The translations under genes were made by a program, and so were the position numbers. A DNA stretch of 62,597 nt, filler included, from Globobulimina sp. (taxonomy: Eukaryota), in NCBI GenBank assembly GCA_003354225.1. It is 22 parts of 22 records of this genome, joined end to end, with 100 filler letters (N's around TTAATTAATTAA, not from the genome) between each part and the next. Parts side by side here need not be neighbours in the genome. Positions count along the whole stretch, not along the records: positions 14,259 to 17,009 come from PIVH01005066.1; 21 more parts are not named here. One strand, 5' to 3'. Each line of letters begins with the position of its first letter. Within the stretch, counting starts at the first letter, position 1. The notes under the pieces are model-generated. The model made no database searches. It had not been told where the DNA came from and was given only the letters and a program-made list of their open reading frames with translations. Shown here in pieces: positions 1 through 62,597 of this stretch.

Positions 1-29
1 CTAGAAGTGCAAAGATAAATGAAACAAGC

Positions 30-2752
30 TCATAACAAATCGCTTGTTATTTGAATCACAGCGGGTTCAAATGCATCCTCACCATCACTTGATTCACTTT
101 CAACACTTTCACCACTTTCAGCATTACGCTGTTCAATATTTGTGTTAATTACATTCATATTTTCTTTATCGCCGCCACCTAAATCAACCCCGACATAAAC
201 ATCATCCCTTTGAAAGATCCTACAATATATAAATAACAATAAAATCAAACCGCAAACACCTACAAATATACAGGCATCAAATATAGCATTCAGAAAAAAA
301 TTGAATGATTTGAACCCAATAATTGTATTCATATTCCTTTGCTTTCGCATCCTAACAATTGATGTTTCCATCTCAAATATAACATTTGTTGTACTCTCCT
401 CTTTATCTCCCAACTCTGTCACTATTACATTCGTTGCAATTGGCGTTTTTGTGGTTGGTCCGGATGCACCACATAATCCATAATATGTAAAGGCGTACGA
501 TTCTCGAAATGTGGCAGCATATTCACTGTTATACACTTTCCACTCACCATTACAATGCGTAATATCTGGTGTAAATTCAGACACATTACACAGTGCGTAA
601 TAATTCAATGTATCATACTCATCGTAAATCATCCACCAATGACTGAATATATTCCAAAACACATACAAGCCGGTATTGGGCGATCGATATCGCGGATAAA
701 AATTCCATATTCCATCATAAATATATTCATCATTCAATTCGAGATCACTGAAATTTTCCACACATAAAACCTCAGAAAGCGGTTCTGTGGGTGATGCAGT
801 TGGTGCTTTTGTAGCACTCTCCAACACAATTTCATCCCCGATTTGGATATCCTTTTCATCGCATAACAGTCCACTATAACCAGGCGAACATATACAAGCA
901 TTGTCGTCATCATTCCAATTACCCCAATAACAGCCAAATGGGTTAGAGGTTGCACTGCAAATTGCATCGATATTTGGACAGCGAATATGTACATTCGACG
1001 CATGCCAATATTTATTGGTTACTGAAATGCCATCGGGTTCCTCATTACGTGTACAATTTATATGCTGTTGATTGCTAATAAATATTTCGACACCGGACCA
1101 TTGCCGCAGAGCAGCATCATAACCAAAACATTTATGTTCAAAACAATGTCCGTTTGTTTCCCCATTACCATCTTCAATATCAACACAACGCGAATTCGTG
1201 CCATATATCTCTGCAGAATATTGTATCGGCAACAATGTATTCCCTCTTTTATCCCAACACGCTGCCTCAAAATCACTAATATGAAGATGCGGATCTCTAA
1301 ATGGGCAATAATCCGCTGCTTCGGGTCCGCCATGCGTCGAATCTGTAAAATATTGCAGAAACCACGGCAGCTCACTGTTATGATAATAATACTCACAGTC
1401 TGCGGGTGCGTCATTGTTATAAAAACATCCGTTATCATCCGCGTGATCGCAGAAATATTGCGGCCAATTTGAACGACCCGTCCTCCAGTCAATGCAGTCA
1501 TTATTAAAAAAGCTGCAGCCACTCTTAGCTCCCCAATGGAAGGGCTCACTGTATTTAAAATCAACGAAATACCATCCACTGTCCGCCATGAGCGAGAAGG
1601 TTAAGTTTGTAAAATATTGCAGTCCGCCCCATATGGTGGAGCCCATCAACAGCGACATTCCATAATGTTCATCCCAATGACTGCCGGCACTGCCACCAGA
1701 ACCTGTATTTTCTAACGGAAAACCAATCAGTTCTTGACAGGAGAAGTGATTCCTGGCAAAGTGGACAACATTGGGAGTTGTGATATACATCAAACCATCA
1801 CTTTGTTGCTCACTCACTACATTTGAATGCGGTATAATATCACCAATAGAGTCTCTGAAATGATGCCATAGCGGCGGGCCCATTATCACAACATGCGTGA
1901 TTTCGTGGAGTAAGACCACCACATCCTGTTTCCAGAACTGTTCAGCTTCAAAAATATACGGACTGTCCAGTGAAAATATAAAACAAATCATAGTGTTTTT
2001 CTAGGTAGATACCAATAGATAACCGTACCATATGTTGACTGTGCCAGCAATAGGACGGCCAAATTGGTCTTGAAAGCATGGTGCTGCCCAAGCTAAGGTT
2101 GACTCTCCGCATGATCTGGTTTGTGCGAAGGACACATAAATCACCAAATCTGTGTCGGGGATACCTTTTATTTTTATGTAATGGGTGTAGATTACTGTAC
2201 AAATTAGGTACAAACTAAAACAATTTCAGTTATACCTGCTCCAGCTGGCAATTTTGTAGCAGTGGTATTATGTTCACCATCCCAGAAATATAGCAAATCT
2301 TCGGCTAAATGATCACTCGGAATATCAACCATTGCGCATTGATCGGGTTTTAAATATTCAATGCAATTTATACCAAATTCTGTCGTATAATTACTAGTGC
2401 ATTTTCTGTGAATGAATAAATTATTTTCAACGGGGATTACTGAGACAAATTGCTGATAAAATCTGGTTACAGTCGATATTAATGATTTGATGTAATTGAT
2501 TTGCTCCATTGTTAAATTATTGTCGGTGGAAATATATTTAGGATCATAATATGGACGAATACGAATCGGTGATGGCCGTGCTTGGGTGGCTGCTAATCTT
2601 CGTTGCGGTGCTTCTCCAATATTAATGCCAATGATATCCTCATCATATGGATGGTTCTTGTAATTTACAAATGTTTGTCGCAAATCAATATCTTTGTGGA
2701 CATTATCATGTAAGCATTTATGTATTCGTTTTGATTGACTCAATATTGCAAA
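30..2752 (-). CDS. Leishmanolysin/GP63-like (M8) zinc metalloprotease with EGF-like segment and C-terminal TM helix; 5' partial, 3 exons
   Basis: HEITH zinc motif, LENTGSGGSAGSHW motif, ADYCP, pro-region CLHD. Introns 2235-2165 and 2028-1963 (GT-AG) join three ORFs into ...GAGIPDTDLVIYV...GRPIAGTVNICPY... Confidence 0.92.
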
Positions 2753-2852
2753 NNNNNNNNNNNNNNNNNNNNNNNNNNNNNNNNNNNNNNNNNNNNTTAA
2801 TTAATTAANNNNNNNNNNNNNNNNNNNNNNNNNNNNNNNNNNNNNNNNNNNN
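2753..2852. other. Artificial contig-joining spacer (first of 21)
   Basis: 44 N + TTAATTAATTAA (stops in all six frames) + 44 N. Recurs every ~2.85 kb. Contigs: 1-2752, 2853-5604, 5705-8456, 8557-11307, 11408-14158, 14259-17009, 17110-19860, 19961-22711, 22812-25562, 25663-28412, 28513-31262, 31363-34112, 34213-36962, 37063-39811, 39912-42660, 42761-45509, 45610-48357, 48458-51205, 51306-54053, 54154-56901, 57002-59749, 59850-62597. Confidence 0.99.
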
Positions 2853-2987
2853 GGTTTTCTTGCCAGTTTCGTCATTGTTTTGATATTATGTGATCTAGAA
2901 AAATATTTCTGAACATTTGTCGTTTGTGAGGTGATAACAGTGATTTTAAGATTTTCACGAAGTAAGCTAGTCAACAAATCTTTGAAA

Positions 2988-3968
2988 ATGGAAAAAGAAC
3001 TGCATCAAAAAAAAGGAACTGACGCTGTCCAAAAAATGTCATCATGGAAAGATGCATTAAACAGACTCATAGCGTCAAGCGGAGCAGCACTCATCGCAGA
3101 AACCATAACATTGCCAACTGATGTGATTAAGACGCGATTGCAAGTACAAAACCACGTTAATACATCAACCACGTTAAATAAACAAGTTTATTCTGGAATG
3201 CTGGATGCTATGACGAAAATAAGTCATCATGAAGGGATAGCTGGTCTGTTCAAAGGACTTCAACCAGCATTAATTAGACAGGTCAGCTACACTGGAATTG
3301 CTTTTATTGTGTTTGAACCAGTACGTGATTCAATTAATACTCTAACAAACACCAGGAATAAAAATAAGAAACCAAGCTTTGTAACCCGTGTAATGTCTGG
3401 CGGCATTGCCGGAGCAATAGGTATTTCAGTAATAAATCCGACAGAAGTTTTAAAAACTAAAATGCAAACAAATCAGTCATTGTATGAGTCGCCAACAATG
3501 ACCAATATAATAAGAAATGTGTATAAAACTGATGGGATATTTGGCTTTTGGGCCGGTGTTTGGCCAAATATTTGCAGAGCATTTTTGGTGAATGCTGCAG
3601 AACTCGGAATGTATGATAATGCAAAAAATTGGATTATAAATGATTACAAATTATTTGACGATGGTATGATGGCACATGTTTCTGCGTCATTCATTGCTGG
3701 TGTTTGTAGTGCAGTTATCTCAACACCTGTCGATGTGGTAAAAACGCGATTCATGAATCAAGCCGGGATGAACCAGAAACAATATAAGCAAGGAATGTTA
3801 AAATCGCTGATATTGTTACCAAAACAAGAAGGATTTTATGCATGTTACAAGGGATTCACACCCATTGTAATCAGAAAGGTTGTATGGTGCACACTGTTTT
3901 TTGTCACGTATGAAAAACTCCGGAGTTTTTTAAATTTAGGTTTGTTGCCCCCTGCAAAGGGAACGTAA
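2988..3968 (+). CDS. Mitochondrial carrier (SLC25; UCP/oxoglutarate-dicarboxylate carrier-like)
   Basis: Three Px[DE]xxKxR/K signatures (PTDVIKTR, PTEVLKTK, PVDVVKTR), RAFLVNAAELGMYD, YKGFTP. Confidence 0.92.
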   Translation: MEKELHQKKGTDAVQKMSSWKDALNRLIASSGAALIAETITLPTDVIKTRLQVQNHVNTSTTLNKQVYSGMLDAMTKISHHEGIAGLFKGLQPALIRQVSYTGIAFIVFEPVRDSINTLTNTRNKNKKPSFVTRVMSGGIAGAIGISVINPTEVLKTKMQTNQSLYESPTMTNIIRNVYKTDGIFGFWAGVWPNICRAFLVNAAELGMYDNAKNWIINDYKLFDDGMMAHVSASFIAGVCSAVISTPVDVVKTRFMNQAGMNQKQYKQGMLKSLILLPKQEGFYACYKGFTPIVIRKVVWCTLFFVTYEKLRSFLNLGLLPPAKGT

Positions 3969-4019
3969 TTTTTATTTAAAAGAAAATCTGACTGCCACTC
4001 AAAAGCTCCATTGCATTTC

Positions 4020-5078
4020 TTATCTCTTTTTATTAGTTTTAAAATTCCGAACTCCGCCAGTACTTATTTTGAATTTCGCACTTTGGTTTGTTTTAATATT
4101 CTTACAAGTTTTAAGCAATTTCGCATATCTAATCTCGTCAATCATCAATGTTTGTATTCGATAATTAACAATCGAAGTCCACACAAATCCTAAACCAGGC
4201 ACAATTACATATTTTGCATCCAATGGTATTTGATCAAAGTTGCCATCATCATCATAAAAGTTCTTATCATTTTTATTACTTTTCTTATTTTTAAACTGTT
4301 TCTCTTTACTGCCAACACTCATTTTGGTCGTCATTTGATTCATACAAACGATCGCTACATTATACTTTTTGCACAAATAATGAAACAGTTGACCCAATTT
4401 ACATATATATTGTACCAAATTCTCTTGGTATTTTATTAAAAATGAGATTGGATCGATAACAATCAATTTAACATTATGAAACTTGCTCGAATAGGTTTGG
4501 CTGTTACCACTTAATATTTCATCCAATAATTTCATTAATATGAAATCCAATTCTTTGAAACTAAAACATCGAAATATCAAAATATTTGACATCATATCCC
4601 GTTCTGATCCTAAATCATAAATAACGCTATTTATGATCTCTCGCTTTCGCGCCATATCATGGATGTGATGGATAAATGACTTACAAACATTAAATAATCG
4701 CTCACCAAACACGCCATTTGCGGTATCGATATAAATGCATTGTCCACCGATACCATTTAAGACTGTGGGTACTTGGACATCGCAGGCTAACTGCAATCCA
4801 ATTTGTGTTTTTCCTGTTCCTGATAAACCACAAAATTCGGTGATTTTGCCCAGCTCGACACCACCACCCAATAAATTGTCAATTTCTTTATTGCAGCAGG
4901 TGATATTAATCGTATTATTTGATGTTGTTTGCCTAGAAAATATATCCCATGCTGTTTCACAATGAAATAATGAATTTGAACCCATCGGAGATATACGGAA
5001 TGGCGGTAATGAGTTGTTTTTATTCGTATTTGATAGTTTAGGTTTCTTCCATACAATCAATGTGGCATTTTTTGGCAT
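4020..5078 (-). CDS. RAD51C: RAD51 paralog, most like RAD51C
   Basis: IDNLLGGGVELGKITEFCGLSGTGKTQIGLQLACDVQVP...GIGGQCIYIDT (Walker A), KLIVIDPI (Walker B), NQMTTK, VPGLG. A short upstream exon is possible. Confidence 0.85.
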   Translation of the reverse strand: MPKNATLIVWKKPKLSNTNKNNSLPPFRISPMGSNSLFHCETAWDIFSRQTTSNNTINITCCNKEIDNLLGGGVELGKITEFCGLSGTGKTQIGLQLACDVQVPTVLNGIGGQCIYIDTANGVFGERLFNVCKSFIHHIHDMARKREIINSVIYDLGSERDMMSNILIFRCFSFKELDFILMKLLDEILSGNSQTYSSKFHNVKLIVIDPISFLIKYQENLVQYICKLGQLFHYLCKKYNVAIVCMNQMTTKMSVGSKEKQFKNKKSNKNDKNFYDDDGNFDQIPLDAKYVIVPGLGFVWTSIVNYRIQTLMIDEIRYAKLLKTCKNIKTNQSAKFKISTGGVRNFKTNKKR

Positions 5079-5397
5079 TCTCTTTTTATTTGACGTCTTT
5101 TTATGAATGCTTGCCTTCAGTGCACCTTAATTGTTTTTATTACGTTATCACCATTTTTTTAATTTGATTCTTTGAAAATAACCCAACTTAATGCACACGA
5201 AGGAACCTCTTGATGTTGCATCCATGCTTGGTATTTATTCTTTAAATCTGTGCTTGCTCCAATAATCTTAAATCCATCTTTATTTTTCTCATTCATAATA
5301 ATTACGAATAGATGATTCTGACTACGCAACTTAGATTTTTTTTTGACAGAGAACGGATTTCAAATACGCCACAAATCAAAAACAAATGCTTTTGTCA

Positions 5398-5604
5398 TTA
5401 TGTAGAAATATCACTAATTTGCGATTGAAATTGTTTTGCTATTTTCTTACTTCCCAAATAATTGAACAATGGATTATCCTCAGCTTCATTTTGTTCTTTT
5501 TGTTGCCCTTTCTTTTTCTTAATTGCTTTTAGTTCAAATATATGCTGTCTCGCTTGATATTTCTTTCTATTCCGTTTCCTGCCTTGTTGCAATTTTTGTT
5601 GTTT
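5398..5604 (-). CDS. 3' end of a basic protein, unknown function (partial)
   Basis: Open frame from the contig end, K/R/Q-rich. No motif recognised. Confidence 0.35.
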   Translation of the reverse strand, partial: KQQKLQQGRKRNRKKYQARQHIFELKAIKKKKGQQKEQNEAEDNPLFNYLGSKKIAKQFQSQISDIST

Positions 5605-5704
5605 NNNNNNNNNNNNNNNNNNNNNNNNNNNNNNNNNNNNNNNNNNNNTTAATTAATTAANNNNNNNNNNNNNNNNNNNNNNNNNNNNNNNNNNNNNNNN
5701 NNNN

Positions 5705-6742
5705 ACGCTTACTCCTACAGTTTCTCCCTCGGAACCAAGTATAAATCCAACTAAAAACCCAACAATATCACCTACTTTGAATCCAACCCAATCGCCTTCC
5801 AATCCAACCAATAATCCAATTACACTGAGTCCTACAAATAATCCAATCACAAGTAGTCCCACACAGCATCCAGTTACATTGAGTCCTACAGATAGCCCAA
5901 CTACAAGCGACCCGACATCAAGCAATCCGAGCAGACCACCATCTGCCTCTCCAACACTACAACCCTCGCAACCAACCAAGGTACCTACAATTAATACGGA
6001 TCCCACTGCTTCTCCAAATACAAAGGCTCCAACCACGGCACCGATCAGTCTGAATCCAACCACTTCGCCAGTAACGAATACTGACCCCACTGCGTCACCG
6101 ATAGTGACTACGGATCCGACGGTATCTCCAAATACTGAGCCAACTGCAGCGCCAATACGTAATGGTGATCCGACTGCAGCGCCAAACAGTAATACTAGTC
6201 CAAATCCAACGACTTCTCCAAATACCAATACAAACACAAATGATCCAACAACAGCAACATTAGCAACACCGACCGATGAGGATGGTCAAGGGGAGGATGA
6301 AGGATTAGGTTCGCAACCAGAGCAGAAAAGGTATCGTATATATCTATTATATCAGTTGTTGATATATGATTTATTTGTATGGTGTGTAATATATAGTAAT
6401 GTTGGTATGATAGTGGCGATCGTCGGAGCATTAATTGTGTTATGTTGTTGCTTATTGTTTGGTGCACTCTTTTGGTTAAATAAACGAAATAGAGAGAAAG
6501 AGGATGCATTGGATGTAGAAACGTTAAAATTATCCAAAGTTAAATCGATGTCTGGTGATGAAGGACCCAACGGAACAGCCGTTAAAACGCCATCATCGTT
6601 ACGAAATGATAAATATGGTAATGATGAAGACGACGATGAGGATGAGGAGGATGATGAGGAAGATTTTTATGAAGACGATGAAAGTGATGAGGTGAGTGAT
6701 TTAGAAAAGAATGTTGAAATGGCAGATTTAAAAAAAAAATAA
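5705..6742 (+). CDS. Single-pass surface protein with Pro/Thr (PTxxP) mucin-like stalk and acidic tail; 5' partial
   Basis: Many PT.DPT.SP repeats, TM helix MIVAIVGALIVLCCCLLFGALFWL, D/E-rich C-terminus. Likely intron 6331-6396 (GT..AG). Confidence 0.8.
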   Translation, partial: TLTPTVSPSEPSINPTKNPTISPTLNPTQSPSNPTNNPITLSPTNNPITSSPTQHPVTLSPTDSPTTSDPTSSNPSRPPSASPTLQPSQPTKVPTINTDPTASPNTKAPTTAPISLNPTTSPVTNTDPTASPIVTTDPTVSPNTEPTAAPIRNGDPTAAPNSNTSPNPTTSPNTNTNTNDPTTATLATPTDEDGQGEDEGLGSQPEQKRYRIYLLYQLLIYDLFVWCVIYSNVGMIVAIVGALIVLCCCLLFGALFWLNKRNREKEDALDVETLKLSKVKSMSGDEGPNGTAVKTPSSLRNDKYGNDEDDDEDEEDDEEDFYEDDESDEVSDLEKNVEMADLKKK

Positions 6743-7091
6743 AAAAGGTAAAAAAAATATATTGACAACTTTTTTTATGGCCGTAATAAATTTATTGCAT
6801 TCGTTGACTTTTATTAGATTCGTTAACGGTGCCTTTAATTTTATTACTTTTAACTTTTATTATATTCGTTAATGTGTATTATAAATTAGTGTGCTTGTGT
6901 TTTTTCTCTAGTTTACGCGTACATTTTTTGTTTTTTTTTGTGTTCTTAATAGTCTTTTTTTGTTTCTACGTACATAATTGTTGATTGATAATAAATAATA
7001 ATACTTCACTGGTAATACATTCTTTATTGTAGATAATTTAAACCAACAGTCCTACATATCAGCGGTGACTGGGGTGTGAGGAAAGTTTTTT

Positions 7092-8262
7092 TTACAACTT
7101 AGTTTTAAGAGTCTCATACACAAGAAACATGATACAGGTCGAGGGCATAATACGTGTAATATTGATGGACATGCCAGCATAAAATGTTCGAATTCCATTT
7201 TCTCTCCAAACAGCTTGAAATAATGGTATGAGCTTTTGTGACCCACCTTCAATGTCTTGCAATCTTGTTCTCAACACTTGATAAGGATAAGTAACGACGA
7301 CGGAAACTGATTTCGCAACTATTGTATTGCCGATTATCTCCAATGGAGTCATAAATCTATCACTCTTTTCCTGTAACATATATTTTGTCCGCTCATAGAC
7401 CATAAAATGTATCGATGACTGGCAAACTCCAAACATTGACGGCAACACACCCCTCCAAAAGCCCATTATCCCTCTCAGAGAGTAAATATTACGTATATTT
7501 TCCAACATTTTTGGGCGTTCATTCAGTTGCAAATTAGTCTTAAAGTATTGTTCTCAAATTAAAAATCTGATGGACATCCTAATCATGACAAAAAACTAAA
7601 TCATGGACTTTATCAATACGCATCCAATGCAGGTATTGTATATGTAATTATTCTTGTTAGTGGATAAAACTCGGAAACATATTATATGGAAATCTTTTGT
7701 TTCAGAGTTTCAACGTTGCTGTGCAGTCAATACAATTTGTATAACATTTATCTTGTTACTTTAGATGCGTATTGGCAGAGTCCATAAATTAGTTTTTTGT
7801 GCGGAGTCAGAGCAATGTCCATCCGATTTATGACTGGGATAAGAATACCTTAACAACCCATATCGGGTTAGTTAAAACTTGCGTGATTGAACCAGCCATG
7901 AATGAGGATACTAAATGCTGTGTTGATGTCAATTTATCATTGGGCGAAGCTCGGAATTTATTTTTAATTTTTGCATATAAATAAAAGTAAGAACCCCAGG
8001 CAACAGCTGATCCAATAATACTTGCCTCAATTCCAACAAATAGACCATGGAATCCTTGGGTTTTGATGATTTTACTGAATGCATTTATAGAGGAACTGTA
8101 ATGCGCATATTGTGAACTTTGAAACCTTGTCTTTATCAAATCAAATGGATATGTTAAAGACGTTGCAGCAAACCCTGCTACAAAACCTGCGATGGCTTGT
8201 TTTCCACTTGATATCAATGGGACAGATTGTTGATCTTTAATAACATTATCTTTCCTAGGCAT
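7092..8262 (-). CDS. Mitochondrial carrier, folate/FAD/NAD transporter (SLC25A32/Flx1-like); 2 exons
   Basis: YPFDLIKTRFQ, GSAVAWGSYFYLY, TNPIWVVK|TNLQL across intron 7848-7539, YPYQVLRTRLQ. Confidence 0.88.
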
Positions 8263-8684
8263 TGCAAAAATGATTTTGAAGTTTTTAAGTATTCTTGAAT
8301 CATGCCATTGGAATTCCAGCTGTAAGTACAAGACCAATCACTGGAAGAGAAACAATTATTAAACAATTGCCTCAATAAATGCTTTGTCAATTTTGTTTGC
8401 TCACTAGGATAGTTGCATAGAATGCATATGAATTTTAAATAAATTAAATATTATCANNNNNNNNNNNNNNNNNNNNNNNNNNNNNNNNNNNNNNNNNNNN
8501 TTAATTAATTAANNNNNNNNNNNNNNNNNNNNNNNNNNNNNNNNNNNNNNNNNNNNGTATACAACAAAAAATCACGATTGGTGTATTTGGTTTATGGACG
8601 TTGCCAAATTAAAATAAATCAAAAAAAAAAATAAAATTCATCATAAAACATAAAAAAAAATGTTTTAAAATCCGTAGTTTGTAA

Positions 8685-11307
8685 TTAATATTTTTCATTT
8701 ATCAATTTAGGATCTTGATTTATTTGTATATTTGGTATGTTATTATTTAAGTAATCTGATTTGAGTTTATAGGAATGACAGACAATCGACAATGTTAAAC
8801 CAACAGTCTTTATTTTTTTCTTCTTTAGTTGTTCCACATTAAATAATGTTTTATGACCAGAACCATTCCAATGTTTATCAATATTCAATGTAGAATCTAT
8901 ATTTATATTAAATACGGGAATATCTAATCTCCATCGAAAATATAAATTGAGTAATTGCTTTATATCATTGTCTGGAAATTGAATAATTTGCATAAACCAA
9001 GTCACTCTTTTTTTAGTATTCACATTAATTCGTAAAATAAAGGTTACCTCAACTATCTTATTTAAATAATATATTGGCACATTTATTTCATTTATAATTT
9101 CATCTATTTCATATTGCAATTTTTTATATTTATATTCATAAATCGGAATTGTTTGCGAATATTTCCTTATATGTTTAATAAACGGACCGATTCTATTTTT
9201 ACTTTTATCATAAAACATATGTATTAATGATTTATTTTGTATGCACTGATTTAATTGCAATTTATCAATAAATATTGGTTTTTTTATTCTTATTAATTCA
9301 GAAACATTATGTTCGAATAATAACTGATGATATGATTTATATTTTTTTTTGTTTTTGTTTTTATTATAATTAACATTAACATTCATATATGTTTCTATCA
9401 TGTTTAATAATTTATTTTCATATTTAAAGTCTAACATATTTAAATCATAAATATTATTCCCACGGTATAAATAAAAAAATAATACATTTGAAATTGTATA
9501 TTGTTCCATTGATTCAATTTTATCCATAATATTTAAAATAATTACTTTTGAACAATAAGTTACAATCTCATTCTCGAAAGAAAATGGTGACAACCAATTT
9601 AAATTAATATACTGCGAATTAAATGAATAATATCTTGAATATGTCACAAGTATCACATCGTTACCATCCACATTACGCATACACATATCCGCTATGCCAA
9701 AATTGCCAGTAAATGAATATGGCATTGATATATCAATTTGGCTTTGACTGAATAGTACTTTTTTGTTAACACAATGATAAAATAAATTGTGTTTCATTTC
9801 GCTGCCATAAATCCAAATTGATTCATACATCAATTTCACAAAATTTGCGATATACTTTATTTTACTCATAACATCTAATGTTTTCTCATTCATTTTGCAT
9901 TTACGACAGCAATCTTTAAACTCAATTTGCAATTTTCTGTATTTGCTCCATAGAAATAATACAATTAAATGTTTTTTTGATATTTGTTGATTATTCTTAA
10001 TGCCCGCTGCAATCGCCAACGCTGTTTTTTTTGTATTTGCTGTCAACAAACGTGAATGTTGCGATTTATTTAAAAATGTACATCGAACATCAGTATCATT
10101 CCATTCTTTTACAGAAATTTTATATTTCGGATTGTCCAATAATTCCTCTTTTAATGTGTCATAAACTGCTTTAATTGGTGCTAAATTTGATGAATTTTGC
10201 CATTCCCAAAAATTTACTTCTTTCCCATATTCATATGATTCAATCACCGGATATTCATCATATTCACTGCCTAATGTATGATTTGATTTACTTTCATCAT
10301 TATTGACAGGTACATAATCAACAAATTTTGAGTGAGTAAACATTTCATGATTTCTTGGTATTGTTTGTGAATATAATCTATGCAATGCATTACATTTTAT
10401 CTGTACATTCTCCTCTTTATATGATTGATACTCTGATTTCATTTTTGCATCATCTTCTTCTTCATCTTCATCATCATCATTGTGATTGTCGCTATCCTTT
10501 TCTTCCTCATTTATTCTTTTACAACATATGTTATTTAATTTCTCCACTGTTTTTTTCAGCTTTTTTGCTGCAATGTGTTCATATTTGTAAAGTGGAGCTG
10601 AATGATATAAAAACAGATGTATTTCATCCATTAATTGCATAAATACAATCTGCGATGATTCCGCTGCTCCAAAAAAATGATATTTTCGCATATAATCAGA
10701 TGAATCATCCACAGACACGTTCCTATAAAATCTCTTTAAAATACAACAACTGTCAGGTTGACAAATGCCATTTTGAGTGACGAAGTGATCAAAAGTTTCC
10801 AATGTTTGCGACACAGAATATCCATGATCTAATATAATATGATGATAATCATTCATTATTTCTTCAATGCCAAAATCTTTCAATCCTTCCACCAAATCCA
10901 ATATAGGAATATTCAAAAGCTCCTTGTTCTGTTTTTCAATGCGGAAAAACGATTTTTTTTAAAGTAATTTGAAAACAATCTGTTTCACAGTACACAGAAG
11001 TGACAATTACATACTATCATATCGCCATAATATTGTATAGTTTTAGTGTCATTTGCTCCATCTTTGGGCGGCAATAATAAGAATTCTTTATTATTATTTG
11101 AGAGCAGTTCAAAGCCGCAATCCAGCAAAATGTTGATCGTAACCTGGCCATAGGGGGTTGTTCTCATTTTAATTTGGTTGATATCCAACTGTCGAACTCT
11201 ATTATTGTTGGGAAACTGTATAATATTATACAACACCCTCAATATGAAATATACGATGGGAATGCCATCACGATTTTTAATCATTGTTGTTACATTTCGC
11301 ATCAATG
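8685..11307 (-). CDS. PUB-domain protein with a degenerate ADP-ribosyltransferase-like domain; 5' partial, 2 exons
   Basis: Exon 1 is PUB-like (ILRVLYNIIQFPNNNRVRQL...ILLDCGF). Intron 11014-10929 joins it in frame to the 743-aa ORF. ART-like motif order FYH...PYSFT...A...VIL...WLSPFSFENE. Confidence 0.6.
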
Positions 11308-11407
11308 NNNNNNNNNNNNNNNNNNNNNNNNNNNNNNNNNNNNNNNNNNNNTTAATTAATTAANNNNNNNNNNNNNNNNNNNNNNNNNNNNNNNNNNNNN
11401 NNNNNNN

Positions 11408-13566
11408 TTATATATCTTATTTCCTTTATCGAAATTGTGCATATGTTTACAGGCTTTAATCGCCAGCAAATGAGACACATCATTGATAAGCTCCTCATAT
11501 TCATCATACACTGTCAGCACCTCTGGATAATATTTATTGTCACAGAAACTGCTCATCATACAATTAATAGTTACAACAGTTTTTTCTTCCTCTTTGATAT
11601 CATCGAATAACGTTTTTGACTCTTGAATGTAACCAAAAGTACCATAGAAATCAATCAATGTATTTTTATACTCAATGCTTTGCTTTTTAGCAGTTTCGAC
11701 CTGTTTTAAATGAATTTCTTTTCCTTTTGCAAAATCTCTGAGCACAGAGTACACATTCAACGCATAAATATGCGATATATCATCTTGTAATTCCTGATAT
11801 TCATCATATATACAAACCGCATCAGAATGACAATTATTTAGAATCAATGCTTGCATCAAACAATTAATACTCACTGCATTTTTATTAGTAATCTCATTGA
11901 ATATATAATTTGCAGTTTGAATGTCATTAAAATGACCATAGAAATTAATCATACAATTTTCAACTTCAACACTGCGCTCAATGTCTCTCAGATTGCTGTC
12001 TGCGATGATCTGTTGACCCATTGCTTTGTCGTCTGTATTTATGCAGGCTTTCAAAGCAAACACATTTGAGATATTATCGATTAACAACAAATTATCTCCA
12101 TATATTTCTAAAGCATTTGCATATAATTCATTGAGAATATATGCCTGCATCATACTGTTTATTGTCGATGTGTTATTCCTCTTATTCTCATTTATTGAGT
12201 TATACACATTTCGAGCGGCTGCTATATCACTAATACTCCCATAAAAACTGATGATGCCATTTAATAACTCAATGCTATGACTATTACTACGCAATGCCAC
12301 ATGCTGTGTAATTATATTGTGACACTGCGCAATATCCCCAATATTATGACACGCTTTGATTGAAAATAAATATGTGGTGTCATCAAACACATATTTATTT
12401 TCAAAACGTGTATAGATGGACAAGGCCTCATTATTACGACTATTATTGACCAGTCCTTGCAACATGCAATTAATAACCACAATATTTTTGTTTTCTATAT
12501 CATTGAATATGTGCAATGCTCTGTCAATATCACCAAAATGGGCATAAAATTGAATTAAAATATTTCTTACTTCAACACTATGATTATTGCGGTTATTAAA
12601 TAACTCGTGTTGCTGTATTATAATATCTCCGCTTGATTTATCATGCAAATGGATGCACGCTTTCAGAGCGAGTAAATGTGTGATATCGTTATGAAATGAA
12701 CATTGTTTATACAAAATTAATGCTTGTTCGTTTGCATGATTATGAATGAACCATTTCATTAAACTGCCGATACATTGCACATTTACCTTATTTTTGGCAA
12801 TGGAATTAAATATCATTTGCGCAGTGTCAATTTCACCAAAATAGCCATAAAAGTCAATCAAATTTGCAAATAATTCAATGCTGTGATCTTTATTTTTATT
12901 CATGGAGATAATGCTGGAATGAATCTCTTTTCCTTTGGCAAAGCTGTGCAGATTTTTGCAGGCTTTCAGCGCCAATAAATGTAATATGTCATCATGGAAT
13001 CTATCATATTTTGCATACATTTGTAAAGCTAATTCATTCGAATTGTTCTGAATCAAACATTTTATCATCGTGCTGACACAGATTTTATCTTTGAAACTTT
13101 CATCAATGGAATCAAATATTTGCAATGCATGGTCATGCTCATTTGCATGAGAATAGGCATTGATTAATGCGGTTTTAGTGATGATATCATTAATGTTGAC
13201 ACTGTTTTCAATGTCTTTTAATATTGGAATGGATGAGTTAGCTTTGTCAATATGCATTGATTTGATGCAGCATTCGATTATTAATGGGAATGAAATGCCG
13301 TTTATAGTTTTGATGTCATTCCAAATGGAAAATATTTGATGTTGATGTTGGAACTGTAGACATATTTTGAGGAAGGAATTTACTGCAAAATCATTCTTCT
13401 CTTCGTCAATTTTATTGTAGATTTCGATTGCTTTGGTAACAATCTTTTGGTTATGTTGAATTGCATCGAAATAGAAACTTTGTTTCCTGCGATGTAAACT
13501 TTTTAATATCTCTGTAGCTCGGTAGTTATTGATCCGTTTGCGTGATTTTGCTTTTTTTATTTTCAT
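11408..13566 (-). CDS. PPR protein with PLS-type triplet array; 3' truncated by contig end
   Basis: About 6 cycles of S (SIEL.NxLIDFYG.FG.I..A..IFN.I), P (NVV.INCM...L..N..N.EAL..Y) and L (DDI.HLLALKAC.......GKEIH) motifs. Confidence 0.9.
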
Positions 13567-13831
13567 ATTTGAGGTTGAACAATGATGACAGCACAGTTTA
13601 TGCACTTTAACAACATCTATTGTTTATAATTATAATTAACATTTTTCACTATTTGAAACAAATAATCTCAATTCATACTTTTTTGTACTGTTATTCTCCA
13701 AACTTTGTGCTTAGTGGACATGATGTTGTGGTTTGGTCCGCATTTTCTGGAGAATTCTGTTCATTTGATCGATTGCAAGAAATATTCACATATTTTAAGA
13801 TTACAAATTTACAACACAAACACCACACAAT

Positions 13832-14158
13832 TTACAATTTCGATCTCGGTAAGTTGCTGTACAATTTTGTTTGATTTAATTTATACACTTTAATGGCATT
13901 GGAATGCACCATTTTATCGATATCATCCTCTGAATAACTCAACTCTTTTAATATTTGAATATATAAATCCCAATACATATCATAATGGCCATGGGGTTTA
14001 TCCACAGGGAAATCAGAAGCAAACATACACCGATCAACGCCAAACATCTCAACAATTCTTTTTGTAATAAATTTCATTGATTGTTTGTCAAATTTCTGAT
14101 CAAAAATGCCCCATCCACTCAATTTGATAAATACATTTTCATTCTGCGCTATTAATCT
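13832..14158 (-). CDS. Amidohydrolase_2 family protein (fuconolactonase-like), C-terminal part
   Basis: NVFIKLSGWG...FGVDRCMFASDFPVDK...NAIKVYKL, typical TIM-barrel amidohydrolase C-terminus. Confidence 0.8.
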   Translation of the reverse strand, partial: RLIAQNENVFIKLSGWGIFDQKFDKQSMKFITKRIVEMFGVDRCMFASDFPVDKPHGHYDMYWDLYIQILKELSYSEDDIDKMVHSNAIKVYKLNQTKLYSNLPRSKL

Positions 14159-14258
14159 NNNNNNNNNNNNNNNNNNNNNNNNNNNNNNNNNNNNNNNNNN
14201 NNTTAATTAATTAANNNNNNNNNNNNNNNNNNNNNNNNNNNNNNNNNNNNNNNNNNNN

Positions 14259-14625
14259 GGCTACAAACAATATTTCCTCGATCTACATGTGGTAAGAGAT
14301 TTATTGCTTCTTCAATGGGGCCTCCCATAGCCGTATATTCGAGCCGCTTATCCCAACCAAAATTACCTACTGTGGAAAATCCAGAAGTTACCACAAGAGT
14401 AGGCAATGGTGGTGACTTCCCTAGTAGTATCTCGCCCCAACTATTACAGGTAAGATGGGCTTGCTGCCAAAGTTCGATGGCCATTTTTGTACATTTGATA
14501 GCATCTTGCTCAGTACCTGCACTGGTTGGTGCTCCCATATAGCCTATGATAGTGTCTCTCACAAATCGGTCTACGGTTGCACCATGAGCAAATGCAATTT
14601 CCATCAAAGTAGAAAGGTAACTGTT
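14259..14625 (-). other. Bacterial-type class III adenylate/guanylate cyclase fragment
   Basis: NSYLSTLMEIAFAHGATVDRFVRDTIIGYMGAP...DAIKCTKMAI...VTSGFSTVGNFGWDKRLEYTAMG matches the HGGTIDKFIGDAIM..FGAP / VGNFGS..R.DYT..G pattern. Visibly higher GC than the PPR part. Confidence 0.75.
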
Positions 14626-16785
14626 TATAAGTGCTGTCATCATACAATTAATAACAACAACATTCATTTTTCCGTCATCGGACATAGAATTAAATACTTT
14701 TAGCGCCAGATCCATATGTTTTAATTTGGAGTAAAAGTCAATCAATGCAGTTTTAATAAACACACTTTGCTCATCATTTAAAGCAATAATTCCATCATCG
14801 ATTTCTTTGCCTTTTTCAAAGTTTGAAAGATTTGAACAGGCTCTGATTGCTAATAAATGAGACACTGAATTTATTTTATTTGTTAATTTATATTCATCAT
14901 ATAATGAAAGTGCCATTTCATTCTTATTGTTATTTATCATAGCTTTCATCACACAATTTACAGAAATTATGTCTGCTTCATTGGTTTCCTTCATTTCAAA
15001 AAACATACTTTCAACTTCCAATATGTCAGCAAAATGTCCATAGAAATCAATTAAAGTATTTTTTAGTTGGACTGATTGATATTTATTCTTTTTATTGATA
15101 TTCTCAATGATATCATATCCGTTATCCAATTTATTCCCAGCAATACAAGCTTTTATCGCTTCAATATGTGATATATTATCAGTCAGTGACTCATATTTCT
15201 CATAAATAAACAAAACATTGTCATATTTGTGACATCTGTTATAAACATTCATCAGTGTATTAATTGTAACACAGGTCACGACATCATTTTTATTGAAATA
15301 TTTTTCCGCATTGCTAATATCTTCAAAATCTCCATAAAAATCAATCAAACTATTCCGCAGTTCAATGCTTAAATCATTTCTTTCTTCAAAGTGCTGACTG
15401 CTTATTATTTGTTGTATTCTTTCTTTTTCTTTCAAATCATTGATATTCAAACATGATTTAATTAATAATGTATGACTGACATCATCTCGTTTAGCATTCC
15501 ATGCATTATTTTCATAGAATACAACTGCTTGCTCAAATTGTTGGTTATTTATCAGAGCAGTCATCATCGAATTTATGGTCACGACATCTTTTTTTTCGTT
15601 TACAACGGAATTGAATATCTTTGTGGCTGTTAGAATATCGCCAGAATTGCCATAAAAATCAATCAATATATTTTTTAATCGAATGGAAGCATTGTTATTC
15701 AGCATATTATGTCTATCAATTACCTCTTGTCCATAATCAAAATCCTTCAAATTGATGCAAGCTTTGATGCATAAACAATGTGTCAATTCATCGTAAAATG
15801 AATATGAAAAATATTTCTTATAAATTGACAAAGCTTCTGCATTCAACTTATTATTGATTAGGACATTGATGATGGTATTAATACTGACAATGCTTCCTTT
15901 ATTATCGGCAATTTCATTGAACATATTCATAGCTGTGACAATTTGCGATTTACCACCACATTTCCCATAAAAATCAATCAGCGCATTATGTAATTCGACA
16001 CTGTGAATCTGTTTATTTTGAGTGATTTTTGAATGAATAGCTTTTCCATTGTCAAAATCCATGCAGTTTGTACAAGCTTTTATCGTCATACAATGAGATA
16101 TCTCATCCTGTAATATTTCATATTGATTGTATAGATTAAAAGCATTCGTATTGTATCCATTATTAACGTAAACAGTGAGCATTGCATTCAATGAAACTGT
16201 ATTTTTATCATTGATACCATCAAATTCCTGTAATGCAGTGTTGATTTGTCCAAATTTCCCGTAAAAATCAATCAATGCAGTTTTGACAAATATTGTGTTT
16301 GTATTTTGTGTCTTGATTTTCGTATTCAAAATTTCTTTCCCTTTATCAAAATTAGCAATGTTAGCGGATGCCTTTAAGCCTAAAATATGTGTTTGGTCAT
16401 CGGTTAAATGGTGATAAGTATCATAGAGTTGCAGTGCTTTTTCATTCTGGTGATGTTTTATTAATATTTTCATCATAACACCTAAAACCACCGTATCTTT
16501 TTGATTATCGTTGATAGATTCAAATACGGCCAATGAGGATTGTAGGTATTTGTTGTTTATTCCGTATGCATTAATTAATGATGTTTTGATAAAAATATCA
16601 TTGTCATAATAATCTTTTATTAATGAGTGGATATATTTTATTTCTTTAATATTACCATTATAACCTCTTATTATCTGGGAAATATTTATTGAACATTGTT
16701 TTAATTCTGTTCTATTTAATTTATAGTCACATTGTTTCATTAATTTTATGGTTTTTAGCCATTCATTCACATTTCCAGTCTGCAA
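14259..16785 (-). CDS. PPR protein with PLS-type triplet array, running in frame into a class III nucleotidyl cyclase-like fragment (probable chimera); partial
   Basis: About 20 PPR motifs in strict S-P-L order, e.g. TIFVKTALIDFYGKFGQINTALQEFDGINDK / NTVSLNAMLTVYVNNGYNTNAFNLYNQY / DEISHCMTIKACTNCMDFDNGKAIHSKI. Abrupt switch after MMTALIN at ~14625. Confidence 0.88.
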
Positions 16786-17109
16786 ATTATTTCCTTTTGT
16801 TTCTTACAATAAATAATACACGTTTTTCATCAGTTATTCAACACAAATTGCATACTTGATAGACATTGTAGGGAATCATGAATTTTTTGCTTCATAAGGC
16901 TGATTGCATTATTATATTATTTATATTTGAACAAGCTGTTTTTTTCTCAAAAACTTGGTGACTTCACAAAACATAATGTGGCATATTCATATTACGTGGA
17001 TGTTATGCCNNNNNNNNNNNNNNNNNNNNNNNNNNNNNNNNNNNNNNNNNNNNTTAATTAATTAANNNNNNNNNNNNNNNNNNNNNNNNNNNNNNNNNNN
17101 NNNNNNNNN

Positions 17110-17647
17110 CCCTCCATGCAAAAATTACTTTGGTGGTTCCAATTTTTATAGGCACTGCCAACGGATCAAAATCTATTTCCGTTTTTGTATAATTATGTCA
17201 CTTACTGTATATGTTATTTGATAGATGGAAACCTGGAAACATTTCTTTTTCGAAACGTAAATATGTCATTGCTGTACCATTCGAGTCAACATCCTTCCAG
17301 CCATCAATTTTTTTAATATGAGATTGATCAGCAAACAATTGCGGAGTTGAAAATCCAGTACCAATTCGATTGCCTAATATATACTCACCATCAGATGTAA
17401 TCCATCCAAGCACAATATCACTATTTTGCATTCCAGCGCCATTGGCTGATATTCCAAAACCAACCCAACCGTCTGTTTCAACGGCCATACCGACTTCTAA
17501 TGTGCAATCATCTTCATTCGCATTCCAATATAATTCAAATTTGCCATCTGAACCAACCATGAAAGTGTGGTAATCAAATTCGTCCAACCAGTCTTGGTAG
17601 CTTCTTGCTACGCATATAATAAAAATGGATACAATGAGATGGACCAT
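17110..17647 (-). CDS. Secreted DOMON-domain protein (DBH/MOXD1-like N-terminus); 3' partial
   Basis: Signal peptide MVHLIVSIFIICVARS, FELYW, DGWVGFGIS...MQNSDIVLGW. Intron 17232-17173 gives ...MFPDFDPLAVPIKIGTTKVIFAW. Confidence 0.85.
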
Positions 17648-17737
17648 TGTGCTTTTGCGTATCCTTGCACCAGAGTACCGTGCAATATTGCAATAATAAA
17701 AACTCACACTTTTTATGTTTCATCCCTTTTTTTTGAA

Positions 17738-19447
17738 ATGAGTCGCTTTCACACAGATCCATGGGTCGGAATTGTTGACCCAGGCGATGAGTCAGTCGAG
17801 GTCCGCAAAATGAACTGGAGAGCGTTTAGAACGTTAATATTACGTGAAACTAAAACATTATCGTTAGATATAATGGATAAAATGTGTCACTTATTATCAT
17901 TTTGTGATGTATTAGACTCCAAGGCACATATTTATGCATTATGGCTCGAAATAAATCGTAATGATGATATTTTAATGCAGAGAAATACTGCTGACACAAA
18001 TCTCAAATTAATAATCTCGCTCTCTCATTATATGAGTAATACAACATTAGAATCCACATTACAAAAAATAGAAAGTGATTCCATCCATAAAATATATTTT
18101 TTAATTCAAATATTTGAAAAAGACTCCTTTAATCGAGGGCCATTACTGACTTTGCGATGCGATCGTTACGGCGAATATGGCGAACTAGTTTGGCTGCAAA
18201 AAGGTAATAAGATATCTGGACAGACCATGCTCAATTTTTGCAATGAATTCATACATTATTTTGCTATAAAATCGTGTTATTTGATGGACTCTGCACAAAT
18301 AAACTTAATAAATGACACCATCCACACGCCGACATCCTCAAATCCCATCAAAAAAAAGGCACATTTGCGATTAATACACATCTTATCCAATTATAACGCA
18401 CTAACTTGGTATGAATCGAAGGGGAATTTTGAACGAATTCAAATCAAAAAATGGCCCTTAATTCCAACCAGAAACACGAGGAAAAAACACAAAAACAAAA
18501 ACATCGCAGTGATCTCGCAAGATATCTCCGTCTATGAACAGTCAATCTCATTCGTGCGGAATTTCAAATTGAGTGAAATTAAAAAATATTTGTCAGATAT
18601 TAACAAAGTACATTTAAATGCTATTATAAATTGTTACAAACAATACACTTTTGATCACGATACAAAAATCAAGAAAATAAAGCAAAATCAAGATAAAAAG
18701 TATGAAGAAAAGCAAAATCGATATTGTTTACGGAGTCATCGCTGCAGAGCGCGGTCAAGATCACGATCGCGAAATAGGGACAATAATGACAGCAATACTA
18801 AATTATCGCTGATCACCGTGCACGATCTATGTCGCAGAGTGAATGTCTGTGCCTTTTATGCGCCTACAAAGTGGCGGAAAGTGCTCGGACAGAGACATTT
18901 GAGAGTTTTATACGATATTATCATTGATCCGGGCATCGCATTAAAACCTAAAAATAATCTCTTTTTATTGTATGAAAAGGGCAGGAAATATCTGCAGTGT
19001 TTGAGGGAGATTACGAATTTCCGCGTTTTTTGCAAAGGGAAACATTTTAGTGATAGGATTAATGGCATTATGTCAGCGAAATGCATCACGAAACATGAGA
19101 TTCATAAATTTAATGTGGCCTTCGAGAATAATATGGCAAGGTATAAGGAGCAGAGAGCAGAGAGAAGACAAAAGTACTCGGAGGGCATTCAGATTACATT
19201 GAGTTTGAATATCAAGAATGCGAATATTAATAAATATTATGGAAACTTAAGAGATGGCAGGACCAGAACGAGGATATCGATTGATTCGAATACGAATAGT
19301 AATAATCATGAAATTGAGATTACTGTCAAATCAAAGAGTAAAACAAAAAGGAGAAAGAAAACTAGGCGGTCTCATAGCTTATCAAAGTTGAAAAGAAGGA
19401 AAGGTTTTGTTGATTATGATTCCGATGAAGATGATGATATGTATTAA
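17738..19447 (+). CDS. Hypothetical protein, possible GNAT-like central domain, basic C-terminus
   Basis: Long intronless ORF. ISGQTML...CYLMDSA...LTWYESKG resembles GNAT motif A/B spacing. RS- and K/R-rich tracts. Confidence 0.6.
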   Translation: MSRFHTDPWVGIVDPGDESVEVRKMNWRAFRTLILRETKTLSLDIMDKMCHLLSFCDVLDSKAHIYALWLEINRNDDILMQRNTADTNLKLIISLSHYMSNTTLESTLQKIESDSIHKIYFLIQIFEKDSFNRGPLLTLRCDRYGEYGELVWLQKGNKISGQTMLNFCNEFIHYFAIKSCYLMDSAQINLINDTIHTPTSSNPIKKKAHLRLIHILSNYNALTWYESKGNFERIQIKKWPLIPTRNTRKKHKNKNIAVISQDISVYEQSISFVRNFKLSEIKKYLSDINKVHLNAIINCYKQYTFDHDTKIKKIKQNQDKKYEEKQNRYCLRSHRCRARSRSRSRNRDNNDSNTKLSLITVHDLCRRVNVCAFYAPTKWRKVLGQRHLRVLYDIIIDPGIALKPKNNLFLLYEKGRKYLQCLREITNFRVFCKGKHFSDRINGIMSAKCITKHEIHKFNVAFENNMARYKEQRAERRQKYSEGIQITLSLNIKNANINKYYGNLRDGRTRTRISIDSNTNSNNHEIEITVKSKSKTKRRKKTRRSHSLSKLKRRKGFVDYDSDEDDDMY

Positions 19448-19960
19448 ATTTATGGCTTTCATTTTGTAAATGTTTCATTCAGTTTGACATTTTTTTTTGA
19501 CCAATCGGTGCTTTTCTGGTCATTTTTATTTTCAATTTCCGTTTCAACGGTTTTTAGTCGCATACCGTACTGAATCGTTTGCAAATAAATTAATTTTATA
19601 GAATATACAACGTAAAATGTCAACGTCTGTTCGCAGTGTCATGGACAATAAGTCGCAACCAATATATTTGCGTTATTTTCTTGTTGTTTCCCAACATTTA
19701 ATTTAAATCCAATCTGTTTAAATTTAATTTTGAAAACATCGCATTGTTGTTCTATATTTGATTTTTTTAACGATATTTCTTTTCTGACAGCAAATTGAAA
19801 ATATCTGATTTTTGTTTTTTTATTATTTTCCATGAATCTCAAAATATAATTTAATAACATNNNNNNNNNNNNNNNNNNNNNNNNNNNNNNNNNNNNNNNN
19901 NNNNTTAATTAATTAANNNNNNNNNNNNNNNNNNNNNNNNNNNNNNNNNNNNNNNNNNNN

Positions 19961-21654
19961 TTCCAATCACCAATGAATAACACAAAAAAAGCCAAGAATG
20001 CATCATAAAAAGCTAAATCGTCCCATCCTTTGGCAGCTTCTTGAATGTTGGCCTGGAATTTAAGGATATTTAGTGATTTATGGTTATAATTGCCGTATTT
20101 GTGGCGGTAATCGTCGGGTGTTTGTAAGGCGAGGGAGTGCTTTTTAAGCAGTTTTTTTAATTCGCGTTTTAATTTCCAGGACGGATCAGAGGGTAAAGCG
20201 CGTAGTTTGTCTTGTAACTCATTGGTGGAACGCACAGATTGTTTGTCTAGATCTACTAATACGACCTCTGAGATTTCAAATTCTGTTTTGCTGTGAGCTA
20301 AGTAGGCTTTTATGCCGATTATAAAAGGCATTGGCGCGGCTAAATAATTTATCAAACTCTCTGGCAATACGGGTACAAATATGTGTTGCCATCGAAACGG
20401 ATATATCAAGGCTAATAAAGCATGGATGCATGCGGACAATGTCTCTAATGAATTGCAATAAAATATGATTCTGTATAAATTAATATTTGTCAATGTATTG
20501 ATATCATCAAAATCACATAGAATCAATGCATATCACTTACTGTTTTGTCAAATATTATTAAACGGCCAATTGCAAATAGAACCAGTATAATATGTTCAAT
20601 TATATTTGACAATATAATAAGTGATAGGCATTGATTCTAATCAAAGCTGTGAAAAGGTGCCATGATTACATCCGTACTTAGAAAAATGTTCAAGCAAAAA
20701 CTTGAGTCCACTGTAACATTAATGCGTGCAAGGATACAAAAACAGGAGTGCCAGGATATAAAAACAAAAAACAATATACCTCCTCTCAGTCAATACACAT
20801 GATATCAGCCATAATATATTGTCCACAGACAATGTTTGGAATAATGTTTTTAACTGCATATGATACGTACTGTTCAATTTAAACGTCAACACTTCGTCAT
20901 CTTTAGACACTTGCGATTTAATAACCACTCGGAAAGTATCCCCCAATGCAGGCGGTTGGTTCAAAATCAATGCATCTAAAATAGGAAATATCGCCTGATG
21001 ACAAATCAGCCATCGAGCTACAATATGATCCATGATTTGGTCAAATAATAAGTGGAATCTATGCGGTGAGATCAGTACCAAAGCAGTGGGCATTTCCGAT
21101 GGTTTTAGATTGACGTCGGGTGTGAATAGCCGCCTACAATGACCATAGAGACGCTGTCCCGTAGATTTGGTGACGCAAAAAGTGAACTTTTCAGACTGTA
21201 AAGCATGTTTAAAAGAGAGTATTTTGTAATATTTACGTGCTTCTTTATCCTTCGCCGATAAAGCATTGAATTTATTGACTAAATCAGTGAGGTCGCAAAA
21301 GGAGAATTTGCGTATTTGTTCCATTAATTCGAGCTCTTCTTTTGCGCTTTTTTTGTCGACATGGAGCGTACTGTATCGTTCTTGTAATTGTATGGGTGAG
21401 GAGGACGTGGAGGAGGTGGCGGTGGCGGACAGTGTGGAGGCGGCCGAGATTATTTTATTGGAGTTGTAGGAATATTGGACGATTGGAGCCCAGCCAGTGT
21501 CCTGTGCGTTGGGCAAGAATTGTTTATTTGTGGGTGCATTGAAATCGGTTTGATGCACGTTGACCACAACGAAATAGTCAAAGAGTTTGGGTGAGTTTCT
21601 GCTTCTAAATATAGAGGAGCGACGTCTACGTCTGGTACGTCGGCCTGTTGACAT
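19961..21654 (-). CDS. DENN-domain Rab GEF; 2 exons, 3' partial
   Basis: LFDYFVVV, FTFCVTKSTGQRLYGHCRR, VLTERR|IIF across intron 20779-20471, LIYPFRWQHIFVPVLP...APMPFIIG. Confidence 0.92.
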
Positions 21655-21751
21655 GGAGGCAAGTGCCCGTTTTTGAAGTATTAAAAAATTTATTTAAAAA
21701 CTTTTCCATTTAAACAATACTTTATATACAACTTGTCTGTTAAAAAAACAG

Positions 21752-22711
21752 ATGGAATATTATCAAAGATTAACTGACTTGATATCATTGACATTTGCTG
21801 ATTCCTGTGACAATGAAGCAGACAGTAAATATAATTCAGATAATAATCAAAATAGTCACAGTTTAGAGACATTCTCTGTCATACTGGATTTGCTATTCCT
21901 ATTTGACATTGATAAAAAAACTAAACCATATCACAAATGCTGGTCAGTGGGAAGCAATAAAAATGGTCAACAAGCAAATAAATACAACATCCACGACAAT
22001 AAACGCTTACGTATCATGAACAAATTGCCAAATAATATGTATATAAATGATATAGTTCTGGGATGTTGGGGCAGCACATATGTTTTGTATAATAATTATC
22101 ACTCTGATTCAGCTGAAAAGGACGAAAATGCTGATAAATTAATTGTATTCGGATGCAATGAGTCAGGTCAATTGAGTGTAGATGCTCAAGTCATTGAAAT
22201 AATAATAAAATATTGGACAAAACATAACAAAATTATAATCACAGAAGATATAATAACAATCATTACAAAGCAAATCAAATCAAGTGGTTCAAAATGGCGC
22301 TCCATATTAACTCCGATGAATGTGAATCAATTTGCAGCGCTAAATCACAAAATATCCTTTATATCCTCCGGCATTCCGTCGCATCATAAATTCATTGTGA
22401 CCCAGGATAAGTTAAGCGGTAAGGACCATTTATTTGGTGTGGGACGCAATAATCATAACCAATTAGGTGCCTCTGACAGACGCAATCGCAACGAATTTAC
22501 AGAAATTAAATATTTTCGTAACATTTCTGCAGAATTAGCGCAAATACACTGTGCCAGAGATTATACACATTTTTTAACTGAAAAAGGAGAATTGTTTGAA
22601 GCGAGTGAACGGTCCATCGCCATAAAACCGATAAAAATGAAAGCAACAATCATTGATTTATGCTGCGGCTATGAGCATACATTAGCCATCAACCATAATC
22701 GTGGAATATAT
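21752..22711 (+). CDS. RCC1/BLIP-II repeat protein; 3' partial
   Basis: VGSNKNGQ, FGCNESGQL, GVGRNNHNQLG, IIDLCCGYEHTLAI repeats. Confidence 0.82.
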
Positions 22712-22811
22712 NNNNNNNNNNNNNNNNNNNNNNNNNNNNNNNNNNNNNNNNNNNNTTAATTAATTAANNNNNNNNNNNNNNNNNNNNNNNNNNNNNNNNN
22801 NNNNNNNNNNN

Positions 22812-24585
22812 TATATTGCGTGATATTATCCACATTATATTCATTATATACCACCCTCCCATTCAACGTGGCAATGCAATAATTTATAATCATTGGGATA
22901 GCTTTGTCAAATGAAGCGGCGCCATCCATACCACATCCGATCACAGTCGATATACTCCGATGATATCTCTGTATGACTTCATATTCACAGTGTATTGTAT
23001 GCGTCATATCCACATCACACCGAGCTGTAATATTCAATTCCCGTACATCATCAGGAGCTGATATCGATGCATTACAATCATGATCAACCCAACTCAATTC
23101 ATTTATAGCTGTATCATCACATTGATATTGTCGGTATATACTGCTGTCAATATGTGGTATAACATAACATTCATTCATGGGAAAAGTCTCAAAGAATAAA
23201 CCTTCATCAGCTACGCCATAATTACATGGGATCTCCTGTCTGCTCCCCGGACTAAGCATGGTCGGCTCCGTAGTGGGCTCCGTCGTAGGTTCGCTAGTCG
23301 GTAATAATGTGGGCTCCATTGTAGGTTCTGTTGTTGGCGACGTTGTAGCATCTTTTGCTATTTCATAATAATAAAATTCATCTGCAGCTGCACAGTAATT
23401 TGGTGCAATAGTTACTGACTCAGTAAACTCTGCGTTTCCATGTAAACAATTGTCCATAGTCTCATATTTGTATTGGATTAAGGAAGGCTTAGACGCATTG
23501 TATTCATTATAAATGGTGATATTACCATCAATTGGTATGCAATAGTTTAATATCCACGGCAGAGAGAGATGTAAATAATTTTCTCCCATCTTGGAACATG
23601 AATGATCCATATTACGATCATATTGCAATATTAATTTGAACTCGCAGGTATTTGTATTGCTTTTATCAACCTCGCATTGTGCCGTTATACCAGACAACTG
23701 GGAGGGTGGGAATAGGACATCTGGCGGTCGTGCCATAGCACAGGTATCGCCATACCAATCTAATTCTTGTACAGACCCATTCTTACACACATATTTTTGA
23801 GATAAACTGTGAGCCGGATATGGTATGACATAGCATGTATTGGTAGGATATGTGATATAAAAACCTGTCACATTTTTTACTGCATAATTGCATGGTATTT
23901 TGTTGCGATTTGCTATGGTTTGGGAGTTGGCTGTTGGTTCCAGTGTAGGCTCCATGCTCGGTGCTGTAGTTGTTGCTGGTATTTGGATGTCATAATAGAA
24001 CGGTGATGAATAGGAACAATTTGCATTATTTGCTGTTGGCGGGATGGAGAAGGCATAATTTGGTGTGTTTTGATTTATACATTGCGGTAAGGTACCATAT
24101 CCATATTGCGTTATGGCTGCTTGTTGAGCATTGTATTGATTATATATTGCTGACGCATTTGGGTCGCCGTCAGGTGTTTGGATACAAAAACCTGTGATAA
24201 ATGGTATGGAAGATATCGGTTCAGTGAGTGGTTTGGAACATGGATCAGATTGATTTCTATAATATTTATTTACCATCACCGGTGTCCCACATTTGTCGTT
24301 GGTGTTATTGCAGTATGACATCATATCAGACGGGTTTTGTGAGATTGTGTCATTGCACGTAGTATCGCGGTAAATGAACTCATATAATGTAGGATTACAG
24401 TGATATTTTAATGAGTTTGCGCCGATATTATAACAGATATCGATTGGATAAGTCTCGTAGAAGTCATTGCCTTTTTGGATAGCATAATTACAATCTTTTA
24501 GTGTTGGTATGCTCGTATTTTGTTGTGACGTGTTTGTATTTTTGGACTGAGATAATATTAATAATATGATGATTATTTTCTGCAT
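22812..24585 (-). CDS. Secreted cysteine-rich protein with three ~190-aa repeats separated by PTxEP linkers; 3' partial
   Basis: Signal peptide. Three copies of (P)CNY....F.TYP...CY......Y.C...C...P.I..YCI...G...YNEYN. Confidence 0.8.
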
Positions 24586-24756
24586 TTTTTGTGTGGTTTA
24601 TTATATAATAATAACCAGAAAAAATGGGAAATTTCACTGACGATTAAACGTTTTGTGTCGGTTTTTGTTATCTTTTAATATTAACTGTTACATGCGAGGT
24701 TGACATTGATTTAAGTAACACTTTTTTGAGGTTTTTTGTCTTAAAAATCAAGAAAA

Positions 24757-25562
24757 ATGGCGAAACTACTCCGTCCAGCGATAGCACGCTTGACTCAAAG
24801 TACAAAATCAGCATCAACCATCGGGAAAGCGTCCATATTGGCGAGTAGTGTGGTACAAAAAAGAGCATTTTCAGGTCCACAGGAACCGGCAGATACGCGT
24901 AGTAAATACGATGTAGAGCCCGATTATTGGGATGCGTGGCATTGGGAGAAGATCGTAGCCGATATCGAGTTTGAGGTTGCAAATTATGATCCGGCGTATG
25001 CAGTGATTTGTGTTACTGAGTTGGAATATGACTTAAAATTTGCAAAGAAAATGTTAGAATGGCGCAAATTGGAAGAACCGAAATATTTAACGCCGCCGCA
25101 AGCGTACGAAGAAGGTGTCGTGGAGTCGGCATTCGGTTATGTTGGTTATAAGATGAGGGCAGAATTGGATTATCGGGTTGTCGGTGGTCGAGGCGGTGTG
25201 GACACTGGGCAGAATTATTGGGACGATAACTTTATATATGGCCCATTTGGTACGGAGGAGAATCCCGTTTTGGTGCCATCGCGCGGTAGATATAGATATG
25301 TTGGTTGTGTTGGTATGTTATTTCTATGCATTATGCATGCGCAAATTCGCACTATTTCTATATATATATATATGTGTTGGTATATTGATAAGGTGGTTAT
25401 GATGGAACATCCGAACATGAGATTGCATGGTTTTGCTTAAAACAAGGTCCAAAGAGCAGATGTCCTCTTTGTGGGCAAATATGGCAATTATGGACCACAG
25501 ATTCCTCCCATAAAGATCATCCTTATCATGATCCGGATAAAGATTATGAAGCTGAGTTATTG
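24757..25562 (+). CDS. COX5B: Cytochrome c oxidase subunit 5B; 2 exons, 3' partial
   Basis: Mitochondrial presequence. GPFGTEENPVLVPS...RYVGCVG|GYDGTSEHEIAWFCLKQGPKSRCPLCGQ after removing intron 25313-25392. Zn-binding Cys present. Confidence 0.9.
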
Positions 25563-25762
25563 NNNNNNNNNNNNNNNNNNNNNNNNNNNNNNNNNNNNNN
25601 NNNNNNTTAATTAATTAANNNNNNNNNNNNNNNNNNNNNNNNNNNNNNNNNNNNNNNNNNNNATGCGTGAATGATACTAATAATATCTGTATGGATGTAC
25701 TGAGTGCTACAGTTTCTAACGTATCCACTTACTAATAATTGTGATCGTCTTTTCGTGGCAGC

Positions 25763-25823
25763 ATTGTTCATTTTTCCTTAAAGATATTTCACTCAAAACT
25801 GTCCTTAGATGAAAACCAGCTTA
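25763..25823. repeat. 61-bp sequence repeated exactly in inverted orientation at the contig end (28352-28412)
   Basis: attgttcatttttcc...gatgaaaaccagctta equals the reverse complement of 28352-28412 and shares its last 17 nt with the IR arm at 27788. Confidence 0.9.
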
Positions 25824-25835
25824 GTCAATTAAACA

Positions 25836-27429
25836 ATGGACAATATTCAACATGTCGCTGTGAACACAAAGAGAGCCTCAGAGGTTGCAGGTGTCGGAGC
25901 ATCAGAAGAAAATCATGATGGTTTTAGTCTACCACAAACATCAGAATCTTATGTATATCAAAAAAACACAAACAACGGATTTATCCCACCACCGCTCACG
26001 CGCTCAACCTCATCTTTATCATTTTTAGGCAGTTCAATGATGAATTTAGTCCGATTACCAGCAGGTTCACTCCGAGCAAGCGTCTTTACCATCATTGCCG
26101 GCATTGTTGGTGGTGGTACTTTAACTCTATCATACGGCATATACATGGCTGGAACGTTACCGTCAATGATTTATTTGATTTTATGCACCGTATTTCAAGC
26201 ATATACTGCGTACACATTGGTATATTGTTCCACTGTCAATGAGTGTCGAACATTTCGCAAACTCGCGCTCAAATTATACAATAAATCATTTGCAACGTTT
26301 ATTCAAATTAACGAATTAATACTTTTATGGTGCATTGCCATTTCATACATGACATTTTCTAAGAATTTGATGGGTCCGGCCGTCGAAAATCTCATTGGTC
26401 GTCATAACCAATGGTATGATAACGGAATCGTGTTATTGTCGATATTGCTATTTTTTGTCATCACTCCATTGGCACTTAAACGGAAAATTGCTGCTTTACG
26501 GTACTAATATTAATATAAATGTCCATTTGGAAATATATTTTTTTGCTGTTTGACGCTTATAAATTATAATTAGATATTCGTCGTTGTTTGGATTTTTGGC
26601 AGTGACATTCACTGTGATTGTTGTGGTCGTTTTGTATTTGGAGTGGTGTGATGACGCCACACAGCATGATGGAGCTGACAATCCTGACCGTAATTGCATA
26701 TTTTCGCAGTTTTCAAAAACAGTCAACTCCAAATTAGTGGATGTATCGTTTTTAAATCATACATATACCGTCGCTGTGATGGCCGGTGGCTTTTGTGTGC
26801 AGCCCACCATTTTACCAATTTACTATGGAATGAAAAATCATTCTCCAAAATTAATAGCGCGCGCCTTATGTTATTCGTTTGTTTGCGTTTTTGCACTGTA
26901 TGTTGGTGTTGCTTATTGTGGATATTTCACATTTCCTAATACAGTGTCTAAGAACTTGCTGACGTCCAACTATGGAAACAATACAATGGTTTTGGTGGCG
27001 CAGATCGCTTTGAGTGTGTACGTGGTGATGATTATACCTTTATTTGCTCATGCTTTTCGATCATCGGTTAAAGGGTTATTGCTGTCAACTGCGCCGAGGG
27101 AAGTATCGGAGGCCAACAATGTGGCTTTGATGAATGGGGGAAAAAGGGAAAAAAAGGAATTGTCATTGAAGCAGCACATATTAGTGACCGTGTTGTATTT
27201 GTGTACAGCGTATCTGGTAGCATGTGTGGCGGATAATATTGGAACTGTCAATTCTTTAATATCATCCACGACGATGCCAATTTGTTGTTTTTTCTTTCCC
27301 ACTGCGATTGTATGGAGAACTAAGAATGTGTCTAAAACAATGATATGGATTTCAACGGTGGTTTGTGGTCTGGTCATTGCAAACTCCATCTTACAAATTA
27401 TCAGACAGATTATTGAATGGACACAATAA
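25836..27429 (+). CDS. Amino acid transporter (AAAP/SLC38 family); 2 exons
   Basis: GSLRASVFTIIAGIVGGGTLTLSY, PLALKRKIAALR|YSS across intron 26501-26573, QPTILPIY, GYFTF, ~11 TM segments. Confidence 0.92.
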
Positions 27430-27787
27430 TAGTGCTAGAAGTAGCAGACAGTATAATTATGTCATTTGGGGAAATCAGAAAGCTCCATCATTGTGTATTA
27501 TGTTTATGTACATAAAAACATTGATGACTTGAATTTTTTAATTTTAAAATAAAAAGACATCTGATTACTTTAGAATAGGATCTGTTTGAAACACTGCGTT
27601 TTAGAAAAATTTTAAAACCTATGGAGAGGTCATCACTATCTCCTAACAAAACGACTTGCGAATTTGCGGATTTTAAAAACAATGTGTTTTAAACAGGTCA
27701 TATTCTAAAGTATTCAAAAACGTTTTAGTAAACTTAGTCAAAAACAAATAATCTCCTTCAGAATGTGGAGAGAGGTCGAGGCAGCTA

Positions 27788-28368
27788 AGATGAAAACCAG
27801 CTTAAATAAATCTTTCCTTCCGACAGAGGATTAAAGACTCCAATCATACGCAAACAACAAATACGAACAACTTTCATGGGATAACACTGCGTCAAATGGC
27901 GTGCATTATTAACATGACAATGGTCCGATGAATTTCGATGACAATGGCGTGCATTATTCAAAAAACACTAATTTCCATGACAATGGTCCGATGCTGAAGA
28001 AACACTTATGTATCAAAATGCAGTGGAAAGATGAAAAAATGGTTTGCAGGATTATGAAAAAATGGTTATCAATACAAAAAATTATTAAAACTAGCAATAA
28101 CAATTATTCTTTGGTAGTTTGGGATGGTTCGATCTTTATTGGTTCGACTTTTCATCGGATTTGGATATGTTTGGTGCTGTTTGTAATATACATAAAGAAA
28201 AATGCTGTAAACTGTACATATTATTATCTTGGATTGTTTATCATTTTGTAATTGTTGTGACTTGTGAATAATGCACGCCATTTGACGCGGTGTATTTGTT
28301 GTTTGCGTATGATTGGAGTCTTTAATCCTCTGTCGGAAGGAAAGATTTATTTAAGCTGGTTTTCATCT
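27788..28368. repeat. Long inverted repeat (perfect 77-bp arms 27788-27864 and 28292-28368), MITE-like
   Basis: Arms are exact reverse complements. Similarity continues inward (27886-27910 vs 28267-28291). Short internal tandem repeats catgacaatggtccgatg at 27913-27992. Confidence 0.85.
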
Positions 28369-28949
28369 AAGGACAGTTTTGAGTGAAATATCTTTAAGGA
28401 AAAATGAACAATNNNNNNNNNNNNNNNNNNNNNNNNNNNNNNNNNNNNNNNNNNNNTTAATTAATTAANNNNNNNNNNNNNNNNNNNNNNNNNNNNNNNN
28501 NNNNNNNNNNNNGCAGTAGTCAATTGTATTTTTATTTTTGTTGGGAAATGGAGATACAAAATGTCGGTGTAAACCGTACTACATGGCTTCAAACGCAAAT
28601 GTAAAAGTTTAGAAGGTAAACCGGACATCTGGTTTACAGTGGAACGTTCTGTAATCATATTAATAGTTATACCATATTTCTCCTGCAAAAGTAACTATAA
28701 ACTTCAGTTTGTTTTCATGTTTTTCGTGTAATGTAGCTATATTGCCTATATATATAGCTAGTAGAAATTGAGTAAAAAGAAGAGTATGCCGATCGTATAT
28801 CTAACATGATTGGTTACCACACGATCTACATTCTATCCTTGCACACAGATAACGTGCATGTCCTTGAGAACAAACACAAAAGAAAAGAAAAGAAAACTAA
28901 TAATTATTTTAGTACAGTAAAATAAGCAAAATACTACAATGCAGGATGG

Positions 28950-29777
28950 TTATTGGTAGGTAGCAAGACTGCCATTTTCGATGAGTCCATTTGATTGTAA
29001 TGGCATTCTACAAATTGGACATTGTGAATTTGATTGTGATAAAATATCATTATAACATTTTCTACACAAAACATAGTGACCGCAACCATTCCTAATCACT
29101 CTCGCATTATCCATGCAAATCACACATTCTTTTGGATTAATAATTAAATCCACAGATGGCTGCAACTGTGGCTGTTGAGTCACTTCACCAAACCGCAAAT
29201 GTATTGTATCTGTTTTATTAAATCTTAATAATACTCGTTTGTGCGGCAATGAATTATACAAATTATCCTTACCGCCATGCTTTTTAATATCATCATTGTT
29301 TGCAATCACTTTGATGGTTTTAGTGCCCATACAGCTCCATCCATCCATAACAATCAACGAATCGCCAATTACAAATATAAAGCACTGTATTCTTGATATT
29401 GCTTCGTGCGGTGTGCTGCAACAAATATCATTTTCGTCGAATCGGCCAAATGTGATAACTGACCCTTTAACACTCCTAATTTCTTGGTTACTGAGTCCTA
29501 TCTGGTATTTCACGCAGAATTCACTGTTTTTTATGTCCTCTTCTTTCATTTCTAGATCAGATCTGCCTCGAGCTCCGATGACCAAATCGCGATAAATCAT
29601 GTCTTTTTTCTGCTGAAATGTAGTTTTGTGGTCATTGACAATATGTAAATAATATTTTCTTGCGGCGTTAACAATTTCAGATGTCATTGGTTTGCTTGTT
29701 CGCGTTATAGATGTCTCTGCAATCGAGGTATGAATGCTTTTCGCACACTCTGTTATGTCGTCGATGGTGTGAGGCAA
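28950..29777 (-). CDS. FHA + RING E3 ligase (CHFR/RNF8/Dma1-like architecture); 5' end uncertain
   Basis: FHA motifs TFGR...ISRIQ...DGWSCMGT. C3HC4 RING CVICMD...CGHYVLCRKC...CPICR. Confidence 0.85.
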   Translation of the reverse strand: MPHTIDDITECAKSIHTSIAETSITRTSKPMTSEIVNAARKYYLHIVNDHKTTFQQKKDMIYRDLVIGARGRSDLEMKEEDIKNSEFCVKYQIGLSNQEIRSVKGSVITFGRFDENDICCSTPHEAISRIQCFIFVIGDSLIVMDGWSCMGTKTIKVIANNDDIKKHGGKDNLYNSLPHKRVLLRFNKTDTIHLRFGEVTQQPQLQPSVDLIINPKECVICMDNARVIRNGCGHYVLCRKCYNDILSQSNSQCPICRMPLQSNGLIENGSLATYQ

Positions 29778-30198
29778 AGGGAAACGCGTTGGCTCGCGGT
29801 GTAAATGCGGTGTCAGTTTAGAATGTGAGTAGTAATTATTTAATCGGCGTCTCTGTTGTGTGTTTCATTATTATTGTATATCTAATTTGTATGTTTAATT
29901 TGAGAAACACGGCACATACTTTTACGTGTGGTTCGGATGTAGAGTCTGAATTTACATCGTCTAGATTTCGTTTACAGCGTGCAGGCTGTGCCATTATTAT
30001 TATTTTTATGCTCTAGCTTTAGTAGCTTAACAATCAAATAGTGCGAGGAGAATGGGAAAGACAATAATTATTATTTTTTCTACAGAGATTGTGTAATATA
30101 TCATTATAATGCATGAGGTGTACTTTTGACAGAAAAATCCTTTTCACGATTTTGTTGGGTTTTTTCTCATAGTAATTAATAATGGCTACGCGTTTCTG

Positions 30199-31262
30199 AT
30201 GAATGGAACGTTACAATGTTGTAGAACAGGTGTATTAATATCAGGGTTTATTCGATCACACCATAGAAAATGTGTGGTATTCGATCTAATTTGTTTAATA
30301 AATTCCTTTTACTGGATCAAAGACTCAAGCTTGGATTGGGAAGCCATTAATTTCTCCAACGAATCAGAAATTGTTGAAAGAAAGAACCGTAACAAATTAC
30401 ATTTACTCTCGAAATTGTTAGATGAAGAGATTTTAAATTATAGCAAACTTAAACAAAGCTGCTGGAAAGGAATACCTTCATCGATTAGACCCGAAATCTG
30501 GAAGTTATTATTAAAATATTCTCCCAGAAAGTTATCGAGACGCAATAAACAGTTAGAAAACAAACGAAATGAATATCATCATCTCAGAAAGATCTATTTT
30601 GACACTGCAGTACAAAAACCACAGCAACTGGATGTTTACCAACAGAAATTATTACAGTGGTCACATTTGGATATCAAACGCATGCGATATAATTATGCAG
30701 ACAACGAAATATTACAAACGGTGCAGTTACAAGAATTGCTGCAAAGAATCGTGTTTTTGTTTGGTTTGAAGCATTCCTGCATAGGTTTTTACAATGGAAT
30801 ATTAGATATATTGATTATTATCACTCTCTCACTCATTCCCTATCCATTTGCACATAACGACCATACGCATGATGTGTATGATAAATATAAATATAAACAT
30901 CATCATATAATTATAAATTGGAGTGTGATTGAAGCGGATTCATACTGGTGTTTGGAGAATTTGTTTGACACTAAACAGTTATTTAATAATTATACGCACG
31001 ATTTTACAGTGACATTGAGTATGGTTAAGTGTTTAAAATGGATTGTGAAGAAAGTTAATTTTGAGTTATATTCACATTTTGAACGTGAAAGGGTTGATTT
31101 CAATCAATTCTGGCAGTGGATACATAATTTTTTGATTCGAAAAATGAACACAAATCACGTTATAAAGCTATGGGATGCGATGCTTTGTGCGAATGATGAT
31201 GAATTTAATTCGTTTCATGTCTGTATTTGTGCGTCACTGTTGAACTCTTTTTCCGCGTTGTT
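30199..31262 (+). CDS. TBC-domain Rab-GAP (TBC1D22/Gyp1-like); 3' partial
   Basis: LKQSCWKGIPSSIRPEIWKLLL, LDIKR (Arg finger), EADSYWCL, IKLWD, FHVCICASLL. Confidence 0.88.
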
Positions 31263-31362
31263 NNNNNNNNNNNNNNNNNNNNNNNNNNNNNNNNNNNNNN
31301 NNNNNNTTAATTAATTAANNNNNNNNNNNNNNNNNNNNNNNNNNNNNNNNNNNNNNNNNNNN

Positions 31363-31661
31363 TAACACTTATATGGATAATTAGTTTGAGTGATATATAA
31401 GAGACATGACCCACAGTATTTCACTTTGTTATTACAGCATAACATGCGTATGGTTTGCTTGTTATTCTTATGAACAGTTGGAATAAGTCTCATGGTTTCA
31501 TTACAAGCAATACAGGAAATGTCTTGATCTTCTTTCGTTTCATCAGTTGATGCTTTTTGTATTGGTATAATTTCTTCTGCAGAATTATCCAGGTCCAACA
31601 AATTGGTATCTTTCTTTTCACTCAATTCGACTGCTTTCACGAGTTTGAGAGCAGTTGTCAT
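31363..31661 (-). CDS. Cys-rich (RING-like) protein N-terminus; partial
   Basis: CIAC...CCNN...CGSC...C spacing. Runs off the contig. Confidence 0.5.
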
Positions 31662-31768
31662 TGTATTTTATTTTCTACTCAGGAAAAGTTTTTCAGTAAA
31701 AAACCACCTAATTATTTATATTTGAGACAATTAAACCACTATAGCACAAGCACAACAACAAACGTATT

Positions 31769-33358
31769 TTAACTATTTTTACAAAATCCACCAGCTTGGA
31801 ATACAGGTTTATATGCACTATGAGGAGCAACAGCAAATGTAACATATCGATTTGAACAGCCCCAATCCTCATTTATCGGTGTTGACAAACATTCCCTATA
31901 TCGACACATTCTGCCATATTCATAATCACCTGCTCCATAATGTATTTCCACTCCTTTATGATAATATCCGTTGTCCTCTGCAACACATCTTTGCCAAATC
32001 GTGCCATCCCAATTACATGACAATATATGAGGTATTATATCATCATCATTAACAATTCTATACGCATTATAACTATGCGGTTGAGTATGTTCAAAAACAG
32101 CATCAAATAACTGTCCAAATCCAGCATTTCCTGTCCTTGGTTCTCCAAATGTATATATTAAAAATGGTCTCCAATTGAATTCGTCAATATATTGACTTTG
32201 CAACCAAATATGTAAAGCAGCAATAGACGTCAATGCACCACCTAAACTATGCCCTGTCCACCAAACATCATAATCGGAGTACTGTTCGTCATTTAATATA
32301 CTTTTTAATGTATTATAAATCCTCGCACTTAACCCACTGTATCCACTCAAGAAATAACTAACAACACTGATAGAATGTGGTGTGTTCAACTCATCATAGA
32401 TTTCAATACCATCCAATTCCATTAAGTTCCATGCTGCCAAATGTCTATCTAACTTTTTGTGCTTTGTCTTGCAAACAGTTTAATATCAAAAATAAACCTA
32501 TAAATACCTAAAAACTCAGAAAATAATTGAATGGCTGAGTTACTGCCACGGAACGATATTATAATATGTTTCTGTTCATTATCACATCCAATAAATACAA
32601 AGGTTTCATCATCATCAAAATTCATTCTGTACGAATAATTCGCCACTATATATCAATCATGACAGTATAACATTTGTCAACATTTACAAATTGAAACATA
32701 AAATACCTAGTTCCAAAGTATCAGGTATTGCTATATCATTATCGTCTGGATCATGATGAGGATTATTTAATTCATCCATATATGCTAAATATGAATATTG
32801 TATCATTTTCAATGATATATCTTCGCTATACCTGGTTAAATATGCGTCATTTGATGGACATTTGTCTACGTCAGTAATTTGCTCAGATGCGCTGCATGGA
32901 TTATATAGCGAAGCATAAGCATGGCATTGTCGTGATATTGGACACCATCTACAGCTAAATATTCCTCCTGATGACAAACATGAAGTACAGAAACCGTTTT
33001 GACTGCAGGATGCTTCAGCCGCTGCTTGTTGAGTTGTTACATTTGTATTTATGATTGGCGATGGTTGAGCTGTGTATGGGACTGTAGTGGAATTGTATGG
33101 TTTAGCAATAAATAAAGATTGTAATGATTCTGCCGAAAATGTCACTTTTATTCCATTAGCTAATCGCACTGTTTTTTTAGATGATTTGGTGAATATAGAA
33201 ATAATTCCTGCAAAATCTAATGATAGTATTATTAATATTGTTAAAACTAAAACAAATATGAATAATATTGTACTGATTTTGAACCATTTGCGTTTTGTAA
33301 TCGGTATTTTTGGAGGAATATCATTTCCAATAAGTAATGTTGTCTCAAAGTGTGCCAT
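31769..33358 (-). CDS. Class 3 lipase with N-terminal TM anchor and PSI-like Cys domain; 3 exons
   Basis: IIISFRGS, TGHSLGGAL, YTFGEPRTGN, RIVNDDDIIPH, terminal His. PSI-like CTSCL...CRWCP...C. Introns 32706-32646 and 32507-32449. Confidence 0.92.
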
Positions 33359-33415
33359 TATTTAAATTAATTTTTGAACAGATCTAGAGTTAAGTTTTGA
33401 GTGTAAATTAAGAAA

Positions 33416-33970
33416 ATGGCAAATGTAAATCGATTAGAATCGGAACAAGAGCACCTGGTGGATTCTGATGAAAAAAAGGAACAATTGGTGGTTGTAAACA
33501 GTGAAGAAGTTAAAAATTGGTTGATTCAAACTGTTAAATTACCGCAATATTATAATGTGTTTATAAATAATGGATATACTTCGTTAGAGATTGTGAAAGG
33601 AATTACGAGTCGACAAGATTTAGCTGATATTGGTATTACATTAAAAGGACATCGCGTTAAACTTTTAACTGAAATTAATATACTTAAAGAAGATAATAAT
33701 CAACGTTCAAATTTTGTGGATGGAATGTTAAGTGATTGGGAAGAGAATGATGATCCTCTTTGTTTATATATTTGTGCTGCTATCTCAATATTAATTCCTT
33801 TGGTTGGATTTGTTGCAATGTGTTGTTTTTCATGCGGCACAAATTTATTTGGAAGAAGGAAACGAAGGGCATTTGTTATATTGGTTATTTGTACAATCTG
33901 TGGAATTATATTGGATGTAATATTATCATTCTTGTTGGATGATAGCAATATTCATTTAACTCTGATATGA
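33416..33970 (+). CDS. SAM-domain protein with two C-terminal TM helices
   Basis: VKNWL...LPQYYNVFINNGY...DLADIGITLKGHRVKLL (SAM), then hydrophobic Cys-rich helices. Confidence 0.85.
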   Translation: MANVNRLESEQEHLVDSDEKKEQLVVVNSEEVKNWLIQTVKLPQYYNVFINNGYTSLEIVKGITSRQDLADIGITLKGHRVKLLTEINILKEDNNQRSNFVDGMLSDWEENDDPLCLYICAAISILIPLVGFVAMCCFSCGTNLFGRRKRRAFVILVICTICGIILDVILSFLLDDSNIHLTLI

Positions 33971-34246
33971 TCCATGGATTCGTATTTTAACGTTTAACCC
34001 ATTTTTTTACATTTATTATTGACCCGTGAATGAGTGAAACAAGAAGTAAAAAATTAAAAATATTATTTGCAGTAAAAAATTATCAAATATCGTCCGCAGT
34101 TTTGGGCTACGTNNNNNNNNNNNNNNNNNNNNNNNNNNNNNNNNNNNNNNNNNNNNTTAATTAATTAANNNNNNNNNNNNNNNNNNNNNNNNNNNNNNNN
34201 NNNNNNNNNNNNACATTGACACGTGACAGATATATATTTGCAAAAT

Positions 34247-34564
34247 CTATCGTTGCTGTTTATGTGTATCAACGTGTCTATGGCTGACACAAAATAATTT
34301 ATTGCATTGTTGGCATAGTATTGTGACTAGTGTTACTTTTGTGCATTTCGAATATGAACATGATTTGCCAGCATTGATGCAAAAACCTGGATCACCTTTG
34401 ACATCAGTTTTATTTTGCTTGCTGCTGTCGAGACATTGATGTGATGCAAAATCGATATGGGATTTGCAGAATTGATGTTTACATGAAATACATTTAACCG
34501 GTAAATATGTATGTTGACGGCATAATTTATAATGACAATGAGCTCCTCCTAATTCGAATTCCAT
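34247..34564 (-). CDS. AN1-type zinc finger protein (two AN1 fingers; ZFAND1/2, Cuz1-like)
   Basis: MEFELGGAHC...CRQHTYLPVKCISCKHQFCKSH...HQC and C..C...ILCQQCNKLFCVSHRHVDTH. Confidence 0.88.
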   Translation of the reverse strand: MEFELGGAHCHYKLCRQHTYLPVKCISCKHQFCKSHIDFASHQCLDSSKQNKTDVKGDPGFCINAGKSCSYSKCTKVTLVTILCQQCNKLFCVSHRHVDTHKQQR

Positions 34565-34786
34565 TTTTCTACCAATTTACATAAAAGCTTTCTAGTATTT
34601 TCTACCAAAAACAATGTTACAACGTCTGTCAAGATGCACACGTCGAGTCTCACACTCTATAACCATAATATGTAGAATTTTGTGCAAGTGATGATTGTCA
34701 TTAATATTCTTGTTAGAGAGACAGAGAATTTTGTGCGTGCCATGGTTTGAATGATGAATAAGTGAAGTGAAAAAACTTTATTGTTC

Positions 34787-35196
34787 ATGTCTGCGTCATA
34801 TTTAGACCGAATTGTCCCTGAGAATGCAAAATATGGCTTTGGATATGATTGCGGGATCGGTATTGGAATTGGAATCTCTGTGGCAGGATTCGCGACAGGT
34901 CCTGGATGTGGATATGGTGTGATTGATAAACATGGAAACACAGGAATCGGCGCTGGATGGAGAAGGTATTGATTGTTTTCAAATGCAGAAAGAATATTAA
35001 TTTAATTGCATTCCTACACAAATATTATTGTAAACAACACGTACACAGTGGCCTTGCACTTGGACCGGCAATTCCCATTGGTGGCATGCTCAAAATAGGG
35101 AGATTCAGGTTGCCAATATTGTTTGGGTTGCTCTTAGGTCCTGCTGTTGGATTTGGCACCAAAACAAACGTCAAAATTTGTAACATTGACACGTGA
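34787..35196 (+). CDS. Small glycine-rich hydrophobic protein; 2 exons
   Basis: YGFGYDCGIGIGIG...GIGAGWR|SGLALGPAIPIGG...GPAVGFG via intron 34966-35048. Confidence 0.6.
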
Positions 35197-35216
35197 CAGA
35201 TATATATTTGCAAAAT

Positions 35217-35506
35217 CTATCGTTGCTGTTTATGTGTATCAACGTGTCTATGGCTGACACAAAATAATTTATTGCATTGTTTGCATAGTATTGTGACTAG
35301 TGTTACTTTTGTGCATTTCGAATATGAACATGATTTGCCAGTATTGATGCAAAAACTTGCTTGCTGCTGTTGAGACATTGATGTGATGCAAAATCGATAT
35401 GGGATTTGCAGAATTGATGTTTACATGAAATACATTTAACCGGTAAATATGTATGTTGACGGCATAATTCATAATGACAATGAGCTCCTCCTAATTCGAA
35501 TTCCAT
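35217..35506 (-). pseudogene. Frameshifted duplicate of the AN1 zinc finger gene
   Basis: Near-identical to 34247-34564 but lacks 28 bp (ctggatcacc...ttttatt), which puts the second finger out of frame. Confidence 0.85.
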
Positions 35507-35602
35507 TGTTCCAATTCACAACGGCGACTAGTTGCTTATCTACATAAAAGTTTTCGAATATTGGAGTTTATTTACCTAAAATAGTATTTTCTACCAAAAA
35601 CA

Positions 35603-36724
35603 ATGTTACAACGTCTGTCGAGATACACACGTCGAGTCTCACATTGTTCCAGTAATTATCATCATTATCAAAACAATGTGAAATTTCTTCAATTTTCTCG
35701 TCGTTGCATAACCGGCGGTGAAGTCATAGCAATATTAATGAGCAGCAAAGTAATACTAACAACGAGTTTAACTGCCTTAGGGATCGGAGTTGGATATTGG
35801 TATTTATCGGATGATGAATATATTTATGACTATGATGGACCAATAAATTATGAAATATTACGCAACGAAATCCGTTCCTTTATGTACTCCTCGGAATTCG
35901 ACGATGGTTGCAGTGCGCCCTTGTTATTGCGTCTAGCCTTCAATCAATGCGCCACCTATTCAAAGTATGATGGTTTGGGCGGCATGAATGGCTCCACCAT
36001 ACGCTTTGAGCCGCAAATAAGTTATCCGCACAATGCGGGGTTGAGGAAAGCAATGCAAATCTTAGAAGCAGTCAAAGTGAAATATGGCGATAAGTTGTCT
36101 TATGCGGATTTGTGGACTTTGGCCTCCTACGTTGCCATAGAAGAGATGGGCGGGCCATATATTGATTTCGTACCGGGACGAAGCGATTATATGGGGATGG
36201 GGATTGGGAATAAGTATGGTGGCCTTGGCATTGATTATAGATTGGATTTGGTCCCCGAGAGGTTTCCAGAATGGGATGAAGGTGTCTCGCGTTTATTGGA
36301 TTGGTGGGACAGAATGGACCTCTCCGACAGAGAGGGCGTGGCTTTGATGGGCGCCCATTCCTGCGGGAGATTACATGCTGAGAACTCTGGCATTGATGCG
36401 TCGTGGAGCGATGCGCAAATATTAACCAATGAATATTACAAGAACTTTAAATATGTGCCATATGTTTATGAACGGAGAGGGAGTGAACATTATTTTGATC
36501 CGGCAAACCCGGAATTGGTTTTGTTGCCCATTGAAGGCTCATTCTTTTATAATGCACGGAGTATGCGATGGGGTGAATTTTATGCTTATGCGGATTTGCA
36601 TATTTGGCTGAATGATTTTGCCGCTACTTTTAAGAAAATAACTGAACAGGGCTGTGATTTGCAAGCAAATAAGGATCCAAGTGTCAAACCTCTCAAATTG
36701 TATAATCTTGCGGGAGGAGACTAA
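35603..36724 (+). CDS. Mitochondrial class I heme peroxidase (cytochrome c/ascorbate peroxidase family) lacking the distal His
   Basis: Presequence + TM. PLLLRLAFNQCATYSK...GGMNGSTIRF...NAGL...LSYADLWTLA..VAIEEMGGP...PGRSD, ALMGAHSCG, FAATFKK. Confidence 0.88.
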   Translation: MLQRLSRYTRRVSHCSSNYHHYQNNVKFLQFSRRCITGGEVIAILMSSKVILTTSLTALGIGVGYWYLSDDEYIYDYDGPINYEILRNEIRSFMYSSEFDDGCSAPLLLRLAFNQCATYSKYDGLGGMNGSTIRFEPQISYPHNAGLRKAMQILEAVKVKYGDKLSYADLWTLASYVAIEEMGGPYIDFVPGRSDYMGMGIGNKYGGLGIDYRLDLVPERFPEWDEGVSRLLDWWDRMDLSDREGVALMGAHSCGRLHAENSGIDASWSDAQILTNEYYKNFKYVPYVYERRGSEHYFDPANPELVLLPIEGSFFYNARSMRWGEFYAYADLHIWLNDFAATFKKITEQGCDLQANKDPSVKPLKLYNLAGGD

Positions 36725-37141
36725 ATTGCTCATATCCTTGCACAGACATATTCGATCACGTACCCACTGTGGGTTTATTGAGAATTGAGAATACAATGGA
36801 AAAACTTCCCCCTCCTCCGTAGTAGAAATGGAATTAATATCCCCCGCTGCAGATTTAGCGGCGTTATCAGTGGCATTTGACACAGTGCCACGGTGTAAAT
36901 TGGATGATTTGGGAGAGATTTGTTGTGCCGTTGCAGATTTTGCGGCATTTAAAGCAGTATTTNNNNNNNNNNNNNNNNNNNNNNNNNNNNNNNNNNNNNN
37001 NNNNNNTTAATTAATTAANNNNNNNNNNNNNNNNNNNNNNNNNNNNNNNNNNNNNNNNNNNNAAACACATGATATTATGAATCAAAAAATAAAATGATAT
37101 AAATTCGCAAAGAGTATCTTTTTAAAAAATAGATACAATAC

Positions 37142-37231
37142 CTTTTGCAAATTTATATCATCGGATGGAGGTAAGGATTGAACCCAGTCAATTATTTCCT
37201 GTACCTGTGCTGCAACGGGAGCTTCTGCCAT
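37142..37231 (-). CDS. First exon of a small protein (possibly acyl-CoA-binding protein-like); partial
   Basis: ATG at 37231, 30 codons MAEAPVAAQVQEIIDWVQSLPPSDDINLQK, then a GTATTG donor. Product guess is weak. Confidence 0.5.
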
Positions 37232-37303
37232 TTTCAACACTTAATTATAATAAATTATTAAAAACTGTTATTATAATTACTGAGTGCTGCTCCAACTGAC
37301 ACC

Positions 37304-38227
37304 ATGGCATCGATATCAATAAGTTTACAACAATTAAAAAATTTGCAATACAAGTCGCAAATATTACAATCGTACATAAAAAGGTTAGATACGCATTTAA
37401 GAGCTTATAATCCATCACAGCAATTTAGTGGAAGCGAGCAATTTTTAGCAATTACAAAATTACAATTACAAAAAGTTGAAAATAAAATAATTGGCGATCG
37501 CATAAAAGAACAACAATTAACATTAACAAATAATGCATTAACTATTCAAATAAATCAACTCAAACAGGAAAGTAATGAATTATACAAACAAATTAAATCT
37601 CAAGAATCAAAATCCAAATCCTACAAAGCAGCGTCGTCTTCTTCTCAAGTATATTAATTGTATTTTTTCTATCATTTGATGCATATAACATATTCTAAGG
37701 ATCGTCGAAGTGAAAAAAAGGACTCAGGAGATCCAAATGAACGCAAAATAGTAGAAACCGCATTGCATGTTCTTAAAGGTGCGATTGTGTCGGTATTGGA
37801 GATCAGCACTGGTCAAACAACGATGAGTGTACATTTTAGTAATAAACCATGGGTTGGAAGTATAACAATTGGTAATTGTGAGGAGGGCAAATTATTTTCA
37901 TTGGATGAAAACGTTAAGAAACGAATTGAACAAAAAGCAAATGAAATTATAAATAAAAATATTGAATGCGTGGTCCATAAAGATTTGAATAGAAAAGATG
38001 CAGAGCAAAGATTTGGTGATGAAATGTATGATTTTTACCCGGTACCATCACACATAGAAATACTGAGTGTGTTAGAAATTAAAGATGTTAATATTAATTG
38101 TACAAATAAGACATTATGTAAAACCACGGGTGAATTAATTGCATTAAAAGTTGGTAAAACCAAATATAATGGAAACAAAAAACAATTAACTGTATATTTT
38201 ACAGTTGGATCTGATGCTAAACAATGA
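37304..38227 (+). CDS. Coiled-coil + AlaX-S-like (tRNA_SAD) editing-domain protein; 2 exons
   Basis: Intron 37649-37699 joins the two ORFs. TALHVLKGAIVSVL...IEQKANE...RKDAEQRFGDEMYDFYPVP...NINCTNKTLCKTTGE. Confidence 0.82.
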
Positions 38228-39911
38228 TTTATGTCGTTTTTTAACTTTATTTGATTAAAAACAGCTTAAATAAAGTTACTTTTATAGGCCTTTTTTGGAA
38301 TAAATCTTTTAGCCTGAAATCCTGAAATCGCCAAGAATGATCTAAATGTCAGGTCAAAAAACTTAAAAAAAAACTTTCACAAAACACAACTCTTTTCCAT
38401 CTCTTCTTTCATATCAAACAAAAATTAAACAACAGCATATGTTTAAAAACACGACATCTAGGCCTACTGAAGGGTGTCGGTAAGACCACCAGATGTATTG
38501 GCGCGGGGCATGAAGGTCAGAGGATCACAGTATAGGAGGTTGCTGAGCACGTACTCCCGACCCTAGACATGCATAGCGGTGAGATTTTGGGTAAAATTTC
38601 AGGTGAGTTTAGAGGTTGGAAGAGCTATCTCCTTCCGTGTATTTGGCAGCTATCATTTCGTAGAAATTTCCTGTATTTTCTGATCATATTCAGATTAATT
38701 ACAGTCAACAATTTGTATAGAAAGATGAACTAACTTTCGATTGAATTATCATGAAAAAACACTATTTTTCTATTTCAGACTCTGAGTTATTGCAAATTGT
38801 AACACTGTTTCTTAGAAATTTTCTGCATTTTCTGATCATTCAAATTAATTATTTTTTATTTCATTTTATATCTATACAGTCAACAAATGGCGTTAAAGAG
38901 AAAGCAAAATGTATTAAGTGATAAATTTAAATTGAAGAATGTATGTTTTTTATATATTATAAATTTATGGATTAAATGATGAACCAATTTGCTTCCAACT
39001 AATCTGAATTTTCGTAGTGTTTGAAAACATATCAAATCCATCGACAATATAAATTTTATAATACATACTGATTTTTACAATATTTTCATCCATTTTTTAT
39101 TTTATTTATTCGGAAACAAGTAAACTAATAAAATAAATAACAAATTATTTAGATAACAATTACAATCGCTGACTTATCGTAATTTGGTATGTTTTTTTTT
39201 TTTGTGTAATGTTATGACGAAATACCTATTCCTTAGAACTAAGCGGAATGGTTGTTGTGGAAAAAAAAACTCTGATATATATACTATAAATACTGCATAT
39301 TTTCTTTCTTTTATGTGTGTTTTATGAATTAATGATTTCTATTTGTTATAATTACACAGATTTGCATGGCATTACGAAGATATTTAAAAATATATATCAT
39401 GTATGTAATTGAAACAAATTTATATTTTGTGTGATTGTTATGATGAGGCAAACAAATGCTTTTGCAGAGCAAATGATAATTTAAAATTAAATGATAAAAA
39501 CTAACTTTAACCGACTCATTCCCGAGCTCGTTCTGATAAATATAATGTTTGGTGATTGTCAGATTGTGTATGTTACGATTTTATTAATAAAAGTAATGTG
39601 TGTTGTTGTTGAACAGTTATTGGAGGATCAGATCGAACGGAATTTCGCTGCCAATCCACTGTTATTGGTATGTTATTCTTTAATATTTGTTTTGTGCCAA
39701 GATGACTTATATAAACAAATGATAATTTTTAATTAAATGATAATTTGTTCAATCCAACTTCTGATAAAATATAATCTGTTTTTTTTTTGTGCTGATTGTA
39801 CAATGCGTATTNNNNNNNNNNNNNNNNNNNNNNNNNNNNNNNNNNNNNNNNNNNNTTAATTAATTAANNNNNNNNNNNNNNNNNNNNNNNNNNNNNNNNN
39901 NNNNNNNNNNN

Positions 39912-41266
39912 TTCTTTCATGACTTATCGCCAGGTTCATGCTTCTGGCTACCGCACGGCACGCGGATTTATAACAAATTGCGGGAATTTATCAGCGCGGA
40001 ATATGTGAATCGCGGCTTTACCAACGTGATCACGCCGAATGTGTTCAATTTCGATCTCTGGAAAATCTCGGGGCACGCTCAGAATTACAAGGAAAATATG
40101 TTCATATTCGAGTGCGATGAGCAAGAGTTTGGATTGAAACCCATGAACTGTCCGGGACATTGTTTGATGTTTGCATCGCAATTGCGATCATACAGGGAAC
40201 TGCCTATTCGATTGGCGGATTTTGGCGCATTGCATAGAAATGAATTAAGCGGGTCATTGACAGGTTATATCTTATACATTTTATGTGTTTTTGTATTAAT
40301 TGATGGAAACAAACAGGTTTAACGCGAGTACGTAGATTCCAACAAGACGACGCGCACATTTTTTGCCGGCACGATCAGATACTTTCGGAGATCGATAATT
40401 GTCTACATTTTATAAAACATGTGTATGGCGTCTTTGGTTTCAAATTCGAGCTGGAATTATCCACTCGTCCGTTGCAGAAATATTTGGGTGAGGTGGCGGT
40501 GTGGGATCGAGCCGAGGAGCAATTAAAAACTGCATTGACTAAGTGTGTGGACTGATGGAATGAAGATAAGAAGGATGAAAATAAGCAAATTAAATGGAAA
40601 TTGAATCCAGGCGACGGTGCTTTTTATGGCCCTAAGATTGACATAAAAGTGTTTGATTCATTGAACAGAGAACAGCAATGTGCCACAATCCAATTAGATT
40701 TCCAATTGCCACTAAGGTTCGGGTTGACATATTCTGCAAAACATAGTGGAAAGGAGGTGGGTGAAAATAAGGAAGAGTGCGAAGAAAAAGCTGTGATTAT
40801 TGATGCGGAATTGAATGATTTGCAAAAGAAATATTTGAATATCCATTCGCATGCTGGCGATGATTGGGATATTCCTGTCATTATTCATAGGGCCATTTAT
40901 GGCTCGTTTGAGAGATTTATTGCCATTTTGACGGAACATTTGTTGGGGAAGTGGCCATTTTGGATCTCGCCGAGACAGATTAAGGTGATACCGGTGGCAC
41001 AGAGTTACAATGGATATGCGAATAAAATTGGACAGACATTTCATGCCAATGGATATTGGGTGGATGTGGATGATGGCCGGAATCGATTAAATAATAAAAT
41101 AAGGAAAGCGCAAACGTTACAATATAATTTTATTTGTGTGGTTGGCGACAAAGAAGAAAAGAACAATACAATTAATATTCGGACAAGAGATAATGTGGAA
41201 CATGGCGAGAAAAGTATGGAGGAAACATTAAAATGGTTTGCCGACTTAACAAAAGCATATAAATAA
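39912..41266 (+). CDS. TARS1: Threonyl-tRNA synthetase (cytosolic type); 5' partial, intron 40264-40316
   Basis: [79 protein letters not shown], anticodon-binding domain. Confidence 0.97.
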
Positions 41267-41332
41267 ACATCTTGATTACGATACTTGATTTCTTAAGTTT
41301 TGAAGAGTAGTTAATTCACTTCAAACTAAAAA

Positions 41333-42596
41333 ATGGCGGAAGAATTAGCTCACTCTGCTACCGATACCTTATTATTTTCAATAGATTTTTCAATAATGAG
41401 TGTATGTTCTATTTGCAACACATTATTAATCATCATTTGGATTAGATGCATTTCTAGAAAAGTTAAAAAAGCTACAAATACTCATAGAGGAACTAGAACA
41501 AAAAATACACTTTCTCCAAATAAAATTAATAAATCCATTAGTTCATCACAATCAGACAACGAAACTACTGTTACAATTCAGCAAGAAATGGTATCACAGT
41601 CGAAAAAACATAGAGGACACTTTTACATCACATTATCAATAATATTTGCAGTGATATTCGATTGTTACAATGTATCATATTACACATTTAGGCTACTTAA
41701 TATTTCTACGACATCAATTATTGGAGAGACATGTTCCTTATTCTTATTATTCATTAATATCGTACCTTATTCATTAAATCGATTATTTTTGTATTTATTT
41801 TTTATTTGGAGAGTCAAAGGTAATACTTTTGCTTATTAAAGCAGATAATATAATATTATGTTTCATTCATTTTAAAAACGTGTCAGTTTTTGATCTGGTA
41901 CAAAAATGAAACAGAAACACAATTCGCACAAAAACAGAAACAGTACGTTGCTCCAAATAATAAACATTGCGTTGTACATATTATTTGTTTTGTGTTTCTT
42001 GTTTCTGGTTCATTTCTGTAAAATAAATGAAATTAACATCACTAAAAGTCGCATTTGATGGAACGTTTTTGGAAATACATGCAAAACATGTAAAAATATT
42101 GTCAATATTAGCTATAATTTTATTTACATTTTCTTCAATATTCATGGTTGTTTATGTAGCAATAAGAGGTTGCCGACAAGCACCAGATATAGTGATAGCT
42201 GCTGGGCCATTTATATTATCTGATTCAATATTGGCATGGTTATGTTTATATTTATTTGCATCGCGATTAAGAAAGTTAACAAAAATTGATCAACCAAACG
42301 CAAATATGAATAATTCGGGAATCTGTGACTTTGAAAAATTGAAATATATTTCAAATAAGTTTTCAATTTTATCAATTTTTGCAGTCTTATTTACAAATGT
42401 TATGGCATTATTGTACTTGGCTGTTCCTTTATTATCGGTGAGTTCTATTGACACTGTATTCAATGTAATATGCTTAATGCTATCGACTGGAGCCAACGAT
42501 GTCTATTATAAAAAACTATGTGTTTTATGCAGAATGTGTTGTGAAAAAAAACAGATTCAAGCAAAGACTACCAACATGGAAATGGTAATACATTAA
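41333..42596 (+). CDS. 7TM GPCR-like membrane protein; 2 exons
   Basis: About 7 hydrophobic helices. FIWRVK|VAFDGT via intron 41820-42048. SIDTVFNVICLML...YKKLC tail shared in style with 51526-52443. Confidence 0.75.
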
Positions 42597-42861
42597 TAAC
42601 AATTTAGTGCATATGGTTCATTATTTGACAATGTATAATATTGTATATAAAAATAGAAATNNNNNNNNNNNNNNNNNNNNNNNNNNNNNNNNNNNNNNNN
42701 NNNNTTAATTAATTAANNNNNNNNNNNNNNNNNNNNNNNNNNNNNNNNNNNNNNNNNNNNATTACTGGAACATGAATCAAAAACTAAGCTAAAACTTTTC
42801 ACGAAAATATCTTTTATCCAATACAACAAACAATCAATCAACAGTCACAACGACATTAATA

Positions 42862-43719
42862 ATGCAGTCCATGCAAAGCATTAAACCGACACTAGAGCCG
42901 AAGCTCCGGTGTTATTCGAAAAAGAATGGTTGTTTCGTAAAGACAGATAACACCTTCAAGTATTGTCCCAGAAGAGCCCTTAACACCAAACACACACAAA
43001 TCCAAAACAAAATGTCTTTGCAATTCATGGATACACAAAAACCGGCAAAATATTAAAACGCATAAAGAGAAAGTTTGTCGATTTCGATGTATGTTTAATA
43101 TTTCTATTTTTGTGCAAGAAATTTCGAAAACAAATTCCATCGCAAACAAAATACGAAAAAATGAATAGCTTTTTGCTGTCGACATTGTTTTGCAATATTT
43201 GCGGATCAAAAACAATTATTTGTGCATCAAAAAAAATATCATTTTAATATTGCACGAGATAACAATTTGGAAAAAGAATTTTATTTTTGTGGTTTTATTG
43301 GCTGTTCAAAATATTTCACAGAATTAAAATATTTGACAGTACATTTACGTGAACATACAAAACCATTTAAATGTCCATTTTTCATTTGCAATAAATCATT
43401 TGCTCGAAAATATGACTTACAAATTCATCAACGATTACATTTAAATCGTAAGAGATTAAAATGTAAATTTTGTTCGATGGAATTTAATGATCCTTCAAAT
43501 TTACGGAAACATATTAAAATAGTGCATAATGGTCGTGTTATTGCACAATTTATCTGCAAACATTGCAAGAAGCCATTTAACCGAAAAGACTCATTACAAA
43601 AACATTTGCAAATTCATTTAAAAATAAAAGATCGAAAATTGCATCAATGCAAAAAATGTGATGCAAATTTTACATTTCAATCAAACTTAAATAAACATTT
43701 AAAAAAATTTCATGTTTAA
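42862..43719 (+). CDS. C2H2 zinc finger protein (~6 fingers); 5' exon structure uncertain
   Basis: Final exon from ~43171 has tandem CxxC..HxxxH fingers with an HTKPFKC linker. Likely intron ~43088-43168. Upstream exons tentative. Confidence 0.8.
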
Positions 43720-43863
43720 TTTGATGCAATTTCTCTTTTTCTCCAATAATTCTATGCTTGTTATGGCTGCTATGTTCTATTTTCATTTTAATTGATTTTT
43801 TTAATTTGTTAAACTTGAAATATTCGGACTTTTCGCAGCGAGTAACACATTAAATTCTCAAAC

Positions 43864-45366
43864 ATGAAGCTCAAGACCATGGCTCTCAGAAACACAAAAT
43901 TAATCACCAGGAAATGCTCCACCTTCATCATAATCCACCGCAATTTCTGCGAGGCTTTATTTGAAGTCCAAGCAGAGTACAAATACGATACTTTCCGACA
44001 TGCCATAAGTTGCGCAGATGGTATCGATGTCATACAAAAGAAAATGGGCACCATAAAACACATAAACGCATCAAAAAATAAAACAGTCCATTCCTCAATT
44101 TACAGTGCAGCAATTAAACGCGCACAAGAATTGAATGAATACTCTGAGTGTTGGAGGTTGTACAATGAAGCCAAGCACGAAAGTTGCATTGACATTTATT
44201 TACTGACCCAAATGATTAATATAACATCGTCATTCGTGGAAACACAATTTCTGTTTGATTATGACCATAAAAACTCGAAAATGTACAACAAATCAAAAGC
44301 AGAAGTGGCCAAACATAAAATGCTGAGCAGAGTGCATCAGTTATACAATGAGATGAGATATGAATTTAAGTTGCAAGCCACGAATGCGACCTATTCGTCG
44401 TTAATTAATTCATGCTCAAAGTTCAAAAGTTTTATTGGCGCGCAAAGATATTGGAAGCTATATTGCGAGGACAAGCATTTAGAGCGACACATCGATGTTT
44501 ATTCCGCGATAATTTACAGCCACGTTAATAAAACAGATATGATCGGAGCTATGAAATTATTTAATGAGATGATAAATATTTATAATTTGCAACCAAATGG
44601 GAAGATTATAAGTAAATTATTGTCCGGATTTGCCCATCTTATTATGATGAGGAAAAAAAATATCTCAAAATTTATGGAAATTTCACAGTTGGTCTCCGAA
44701 GCGGAACAATTAATTAAAACGTACTTACAAAATATTCATGCCAATATTGAGGTATTTAATGCGATTTGCAATGTTTATGCGTGTGCTGGGGATGTTGTGT
44801 CTTGCTTTGATATTTTGCATTGTTTATTGGATAAAAAGTTGCCGGCAAATTATAATATTGTGGTTGCAGCACCGCTGCCATCGCCAAACATTTATACATT
44901 TAATACATGTTTGAAATCATTGATTTATTGCGAGGAATTGTATGAGAATGAAAATACGAAACATAATAATTTAAATGTGTGGAGATTGGTTGATTTCATA
45001 TTTTCAGCAATGAATGAATATGGCATTGAGAGAGATTGTGTGACATATTCGACATTGTTTCATTTGTGCGGCAATTCAATGGATGATGATATTAAACCAG
45101 ATTTGGATAAAGCAATCTCATTTTATTTACAATTGTCAAATTCACAAACTGTTATTTCAAAGAAATGTATGTATAGTTTGCTGATCACTGCATTACAATT
45201 TTATGATTATGAGGGAAACGCAGAACTGCAACCAACTGCAAAACAAAGTAAATATGAATTTATTGAATGGTGGTTATCGGAAGCGAAAGATTATAGAGTT
45301 CAATGTAGTTTATCTATTCATCAATTACTTGATATTAAAGCTAAAAAATTTCGAATACCAAAATAA
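43864..45366 (+). CDS. P-class PPR protein, probably mitochondrial
   Basis: Basic presequence. PPR motifs ATNATYSSLINSCSK, DVYSAIIYSH...AMKLFNEM, PNIYTFNTCLK, RDCVTYSTLFHLC. No PLS periodicity. Confidence 0.8.
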   Translation: MKLKTMALRNTKLITRKCSTFIIIHRNFCEALFEVQAEYKYDTFRHAISCADGIDVIQKKMGTIKHINASKNKTVHSSIYSAAIKRAQELNEYSECWRLYNEAKHESCIDIYLLTQMINITSSFVETQFLFDYDHKNSKMYNKSKAEVAKHKMLSRVHQLYNEMRYEFKLQATNATYSSLINSCSKFKSFIGAQRYWKLYCEDKHLERHIDVYSAIIYSHVNKTDMIGAMKLFNEMINIYNLQPNGKIISKLLSGFAHLIMMRKKNISKFMEISQLVSEAEQLIKTYLQNIHANIEVFNAICNVYACAGDVVSCFDILHCLLDKKLPANYNIVVAAPLPSPNIYTFNTCLKSLIYCEELYENENTKHNNLNVWRLVDFIFSAMNEYGIERDCVTYSTLFHLCGNSMDDDIKPDLDKAISFYLQLSNSQTVISKKCMYSLLITALQFYDYEGNAELQPTAKQSKYEFIEWWLSEAKDYRVQCSLSIHQLLDIKAKKFRIPK

Positions 45367-45877
45367 AACATATGTGCGCTCTTTTAAATATTAAGGAGAT
45401 GTATTTTTTTGTATATGCTAAGCTTATTTCATTCACTATGTAAGTCCGTTGAATTCCTTCAGTATTAAACCGAAGAGGTTTTCTAACCTTAGCAAGTTCC
45501 GAATTTATTNNNNNNNNNNNNNNNNNNNNNNNNNNNNNNNNNNNNNNNNNNNNTTAATTAATTAANNNNNNNNNNNNNNNNNNNNNNNNNNNNNNNNNNN
45601 NNNNNNNNNATGACATATAATAAAAGCCATTCCAACTCCATATCCATCCTACCTCTTTTAGTATTTGTTTCTGTTGACTATGCTATCGTTTGTGTTGACT
45701 GTGTTTGCTTGTTCGTTCCTTTTTGTTTACAAAAGGTCACAAAATCGTACCGTTTCTGTGGAAAGAGCCACATTGTACATTTTGTACCTTTTATCTGTCA
45801 AAGCAAATAAAAGGAAAAAACTTTAGGTTGAAAAATCGCTAGTGTCGATATTTTTTTCTTTTGCGTTTGGCGCGGAA

Positions 45878-48357
45878 ATGACTGAATCCAGATACAACCT
45901 TCGGAATCGTAACAAAGGAAAAAAACCCATTGAAGATGCAGAAACAAAGGATTCAGACTCCGATCAAGAATCTTCAGCAAGCGAATATGAAGATGAAAGT
46001 GATGATGTTTCAAGTTGCGATCCGCAACCAGGCAACATGAGTGTAGATGAAGAACAAGCATCTGACGATGATGACGACGATGATATAAATTACGAGTTTG
46101 CAGCAAATAAAGATGATCCCGTGTTGCCAAAATCCATTGTTTACTTAAAACCTGATGCAAATTTGTCATTCCGTTGTGATCCACGATTGTTTGATGTACT
46201 TAACGATAGGGTTAATGATAATAATTGTGATGATATTAATCGATATCTGCAAAAATATAATGATGAAAGAATAAATAAAGAATATTTCCATTCAAATAAA
46301 CATGGAGGAATCGAAAATATACAAAATATTCAATCCTTGTATTTACGGAAAAAAGCAATGAATTGCGTTATGAACAAAATTGAGAAAAACATTGAACACA
46401 TCATAGGAAGTGCAGAGCGGAATATATTTGATGACATTGTAAAATTTGCACAAAATACGTATTCGTTAAATAATAATAAGACATCAATGGAATATTTATG
46501 GGCTTTAAATGAATGCGTTATACCAACTGCAATGTTAATGTGTGGGCAAAATATATCTGATCTTGAACTGCATTTCGAACATTTACAAAACCAGTTCGAA
46601 ACAAGTGTTTCTCCCTTAATTGTTCGATTTAAACAAACGGATTTAAAAAAAGATGGAACATTTGGTGGCAAAATGTACAATGTTGAAAAGTTTATTATTG
46701 ATACAATTTTCCAGAAATTAACTGATTGGAAAGTAAGCAAATCAAATACAAATAATACAAATAAGAGTGATAATGTTGAATATTATGATATGAAACAAGT
46801 ATTAAAATTGCCACCAATCAATCGTGTTAAAAATGAAATTATTCGAACTTTTTTGTTGTGGTATTTTAGATTTGGTAGAAACGTGAATAAATATTGGAGA
46901 AAAAATAATTTTATTAAATCATGTTTTGATGAATTACCAAAAATAATTCTTATGATTGATGGCATTGAACAATGGTCACCGATTATATTATCATCATTAA
47001 TATATATATTACATGATATGACTGATAATTATAAAAATATAACTGCCAACTTTAAGGGTAATATACCATTTATATTGGTTTTGGGTGTATCGACAACTGA
47101 AGATTTAATGCAACAAATGATTGAAGCGGATGCATTGCGATTATTATCTGTAAATAGATATTACTTTGAGCCGTCACATAAATTATATTCAAAATTAGCA
47201 GAAGAAATATTAATTGAATCATCACCAATATTATTTGATGAATGTATATTGAATAAATTGCTTCATCATTGTGAATTAAATGATTTTTCTGTGAACAGAT
47301 TTAAAGATCAAATTAAATATTTATTTATGTCTTTTTTTATGAATACAAAAGCATCGCAATATGCTGCATATTTAATGTACTTAAAAGATAAAGATAAAGA
47401 TAAACAAAATAGATATGATGATGATGAAGAATTTGATTTGTGGTGGTTTTCTGGAGAAGAGGATTACATTTCGGATTTTGTTCCAAATACACAAAAGTTT
47501 AAACATTATATTACAGAAATATTCACAATATATACCAGATACGTTGATGCATTGCGTGTATTTAAAATGATTTGTGATCATTTAGATTTTAAATGGAGTC
47601 GAAGTGAAATTATTGCAAAATTGCAAGACAAACAATTATTATATAAATATTTATTGGCGCGAGTAGGCGCAGTCGATGATAATATTAAAATTCCTGAGGA
47701 GAAGAAAGAAAGAGAGCAGTTTCCACAAAGAATTGAAGATTTTAAGGATTGTCATGAAATTTATAATATTCTTGAACAAAAAACAAAGTCATTTGATCAA
47801 GAAATCGCAGCAAATGCAGCCAAACAATATAAGATTATTACAAGCGGATTGGGAGAGAAACCAGTTATTAATACAAATAATAATAATAATACAAAAACAA
47901 AACGTAAATTAAATGCAAAGCAAAAACGATTAGAATTAAAAAGACAATTAACAGCAAATACTAATAAAGTATTATATGGTGAAGGAAGAAAGAATTTATT
48001 TCAATTATTACGTTGTTTTATTGAAAAACATTTAAAACCAATGAAGGAACTACCGTTAAATGAGATATTTGTATATTCAAAAGAAAGCAAATTTTGTCGG
48101 GATATGTTCCCGCCGACAAACAGTGCATTTCGCAAAAGATATGAAAATTATGCACAATATTTAGCTGACAATAACAGCGACAATATTGAGCCAGAAGGAA
48201 TGTGCTGTCTTTATGATGTTTATCAAGAGATTGATGGTTTATATATTAATTTGCATGATGCATATATTGCATTTAAACAAAGATTTGCTGCTTACAATCA
48301 AATGCAAGATGAAGATGACGATCAAGATAAGAAAAGAAGGAAAAAGAAAAGGAATAA
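45878..48357 (+). CDS. ORC3: Origin recognition complex subunit 3; 3' partial
   Basis: IPTAMLMCGQNISD...F..L, IILMIDGIEQW...LSSLI, IPFILVLGVSTT, DFSV..F, LPLNEIF, winged-helix start YINLHDAYIAF. Confidence 0.85.
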
Positions 48358-48457
48358 NNNNNNNNNNNNNNNNNNNNNNNNNNNNNNNNNNNNNNNNNNN
48401 NTTAATTAATTAANNNNNNNNNNNNNNNNNNNNNNNNNNNNNNNNNNNNNNNNNNNN

Positions 48458-50794
48458 TCGATTATTCCAAATCAAAAGAAAACATTACAAAGAAAATTGA
48501 ATGGATTTGCAAAATAAAGAAAATGAAATATGGCCAAAAATCTATGAAAAGAGCTAAACGGCATCGGGAGGAAGAATTGAATACAAATAATATTTTAAAT
48601 GAATTGTTAGGCATTAAACAGGAATATTATTTGTTGAGTAACAATGAGGGAATGGAAGGAGATGAAGAAGGGAAAGAAAATGATTATAAACGAGATGAAG
48701 GCTCGTCAGTCGATGGTGATATATCAAAATCATTGGCAATGATTCAAAGTGGAAGTTCAAAAAGATCGGCATGGTCACATTTGTTGGGTATATTTGAATC
48801 ATTAGATTTATTATTATCCGATACAAACAGTGCTGTTATTAATACAGATTTGAATTTTGTTGATTTATTGTATTGTTTCGGTATGGTTGGCATTGGTATT
48901 CGTGTTCGAAGAATTGCAGCGTCAGATATTGATCCCTGGCAATTAAAAATAGAATATGTGTCACATTGTTATAACGACACCGTATCAGCAATGTGTGCAT
49001 TGGATTCGGCATTAAATACTTTTGAAATTGGAAACAATGTTATTACAAAAATGAAAAATGACCACCAACACAAAGAAGAAACAACTGAGCATATTCCAGA
49101 CGTTGTGATGGTTTTAAATCGAATAGATTTTCAGAAGGAATACTTGAAAAATAGATTATTAATGAATGTGATGAGAAGTGATTTGTATTCAATATATTTA
49201 TCGTCCGTATTTACCAGAAATCCAAACTTAGTGATTCCTGCACAAAAAATTGCAATTTTGATGATATCATTTGTGCAAACCGTGCAACAAATATTTGTTA
49301 GTGACTGGTCCTCGACATCCAATCAGCAACAAAAGCAAATTAAACAGCTCATCAACAATGCTCTAAATATCATGTATTGCATTCGACTGTGGATTGGGAA
49401 AATCAGTGCCAATAAAGATGGATATTGGTATGTATTGATACAAAAGTTACACGAAGAGAATCCTGGCAGATTTATGACAAACTCACAAAATGAAAATGTA
49501 TCCTCAGTCTGCAAAATTCTTGCTGCAGTATGCTGTTTTGATGAATGTTCTGAATTGTTTTATCAACATCAAAATGTGTACAAATCTTTAAAACACAATT
49601 TAAAAAAGGATGAAACCAAAGAGAATGGGAAAGATATCTCATTGATTAAAAAACAATTAACAGACTGTCGATTGTCACGAATAGCCATTGCGATGATGGC
49701 TGAATCAGCATCGCGAGAATGCAGAATTTTGGTGAAGAATAATACAGAAGAAATGTGGAAATTAATTGGAAAATGTTTAAAAATAGCAAATGAAAGCAGA
49801 AAATATGAGAAATGGTACAATTGTGGCAAAGTGCAGAAAGGGATATTATTTGCTGATATATTTAATGTAGAAAAGGCAACTACTGCTTCAGCCAAATTTT
49901 TTAACCATAAATTAAAAACAAACTGCAGCCCTCATTCAATTGTTTCGTGTCTAGGTTTTACGAATTGTTTGTATCAATTTATCAACAAATCAGAGAACAT
50001 AAATATTAATTCAATGTGGTCTAAAATTGCAAAGTAAATTAATTGATTTTATTTATAACAAATTTAAGACAAAAAAAGTTTCAATGAAAGCGTTCATCAA
50101 ACATTATTTACCGAATACAAATCCTATCTATGTCCAGATTGCTTTGTATGTCCAGGGTTTGAGATATCATACATCCAAAACACGAAGAGATGGCTTGCCC
50201 GAATTAATTGATCCATTGCCAATTATTAACAAAATATCGTCGGGTTACAGACAACATCGATTTGAACAATATGTTCACAAAAGAAACAAAGCAGTTCGTG
50301 CTGAATTGGAGCAAGAAGCAAAATTTAATCGACAAAAACGTTTAATATTCGAACAAAACGAATTCTTACTAAATCATAATTATCCTGAAGTGCCCAATAT
50401 ATTTTCATCAAAACGTGTTGAAATGCTAAATGAAGCGCGTCCTGTTTCGGATCAATTGGAGTTATTACCAAATTGCGGATTATTAAAACATCATTGTTGT
50501 TATCCAAAATGCGAATATTTTTTGCTTAATTTAGCAACAGAAAAGGATAAAATCATGGGAACAAGACATGGAATATGGAAACATTTGCGTTATTTACAAA
50601 TGCCAAATAAGGATTTTTATGCTAAAAAATTCCATCTCAATTCATATAAACTATTACGAAGAGATTCTAATAACAAACAACAATTTAAAATTAAAATGAA
50701 AGCAATGTATCAAAAGACATATCCAAACATATTAAGCGATCATTGTGACAAAATGTTGGATGCCACATACCACTCATTCTGTGCAAATAATTGA
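48458..50794 (+). CDS. Large hypothetical protein split into two overlapping frames at ~50030; 5' partial
   Basis: ORFs 48523-50037 and 50027-50794 overlap by 11 nt with continuous coding-like composition. C-terminal HHCCYPKC cluster. Confidence 0.6.
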
Positions 50795-51040
50795 GTAAAT
50801 TAAGGACATTGTGAGCCTTTACATTGTGCATATTGCAAAAGCATTTCATGCAATTCATTCAGTATTCTTGTGTCAGTTTGATTATATATATTTTGTGTTT
50901 GCCACTGGATTTAATAAATCACATTCATTACACAACTACCAATCGGCGAGAACTCGGAACTTCAGAAAACTGTGTTGTTCGTTGTGGTGATGTGCTAGGC
51001 CATCATCGTTATAATCCAATAATTATTTGCTATCCAATCA

Positions 51041-51150
51041 ACTTTGCGCCGCATCTCTCTCTCTCATGCGGCACAAACAAATCCCACAAATAATATCAAT
51101 CCACTTTGCGCCGCATCTCTCTCTCTCTCTCATGCGGCACAAACAAATCC
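51041..51150. repeat. Two tandem hairpin units with (CT)n loops
   Basis: actttgcgccgcat-(ct)n-catgcggcacaaacaaatcc at 51041-51084 and 51103-51150, with different loop lengths. Confidence 0.85.
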
Positions 51151-51525
51151 AATTAATCCAGCCAATCCACCATAATTTGTATAATGCAACGTGATAAAGA
51201 TGCAGNNNNNNNNNNNNNNNNNNNNNNNNNNNNNNNNNNNNNNNNNNNNTTAATTAATTAANNNNNNNNNNNNNNNNNNNNNNNNNNNNNNNNNNNNNNN
51301 NNNNNAGTGATGAACACACTCAACATTGTATATACTCGTTTAAAATTAAACAGAGTACGTTCGATCAAACAACAGACAAAAGAAAAACAAAAAAACATTC
51401 GCAACAAAACACTAAAACATCATAAAACAATATAAAAACATCGATCTGTTTATTTTCGCATACGGAGATATGTAAAAATAAACATCAAAAAAACATATTA
51501 AAACAGCACAGAAACATTTTCGCAA

Positions 51526-52443
51526 TCAATTTCGTTCAATCTTAGCCAATTTGCACGTCGTACATAAACGATGCAATGGCCCACACAATTTATCATAAAT
51601 TTGATGGTTGATATCAAATCCAAATAGTAAATAAATACAAACTGTACTAATTGTACAATCTAAGCAATACCAAACCATACCGATTGGATGCCATTGTTTA
51701 TGATCAATAGCGATGGCAACGGACATTCCAATTATTTCGCATATAAATGATGAACAAACAGCAATCGGTATTAATAGTCCATGTTTAATAACAACATAAA
51801 ACAATTCACTGTCAATCATTTCTTTTACCACACCCGTACGACTTGCATCATTCTGCTCACTCTGTTCTGGTACCTTTGCTGTATTCGACAACATAACCAC
51901 TTCCATTTTGCGGATATAAAGAATCATCAAAGTTATAGTCAATGAAAAATATAAAATTGACCATATTATACCAAAAATATACACCAAAGTCCATACTTCC
52001 ATCACTATCATCAACACAAGGCATAGGGAAAAAATTATCATTGAAATGCATAGACCGTATAATGATTTAATAAAAGATTTTGAGAAAGAAAGAGTTGTAT
52101 TTCTGAATGTGAAATCTATCCGCATGGTGAATACAAAAATCATTGTTATTTGTCCCAATGCATAGAATACAATGCCTGTATATGGAATAACAACTAATCT
52201 GAATTTTTCATTGTGCGCTATAACTAATATCTTGCAGATAAAAAAAAATGTGATTGATAAGACGAAACACAAAATTGATGCAATGCTCGCCATCACTACT
52301 GACACCTTGATGGGATTTGTTTTGCTGCTTTTAAACTTTTGCAACATGGATATGGACAATGATATGGTGGAAGAGAACGCGATGACCAGCATACTGCCAC
52401 TGATCACTGTTAACAGCACATTTAATTCAATTCCAACAGACAT
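51526..52443 (-). CDS. 7TM GPCR-like membrane protein
   Basis: Seven hydrophobic segments, RIDFTFRNT after TM3, LDCTISTVCIYLLF...YDKLCG tail. Confidence 0.78.
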   Translation of the reverse strand: MSVGIELNVLLTVISGSMLVIAFSSTISLSISMLQKFKSSKTNPIKVSVVMASIASILCFVLSITFFFICKILVIAHNEKFRLVVIPYTGIVFYALGQITMIFVFTMRIDFTFRNTTLSFSKSFIKSLYGLCISMIIFSLCLVLMIVMEVWTLVYIFGIIWSILYFSLTITLMILYIRKMEVVMLSNTAKVPEQSEQNDASRTGVVKEMIDSELFYVVIKHGLLIPIAVCSSFICEIIGMSVAIAIDHKQWHPIGMVWYCLDCTISTVCIYLLFGFDINHQIYDKLCGPLHRLCTTCKLAKIERN

Positions 52444-52563
52444 TTTTGTGTTACTTTAAATTTAAGTTACTTAATTAATAAAAAAATGTTTGCATTGCAC
52501 TGCACTGTGCTTTGTACATATGTTTGCATTGCACTGTGATTTCATAAAATTAAATAAATTAAG

Positions 52564-53869
52564 TTAGGATGGTATTGCAGGAGAAGCCACAACACCGATG
52601 CTTGGATCGTGATCAATTAAATTTTGTATTGCTGCTTGTGCCTCTTCCAATTGTTGTTGTTGTTTTTTCTGTAGTTTTGAACTATAAATAACAAAATATA
52701 AACCAATAACTATTCCAAGTGCACCCAAATCGTTCCAACTTACTCCGTATAGACAATTACTTGGATTATCTGATTTATTCGGATCGCATTTAGGAATAAT
52801 TAAAAAAATTAGTAATATTTCCGCTGCCACCATACTTGTCAGAGGTTGCAATACGGTGTACGCTAAATTTACAGACGGATCTGCGTATTTATTCGCCCAT
52901 GTCATCAACAAATACGATGCTATCGATTCTCCCAATATCTATGCACAAAACCCAAACAATTTGACGATATTTTGTCGACATTCAATCCATTAAAAGCAAT
53001 CAACTCATACAATATACATATAAATTATTGTAGGAGTTGGTTACTTTTAACTGACTTTGATTCCACATAAAAAGTATTTGCATCTTATCATATACCCAAT
53101 AGATCAATGCATAGATAGTGACAGTGGGTACATTCCATGCTTCGCCGTCGCAGTCCGGACAGACGCCATCCAGCAATGCGGGCACATTGGCCACGAGAAT
53201 GGCAGCCACGATCATTGTCAACGTAGCCACCAAATAGGAATAGCCAGTTATTGTGGATGAGCCGTATTTTTTAAACACAGGCTTACCTAAAATCAAATAC
53301 ATGACCGTTGCTGAACAATTTAGGAAAAACATAATGGAGCCACCAAAGGTGGACCAGACACCTTTATTTCCTGAGGTGTCATGGTTGTCGCCGTACAAAA
53401 TCATAAACAATGCACCAGCGGTTCCAATGAGAATGCCGCACACTTTGAATTTGTCGAATTCGCGTTCAATGCCAAAGCAAAAGCCATAGATTACAGCTAA
53501 TATTCCTTGCGAGGGTTGCCAGGCTGAGGAAGTTATAACTGATGCTATTTTAAGGCCAACGATGAAGCAAAATTGATTTAAAAATAAACAGATTCCAGGT
53601 CCAAGAAATAATTTCCAATCTGATAATAACGGGAGCCGCTTATCTTTAATATATGCGATAGCACACAACATCGGACTGGCAATGCCTTCGCGGATTAATG
53701 CAAATAATACGGGATTTGTGGCAGGTAAACCTTTTTTTTTATGGCTTGGTGCTGTTTTTAGTATGCAATATGAAACAAATCACGTACCTAATTGGCCAAT
53801 TATTGCGCCACCACCAAATAATGTTTGTGCTAATATTATTGAGCCATGTATTAATAACAACGACGGCAT
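52564..53869 (-). CDS. EamA/DMT family transporter (WAT1/UMAMIT-like); 3 exons
   Basis: AQTLFGG, NPVLFALIREG, NQFCFIVGL, SAWQPS, AYTVLQPL. Introns 53787-53731 and 53095-52939. Confidence 0.88.
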
Positions 53870-53881
53870 TATTGTGTCTGC

Positions 53882-54030
53882 AATGGATGGTTCATTGTCA
53901 GGAGTGCAGTTCAGAAGGGTGCCACCAAAGGAGCAGTCCAATGGACCATAAAACCACATACCATTCCAGGATGGAAATATGAACCTGTGATCCAGGTTTC
54001 ACAACTGGGGTACCACCCGGACCAGGCAAA
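53882..54030 (+). other. Fragment resembling a bacterial (Bacteroidota-type) glycoside hydrolase family 9 gene
   Basis: A frame not in the ORF track reads NGWFIVRSAVQKGATKGAVQWTIKPHTIPGWKYEPVIQVSQLGYHPDQAK. The [VI]xVSQxGYxP..xK motif starts the GH9 Ig-like domain. GC is elevated. Confidence 0.7.
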
Positions 54031-54153
54031 AACATCAAAACTTTCTGATTTTGNNNNNNNNNNNNNNNNNNNNNNNNNNNNNNNNNNNNNNNNNNNNTTA
54101 ATTAATTAANNNNNNNNNNNNNNNNNNNNNNNNNNNNNNNNNNNNNNNNNNNN

Positions 54154-54923
54154 TCTCTTTCAATGTAAATTTTGTCTCTCTCCTTTTTCGAGTTCACTTT
54201 GATTGTCTTTTTGCTGCTAAACTGATCATAAATCTTTTTCGAGTGGGTATAGGACAAAGTATTGTATTTACAATTTGTTTTCGTAAATGATTGAAGTTGA
54301 GATGCAGTGTCCGGCTCGGTTCCAAATTTGGAAACATATTCATCCCAAATATCAGACGCGTTGTCGTTAGTAATCAATGCAGGTTTTTTCTCTTTGATTG
54401 CTGCGTCTTTTTTTGGATTGTTTTGTTTGGTTCGTTCAGTCTTTGAATTTAATCGTTTATGCAATCTTTTTTTGGCAGTTTGCATGTCTTTGTTTCGATG
54501 AATATCGGTGATATTTTTTATGTTTCTGGAGTGTTTCGGCTTTATTTTTTTCATACTTTCATGCGTTTTGGTTCCATCCTTTATACATTTTTTTGATTGT
54601 TTTTTCTTTGCGTTTTGTTGTTTTGGCTTTGAATCATTTTTTTTGTGTTTTTTAGCGTTTTTATGTTCTACAGATTGTATTTTTTCTTTCTTTTTTCTCG
54701 ATTTGTTCAACTTTCCATTGTCTTTTGGCTTTGCTTGAGTCTTTTTGTGTGATCTTTTTTTCATTGATTTGGAGTGTTTATTGTCCATTTTGTTTGATTG
54801 AGTATTTTCTTTTCTTTGTTCCTTTTTGGATGGTTTTTTCTTCATTGCTTTTGTTTTAGATATTTTGTGTGATTTAGTTCGTTTGAATTTATTGCCTTTC
54901 TCATTTTTGGTTTTCGATGCCAT
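54154..54923 (-). CDS. Lysine-rich protein; 3' partial
   Basis: Very K-rich N-terminus, then a small globular segment WDEYVSKFGTEPDTASQLQSF. Confidence 0.7.
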
Positions 54924-54982
54924 TGTTTCCAAAATACAAATCCAACAAAAAAAGATTTATTTTAGATACTGCAGCTAAAAGT

Positions 54983-56540
54983 ATGTATGAATGGCTGAGC
55001 CAAGCACGCAATATGATAACCGATACATCTATAACCAAAACGATAAAATGGTTCATCGAAACAAGCGTCCCGATGGATGCTGTACAAACATTTGAAAATG
55101 CGTCAAACAGTCAGCTAGCAACGTTATTTTGCAGTGCGTCAATTGCGAGTAGTTTAGGTATTCATTTGTATTCCAAATACAAATACAACGCAAAGTATCA
55201 GAAATGTTGCTTAAATTCATTTAATTACAATAACTACAAACGGATATTGCGGGCATCAGTTCCCGGCAAAATAATATTAAGTGGAGAGCATGGCGTATTT
55301 GACGGAATAACATGTGTTTCCACAGCGATTAACAAACGAACATATATTACAATCTATGAACCAATGGATATCCATCGGGTAATTAATGATTTACAGCTTT
55401 CATCTCCGACAAATTCGAAATTAATTTTAAAATTAAATCAAGATGTAACCCTATCGTGGAAAATAAGTGATTTGATAGCAATTCATAATCTAAATATAAA
55501 TAAATGGCACCACAGATTAATAGAAGACAAATATGCTTTGCTAAAACCAACAATATCATTTATAAACGATGATATATATACAAATCATGCATTGTATGAT
55601 GACAAGGAGTGGGAGAAGAAAATAAGCTGTGTCTTATTATTGTTATTGTTCCAATGTTTTAATAATTTATTTACTGATCAACTATTTATTTCATACGGAA
55701 TTGCAATTGATGTGTCATCAGAAATTCCAATGGATTGTGGCTTGGCTTCTTCGCCGGCATTGTCTTCCTCATTAAGTGCCGCTTTATATTATTATTGGGT
55801 TTACGTCACCGCCGGACAAAGAAAAACAAAAGTTTGCGTATAATTTATTCTACATTTGGCTACATTTCCTTTCTTATTTATTTCAGGTAATTTCAAGCGG
55901 AGTGGAAACGACCTCTCGAATATGGAAATTATCGCAAGAATTGGAGAAGATAAATGATGCAATGCCGCTTTCGTCATCGTCAGGAATTGATAATACAACG
56001 TGCATTTATGGCGGATACATTTCATATAAAAATAAAAATAATTTTAATATAATCGATATCAAACATAAAATACCGTTGTTAGTTATTAGTACCATGGCTA
56101 ATGCCAGAAATACGAAAAAATTAAAGCATTCAGTTAAGCGTTTACACAATAAACATAATAAAATAATTTCTACGATATTTGGTAGTATTGATGCAATTGG
56201 CGAGAAAATTATTGATGTTTTGCAGAATACAAATATTTCCTCATATGATTTGTATAAAAATGTGAATCAATTATTTGCAATTAACCATGCATTATTGCTG
56301 TCGATTGGTGTCGGGTTTGGATCGAATATTAATAATATACAAAATATTTGCAATCAGTATAATTTAGGAAAAGGATTGAAAATGACTGGTGATGGTGGCG
56401 GCGGTGAATCGATTATTGTTAGTTTGTTAAACAAAGATAATGAAATAATTGATAGATTGAGAAGAAAATTATCAAGCAAAGGATATAAAAGCTATGTAGT
56501 TGAAACTGGTGAACCTGGTTTGTTCTGCAAATTCTATTAA
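54983..56540 (+). CDS. MVK: Mevalonate kinase-like GHMP kinase; 2 exons
   Basis: SVPGKIILSGEH, SEIPMDCGLASS, SGIDN...YGG, KMTGDGGGG. Intron 55832-55886. Confidence 0.8.
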
Positions 56541-57001
56541 TACTCGTTTCTTTCATATTGTTTTTACTTTGTATTATTTAAATTGATGTGCTTATACTTG
56601 AATTGATTGATTTCTCATATCTATTTTTTTAATTTAATTGCCATTTGTGACATTTACAAATGATTGCGATTCGATATCAATAGTTATTGGATTTCAATGG
56701 GTATACATTTAGGGAAGTGTGAGTTGATTTATTATACTCGTTAAAAATAACCCTTTCTAGAAACAAACACCACAAACAAATCATTCATATGGTTATCTAA
56801 TGTCTATTAAAACTCATCTTTGAAAGATTTGGATTTAGATATAATTATTATATCGGAGTTTCGGATTTTAAAAATATACTTATTATATAGATACAGCTGT
56901 GNNNNNNNNNNNNNNNNNNNNNNNNNNNNNNNNNNNNNNNNNNNNTTAATTAATTAANNNNNNNNNNNNNNNNNNNNNNNNNNNNNNNNNNNNNNNNNNN
57001 N

Positions 57002-59749
57002 TATACTGTACACATGCAACTAATATAAAACACGTATACCTGATCCATTACTTCGCCAATCAGGAAGTTCAAAGTTGCACAAATACCACCTATTGTTTGC
57101 ATGTCATGCGATGTGATGCAGAATTATTATCACTGTAAATAAAGCATACCGGCAATGGCACCGCACACAGGATTGCATAACGACATACTGACCGCTGTTG
57201 CAATGCAAATAGCATCAGCCAGTTTGCCCAACGCATGTTGGATTTGACTCAACAGTTTCAGTCCCTGCTGCACTTTCTCTTTAATGTCATCCATCACTTG
57301 GTCCACCTCACCAACATAGGCCGCTTGCGATGCCGCTTGCGATATGGTGGTCAATTTGGCTCGCATCCACGTCTCAATCTCGATGAGCTCTATGATGGTT
57401 GGATACATTTGCTCATTGTGATAAATCTGAGTGTCTTCCATCAATGCACGAGATACCGCGAGATTCGCATCCATATATTCTTGACACTCAATGGACAAAT
57501 TATTATAATACCAACGCATCGAAGTCAGCTCATTGTCTTGCCACAGCTCAATCAAATTTATCTTTGCATACATATCTGACGATAGCTCCGTCAGTGCGAT
57601 GGGCAAATCGTTAGCGATGGCATGCGTTTCCGGAGAACAGTACCAAACACCAAACGCAAACCAAAAACTGATCGTAAATACAAAGGTTTGAATCAATCGA
57701 CAACAAATATCTGAACAAATGAAGGGTCCATGGTCTCTGCAGCTAAATTTATTTCTGATATACTCCTTTTCGCTCAAAATAGACGCCACAGTTTCAATGG
57801 TTTCGGCTGTTTCTGCTCCCATTGTTTCTTTTTCTTTTTCATCTTTACCAGCATTACAAAGTAAATCCGAGACTTGAATTTGTTGGGGATCCACCACATC
57901 GCTCTCTGGCGACACGCTTTCAATATTTTCTTGGCATCCTTGCAATGGATTTTGTTCGCCAATGTTTTCACCGTACACAGCCATTTCAATATTTTGTTTA
58001 TTTTGTTGATTTGCGCTGGCAGTTGGCTTTAAAGAACGGGTACTGCGGAAAATAGGCACTTTATCATCTCTCGCAGTCCAAAAGTCCACTTCCAACACAT
58101 ATATACACCACAACCACGCTGCGATTGCAACTAAAACGCAAATACATACACCGCTCGCTAATGATATGAGAACCAACGCAGATTTGTTAAATAACATGCC
58201 ATCAAAAGATATAATATATTTCAACTTGAATGAATCTGTGAATTGTTCGATACAAAAAAATATAGTAATTGTAATCAAGAAAATCCAGGGAGCCCAATTT
58301 AATGTGGTATCAAACGGACTAAATCGTACTTTCATCTTTTTTTTGGCGATTTTTAGTGATTTCTGCCGGTTTAATGTAGTTTTTCTGTTTTGTGCGGATC
58401 CTTTGAGATAAACATGGAAGACGTGGCTTAATACATTAATGTGAGTGTCGGTGGAATCGATGACATATTTGAGATTCGGCTTTTTCTTGAAACATTTAAT
58501 GCAGCCAATGTTGACTTGGTACACTGTATCTTTTCTGCATCCATCGGATTTTAATTTAAACGCAGCACAAAACAGAAATAATATGGCAAAGCATATCATC
58601 GCAGTAAACATCACCAAAAATGGTGTCTCTTCGATTAACCATATCATTGGCAACGATATGAAATTCCAATTATATGCTAAATCGTATGTGATTGAGGATA
58701 ACTGATAATTTCCAACAATGAAATATGGTTTCATTCGAAACGAAAAACTTAAATCATCCCATTCTATGATAAAGGGCACCATAATAAATGTTTCATTGCT
58801 GGCTCTCATTTGAGTTAAATTGTGGTTGTTTAACACGAAAAAATAAATGCTGGGTAATTCGAATTGAAATGCGATGGTTTGCGGACATTTTGTTTGCAAT
58901 ATACTTTGTTTATAAATTAAAGTTCGATCATTTGTGCTTTCATTATATGAATATATTTTTAATTGCGCATATCCGTCAGACAGACAATGCGAAAATGTTG
59001 CCGTTAAATCGAGGTTCCAATAGTCATCATTTTGTGTGGTTGTGATTGAAGTAATAAACCCGGACGGAATTAATGTTGCGTAATCATTCAAATTTGCAGC
59101 GTAATTTAATAACAAATCGTCTTGTTGGGATAGGGAGACATTGAAATCGATACTCTGACTCAAATATGTATCATCAATAAAACTTGTAAACGGTATTTGA
59201 TACAAAAACGGATCAGAATATTCTAATAAGTTCACAGTGATTGTATCATTTGCATCATTTTTAAGTAAATTTGAAAACTGTATCGAATTTAATGCAGTTT
59301 CGATTAGTCCATCACAGGAAGTCAAATCCCAATTTGCTGCAATGTCGTAAAATGGATAAATGCTGGAAGTGAACGCATTGTCTTGATAATATCTAAAGCG
59401 ATCGCCATAATATTTGTGATATCCATCTTGGATCCATTCGAAGTTAATCATAATGTTTTTATTTAACATTTCAGCGATTTGGTCAAACCCATTTAATTTG
59501 TGCATGATATCAACACCGACATTCACTTGCTTTGATAAAATATCAGCCAGCGAATTAGGATAAATATCTGAACTTAAATTAGTAGACAGCAACATACCAT
59601 CTTCTGTTTCGTAAAGCAATTCTACAAATACGTGATACAATGGATATCTATCCGTTTCATCAAAATCATATTGCACAAAACAACCAAATCTATCTTCAAA
59701 TACAGGTTCAACCGATAAAATAGCAACATTTGATTCAATACAGCAGGTT
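57002..59749 (-). CDS. Large multi-pass membrane protein, unknown; partial at both ends
   Basis: 848-aa ORF with a large N-glycosylation-rich ectodomain, ~4 TM helices and a helical C-terminal part. Continues through a probable intron near 57147. Confidence 0.7.
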
Positions 59750-60373
59750 NNNNNNNNNNNNNNNNNNNNNNNNNNNNNNNNNNNNNNNNNNNNTTAATTA
59801 ATTAANNNNNNNNNNNNNNNNNNNNNNNNNNNNNNNNNNNNNNNNNNNNTAAATATATTTTGGCTGCAGACTTTGATTGTTGCAATGGAAAGCCCATATT
59901 GATCAACATTTGATATGTTCCGGAGTTTTCTGCGTAATTATAAGATTGCAACAAAACTTATAATATTTGTGTTATAATTATAGATGGCCATGTGCAAAAA
60001 TAAACATGCATACAAATTCGTTGCGTATGCACACCGTCAGAGGAAAGAAATAATAACGGGACAACGCCTTTGTGTATACCACTTTTATTTTTGCATATTG
60101 CCATATGATATGATGGACACATACCAATAGTTTCCGGTGAGTTCATTATTGTTTTCATTTAGTTGGTTTACATGAAATGGAGTCCGGATCTAGTTCTCAA
60201 AGCAACAAAAAAACTAAAGAATGTTTTTATCACAAAGGATGTTTTTTACTTGACATCACAAGGAAATATTGTTACAAAATCATAAACACCAAATTGACAT
60301 ACGCATAAATTAAGGCATTATGAGTGCATATTGTAAGTATTATTATCAGTGACAGACTGACAGTGTGCGCGCG

Positions 60374-61786
60374 ATGGAAATTGACAATGGATATTATGTC
60401 GAATGGTGTCTATGGGTATTTGTGTGGATGAGTTATTTCTTCATTACAGTGTACCAAGCAAGAAAAATGCACTCTAAATCGTTAAGTTCATTTAAATCGA
60501 GACATTACAATTTAACAAAAGATTTACGGAAAAAGAAATTTTCAATTCAATGTTATGGAATAAGTGGACAATTAATACAAATGGCGATCAACTTTCCATA
60601 TTGGAGGTTTTATTCGATATCACGCAGATTATCGGCCATTGGAAATATAATCCCGTCTTCAATGGTTTTGTGTTTTTTTGTGATTGACAGATATTTATAT
60701 GCCATCAAAATGAATGCACTGAGTGCAGTGCGAGCGAGTGTCGATGAGCAAAAATTGTCGCCACCAAAGGAAAAAAAGAGTATTAGTATGAAGGCAAAAC
60801 CAAAACGATCGTCAACAATTACAATCAATCAAATAAATGCAATTAAACCTATCGTAGAAAGCGAATCGTTTCCAATTGCACACCGATCGTCGTCGATGGA
60901 TTCGGATTTGAAGGTAAAATCGCTTGGCGACACAATAATAAATACCAATTTGGTGCGATGTAATTCAAAATTGGAATATGCATCGATGGCAAAACGCAGT
61001 TCATATTTTGCTTTATTTTCAAGCACAAATACGAGTTATTTTGGAACGCGAAAATTAAAACGAAATATCAGTATGTTGCTATTTATGACGATATTGTTTG
61101 TCACTGTCGGCTGTATATTTGTATCGATTACGAGATTAGCAATATTTTGGATAATCGCGGATGTTTCCATATGGGTCTTATTTGGCTTATTACTGCATTC
61201 CGCAAATACATTATTCAAATTTAAACGTATTTTAAAGTCTGAGATGCGGCAACTATTAGAAAATAATAATTGCGATGATGTTACAGAAATTCTTGACGAT
61301 TACCAGCAAAAAAATACTATTTCATATTTACCGACAACATTACAACAAATTAGAAGCAAAATATTTGAAATATGTGGCAATGTTAACAAAGTGAAAAGCA
61401 TTTATGCGAATCCGGTAAAAGTTATAAATGTCGAAAATGAAAATAAAATATGTACAAAAAAACCGACATTTACTAGGAGCAGTACCTATGATACAACAAA
61501 GTTTAAAGCAACGGCAACATTAAATATTGAACAAAATATGAATAGAGGGTCATTGAGAATTAATGTAGCAAATAAAAGATTATTATTTCAACTATTTTGG
61601 GCATCCGTATTAGGCATATTTGCGGTGTTTATGCTGCATTCTCGAATAATGATATTAGTCACAGATACATCTCAATTAAGTTGTGAATGGGGATATAAAT
61701 CAAATAAATTTAAGCTCAATTTTGAAATAATACCATTGTTAGTTACATGGAGTTATGCTATATATTCAAATCGGATGAATATTTAA
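60374..61786 (+). CDS. Multi-pass (7TM-like) membrane protein with long cytoplasmic loops
   Basis: About 7 hydrophobic helices, IDRY after the third helix, S/K-rich loops. Confidence 0.7.
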   Translation: MEIDNGYYVEWCLWVFVWMSYFFITVYQARKMHSKSLSSFKSRHYNLTKDLRKKKFSIQCYGISGQLIQMAINFPYWRFYSISRRLSAIGNIIPSSMVLCFFVIDRYLYAIKMNALSAVRASVDEQKLSPPKEKKSISMKAKPKRSSTITINQINAIKPIVESESFPIAHRSSSMDSDLKVKSLGDTIINTNLVRCNSKLEYASMAKRSSYFALFSSTNTSYFGTRKLKRNISMLLFMTILFVTVGCIFVSITRLAIFWIIADVSIWVLFGLLLHSANTLFKFKRILKSEMRQLLENNNCDDVTEILDDYQQKNTISYLPTTLQQIRSKIFEICGNVNKVKSIYANPVKVINVENENKICTKKPTFTRSSTYDTTKFKATATLNIEQNMNRGSLRINVANKRLLFQLFWASVLGIFAVFMLHSRIMILVTDTSQLSCEWGYKSNKFKLNFEIIPLLVTWSYAIYSNRMNI

Positions 61787-61943
61787 TGAAATGACATACT
61801 CTGAAAAGTCATATCGATCTCTGTTTCTCTTGTTTGAATTTATTACTGTTATATAACGAATCTGTGATTGTATTGGTAAGCATACGTATATATACTTAGC
61901 ATTGCAGTCAGAGTCCATACATTTTCGAGTTTAAGTTTCAAAG

Positions 61944-62338
61944 TTAGTTTGTGTGAAATGTTTTTAATTCAGATACCAAAATGTATTGTTTACATTCAGA
62001 TACCATTAACACACTGCCGGGCCGCATTGAAGCACAGCCACAATCATCTGTGCATTTTTGTTGCCCATTGGAATTGAATGCTTCTTCACGATCATAGCAT
62101 TTTCTATTGCAATTTTTATATATTTCACATGAAGGTTCATCATAATAAGTAGTCTCGCCGCTGCATTGACTGTCGATAAGTCGATCCTGATAGATGAACA
62201 ATAACAATCACTCTCACAACTACCTGATTCTAATGATTCATCTTTATGATAACATTTGAAATTGCATACATTCTCTGCTATAGTAAATCTACATGCAATA
62301 AAAGCACAAAATGCAAGCAAGTTAAGTGGCATCAACAT
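61944..62338 (-). pseudogene. Small secreted Cys-rich repeat gene with frameshift(s)
   Basis: Signal peptide + CNFKCY...CESDCYCSSIR in one frame. Homologous repeat CNRKCY...CTDDCGCASMR in another frame. No obvious intron between them. Confidence 0.55.
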
Positions 62339-62597
62339 GCTACAAGCGTCTGACTGACTGACTTGGCATTTTAGTACAAGTACATGCTTATATTTTCTGT
62401 AACTCTGGTTTAATTAGATGAGAAATGATATTTTCTCTGTAGGTTTCGCTCATTTAACACATTTAAAAATTTAATTATAAATTGCTTTGTATCCACTGAT
62501 TTGGTGCATCAATATGTAGTATTTTGCCTCGAATCTGTCCAAATATGCATCTTAAATATGCCATAGCTACATCATCACCATTAACAGTATTAAACCC

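What the first reader, a model, noticed from the sequence alone, without database searches (positions are those of the whole stretch)
11408..13566. Second independent PLS-type PPR gene: the family looks heavily expanded
Seen: a separate contig with ~6 S-P-L cycles of the same consensus (SIEL.N.LIDFYG / NIVVINCM / DDI.HLLALKAC...GKEIH), clearly diverged from the 14.6-16.8 kb gene, with no intron in 2.1 kb. A third, P-class PPR lies at 43864-45366. Inference: 2 PLS genes among 22 length-sorted (effectively random) contigs suggests a large genome-wide family. The C-terminus is off the contig, so E/DYW is unknown.
Basis: partly seen in the sequence, partly recalled or inferred. Interest (0 to 1): 0.75.

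Follow-up and report, generated by a model that had tools for sequence, protein, structure and literature searches.

The report
Foraminiferan plant-style RNA-editing guide protein
This gene of a foraminiferan (a shelled marine protist) encodes one of about a hundred plant-style RNA-binding proteins and is predicted to guide a C-to-U correction in the mitochondrial cox1 message, which points to a large RNA-editing system not yet described in foraminifera.

Summary
Confirmed: 13566-11410 (-) encodes 719 aa with six S-P-L PPR cycles; best solved matches are synthetic PLS proteins. Named relatives are foraminiferan. The genome has PLS/E matches on at least 116 contigs and 34 DYW deaminase domains. 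The probable 3' end (C26815) and two orthologs stop without DYW. Foraminiferal cox1 DNA looks unedited: 21 of 51 departures from conserved residues are repaired by C>T, 2 by T>C; a ciliate-like control gave 0 of 42. Read with the plant code, the array's best match among 109,072 mitochondrial positions lies exactly four bases before a cox1 Pro>Leu site listed beforehand (shuffles 5 of 5000, 73); both orthologs pick the same C. Editing itself is not shown: four consensus-restoring C>T variants occur in runs only guessed to be RNA, and this site was not among them. The scan noted DYW genes on other pieces of this genome before, without target evidence. My paper searches found no report of C-to-U editing in foraminifera.

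The parts
11410..13566 (-). PLS-class PPR open frame (P0001, 719 aa), cut by the contig end inside the sixth L motif
   Evidence: AlphaFold model pLDDT 93.7, all helical hairpins; Foldseek top hit 9kfx synthetic PPR-DYW
11410..13185 (-). Six S-P-L cycles, residues 128-719; fifth+last residues N to C: S TD, P SD, L LS, S AN, P GN, L LS, S NN, P ND, L LS, S NN, P ND, L VS, S NN, P ND, L IS, S NT, P NN, L L?
13186..13566 (-). Basic N-terminus (12 K/R, 1 D/E in the first 30 residues) and three degenerate helical repeats shared across the family
13617..13678 (-). Probable 62-nt phase-1 GT-AG intron (82% A+T); inferred, not seen in RNA
13679..13721 (-). Probable first exon; spliced in frame it gives an acid-free, K/R/S/T-rich leader (13 K/R, 0 D/E in 45 residues) like a mitochondrial presequence; inferred
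   Evidence: ortholog P0005 has a similar-length leader
14260..16803 (-). Paralogous PLS gene on the next contig (P0002), about seven S-P-L cycles, 39% identical
43864..45366 (+). PPR gene of another class (P0003), not of this PLS family

Best explanation
P0001 is a nucleus-encoded, mitochondrion-targeted PLS-class PPR protein of the E type (no deaminase of its own) in a foraminiferan. It reads mitochondrial mRNA one base per repeat with the plant code and marks a C four bases beyond its last (S2) repeat for C-to-U deamination by one of the genome's DYW proteins acting in trans. Its most likely site is the second base of a cox1 proline codon (L081 position 553, CCA to CUA, Pro to Leu). Shown: the array, the family, DYW domains with catalytic motifs, the need for many C-to-U changes in cox1 DNA, the code match. 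Inferred: the 3' end, import, binding, editing, the trans partner. About 0.75 for the editing role, about 0.55 for this exact site.
For: PLS architecture. Family of at least 116 contigs and 34 DYW domains over cut-off; 28 of 30 fetched DYW loci passed a pattern for HxE plus CxxCH. Best own-genome match to the C-terminal part of ortholog P0004 is C26815 (57%, 207 bits against 160 for the next, starting at a contig end); it stops about 30 nt before a gene on the other strand; P0004 and P0005 also end without DYW. cox1 DNA: 21 of 51 departures at columns at least 90% conserved in 42 reference cox1 are repaired by C>T, 2 by T>C, 6 by A>G; 12 of 35 against 0 of 42 in a ciliate-like cox1 over the same region, Fisher p 2e-5; C/T makes up 35 of 65 and 33 of 45 variable sites at codon positions 1 and 2 among 7 cox1. 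Code match: 14.5 of 16.5, joint best of 109,072 positions (83,527 distinct 22-mers), 13 of 14 coded repeats fit, and the one misfit reads A in both orthologs; best of 201 Cs in cox1, shuffled repeat order reaches it at a candidate site in 5 of 5000 and at any C in 21 of 5000; offsets -3 to +3 score at most 9.5. P0004 scores 13 of 13 and P0005 13.5 of 15.5 at the same C. Code residues are better kept than the rest (19 of 24 against 311 of 582; 16 of 24 against 251 of 585). At that codon 92 of 120 related cox1 pieces have Leu and 14 Pro. Runs X1 and X3, which hold the window gene, carry a cox1 with 18 differences from L081, none of those listed in the target. Two contigs in runs guessed to be RNA carry 4 C>T and 3 A>G changes and nothing else beyond the shared species variants; all 7 change a residue, all 4 C>T and 2 of 3 A>G restore the consensus.
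Against: No same-individual DNA/RNA pair. In X6 the contig over position 553 shows C, and most predicted sites are unchanged in the X6 and X8 contigs; the kind of these runs is a guess, and a related strain could explain the variants; 1 of 3 A>G changes moves away from the consensus. With only the seven best-established code pairs, P0001 ties between C553 and C1555, P0004 loses the site, P0005 keeps it. With only the 12 coded repeats read from the window, the site ties with seven other sequences. One other sequence scores 14.5 and has no C at the site; P0004 has two other perfect C matches in L083. Family-wide, 6.5 of 23 arrays have their best cox1 C at a candidate site against 4.8 expected, not significant, and an earlier run on 5 arrays gave no signal at the canonical offset. 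The join to C26815 rests on orthology, with a gap of about 25 residues. C26815 has no Pfam E_motif hit. Only 33 of 70 homolog N-termini meet a simple basic, acid-poor rule (some are truncated). The organism's mitochondrial DNA was not found in the assembly.
Confidence: 0.75

Rival explanations
1. The protein binds mitochondrial RNA, perhaps the same cox1 stretch, but stabilises, processes or helps translate it and directs no editing.
For: It probably lacks DYW; a PLS protein that stabilises an mRNA end is known in maize (PMC4872118, search listing only); no editing seen at position 553.
Against: The match ends exactly four bases before a C whose change restores the majority residue, inside a coding region; the protein keeps a P2-L2-S2-E-like tail shared with DYW-bearing paralogs.
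Confidence: 0.12
2. Foraminiferal cox1 is simply divergent or uses an altered code, there is little mitochondrial editing, and the PLS/DYW family acts elsewhere (nuclear, stolen-plastid or symbiont RNA) or is a relic.
For: Two published studies of foraminiferal cox1 and mitogenomes report no C-to-U editing (passages); 30 of 51 departures are not repaired by C>T; the first-ATG N-terminus is also like a nuclear signal.
Against: One codon (CAT) stands both at His ligands and at invariant Tyr columns, and CCT, TCT and CTT all stand for Phe, which no reassignment explains; C excess runs against a 25% G+C gene; the ciliate-like control shows none; DYW ortholog pairs are shared between species.
Confidence: 0.08
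3. The contig comes from a plant, alga or other contaminant.
For: The assembly does hold stray foreign pieces: a ciliate-like cox1 and a diatom-like cob (assignment recalled).
Against: G+C 31% like its neighbours; nearest homologs at 49-52% are from foraminifera, plant hits only 20-23%; 45 foraminiferal-type DYW domains form one side of a branch against 46 others, support 89, not starred.
Confidence: 0.02

Closest known systems
Land-plant PLS-class E/E+ editing factors (CRR4, CLB19 type) that borrow a DYW domain in trans; synthetic PLS models 9kfx and 5iww
   Same: Triplet array ending P2-L2-S2-E, polar fifth and last residues in P and S repeats and hydrophobic fifth residue in L, predicted target four bases beyond S2, coexistence of DYW-bearing and DYW-less members (PMC11094755 passages).
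   Different: Non-plant host; repeat lengths differ (P mostly 32, S mostly 33, against plant P1 35 and S1 31); GN and GD pairs are common in P repeats (14 of 52); long arrays up to about 1240 aa; no editing shown.
Paradinid (Ascetosporea, Rhizaria) PPR-DYW proteins with mitochondrial C-to-U and A-to-I editing (PMC11946409)
   Same: Rhizarian host, DYW genes, restorative changes of both C>T and A>G type.
   Different: 1-3 DYW genes per strain, words PLS and foraminifer absent from the text, DYW grouped with fungi; here 34 DYW and about 100 PLS genes; paradinid sequences were not in my tree.
Non-plant DYW expansions: bdelloid rotifers, Naegleria/Acrasis/Willaertia, malawimonads; diplonemid PPRD1
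   Same: Lineage-specific expansion of DYW-type PPR genes outside plants; 31 DYW domains in Rhizaria are counted in PMC13386178 (section read).
   Different: Species behind the 31 Rhizaria domains could not be seen (supplement unreadable); PPRD1 is single, P-type and does not follow the code (10.64898/2026.09.04.749523, first part and passages). I saw no site-level code match for a non-plant factor in what I read.

Membership tests
PPR protein | Tandem helix-turn-helix repeats scoring above Pfam PPR cut-offs | tested here: met
   PF01535 79.1 (cut-off 25), PF13041 64.1 (30); model; Foldseek
PLS class | Three distinct repeat types in strict triplet order | tested here: met
   Six S-P-L cycles; aligns in register with 9kfx and 5iww
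PLS class | Plant lengths P1 35, L1 35-36, S1 31 | tested here: not met
   Among 52 seed triplets the modes are P 32 (20), L 35 (17), S 33 (37); plant values from PMC11094755
PLS class | Array closes with P2-L2-S2 | tested here: inconclusive
   Off the contig; present in C26815 and orthologs P0004, P0005; the join is inferred
E subgroup | E1/E2 motifs and no DYW domain | tested here: inconclusive
   C26815 aligns with the family E region and has no room for DYW but no Pfam E_motif hit; DYW-bearing paralogs hit E_motif just under cut-off
DYW subgroup | C-terminal HxE...CxxC deaminase in the same protein | tested here: not met
   Absent from the probable 3' end and both orthologs; present in paralogs
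Organellar C-to-U editing factor | Code residues match the sequence ending four bases before an editable C | tested here: met
   depends on GN, GD, AN and NT pairs
Organellar C-to-U editing factor | The C is read as U in RNA of the same organism | tested here: inconclusive
   C at this site in the one guessed-RNA contig that covers it; four other predicted sites show T
Organellar C-to-U editing factor | Mitochondrial import | not testable with these tools
   Only composition of the N-terminus
Organellar C-to-U editing factor | Loss of the protein abolishes editing, or it confers editing in a heterologous host | not testable with these tools
   Needs experiment

The most novel reading that the evidence does not exclude
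Foraminifera run a plant-scale mitochondrial editing system, tens of C-to-U sites in cox1 alone, served by an independently expanded PLS-E/DYW family that uses the plant recognition code and the plant division of labour (DYW-less guides plus a conserved trans deaminase such as C3365), and the same machinery or a partner also makes A-to-G changes, needed at two invariant glycines. P0001 would be a non-plant editing guide with a predicted site.
Probability: 0.5. Interest if true: 0.88.

Novelty: new variant of a known kind. Interest (0 to 1): 0.76.

Why it matters
Foraminiferal mitochondrial genes have been translated straight from DNA and used for barcoding and trees; if most first- and second-position C/T differences are gained or lost editing sites, those proteins are mistranslated and the trees carry that signal. 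For RNA biology it would add a second large PLS/E/DYW system, far from land plants, in which the recognition code, the four-base offset and the split between guide and deaminase can be tested for conservation or convergence, and it supplies new natural deaminase and repeat scaffolds. One RT-PCR with published primers decides the main claim.

Tried and rejected
No RNA holder listed for the window contig (8 runs hold it, none on record as RNA, 3 guessed), so expression and the intron were not tested; the one read-laying run went to cox1. Mitochondrial DNA in the assembly: PF00115 gave nitric-oxide-reductase-like genes and one ciliate-like cox1 piece, PF00033 one diatom-like cob piece, a DNA search with L081 nothing. 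ADAR-type family PF02137: nothing rang in the genome or the controls, uninformative. Family-wide code test: 5 arrays, no signal at offset 0 and an excess at offset -1 (0 of 200); with 23 arrays of 77 proteins no offset stood out. Absence of G before candidate sites (0 of 42 against 18 of 136) was set aside because the site calling misses Ala>Val sites. Search for an edited cox1 piece from a transcriptome: none of the 120 listed of 152 hits came from EukProt, and DNA or RNA origin is not given. The careful DYW tree did not finish; the quick tree cannot name a donor, and it holds no rotifer, fungal, paradinid or diplonemid rows. The cyclase-like tail of the neighbouring gene had no Pfam hit. No complex prediction was run. 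Literature: searches for DYW + foraminifera, foraminifera + mitochondrial genome + RNA editing, DYW + Rhizaria + pentatricopeptide, foraminifera + C-to-U + mitochondria, foraminifera + pentatricopeptide, foraminifer/COI/RNA editing/pseudogene, PPR-DYW/protist/Naegleria/rotifer/Reticulomyxa and Retaria/mitochondrial RNA editing/DYW (98) showed no report of it in their listings; subscription papers are missing from the library, and the supplements of PMC13386178 and of the diplonemid preprint could not be seen and may list foraminiferal DYW genes.

Full report
Observation. The window is 22 contigs of about 2.75 kb joined by N linkers. Window 13566-11410 on the minus strand is a stop-free frame of 719 residues that runs off its contig. 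It passes the Pfam PPR and PPR_2 cut-offs; its best solved matches are the synthetic PLS proteins 9kfx and 5iww, aligned in register. Profiles built from 52 triplets of this genome give S-P-L six times from residue 128. The AlphaFold model is a helical-hairpin solenoid (pLDDT 93.7) and Foldseek ranks 9kfx first. The 14.3-16.8 kb gene is 39% identical. A short first exon and a 62-nt intron probably lie upstream and would give an acid-free basic leader; this is inferred.

Host and family. Of 83 homologs, 10 were looked up: 9 Nonionella stella, 1 Bolivina argentea; plant proteins come only at 20-23%. The host is therefore a foraminiferan. In its 70-Mb assembly P0001 matched 60 contigs (62 of 215 candidates scored), the terminal L2-S2-E region 82 contigs (113 of 113), and three searches together 116. 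PF14432 gave 35 matches, 34 over cut-off; of the 30 fetched, 28 passed a pattern for HxE and CxxCH, 13 of a long plant-like type and 15 of a short type, 2 were too short. In a quick tree of 91 domains the 45 foraminiferal-type rows lie on one side of a branch (support 89, not starred), with several starred pairs across species, so the expansion predates those species. About 0.9% of contigs this long carry a member, so two in 22 was lucky: the family is near a hundred genes. Repeat lengths differ from plants (P mostly 32, S mostly 33; plant values PMC11094755, passages).

The missing end. The C-terminal part of ortholog P0004 finds C26815 far ahead of other contigs (57%, 207 against 160 bits). 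It starts at a contig end inside an S repeat, carries P2-L2-S2 and an E-like region, and stops just before a gene on the other strand; P0004 and P0005 end at the same place. P0001 is thus probably DYW-less. The join is not shown and C26815 has no Pfam E_motif hit.

Is there anything to edit? The assembly gave no host mitochondrial genes. A pattern from a published rotaliid COI primer (PMC8589990, passages) found 18 loci in metagenomes, 17 of them AT-rich with the cox1 motif and one chance hit. Their DNA-encoded protein has Pro, Ser, Arg, His and Thr where Leu, Phe, Trp, Tyr and Met are conserved. For L081, 14 of 52 departures from 75 bacterial sequences and 21 of 51 from 42 closer references are repaired by C>T, against 0 and 2 by T>C. 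Over a shared region a ciliate-like cox1 gives 0 of 42, three foraminiferal ones 12-14 of 35-37 (p 2e-5 for L081). Among 7 sequences C/T makes up 35 of 65 and 33 of 45 variable sites at codon positions 1 and 2, and 30 of 91 at position 3. This is the pattern expected of C-to-U editing (established for plants; inference here). One search listed 42 candidate sites among 201 Cs.

Reads. Eight runs hold the window contig. Four were laid on L081 cox1. X1 and X3 (one sample, possibly the window's source) carry a cox1 with 18 differences in about 1400 bases, so this gene very likely is the host's, in mostly unrepaired form. X6 has two versions of a 110-base piece: one like X1, one with three C>T and two A>G changes and the same private silent variant; X8 has one C>T and one A>G. 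All seven change a residue; the four C>T restore Leu, Phe, Tyr and Phe kept in 39-42 of 42 references, two A>G restore Val, one moves away. But these runs are only guessed to be RNA, are not the same individual, and their other contigs leave most predicted sites, position 553 included, unchanged. This is a hint, not proof.

Target. The code table was fixed, from recall; TN, TD, NS, ND, NN, NG, NT and GD are borne out by passages of PMC6468296, while AN and GN for A were not seen stated there; the four-base offset is stated in 10.64898/2026.09.04.749523. With one uncoded S repeat in the gap, as in both orthologs, the array was slid over both strands of the 17 loci (109,072 positions). The top score, 14.5 of 16.5, falls on the cox1 sense strand at L081 528-549, which puts S2 four bases before C553, a site already in the list. 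Thirteen of 14 coded repeats fit and the misfit is TN (A) in both orthologs, matching the target. Shuffled repeat order reaches this score at a candidate site in 5 of 5000 and at any C in 21 of 5000; other offsets reach 9.5 at most. The complete orthologs choose the same C of 201 (13 of 13; 13.5 of 15.5). At that codon 92 of 120 related cox1 pieces have Leu and 14 Pro. Against it: one other sequence ties at 14.5 without a C; under the seven core pairs P0001 ties with C1555 and P0004 loses the site; the window's 12 coded repeats alone tie with seven other sequences; and across 23 arrays the excess at candidate sites (6.5 against 4.8) is not significant, though only cox1 was available as target.

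Mechanism. Most likely the protein is imported into mitochondria, binds the cox1 message one base per repeat and presents the C to a DYW deaminase supplied in trans, as for plant CRR4 and CLB19 (PMC11094755, passage). The short, strongly conserved C3365 protein is a candidate partner; this is speculation. Rivals are a non-editing RNA-binding role (0.12), no real editing with another compartment or relic status (0.08) and contamination (0.02).

Against what is known. DYW-type PPR genes outside plants are known, including 31 domains in unnamed Rhizaria (PMC13386178, one section and passages; supplement unreadable), paradinids with mitochondrial C-to-U and A-to-I editing (PMC11946409, one part and passages) and diplonemids (preprint, first part and passages; the word foram does not occur in its main text). 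The two foraminiferal mitochondrial papers mention only a miliolid frameshift and, in PMC10127745, the term PPR does not occur (passages). Eight searches listed no report of C-to-U editing in foraminifera. Earlier notes of this scan describe DYW genes on other pieces of this genome and call editing untested (14 fit, 8 shown); a word search for cox1 evidence found none. They agreed with a reading I already held.

Verdict. Real gene, real expansion, known protein class in a new variant and lineage, with a specific and cheaply testable prediction that foraminiferal mitochondria edit RNA on a plant-like scale. Interest 0.76.

Noticed in passing
window 14260-14628 (-): The neighbouring PLS frame runs on, without a stop, into about 120 residues unlike any family member's tail; they recall a decayed class III nucleotide cyclase (recalled likeness; no Pfam hit). 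A chimeric contig, insertion or missed intron.
   Followed up: partly
L198:912-2939 (G000:C3365): A short PPR-DYW protein with the most plant-like deaminase (HSER, full PG box, DFW end); its last 157 residues are 80-82% identical to two unnamed orthologs, far above the P0001 orthologs. Candidate shared trans deaminase.
   Followed up: partly
L044, L046-L058, L060: A second, long-branch DYW type (15 own, 6 other rows, support 100) without PG box or DYW tail, some fused behind PLS arrays (C2304, P0055). Earlier notes of the scan describe it too.
   Followed up: partly
L081:960 and L081:1005: AGA (Arg) stands at two glycines kept in 39 and 42 of 42 reference cox1, while AGA also encodes conserved arginines in the same gene: A-to-G editing or real substitutions.
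   Followed up: partly
L213 (G000:C263) and P0008: Another ortholog pair scores best on C552, the base next to P0001's predicted site; P0008's top match overall (16 of 16) has an A at the site. Unexplained.
   Followed up: no
L061, L063-L069: Several copies, some broken, of a nitric-oxide-reductase-like gene (heme-copper family, label recalled) with AT-rich flanks, as expected for a denitrifying foraminiferan.
   Followed up: no
L062 and L070: Short contigs with a ciliate-like cox1 and a diatom-like cob (assignments recalled): food or contaminant DNA in the assembly.
   Followed up: partly
L074:2122-2613: An atp9-like frame (label recalled) next to cox1 also has Pro and Ser in its hydrophobic helices, suggesting that the editing need is not limited to cox1.
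   Followed up: no
P0016/P0017 and L219 (G000:C1608): Further arrays with strong matches before candidate cox1 sites (L081 1126, 10.5 of 10.5; 775, 11 of 13.5), but each ties with or falls behind other sequences when all loci are scanned.
   Followed up: partly

What the first reader, a model, noticed from the sequence alone, without database searches (positions are those of the whole stretch)
14626..16785. PLS-class PPR array (plant RNA-editing-factor architecture) in a non-plant protist
Seen: ~20 PPR motifs in strict three-motif cycles. S-like (FVKTALIDFYGKFG...A...F..I, ~31 aa), P-like (DVVTINSMM..L..N....A...Y, ~32 aa) and L-like (D..SH...IKAC......GK.IH..I, ~35 aa). Established: P-L-S triplets (NALIDMYAKCG / DVVSWNAMI / VLSAC...GKQIH) mark land-plant PLS-E-DYW C-to-U organellar editing factors and occur only sporadically elsewhere. 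Inference: this apparently foraminiferan-like host has a PLS family that may drive mitochondrial RNA editing/processing. The shortened P motif and the near-invariant His in the L motif suggest a lineage-specific variant of the recognition code.
Basis: partly seen in the sequence, partly recalled or inferred. Interest (0 to 1): 0.85.

Follow-up and report, generated by a model that had tools for sequence, protein, structure and literature searches.

The report
Plant-type PLS PPR gene in foraminifer
This is a real gene for a plant-style (PLS-class) RNA-binding repeat protein in what is very probably a foraminiferan genome, which predicts that foraminiferal mitochondria carry out a C-to-U RNA editing nobody has yet reported.

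Summary
The minus strand of one 2.75-kb contig (14259-17009) carries 20 PPR motifs in a strict S-P-L cycle.

- **Class:** plant-derived P, L and S profiles assign 36 of 38 motifs of this gene and its neighbouring paralogue to the class their cycle position predicts. The best solved-structure match, by sequence and by fold, is a synthetic PLS PPR-DYW editing factor.
- **Host:** the closest relatives are transcripts of the foraminifers Bolivina argentea (61% identity) and Nonionella stella (54%); land plants reach only 20-24%.
- **Target conservation:** 25 of 26 RNA-specifying residues match the N. stella orthologue, against 56% identity overall.
- **C-terminus:** that orthologue ends in P2-L2-S2-E1-E2 without DYW. 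Other N. stella family members carry intact DYW deaminase domains.
- **Corrections:** the gene starts at 16895 and has a 53-nt intron. The array does not end at 14626; at 14621/14622 the contig switches to a cyclase-like fragment that public contigs do not support.

No DYW domain lies in the window, and editing is untested. The proposed "variant recognition code" is not supported. I class this as a new member of a known kind.

The parts
16856..16895 (-). Exon 1: start codon (16895-16893) plus 13 codons and 1 base
   Evidence: The translation aligns from residue 1 with the N-termini of N. stella P0001 and B. argentea P0122.
16803..16855 (-). 53-nt spliceosomal-type intron (GT..AG on the minus strand)
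   Evidence: A contig of run X2 joins 16802 to 16856 and skips these 53 letters, whose ends read CT..AC on the plus strand (table 5). Removing them keeps the frame. Whether X2 is RNA or DNA is not on record.
16597..16802 (-). Start of exon 2: N-terminal non-PPR region (residues 14-82)
   Evidence: Conserved with P0001 and P0122; no Pfam family matched here.
14623..16596 (-). PLS array: 20 PPR motifs, (S-P-L) x6 + S + a truncated P, residues 83-740
   Evidence: Segmentation; plant motif profiles; PDB phmmer best hit 9kfx at E 7.4e-50; AlphaFold model with pLDDT 89.0 and 39 helices; Foldseek best hit 9kfx_A.
14259..14621 (-). In-frame tail of 120 codons resembling a nucleotidyl-cyclase catalytic domain. 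Not part of the PPR gene; a probable misjoin.
   Evidence: Records of X1, X6 and X7 all stop matching at 14622, and X7 record 19 runs on for 156 unlike letters that continue the P motif. Atlas: Guanylate_cyc clusters, score 0.93, 27 of 30 hits. Pfam finds nothing at E<=1. GC is 0.44 against 0.29 in the array, but GC3 is 0.31.
11410..13566 (-). Second PLS-class PPR gene (paralogue, 39% identical) on the neighbouring contig. It has 18 motifs and runs off the contig end.
   Evidence: Pfam PPR at E 1.3e-22; segmentation and plant profiles; identity.

Best explanation
This is a nuclear gene, almost certainly of a foraminifer, for a plant-type PLS-class pentatricopeptide repeat protein.

Shown:
- The array is a superhelix of 20 helical hairpins in S-P-L triplets.
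- The gene has one short 5' intron.
- Orthologues exist in Nonionella stella and Bolivina argentea.
- The contig loses the gene at 14622, before its real C-terminus.

Inferred from the orthologue: the complete protein has about three more triplets, a terminal P2-L2-S2 triplet and E1/E2 motifs, but no DYW domain. That makes it an E-subclass protein.

Inferred mechanism: the protein is imported into the mitochondrion. Each P and S motif reads one base of a single-stranded RNA through its 5th and last residue. Read 5' to 3' with n at L motifs and at codes I did not see assigned, the target is roughly G n n A U n C U n U U n U U n U Y n A U. The E motifs then place a cytidine a few bases downstream for deamination to uridine by a DYW deaminase supplied in trans by one of the DYW-bearing family members.

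I hold the class assignment at about 0.95 and the editing role at about 0.55.
For: Class:
- Pfam PPR and PPR_2 match.
- The best PDB sequence hits are the synthetic PPR-DYW 9kfx (7.4e-50, 173.5 bits) and PLS9-PPR 5iww (3.2e-26). The best P-type designer reaches 3.6e-18, and the alignments keep S, P and L in register over more than two triplets.
- 36 of 38 window motifs score best with the plant profile of their own class: S 12/13, P 12/13, L 12/12.
- Control: the window's third PPR ORF, which is P-type, matches only P-type designer proteins and other non-PLS repeat proteins, 9 of 9 hits.
- The model has pLDDT 89.0. The Foldseek top hit is 9kfx_A (E 4.2e-15); 5iww_D aligns at TMt 0.81 and rmsd 3.7.

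Host and orthology:
- P0001 (N. stella) is 54% identical over 86% of the query. P0122 (B. argentea) is 61% identical. P0122 and P0001 are 51% identical to each other.

Constraint on RNA reading:
- 25 of 26 code residues are identical to P0001, against 399 of 713 (56%) overall. 12 of 13 di-residue codes stand in the same order, and 0 of 100,000 shuffles reach that.

C-terminal architecture in foraminiferal relatives, using profiles built from plants only:
- E1E2 matches P0001 at 1029-1078 (8.7e-6) and P0046 (2.6e-12).
- P2L2S2 scores highest on a triplet near the C-terminus in 8 of the 11 foraminifer-labelled proteins it matched.
- DYW matches P0046 (2.3e-25) and P0054 (1e-11).

Pfam DYW_deaminase: P0046 72.6 bits and P0054 34.1 bits, against a cut-off of 24. 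The HSE and CxDCH motifs are present.
Against: - No DYW or E domain is found in the six-frame ORFs of the 22 contigs (0 hits at E<=10), and no whole genome is held.
- The orthologue P0001 has no DYW, so catalysis in trans is assumed, not shown.
- I could run no targeting prediction. This gene's N-terminus (2 acidic residues in the first 25 in both orthologues) is not an obvious presequence.
- No C-to-U editing is reported for foraminiferal mitochondria in the papers I could search.
- The host label rests on homologues from field-collected transcriptomes, not on a marker gene of this assembly.
Confidence: 0.55

Rival explanations
1. The protein is a PLS-class PPR that binds a specific mitochondrial RNA but does not edit it. 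It would instead stabilise, process or help translate a transcript, for example in the fragmented rRNA and split-gene setting of foraminiferal mitogenomes.
For: The orthologue lacks DYW, and 59 of 63 foraminifer-style relatives among the best 150 lack it. Passages of PMC10127745 describe fragmented rRNA genes, split nad genes and large intergenic regions in foraminiferal mitogenomes. No editing is reported for them in the papers I could search.
Against: The E1/E2 extension, the signature of editing factors in plants, is kept in the orthologue. DYW paralogues with intact zinc ligands exist in the same species. By the passages read, C-to-U editing was found in Naegleria and in paradinids once their DYW-type PPR proteins had been noticed.
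Confidence: 0.3
2. The PPR-cyclase junction at 14621/14622 is real in this isolate. The locus would then be a rearranged pseudogene copy or a genuine PPR-cyclase fusion, rather than a truncated intact gene.
For: The tail stays in frame for 120 codons to the contig end. Its third-position GC (0.31) is close to that of the PPR part (0.27), so it looks like DNA of the same organism.
Against: Three public records (X1 with 0 mismatches, X6, X7) stop matching exactly at 14622. X7 record 19 carries on with sequence that continues the interrupted P motif in frame. The cyclase piece lacks the N-terminal part of its domain (my reading; Pfam silent). Falling in the same frame has a one-in-three chance.
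Confidence: 0.1
3. The contig comes from another eukaryote associated with foraminifers, or from a plant contaminant, and not from the foraminiferal nucleus.
For: The N. stella and B. argentea data are labelled as EukProt transcriptomes, which can hold foreign transcripts. A close fragment (P0123, 36%) is filed in NCBI under an Actinomycetota MAG, which shows that mislabelling occurs.
Against: Three organisms hold diverged orthologues at 51-61% identity rather than one identical contaminant. Identity to land plants is only 20-24%. The motif signatures (I/L for W in P, F for M in S, SH for TF in L) are shared by the window and the foraminifer-labelled proteins, while named plants show W-N, D-M-Y and T-F. 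The gene's GC (0.29) fits the 22 contigs, which range from 0.27 to 0.39.
Confidence: 0.05

Closest known systems
Land-plant PLS-class PPR RNA-editing factors (E and DYW subclasses; named hits such as At4g14850-like proteins; the synthetic PPR-DYW 9kfx and PLS9-PPR 5iww)
   Same: P, L and S motif variants in triplets of about 101 aa; S-motif core N-A-L-I-D-x-Y-G-K-x-G; L-motif core I/L-K-A-C; ordinary 5th/last code residues. In the foraminiferal relatives there is also a terminal P2-L2-S2, E1/E2, and in some a DYW domain with HSE and CxDCH.
   Different: Only 20-24% identical. The P motif is 31-34 aa instead of 35 and has I/L where plants have W at position 4. The S motif has F where plants have M (D-F-Y-G against D-M-Y-x-K). 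The L motif has S-H where plants have T-F. The gene has an intron. The DYW domains end in DRY, DYY, EYY, DFY or DSY rather than DYW. The host has no plastid of its own (my knowledge).
DYW-type PPR proteins of other protists: Naegleria gruberi, Physarum polycephalum (mostly 'LS-type' arrays) and paradinid Rhizaria
   Same: Plant-like editing-factor architecture outside plants. Rhizaria are already on record, with 1 and 3 PPR-DYW sequences in two paradinid strains and C-to-U editing shown there (passages of PMC11946409). A survey lists 31 DYW domains for 'Rhizaria' (passages of PMC13386178).
   Different: None of the passages I read names Foraminifera. The paradinid paper reports few DYW proteins plus P-type PPRs, whereas here full PLS triplets form a large family: 63 of the best 150 cluster representatives are foraminifer-style. 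Physarum arrays are described as LS-type, whereas these are strict PLS. I could not compare sequences directly, because the one search aimed at named protist DYW domains found only the query.
Foraminiferal transcripts EP01083_Nonionella_stella_P213419 (P0001) and EP01084_Bolivina_argentea_P014681 (P0122)
   Same: Orthologues of the window gene: 54% and 61% identical and colinear from residue 1, with the same order of motif codes in 12 of 13 positions.
   Different: P0001 is complete at 1099 aa and shows what the window contig lacks: further triplets, P2-L2-S2 and E1/E2. P0122 is a 325-aa fragment.

Membership tests
PLS-class PPR proteins | Tandem PPR motifs (helix-turn-helix, about 35 aa) | tested here: met
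   Pfam PPR_2 69 bits and PPR 61.8 bits, both above their cut-offs. The model has 39 helices at pLDDT 89.0.
PLS-class PPR proteins | Three motif variants (P, L long, S short) alternating in P-L-S triplets | tested here: met
   Strict S-P-L order over 20 motifs. 36 of 38 motifs of the two window genes score best with the plant profile of the same class. The profiles were built from 38 named plant proteins among the 120 listed. In-register alignment to synthetic PLS proteins.
PLS-class PPR proteins | Specialised terminal P2-L2-S2 triplet followed by E1/E2 motifs | tested here: inconclusive
   The window contig ends or switches at 14622, before the C-terminus. In the orthologue P0001, plant-only profiles match E1E2 at 1029-1078 (8.7e-6) and P2L2S2 at 919-1009 (1.7e-6). 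Pfam E_motif is not reported for P0001 at E<=0.01.
DYW-type PPR editing factors | C-terminal DYW cytidine-deaminase domain with HxE and CxxC zinc ligands | tested here: not met
   No DYW match in any six-frame ORF of the 22 contigs and none in the orthologue P0001. The feature is met in paralogous foraminiferal proteins: P0046 at 72.6 bits and P0054 at 34.1 bits, with HSE and CxDCH. The window gene is therefore not filed as DYW-type.
DYW-type PPR editing factors | Organelle localisation and a C-to-U change at the bound site | not testable with these tools
Class III nucleotidyl cyclase (tail 14259-14621 only) | Guanylate_cyc catalytic domain | tested here: inconclusive
   The Atlas feature search places it with Guanylate_cyc clusters (0.93; 27 of 30 hits; 170-173 of 256 features shared by the two best hits). 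Pfam gives nothing at E<=1. The piece is only a partial domain.

The most novel reading that the evidence does not exclude
Foraminifera as a group carry a large, vertically inherited family of plant-type PLS-E and PLS-DYW proteins with their own motif dialect. These proteins drive site-specific C-to-U RNA editing of mitochondrial transcripts, a process not yet described in this phylum. The near-perfect conservation of code residues between genera means that individual editing sites or binding sites are conserved across foraminiferal orders, so published foraminiferal mitochondrial gene sequences, including COI barcodes, would differ from the mRNA at defined positions.
Probability: 0.5. Interest if true: 0.7.

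Novelty: new member of a known kind. Interest (0 to 1): 0.55.

Why it matters
- **New phylum for a sporadic family.** Plant-type PLS/DYW editing factors outside plants are few, and their origin (ancient inheritance or gene transfer) is debated. A large family with full PLS-E-DYW architecture in Foraminifera adds a major, ecologically important phylum. None of the papers I could search names it.
- **A testable prediction.** Foraminiferal mitochondrial transcripts should show C-to-U editing. That bears on the annotation of the recently published foraminiferal mitogenomes and on COI barcoding.
- **A conserved target.** The conserved codes between three species give a concrete predicted binding site to look for.
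- **A caution for surveys.** This fragmented assembly carries a misjoin inside the gene, and a related fragment is filed under a bacterial MAG.

Tried and rejected
- **Whole-genome search:** a search for DYW domains and a count of PLS genes were not possible, because no genome is held for this window.
- **Named protist DYW relatives:** the search with the DYW region of P0046 returned only the query out of 246 candidates. No phylogeny against Naegleria, Physarum or fungal sequences could be built.
- **Shorter-protein search:** it gave no hit identical to the window and no named foraminiferal genome protein. The NCBI-sourced short hits carried no names, and I left them at that.
- **DNA tandem repeats:** there is no long-period repeat, so the triplets are old and diverged, not a recent amplification.
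- **Read laying:** no listed holder is on record as RNA.
- **Pfam on the tail:** nothing at E<=1.
- **Earlier notes of this scan:** none for this genome. A word search gave only two Naegleria notes, which did not change my reading.
- **Papers not available:** Schallenberg-Rudinger et al. 2013 (PMC3858438) is not held. If those species are foraminifers, the novelty is lower.
- **Rejected, plant contamination:** see the identity, composition, intron and orthologue evidence above.
- **Rejected, variant recognition code:** the code residues are the ordinary ones.

Full report
**What the window is.** The 62,597 bases are not one locus. They are 22 contigs of 2748-2752 bp joined by 21 linkers of N44 + TTAATTAATTAA + N44. 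No whole genome is held. The finding lies on contig 14259-17009, on the minus strand. The contigs encode ordinary eukaryotic proteins: leishmanolysin, ORC3, a RabGAP-TBC protein, a peroxidase and a DOMON protein. Their GC ranges from 0.27 to 0.39.

**Checking the observation.**
- The minus-strand ORF matches Pfam PPR_2 (E 3.6e-19) and PPR (3.5e-17).
- Anchored segmentation gives an unbroken S-P-L cycle of 7 S, 7 P and 6 L motifs at residues 83-740 of the spliced protein. The last P is cut after 13 residues.
- Over the two window genes, motif lengths are S 31-36, P 31-34 and L 35-39 aa. Triplets are 98-106 aa long.
- Residue autocorrelation peaks at shifts of 98-106 and about 203, above all 200 shuffles.
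- At the DNA level there is no long-period tandem repeat, so the triplets are old and diverged.

**Is it PLS-class in the plant sense?** I ran four tests.
1. *Sequence against the PDB.* phmmer returns 25 distinct sequences at E<=0.001. The best are a synthetic PPR-DYW editing factor (9kfx, 7.4e-50, 173.5 bits) and the designer PLS9-PPR (5iww, 3.2e-26). The best P-type designer reaches 3.6e-18. The printed alignments keep S on S, P on P and L on L through more than two triplets.
2. *Motif-class profiles.* I built P, L and S profiles from 38 named land-plant proteins out of the 120 listed. The classes were seeded with recalled anchor patterns and refined by HMM tiling, giving 121 P, 30 L and 105 S instances. 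Each motif of the two window PLS genes was then scored. 36 of 38 scored best with the plant class that their cycle position predicts: S 12/13, P 12/13, L 12/12. The two misses are one weak P and the first S of the paralogue.
3. *Internal control.* The window's third PPR ORF (43864-45366, plus strand) is P-type by eye. In the same PDB search, its 9 of 9 hits at E<=0.01 are P-type designer or other non-PLS repeat proteins.
4. *Fold.* An AlphaFold model made from a 16-sequence alignment has pLDDT 89.0 and 39 helices. Its best Foldseek match is 9kfx_A (E 4.2e-15). The PLS designer 5iww_D aligns at TMt 0.81 and rmsd 3.7.

**Gene model and the false end.**
- Upstream of the mechanical ORF start, an ATG at 16895 opens 13 codons. 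They are followed by a 53-nt segment with GT..AG ends (16855-16803).
- One contig of run X2 lacks exactly these 53 letters (table 5). Splicing keeps the frame.
- The spliced N-terminus aligns from residue 1 with the two foraminiferal orthologues. Whether X2 is RNA or DNA is not on record, so this is a hint of expression, not proof.
- At the other end, records of X1 (0 mismatches), X6 and X7 all stop matching at 14622.
- X7 record 19 goes on for 156 letters unlike the window. The 30 nearest letters, reverse-complemented, continue the reading frame as N-Q-Q-Y-N-E-A-L-L-L, which is the rest of the interrupted P motif (tables 7 and 8; my hand translation).
- The window instead runs in frame into 120 codons that the Atlas places with adenylate/guanylate cyclase domains (score 0.93, 27 of 30 hits). 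Pfam does not recognise them.
- The tail's GC is 0.44 but its GC3 only 0.31, so it is probably host DNA joined by misassembly. A real rearrangement is not excluded, and I put it at about 0.1.

**Relatives and host.**
- Of 216 proteins at E<=1e-5, the top one is P0001, 54% identical over 86% of the query. A fragment, P0122, is 61% identical.
- Source labels read for 20 homologues: 9 are from Nonionella stella (a tenth, P0121, appeared as a cluster member), 3 from Bolivina argentea, 1 from the fern Pteridium, and 7 are unnamed.
- P0122 and P0001 are 51% identical to each other. Three organisms therefore hold diverged orthologues.
- Named land-plant PLS proteins follow at 20-24% identity.
- In the exhaustive library search, 869 proteins reach E<=1e-30. 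Of the best 150, a crude signature rule foraminifer-style (D-F-Y, S-H, I/L-N-x-M-M) and 87 plant-style (W-N, D-M-Y, T-F). Ranks 1-13 are all foraminifer-style. DYW is present in 4 of the 63 and 9 of the 87.
- Two of the window's 22 contigs carry PLS genes and a third carries a P-type PPR, which suggests a large family. The sample is too small for an estimate.

**C-terminal architecture in the family.** Profiles built from plant proteins only gave these results:
- E1E2 matches the orthologue P0001 at 1029-1078 (8.7e-6), P0046 (2.6e-12), and the C-termini of P0009 and P0016.
- P2-L2-S2 gives its best score on a triplet near the C-terminus in 8 of the 11 foraminifer-labelled proteins it matched (for example P0009 906-1000, 6.7e-19). 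P0001 (best score at 212-300), P0010 and P0054 are the exceptions.
- DYW matches N. stella P0046 (2.3e-25) and P0054 (1e-11).

Pfam agrees. DYW_deaminase scores 72.6 bits for P0046 and 34.1 for P0054 (cut-off 24), and 107.2 and 94.1 bits for the metagenomic relatives P0018 and P0031. It reports none for P0001 or P0002, so 4 of the 6 proteins scanned carry it. The HSE and CxDCH motifs are intact, and the tails read DRY, DYY, EYY, DFY or DSY. In the window itself a DYW profile finds nothing.

**How it most likely works.**
- The 5th and last residues of the 13 complete P and S motifs read TD, GD, TN, ND, NS, ND, ND, ND, NT, ND, ND, NN, TN.
- According to passages of PMC6468296, TN reads A, TD reads G, NS reads C and ND reads U. 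NN and NT lean to U, and L-motif codes are unknown.
- These are ordinary plant codes, so no new code is needed.
- They are conserved far beyond background. 25 of 26 residues are identical to N. stella P0001, against 56% overall. 12 of 13 codes stand in the same order, which 0 of 100,000 shuffles reach (shuffled mean 3.1). That argues for a conserved RNA target.
- The editing step itself is inferred. It rests on the E1/E2 extension in the orthologue and on DYW paralogues in the same species. It also rests on the record elsewhere: by the passages I read, editing was found in Naegleria and paradinids after DYW-type PPRs were noticed.
- Mitochondrial localisation is assumed. Several family N-termini are basic and poor in acidic residues, but this gene's is not clearly so.

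**What is in print.**
- Full-text searches found no paper on PPR proteins of foraminifers. The term pairs were DYW + foraminifera, pentatricopeptide + Reticulomyxa, pentatricopeptide + foraminifer, and PPR + Nonionella.
- Passages of PMC11946409 (2025) say that C-to-U editing had never been reported in Rhizaria before the paradinids, where 1 and 3 PPR-DYW sequences were found.
- Passages of PMC13386178 (2026) count 31 DYW domains in 'Rhizaria' from NCBI NR without naming species in the main text.
- Passages of PMC10127745 describe foraminiferal mitogenomes (14 protein genes, fragmented rRNAs, a conserved cox1 frameshift in miliolids) without RNA data.

**Verdict.** The PLS-class reading and the non-plant, foraminiferal host are supported. 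The editing role is plausible but untested. The 'variant code' idea is not supported. The array's apparent end is an assembly artefact. This is a new member of a known kind, of moderate interest, with a clear and cheap test.

Noticed in passing
whole window; linkers e.g. 14159-14258: The window is 22 size-sorted contigs (2748-2752 bp) joined by N44 + TTAATTAATTAA + N44. Adjacency between contigs carries no biological meaning.
   Followed up: yes
14259-14621 (minus): A 120-codon fragment resembling a class III nucleotidyl-cyclase domain, fused in frame to the PPR array. Its GC is 0.44 but its GC3 is 0.31. It is probably a misjoin of two host loci.
   Followed up: partly
43864-45366 (plus): A 500-aa P-type PPR protein, not PLS. 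On the same contig, upstream in the same frame, runs a stretch that looks like C2H2 zinc fingers by eye.
   Followed up: partly
13832-14122 (minus): The C-terminal piece of an Amidohydro_2 protein (E 1.5e-12) lies just upstream of the second PLS gene on the same contig.
   Followed up: no
16882 (exon 1): One low-depth contig of run X2 has an extra T in the A/T run of exon 1, which would break the frame after the start codon. The window version matches the orthologues, so this is likely a homopolymer error or a variant in another strain.
   Followed up: no
protein P0123: A 364-aa foraminifer-style PLS fragment, 36% identical to the query, is filed in NCBI as a hypothetical protein of an Actinomycetota MAG on a 1093-bp contig. 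It is probably a eukaryotic contig binned by mistake.
   Followed up: no
proteins P0009 and P0054: Two N. stella transcripts share the same first 40 residues. One (1059 aa) ends in E motifs. The other (1140 aa) ends in a divergent DYW-like domain (34.1 bits; HAEK, CIDCH). They may be alternative forms or recent paralogues.
   Followed up: no
17198-17707 (minus); 30-1991 (minus); 45842-48357 (plus); 35603-36724 (plus): Ordinary eukaryotic genes on other contigs: a DOMON protein, leishmanolysin (Peptidase_M8), ORC3 and a haem peroxidase.
   Followed up: no
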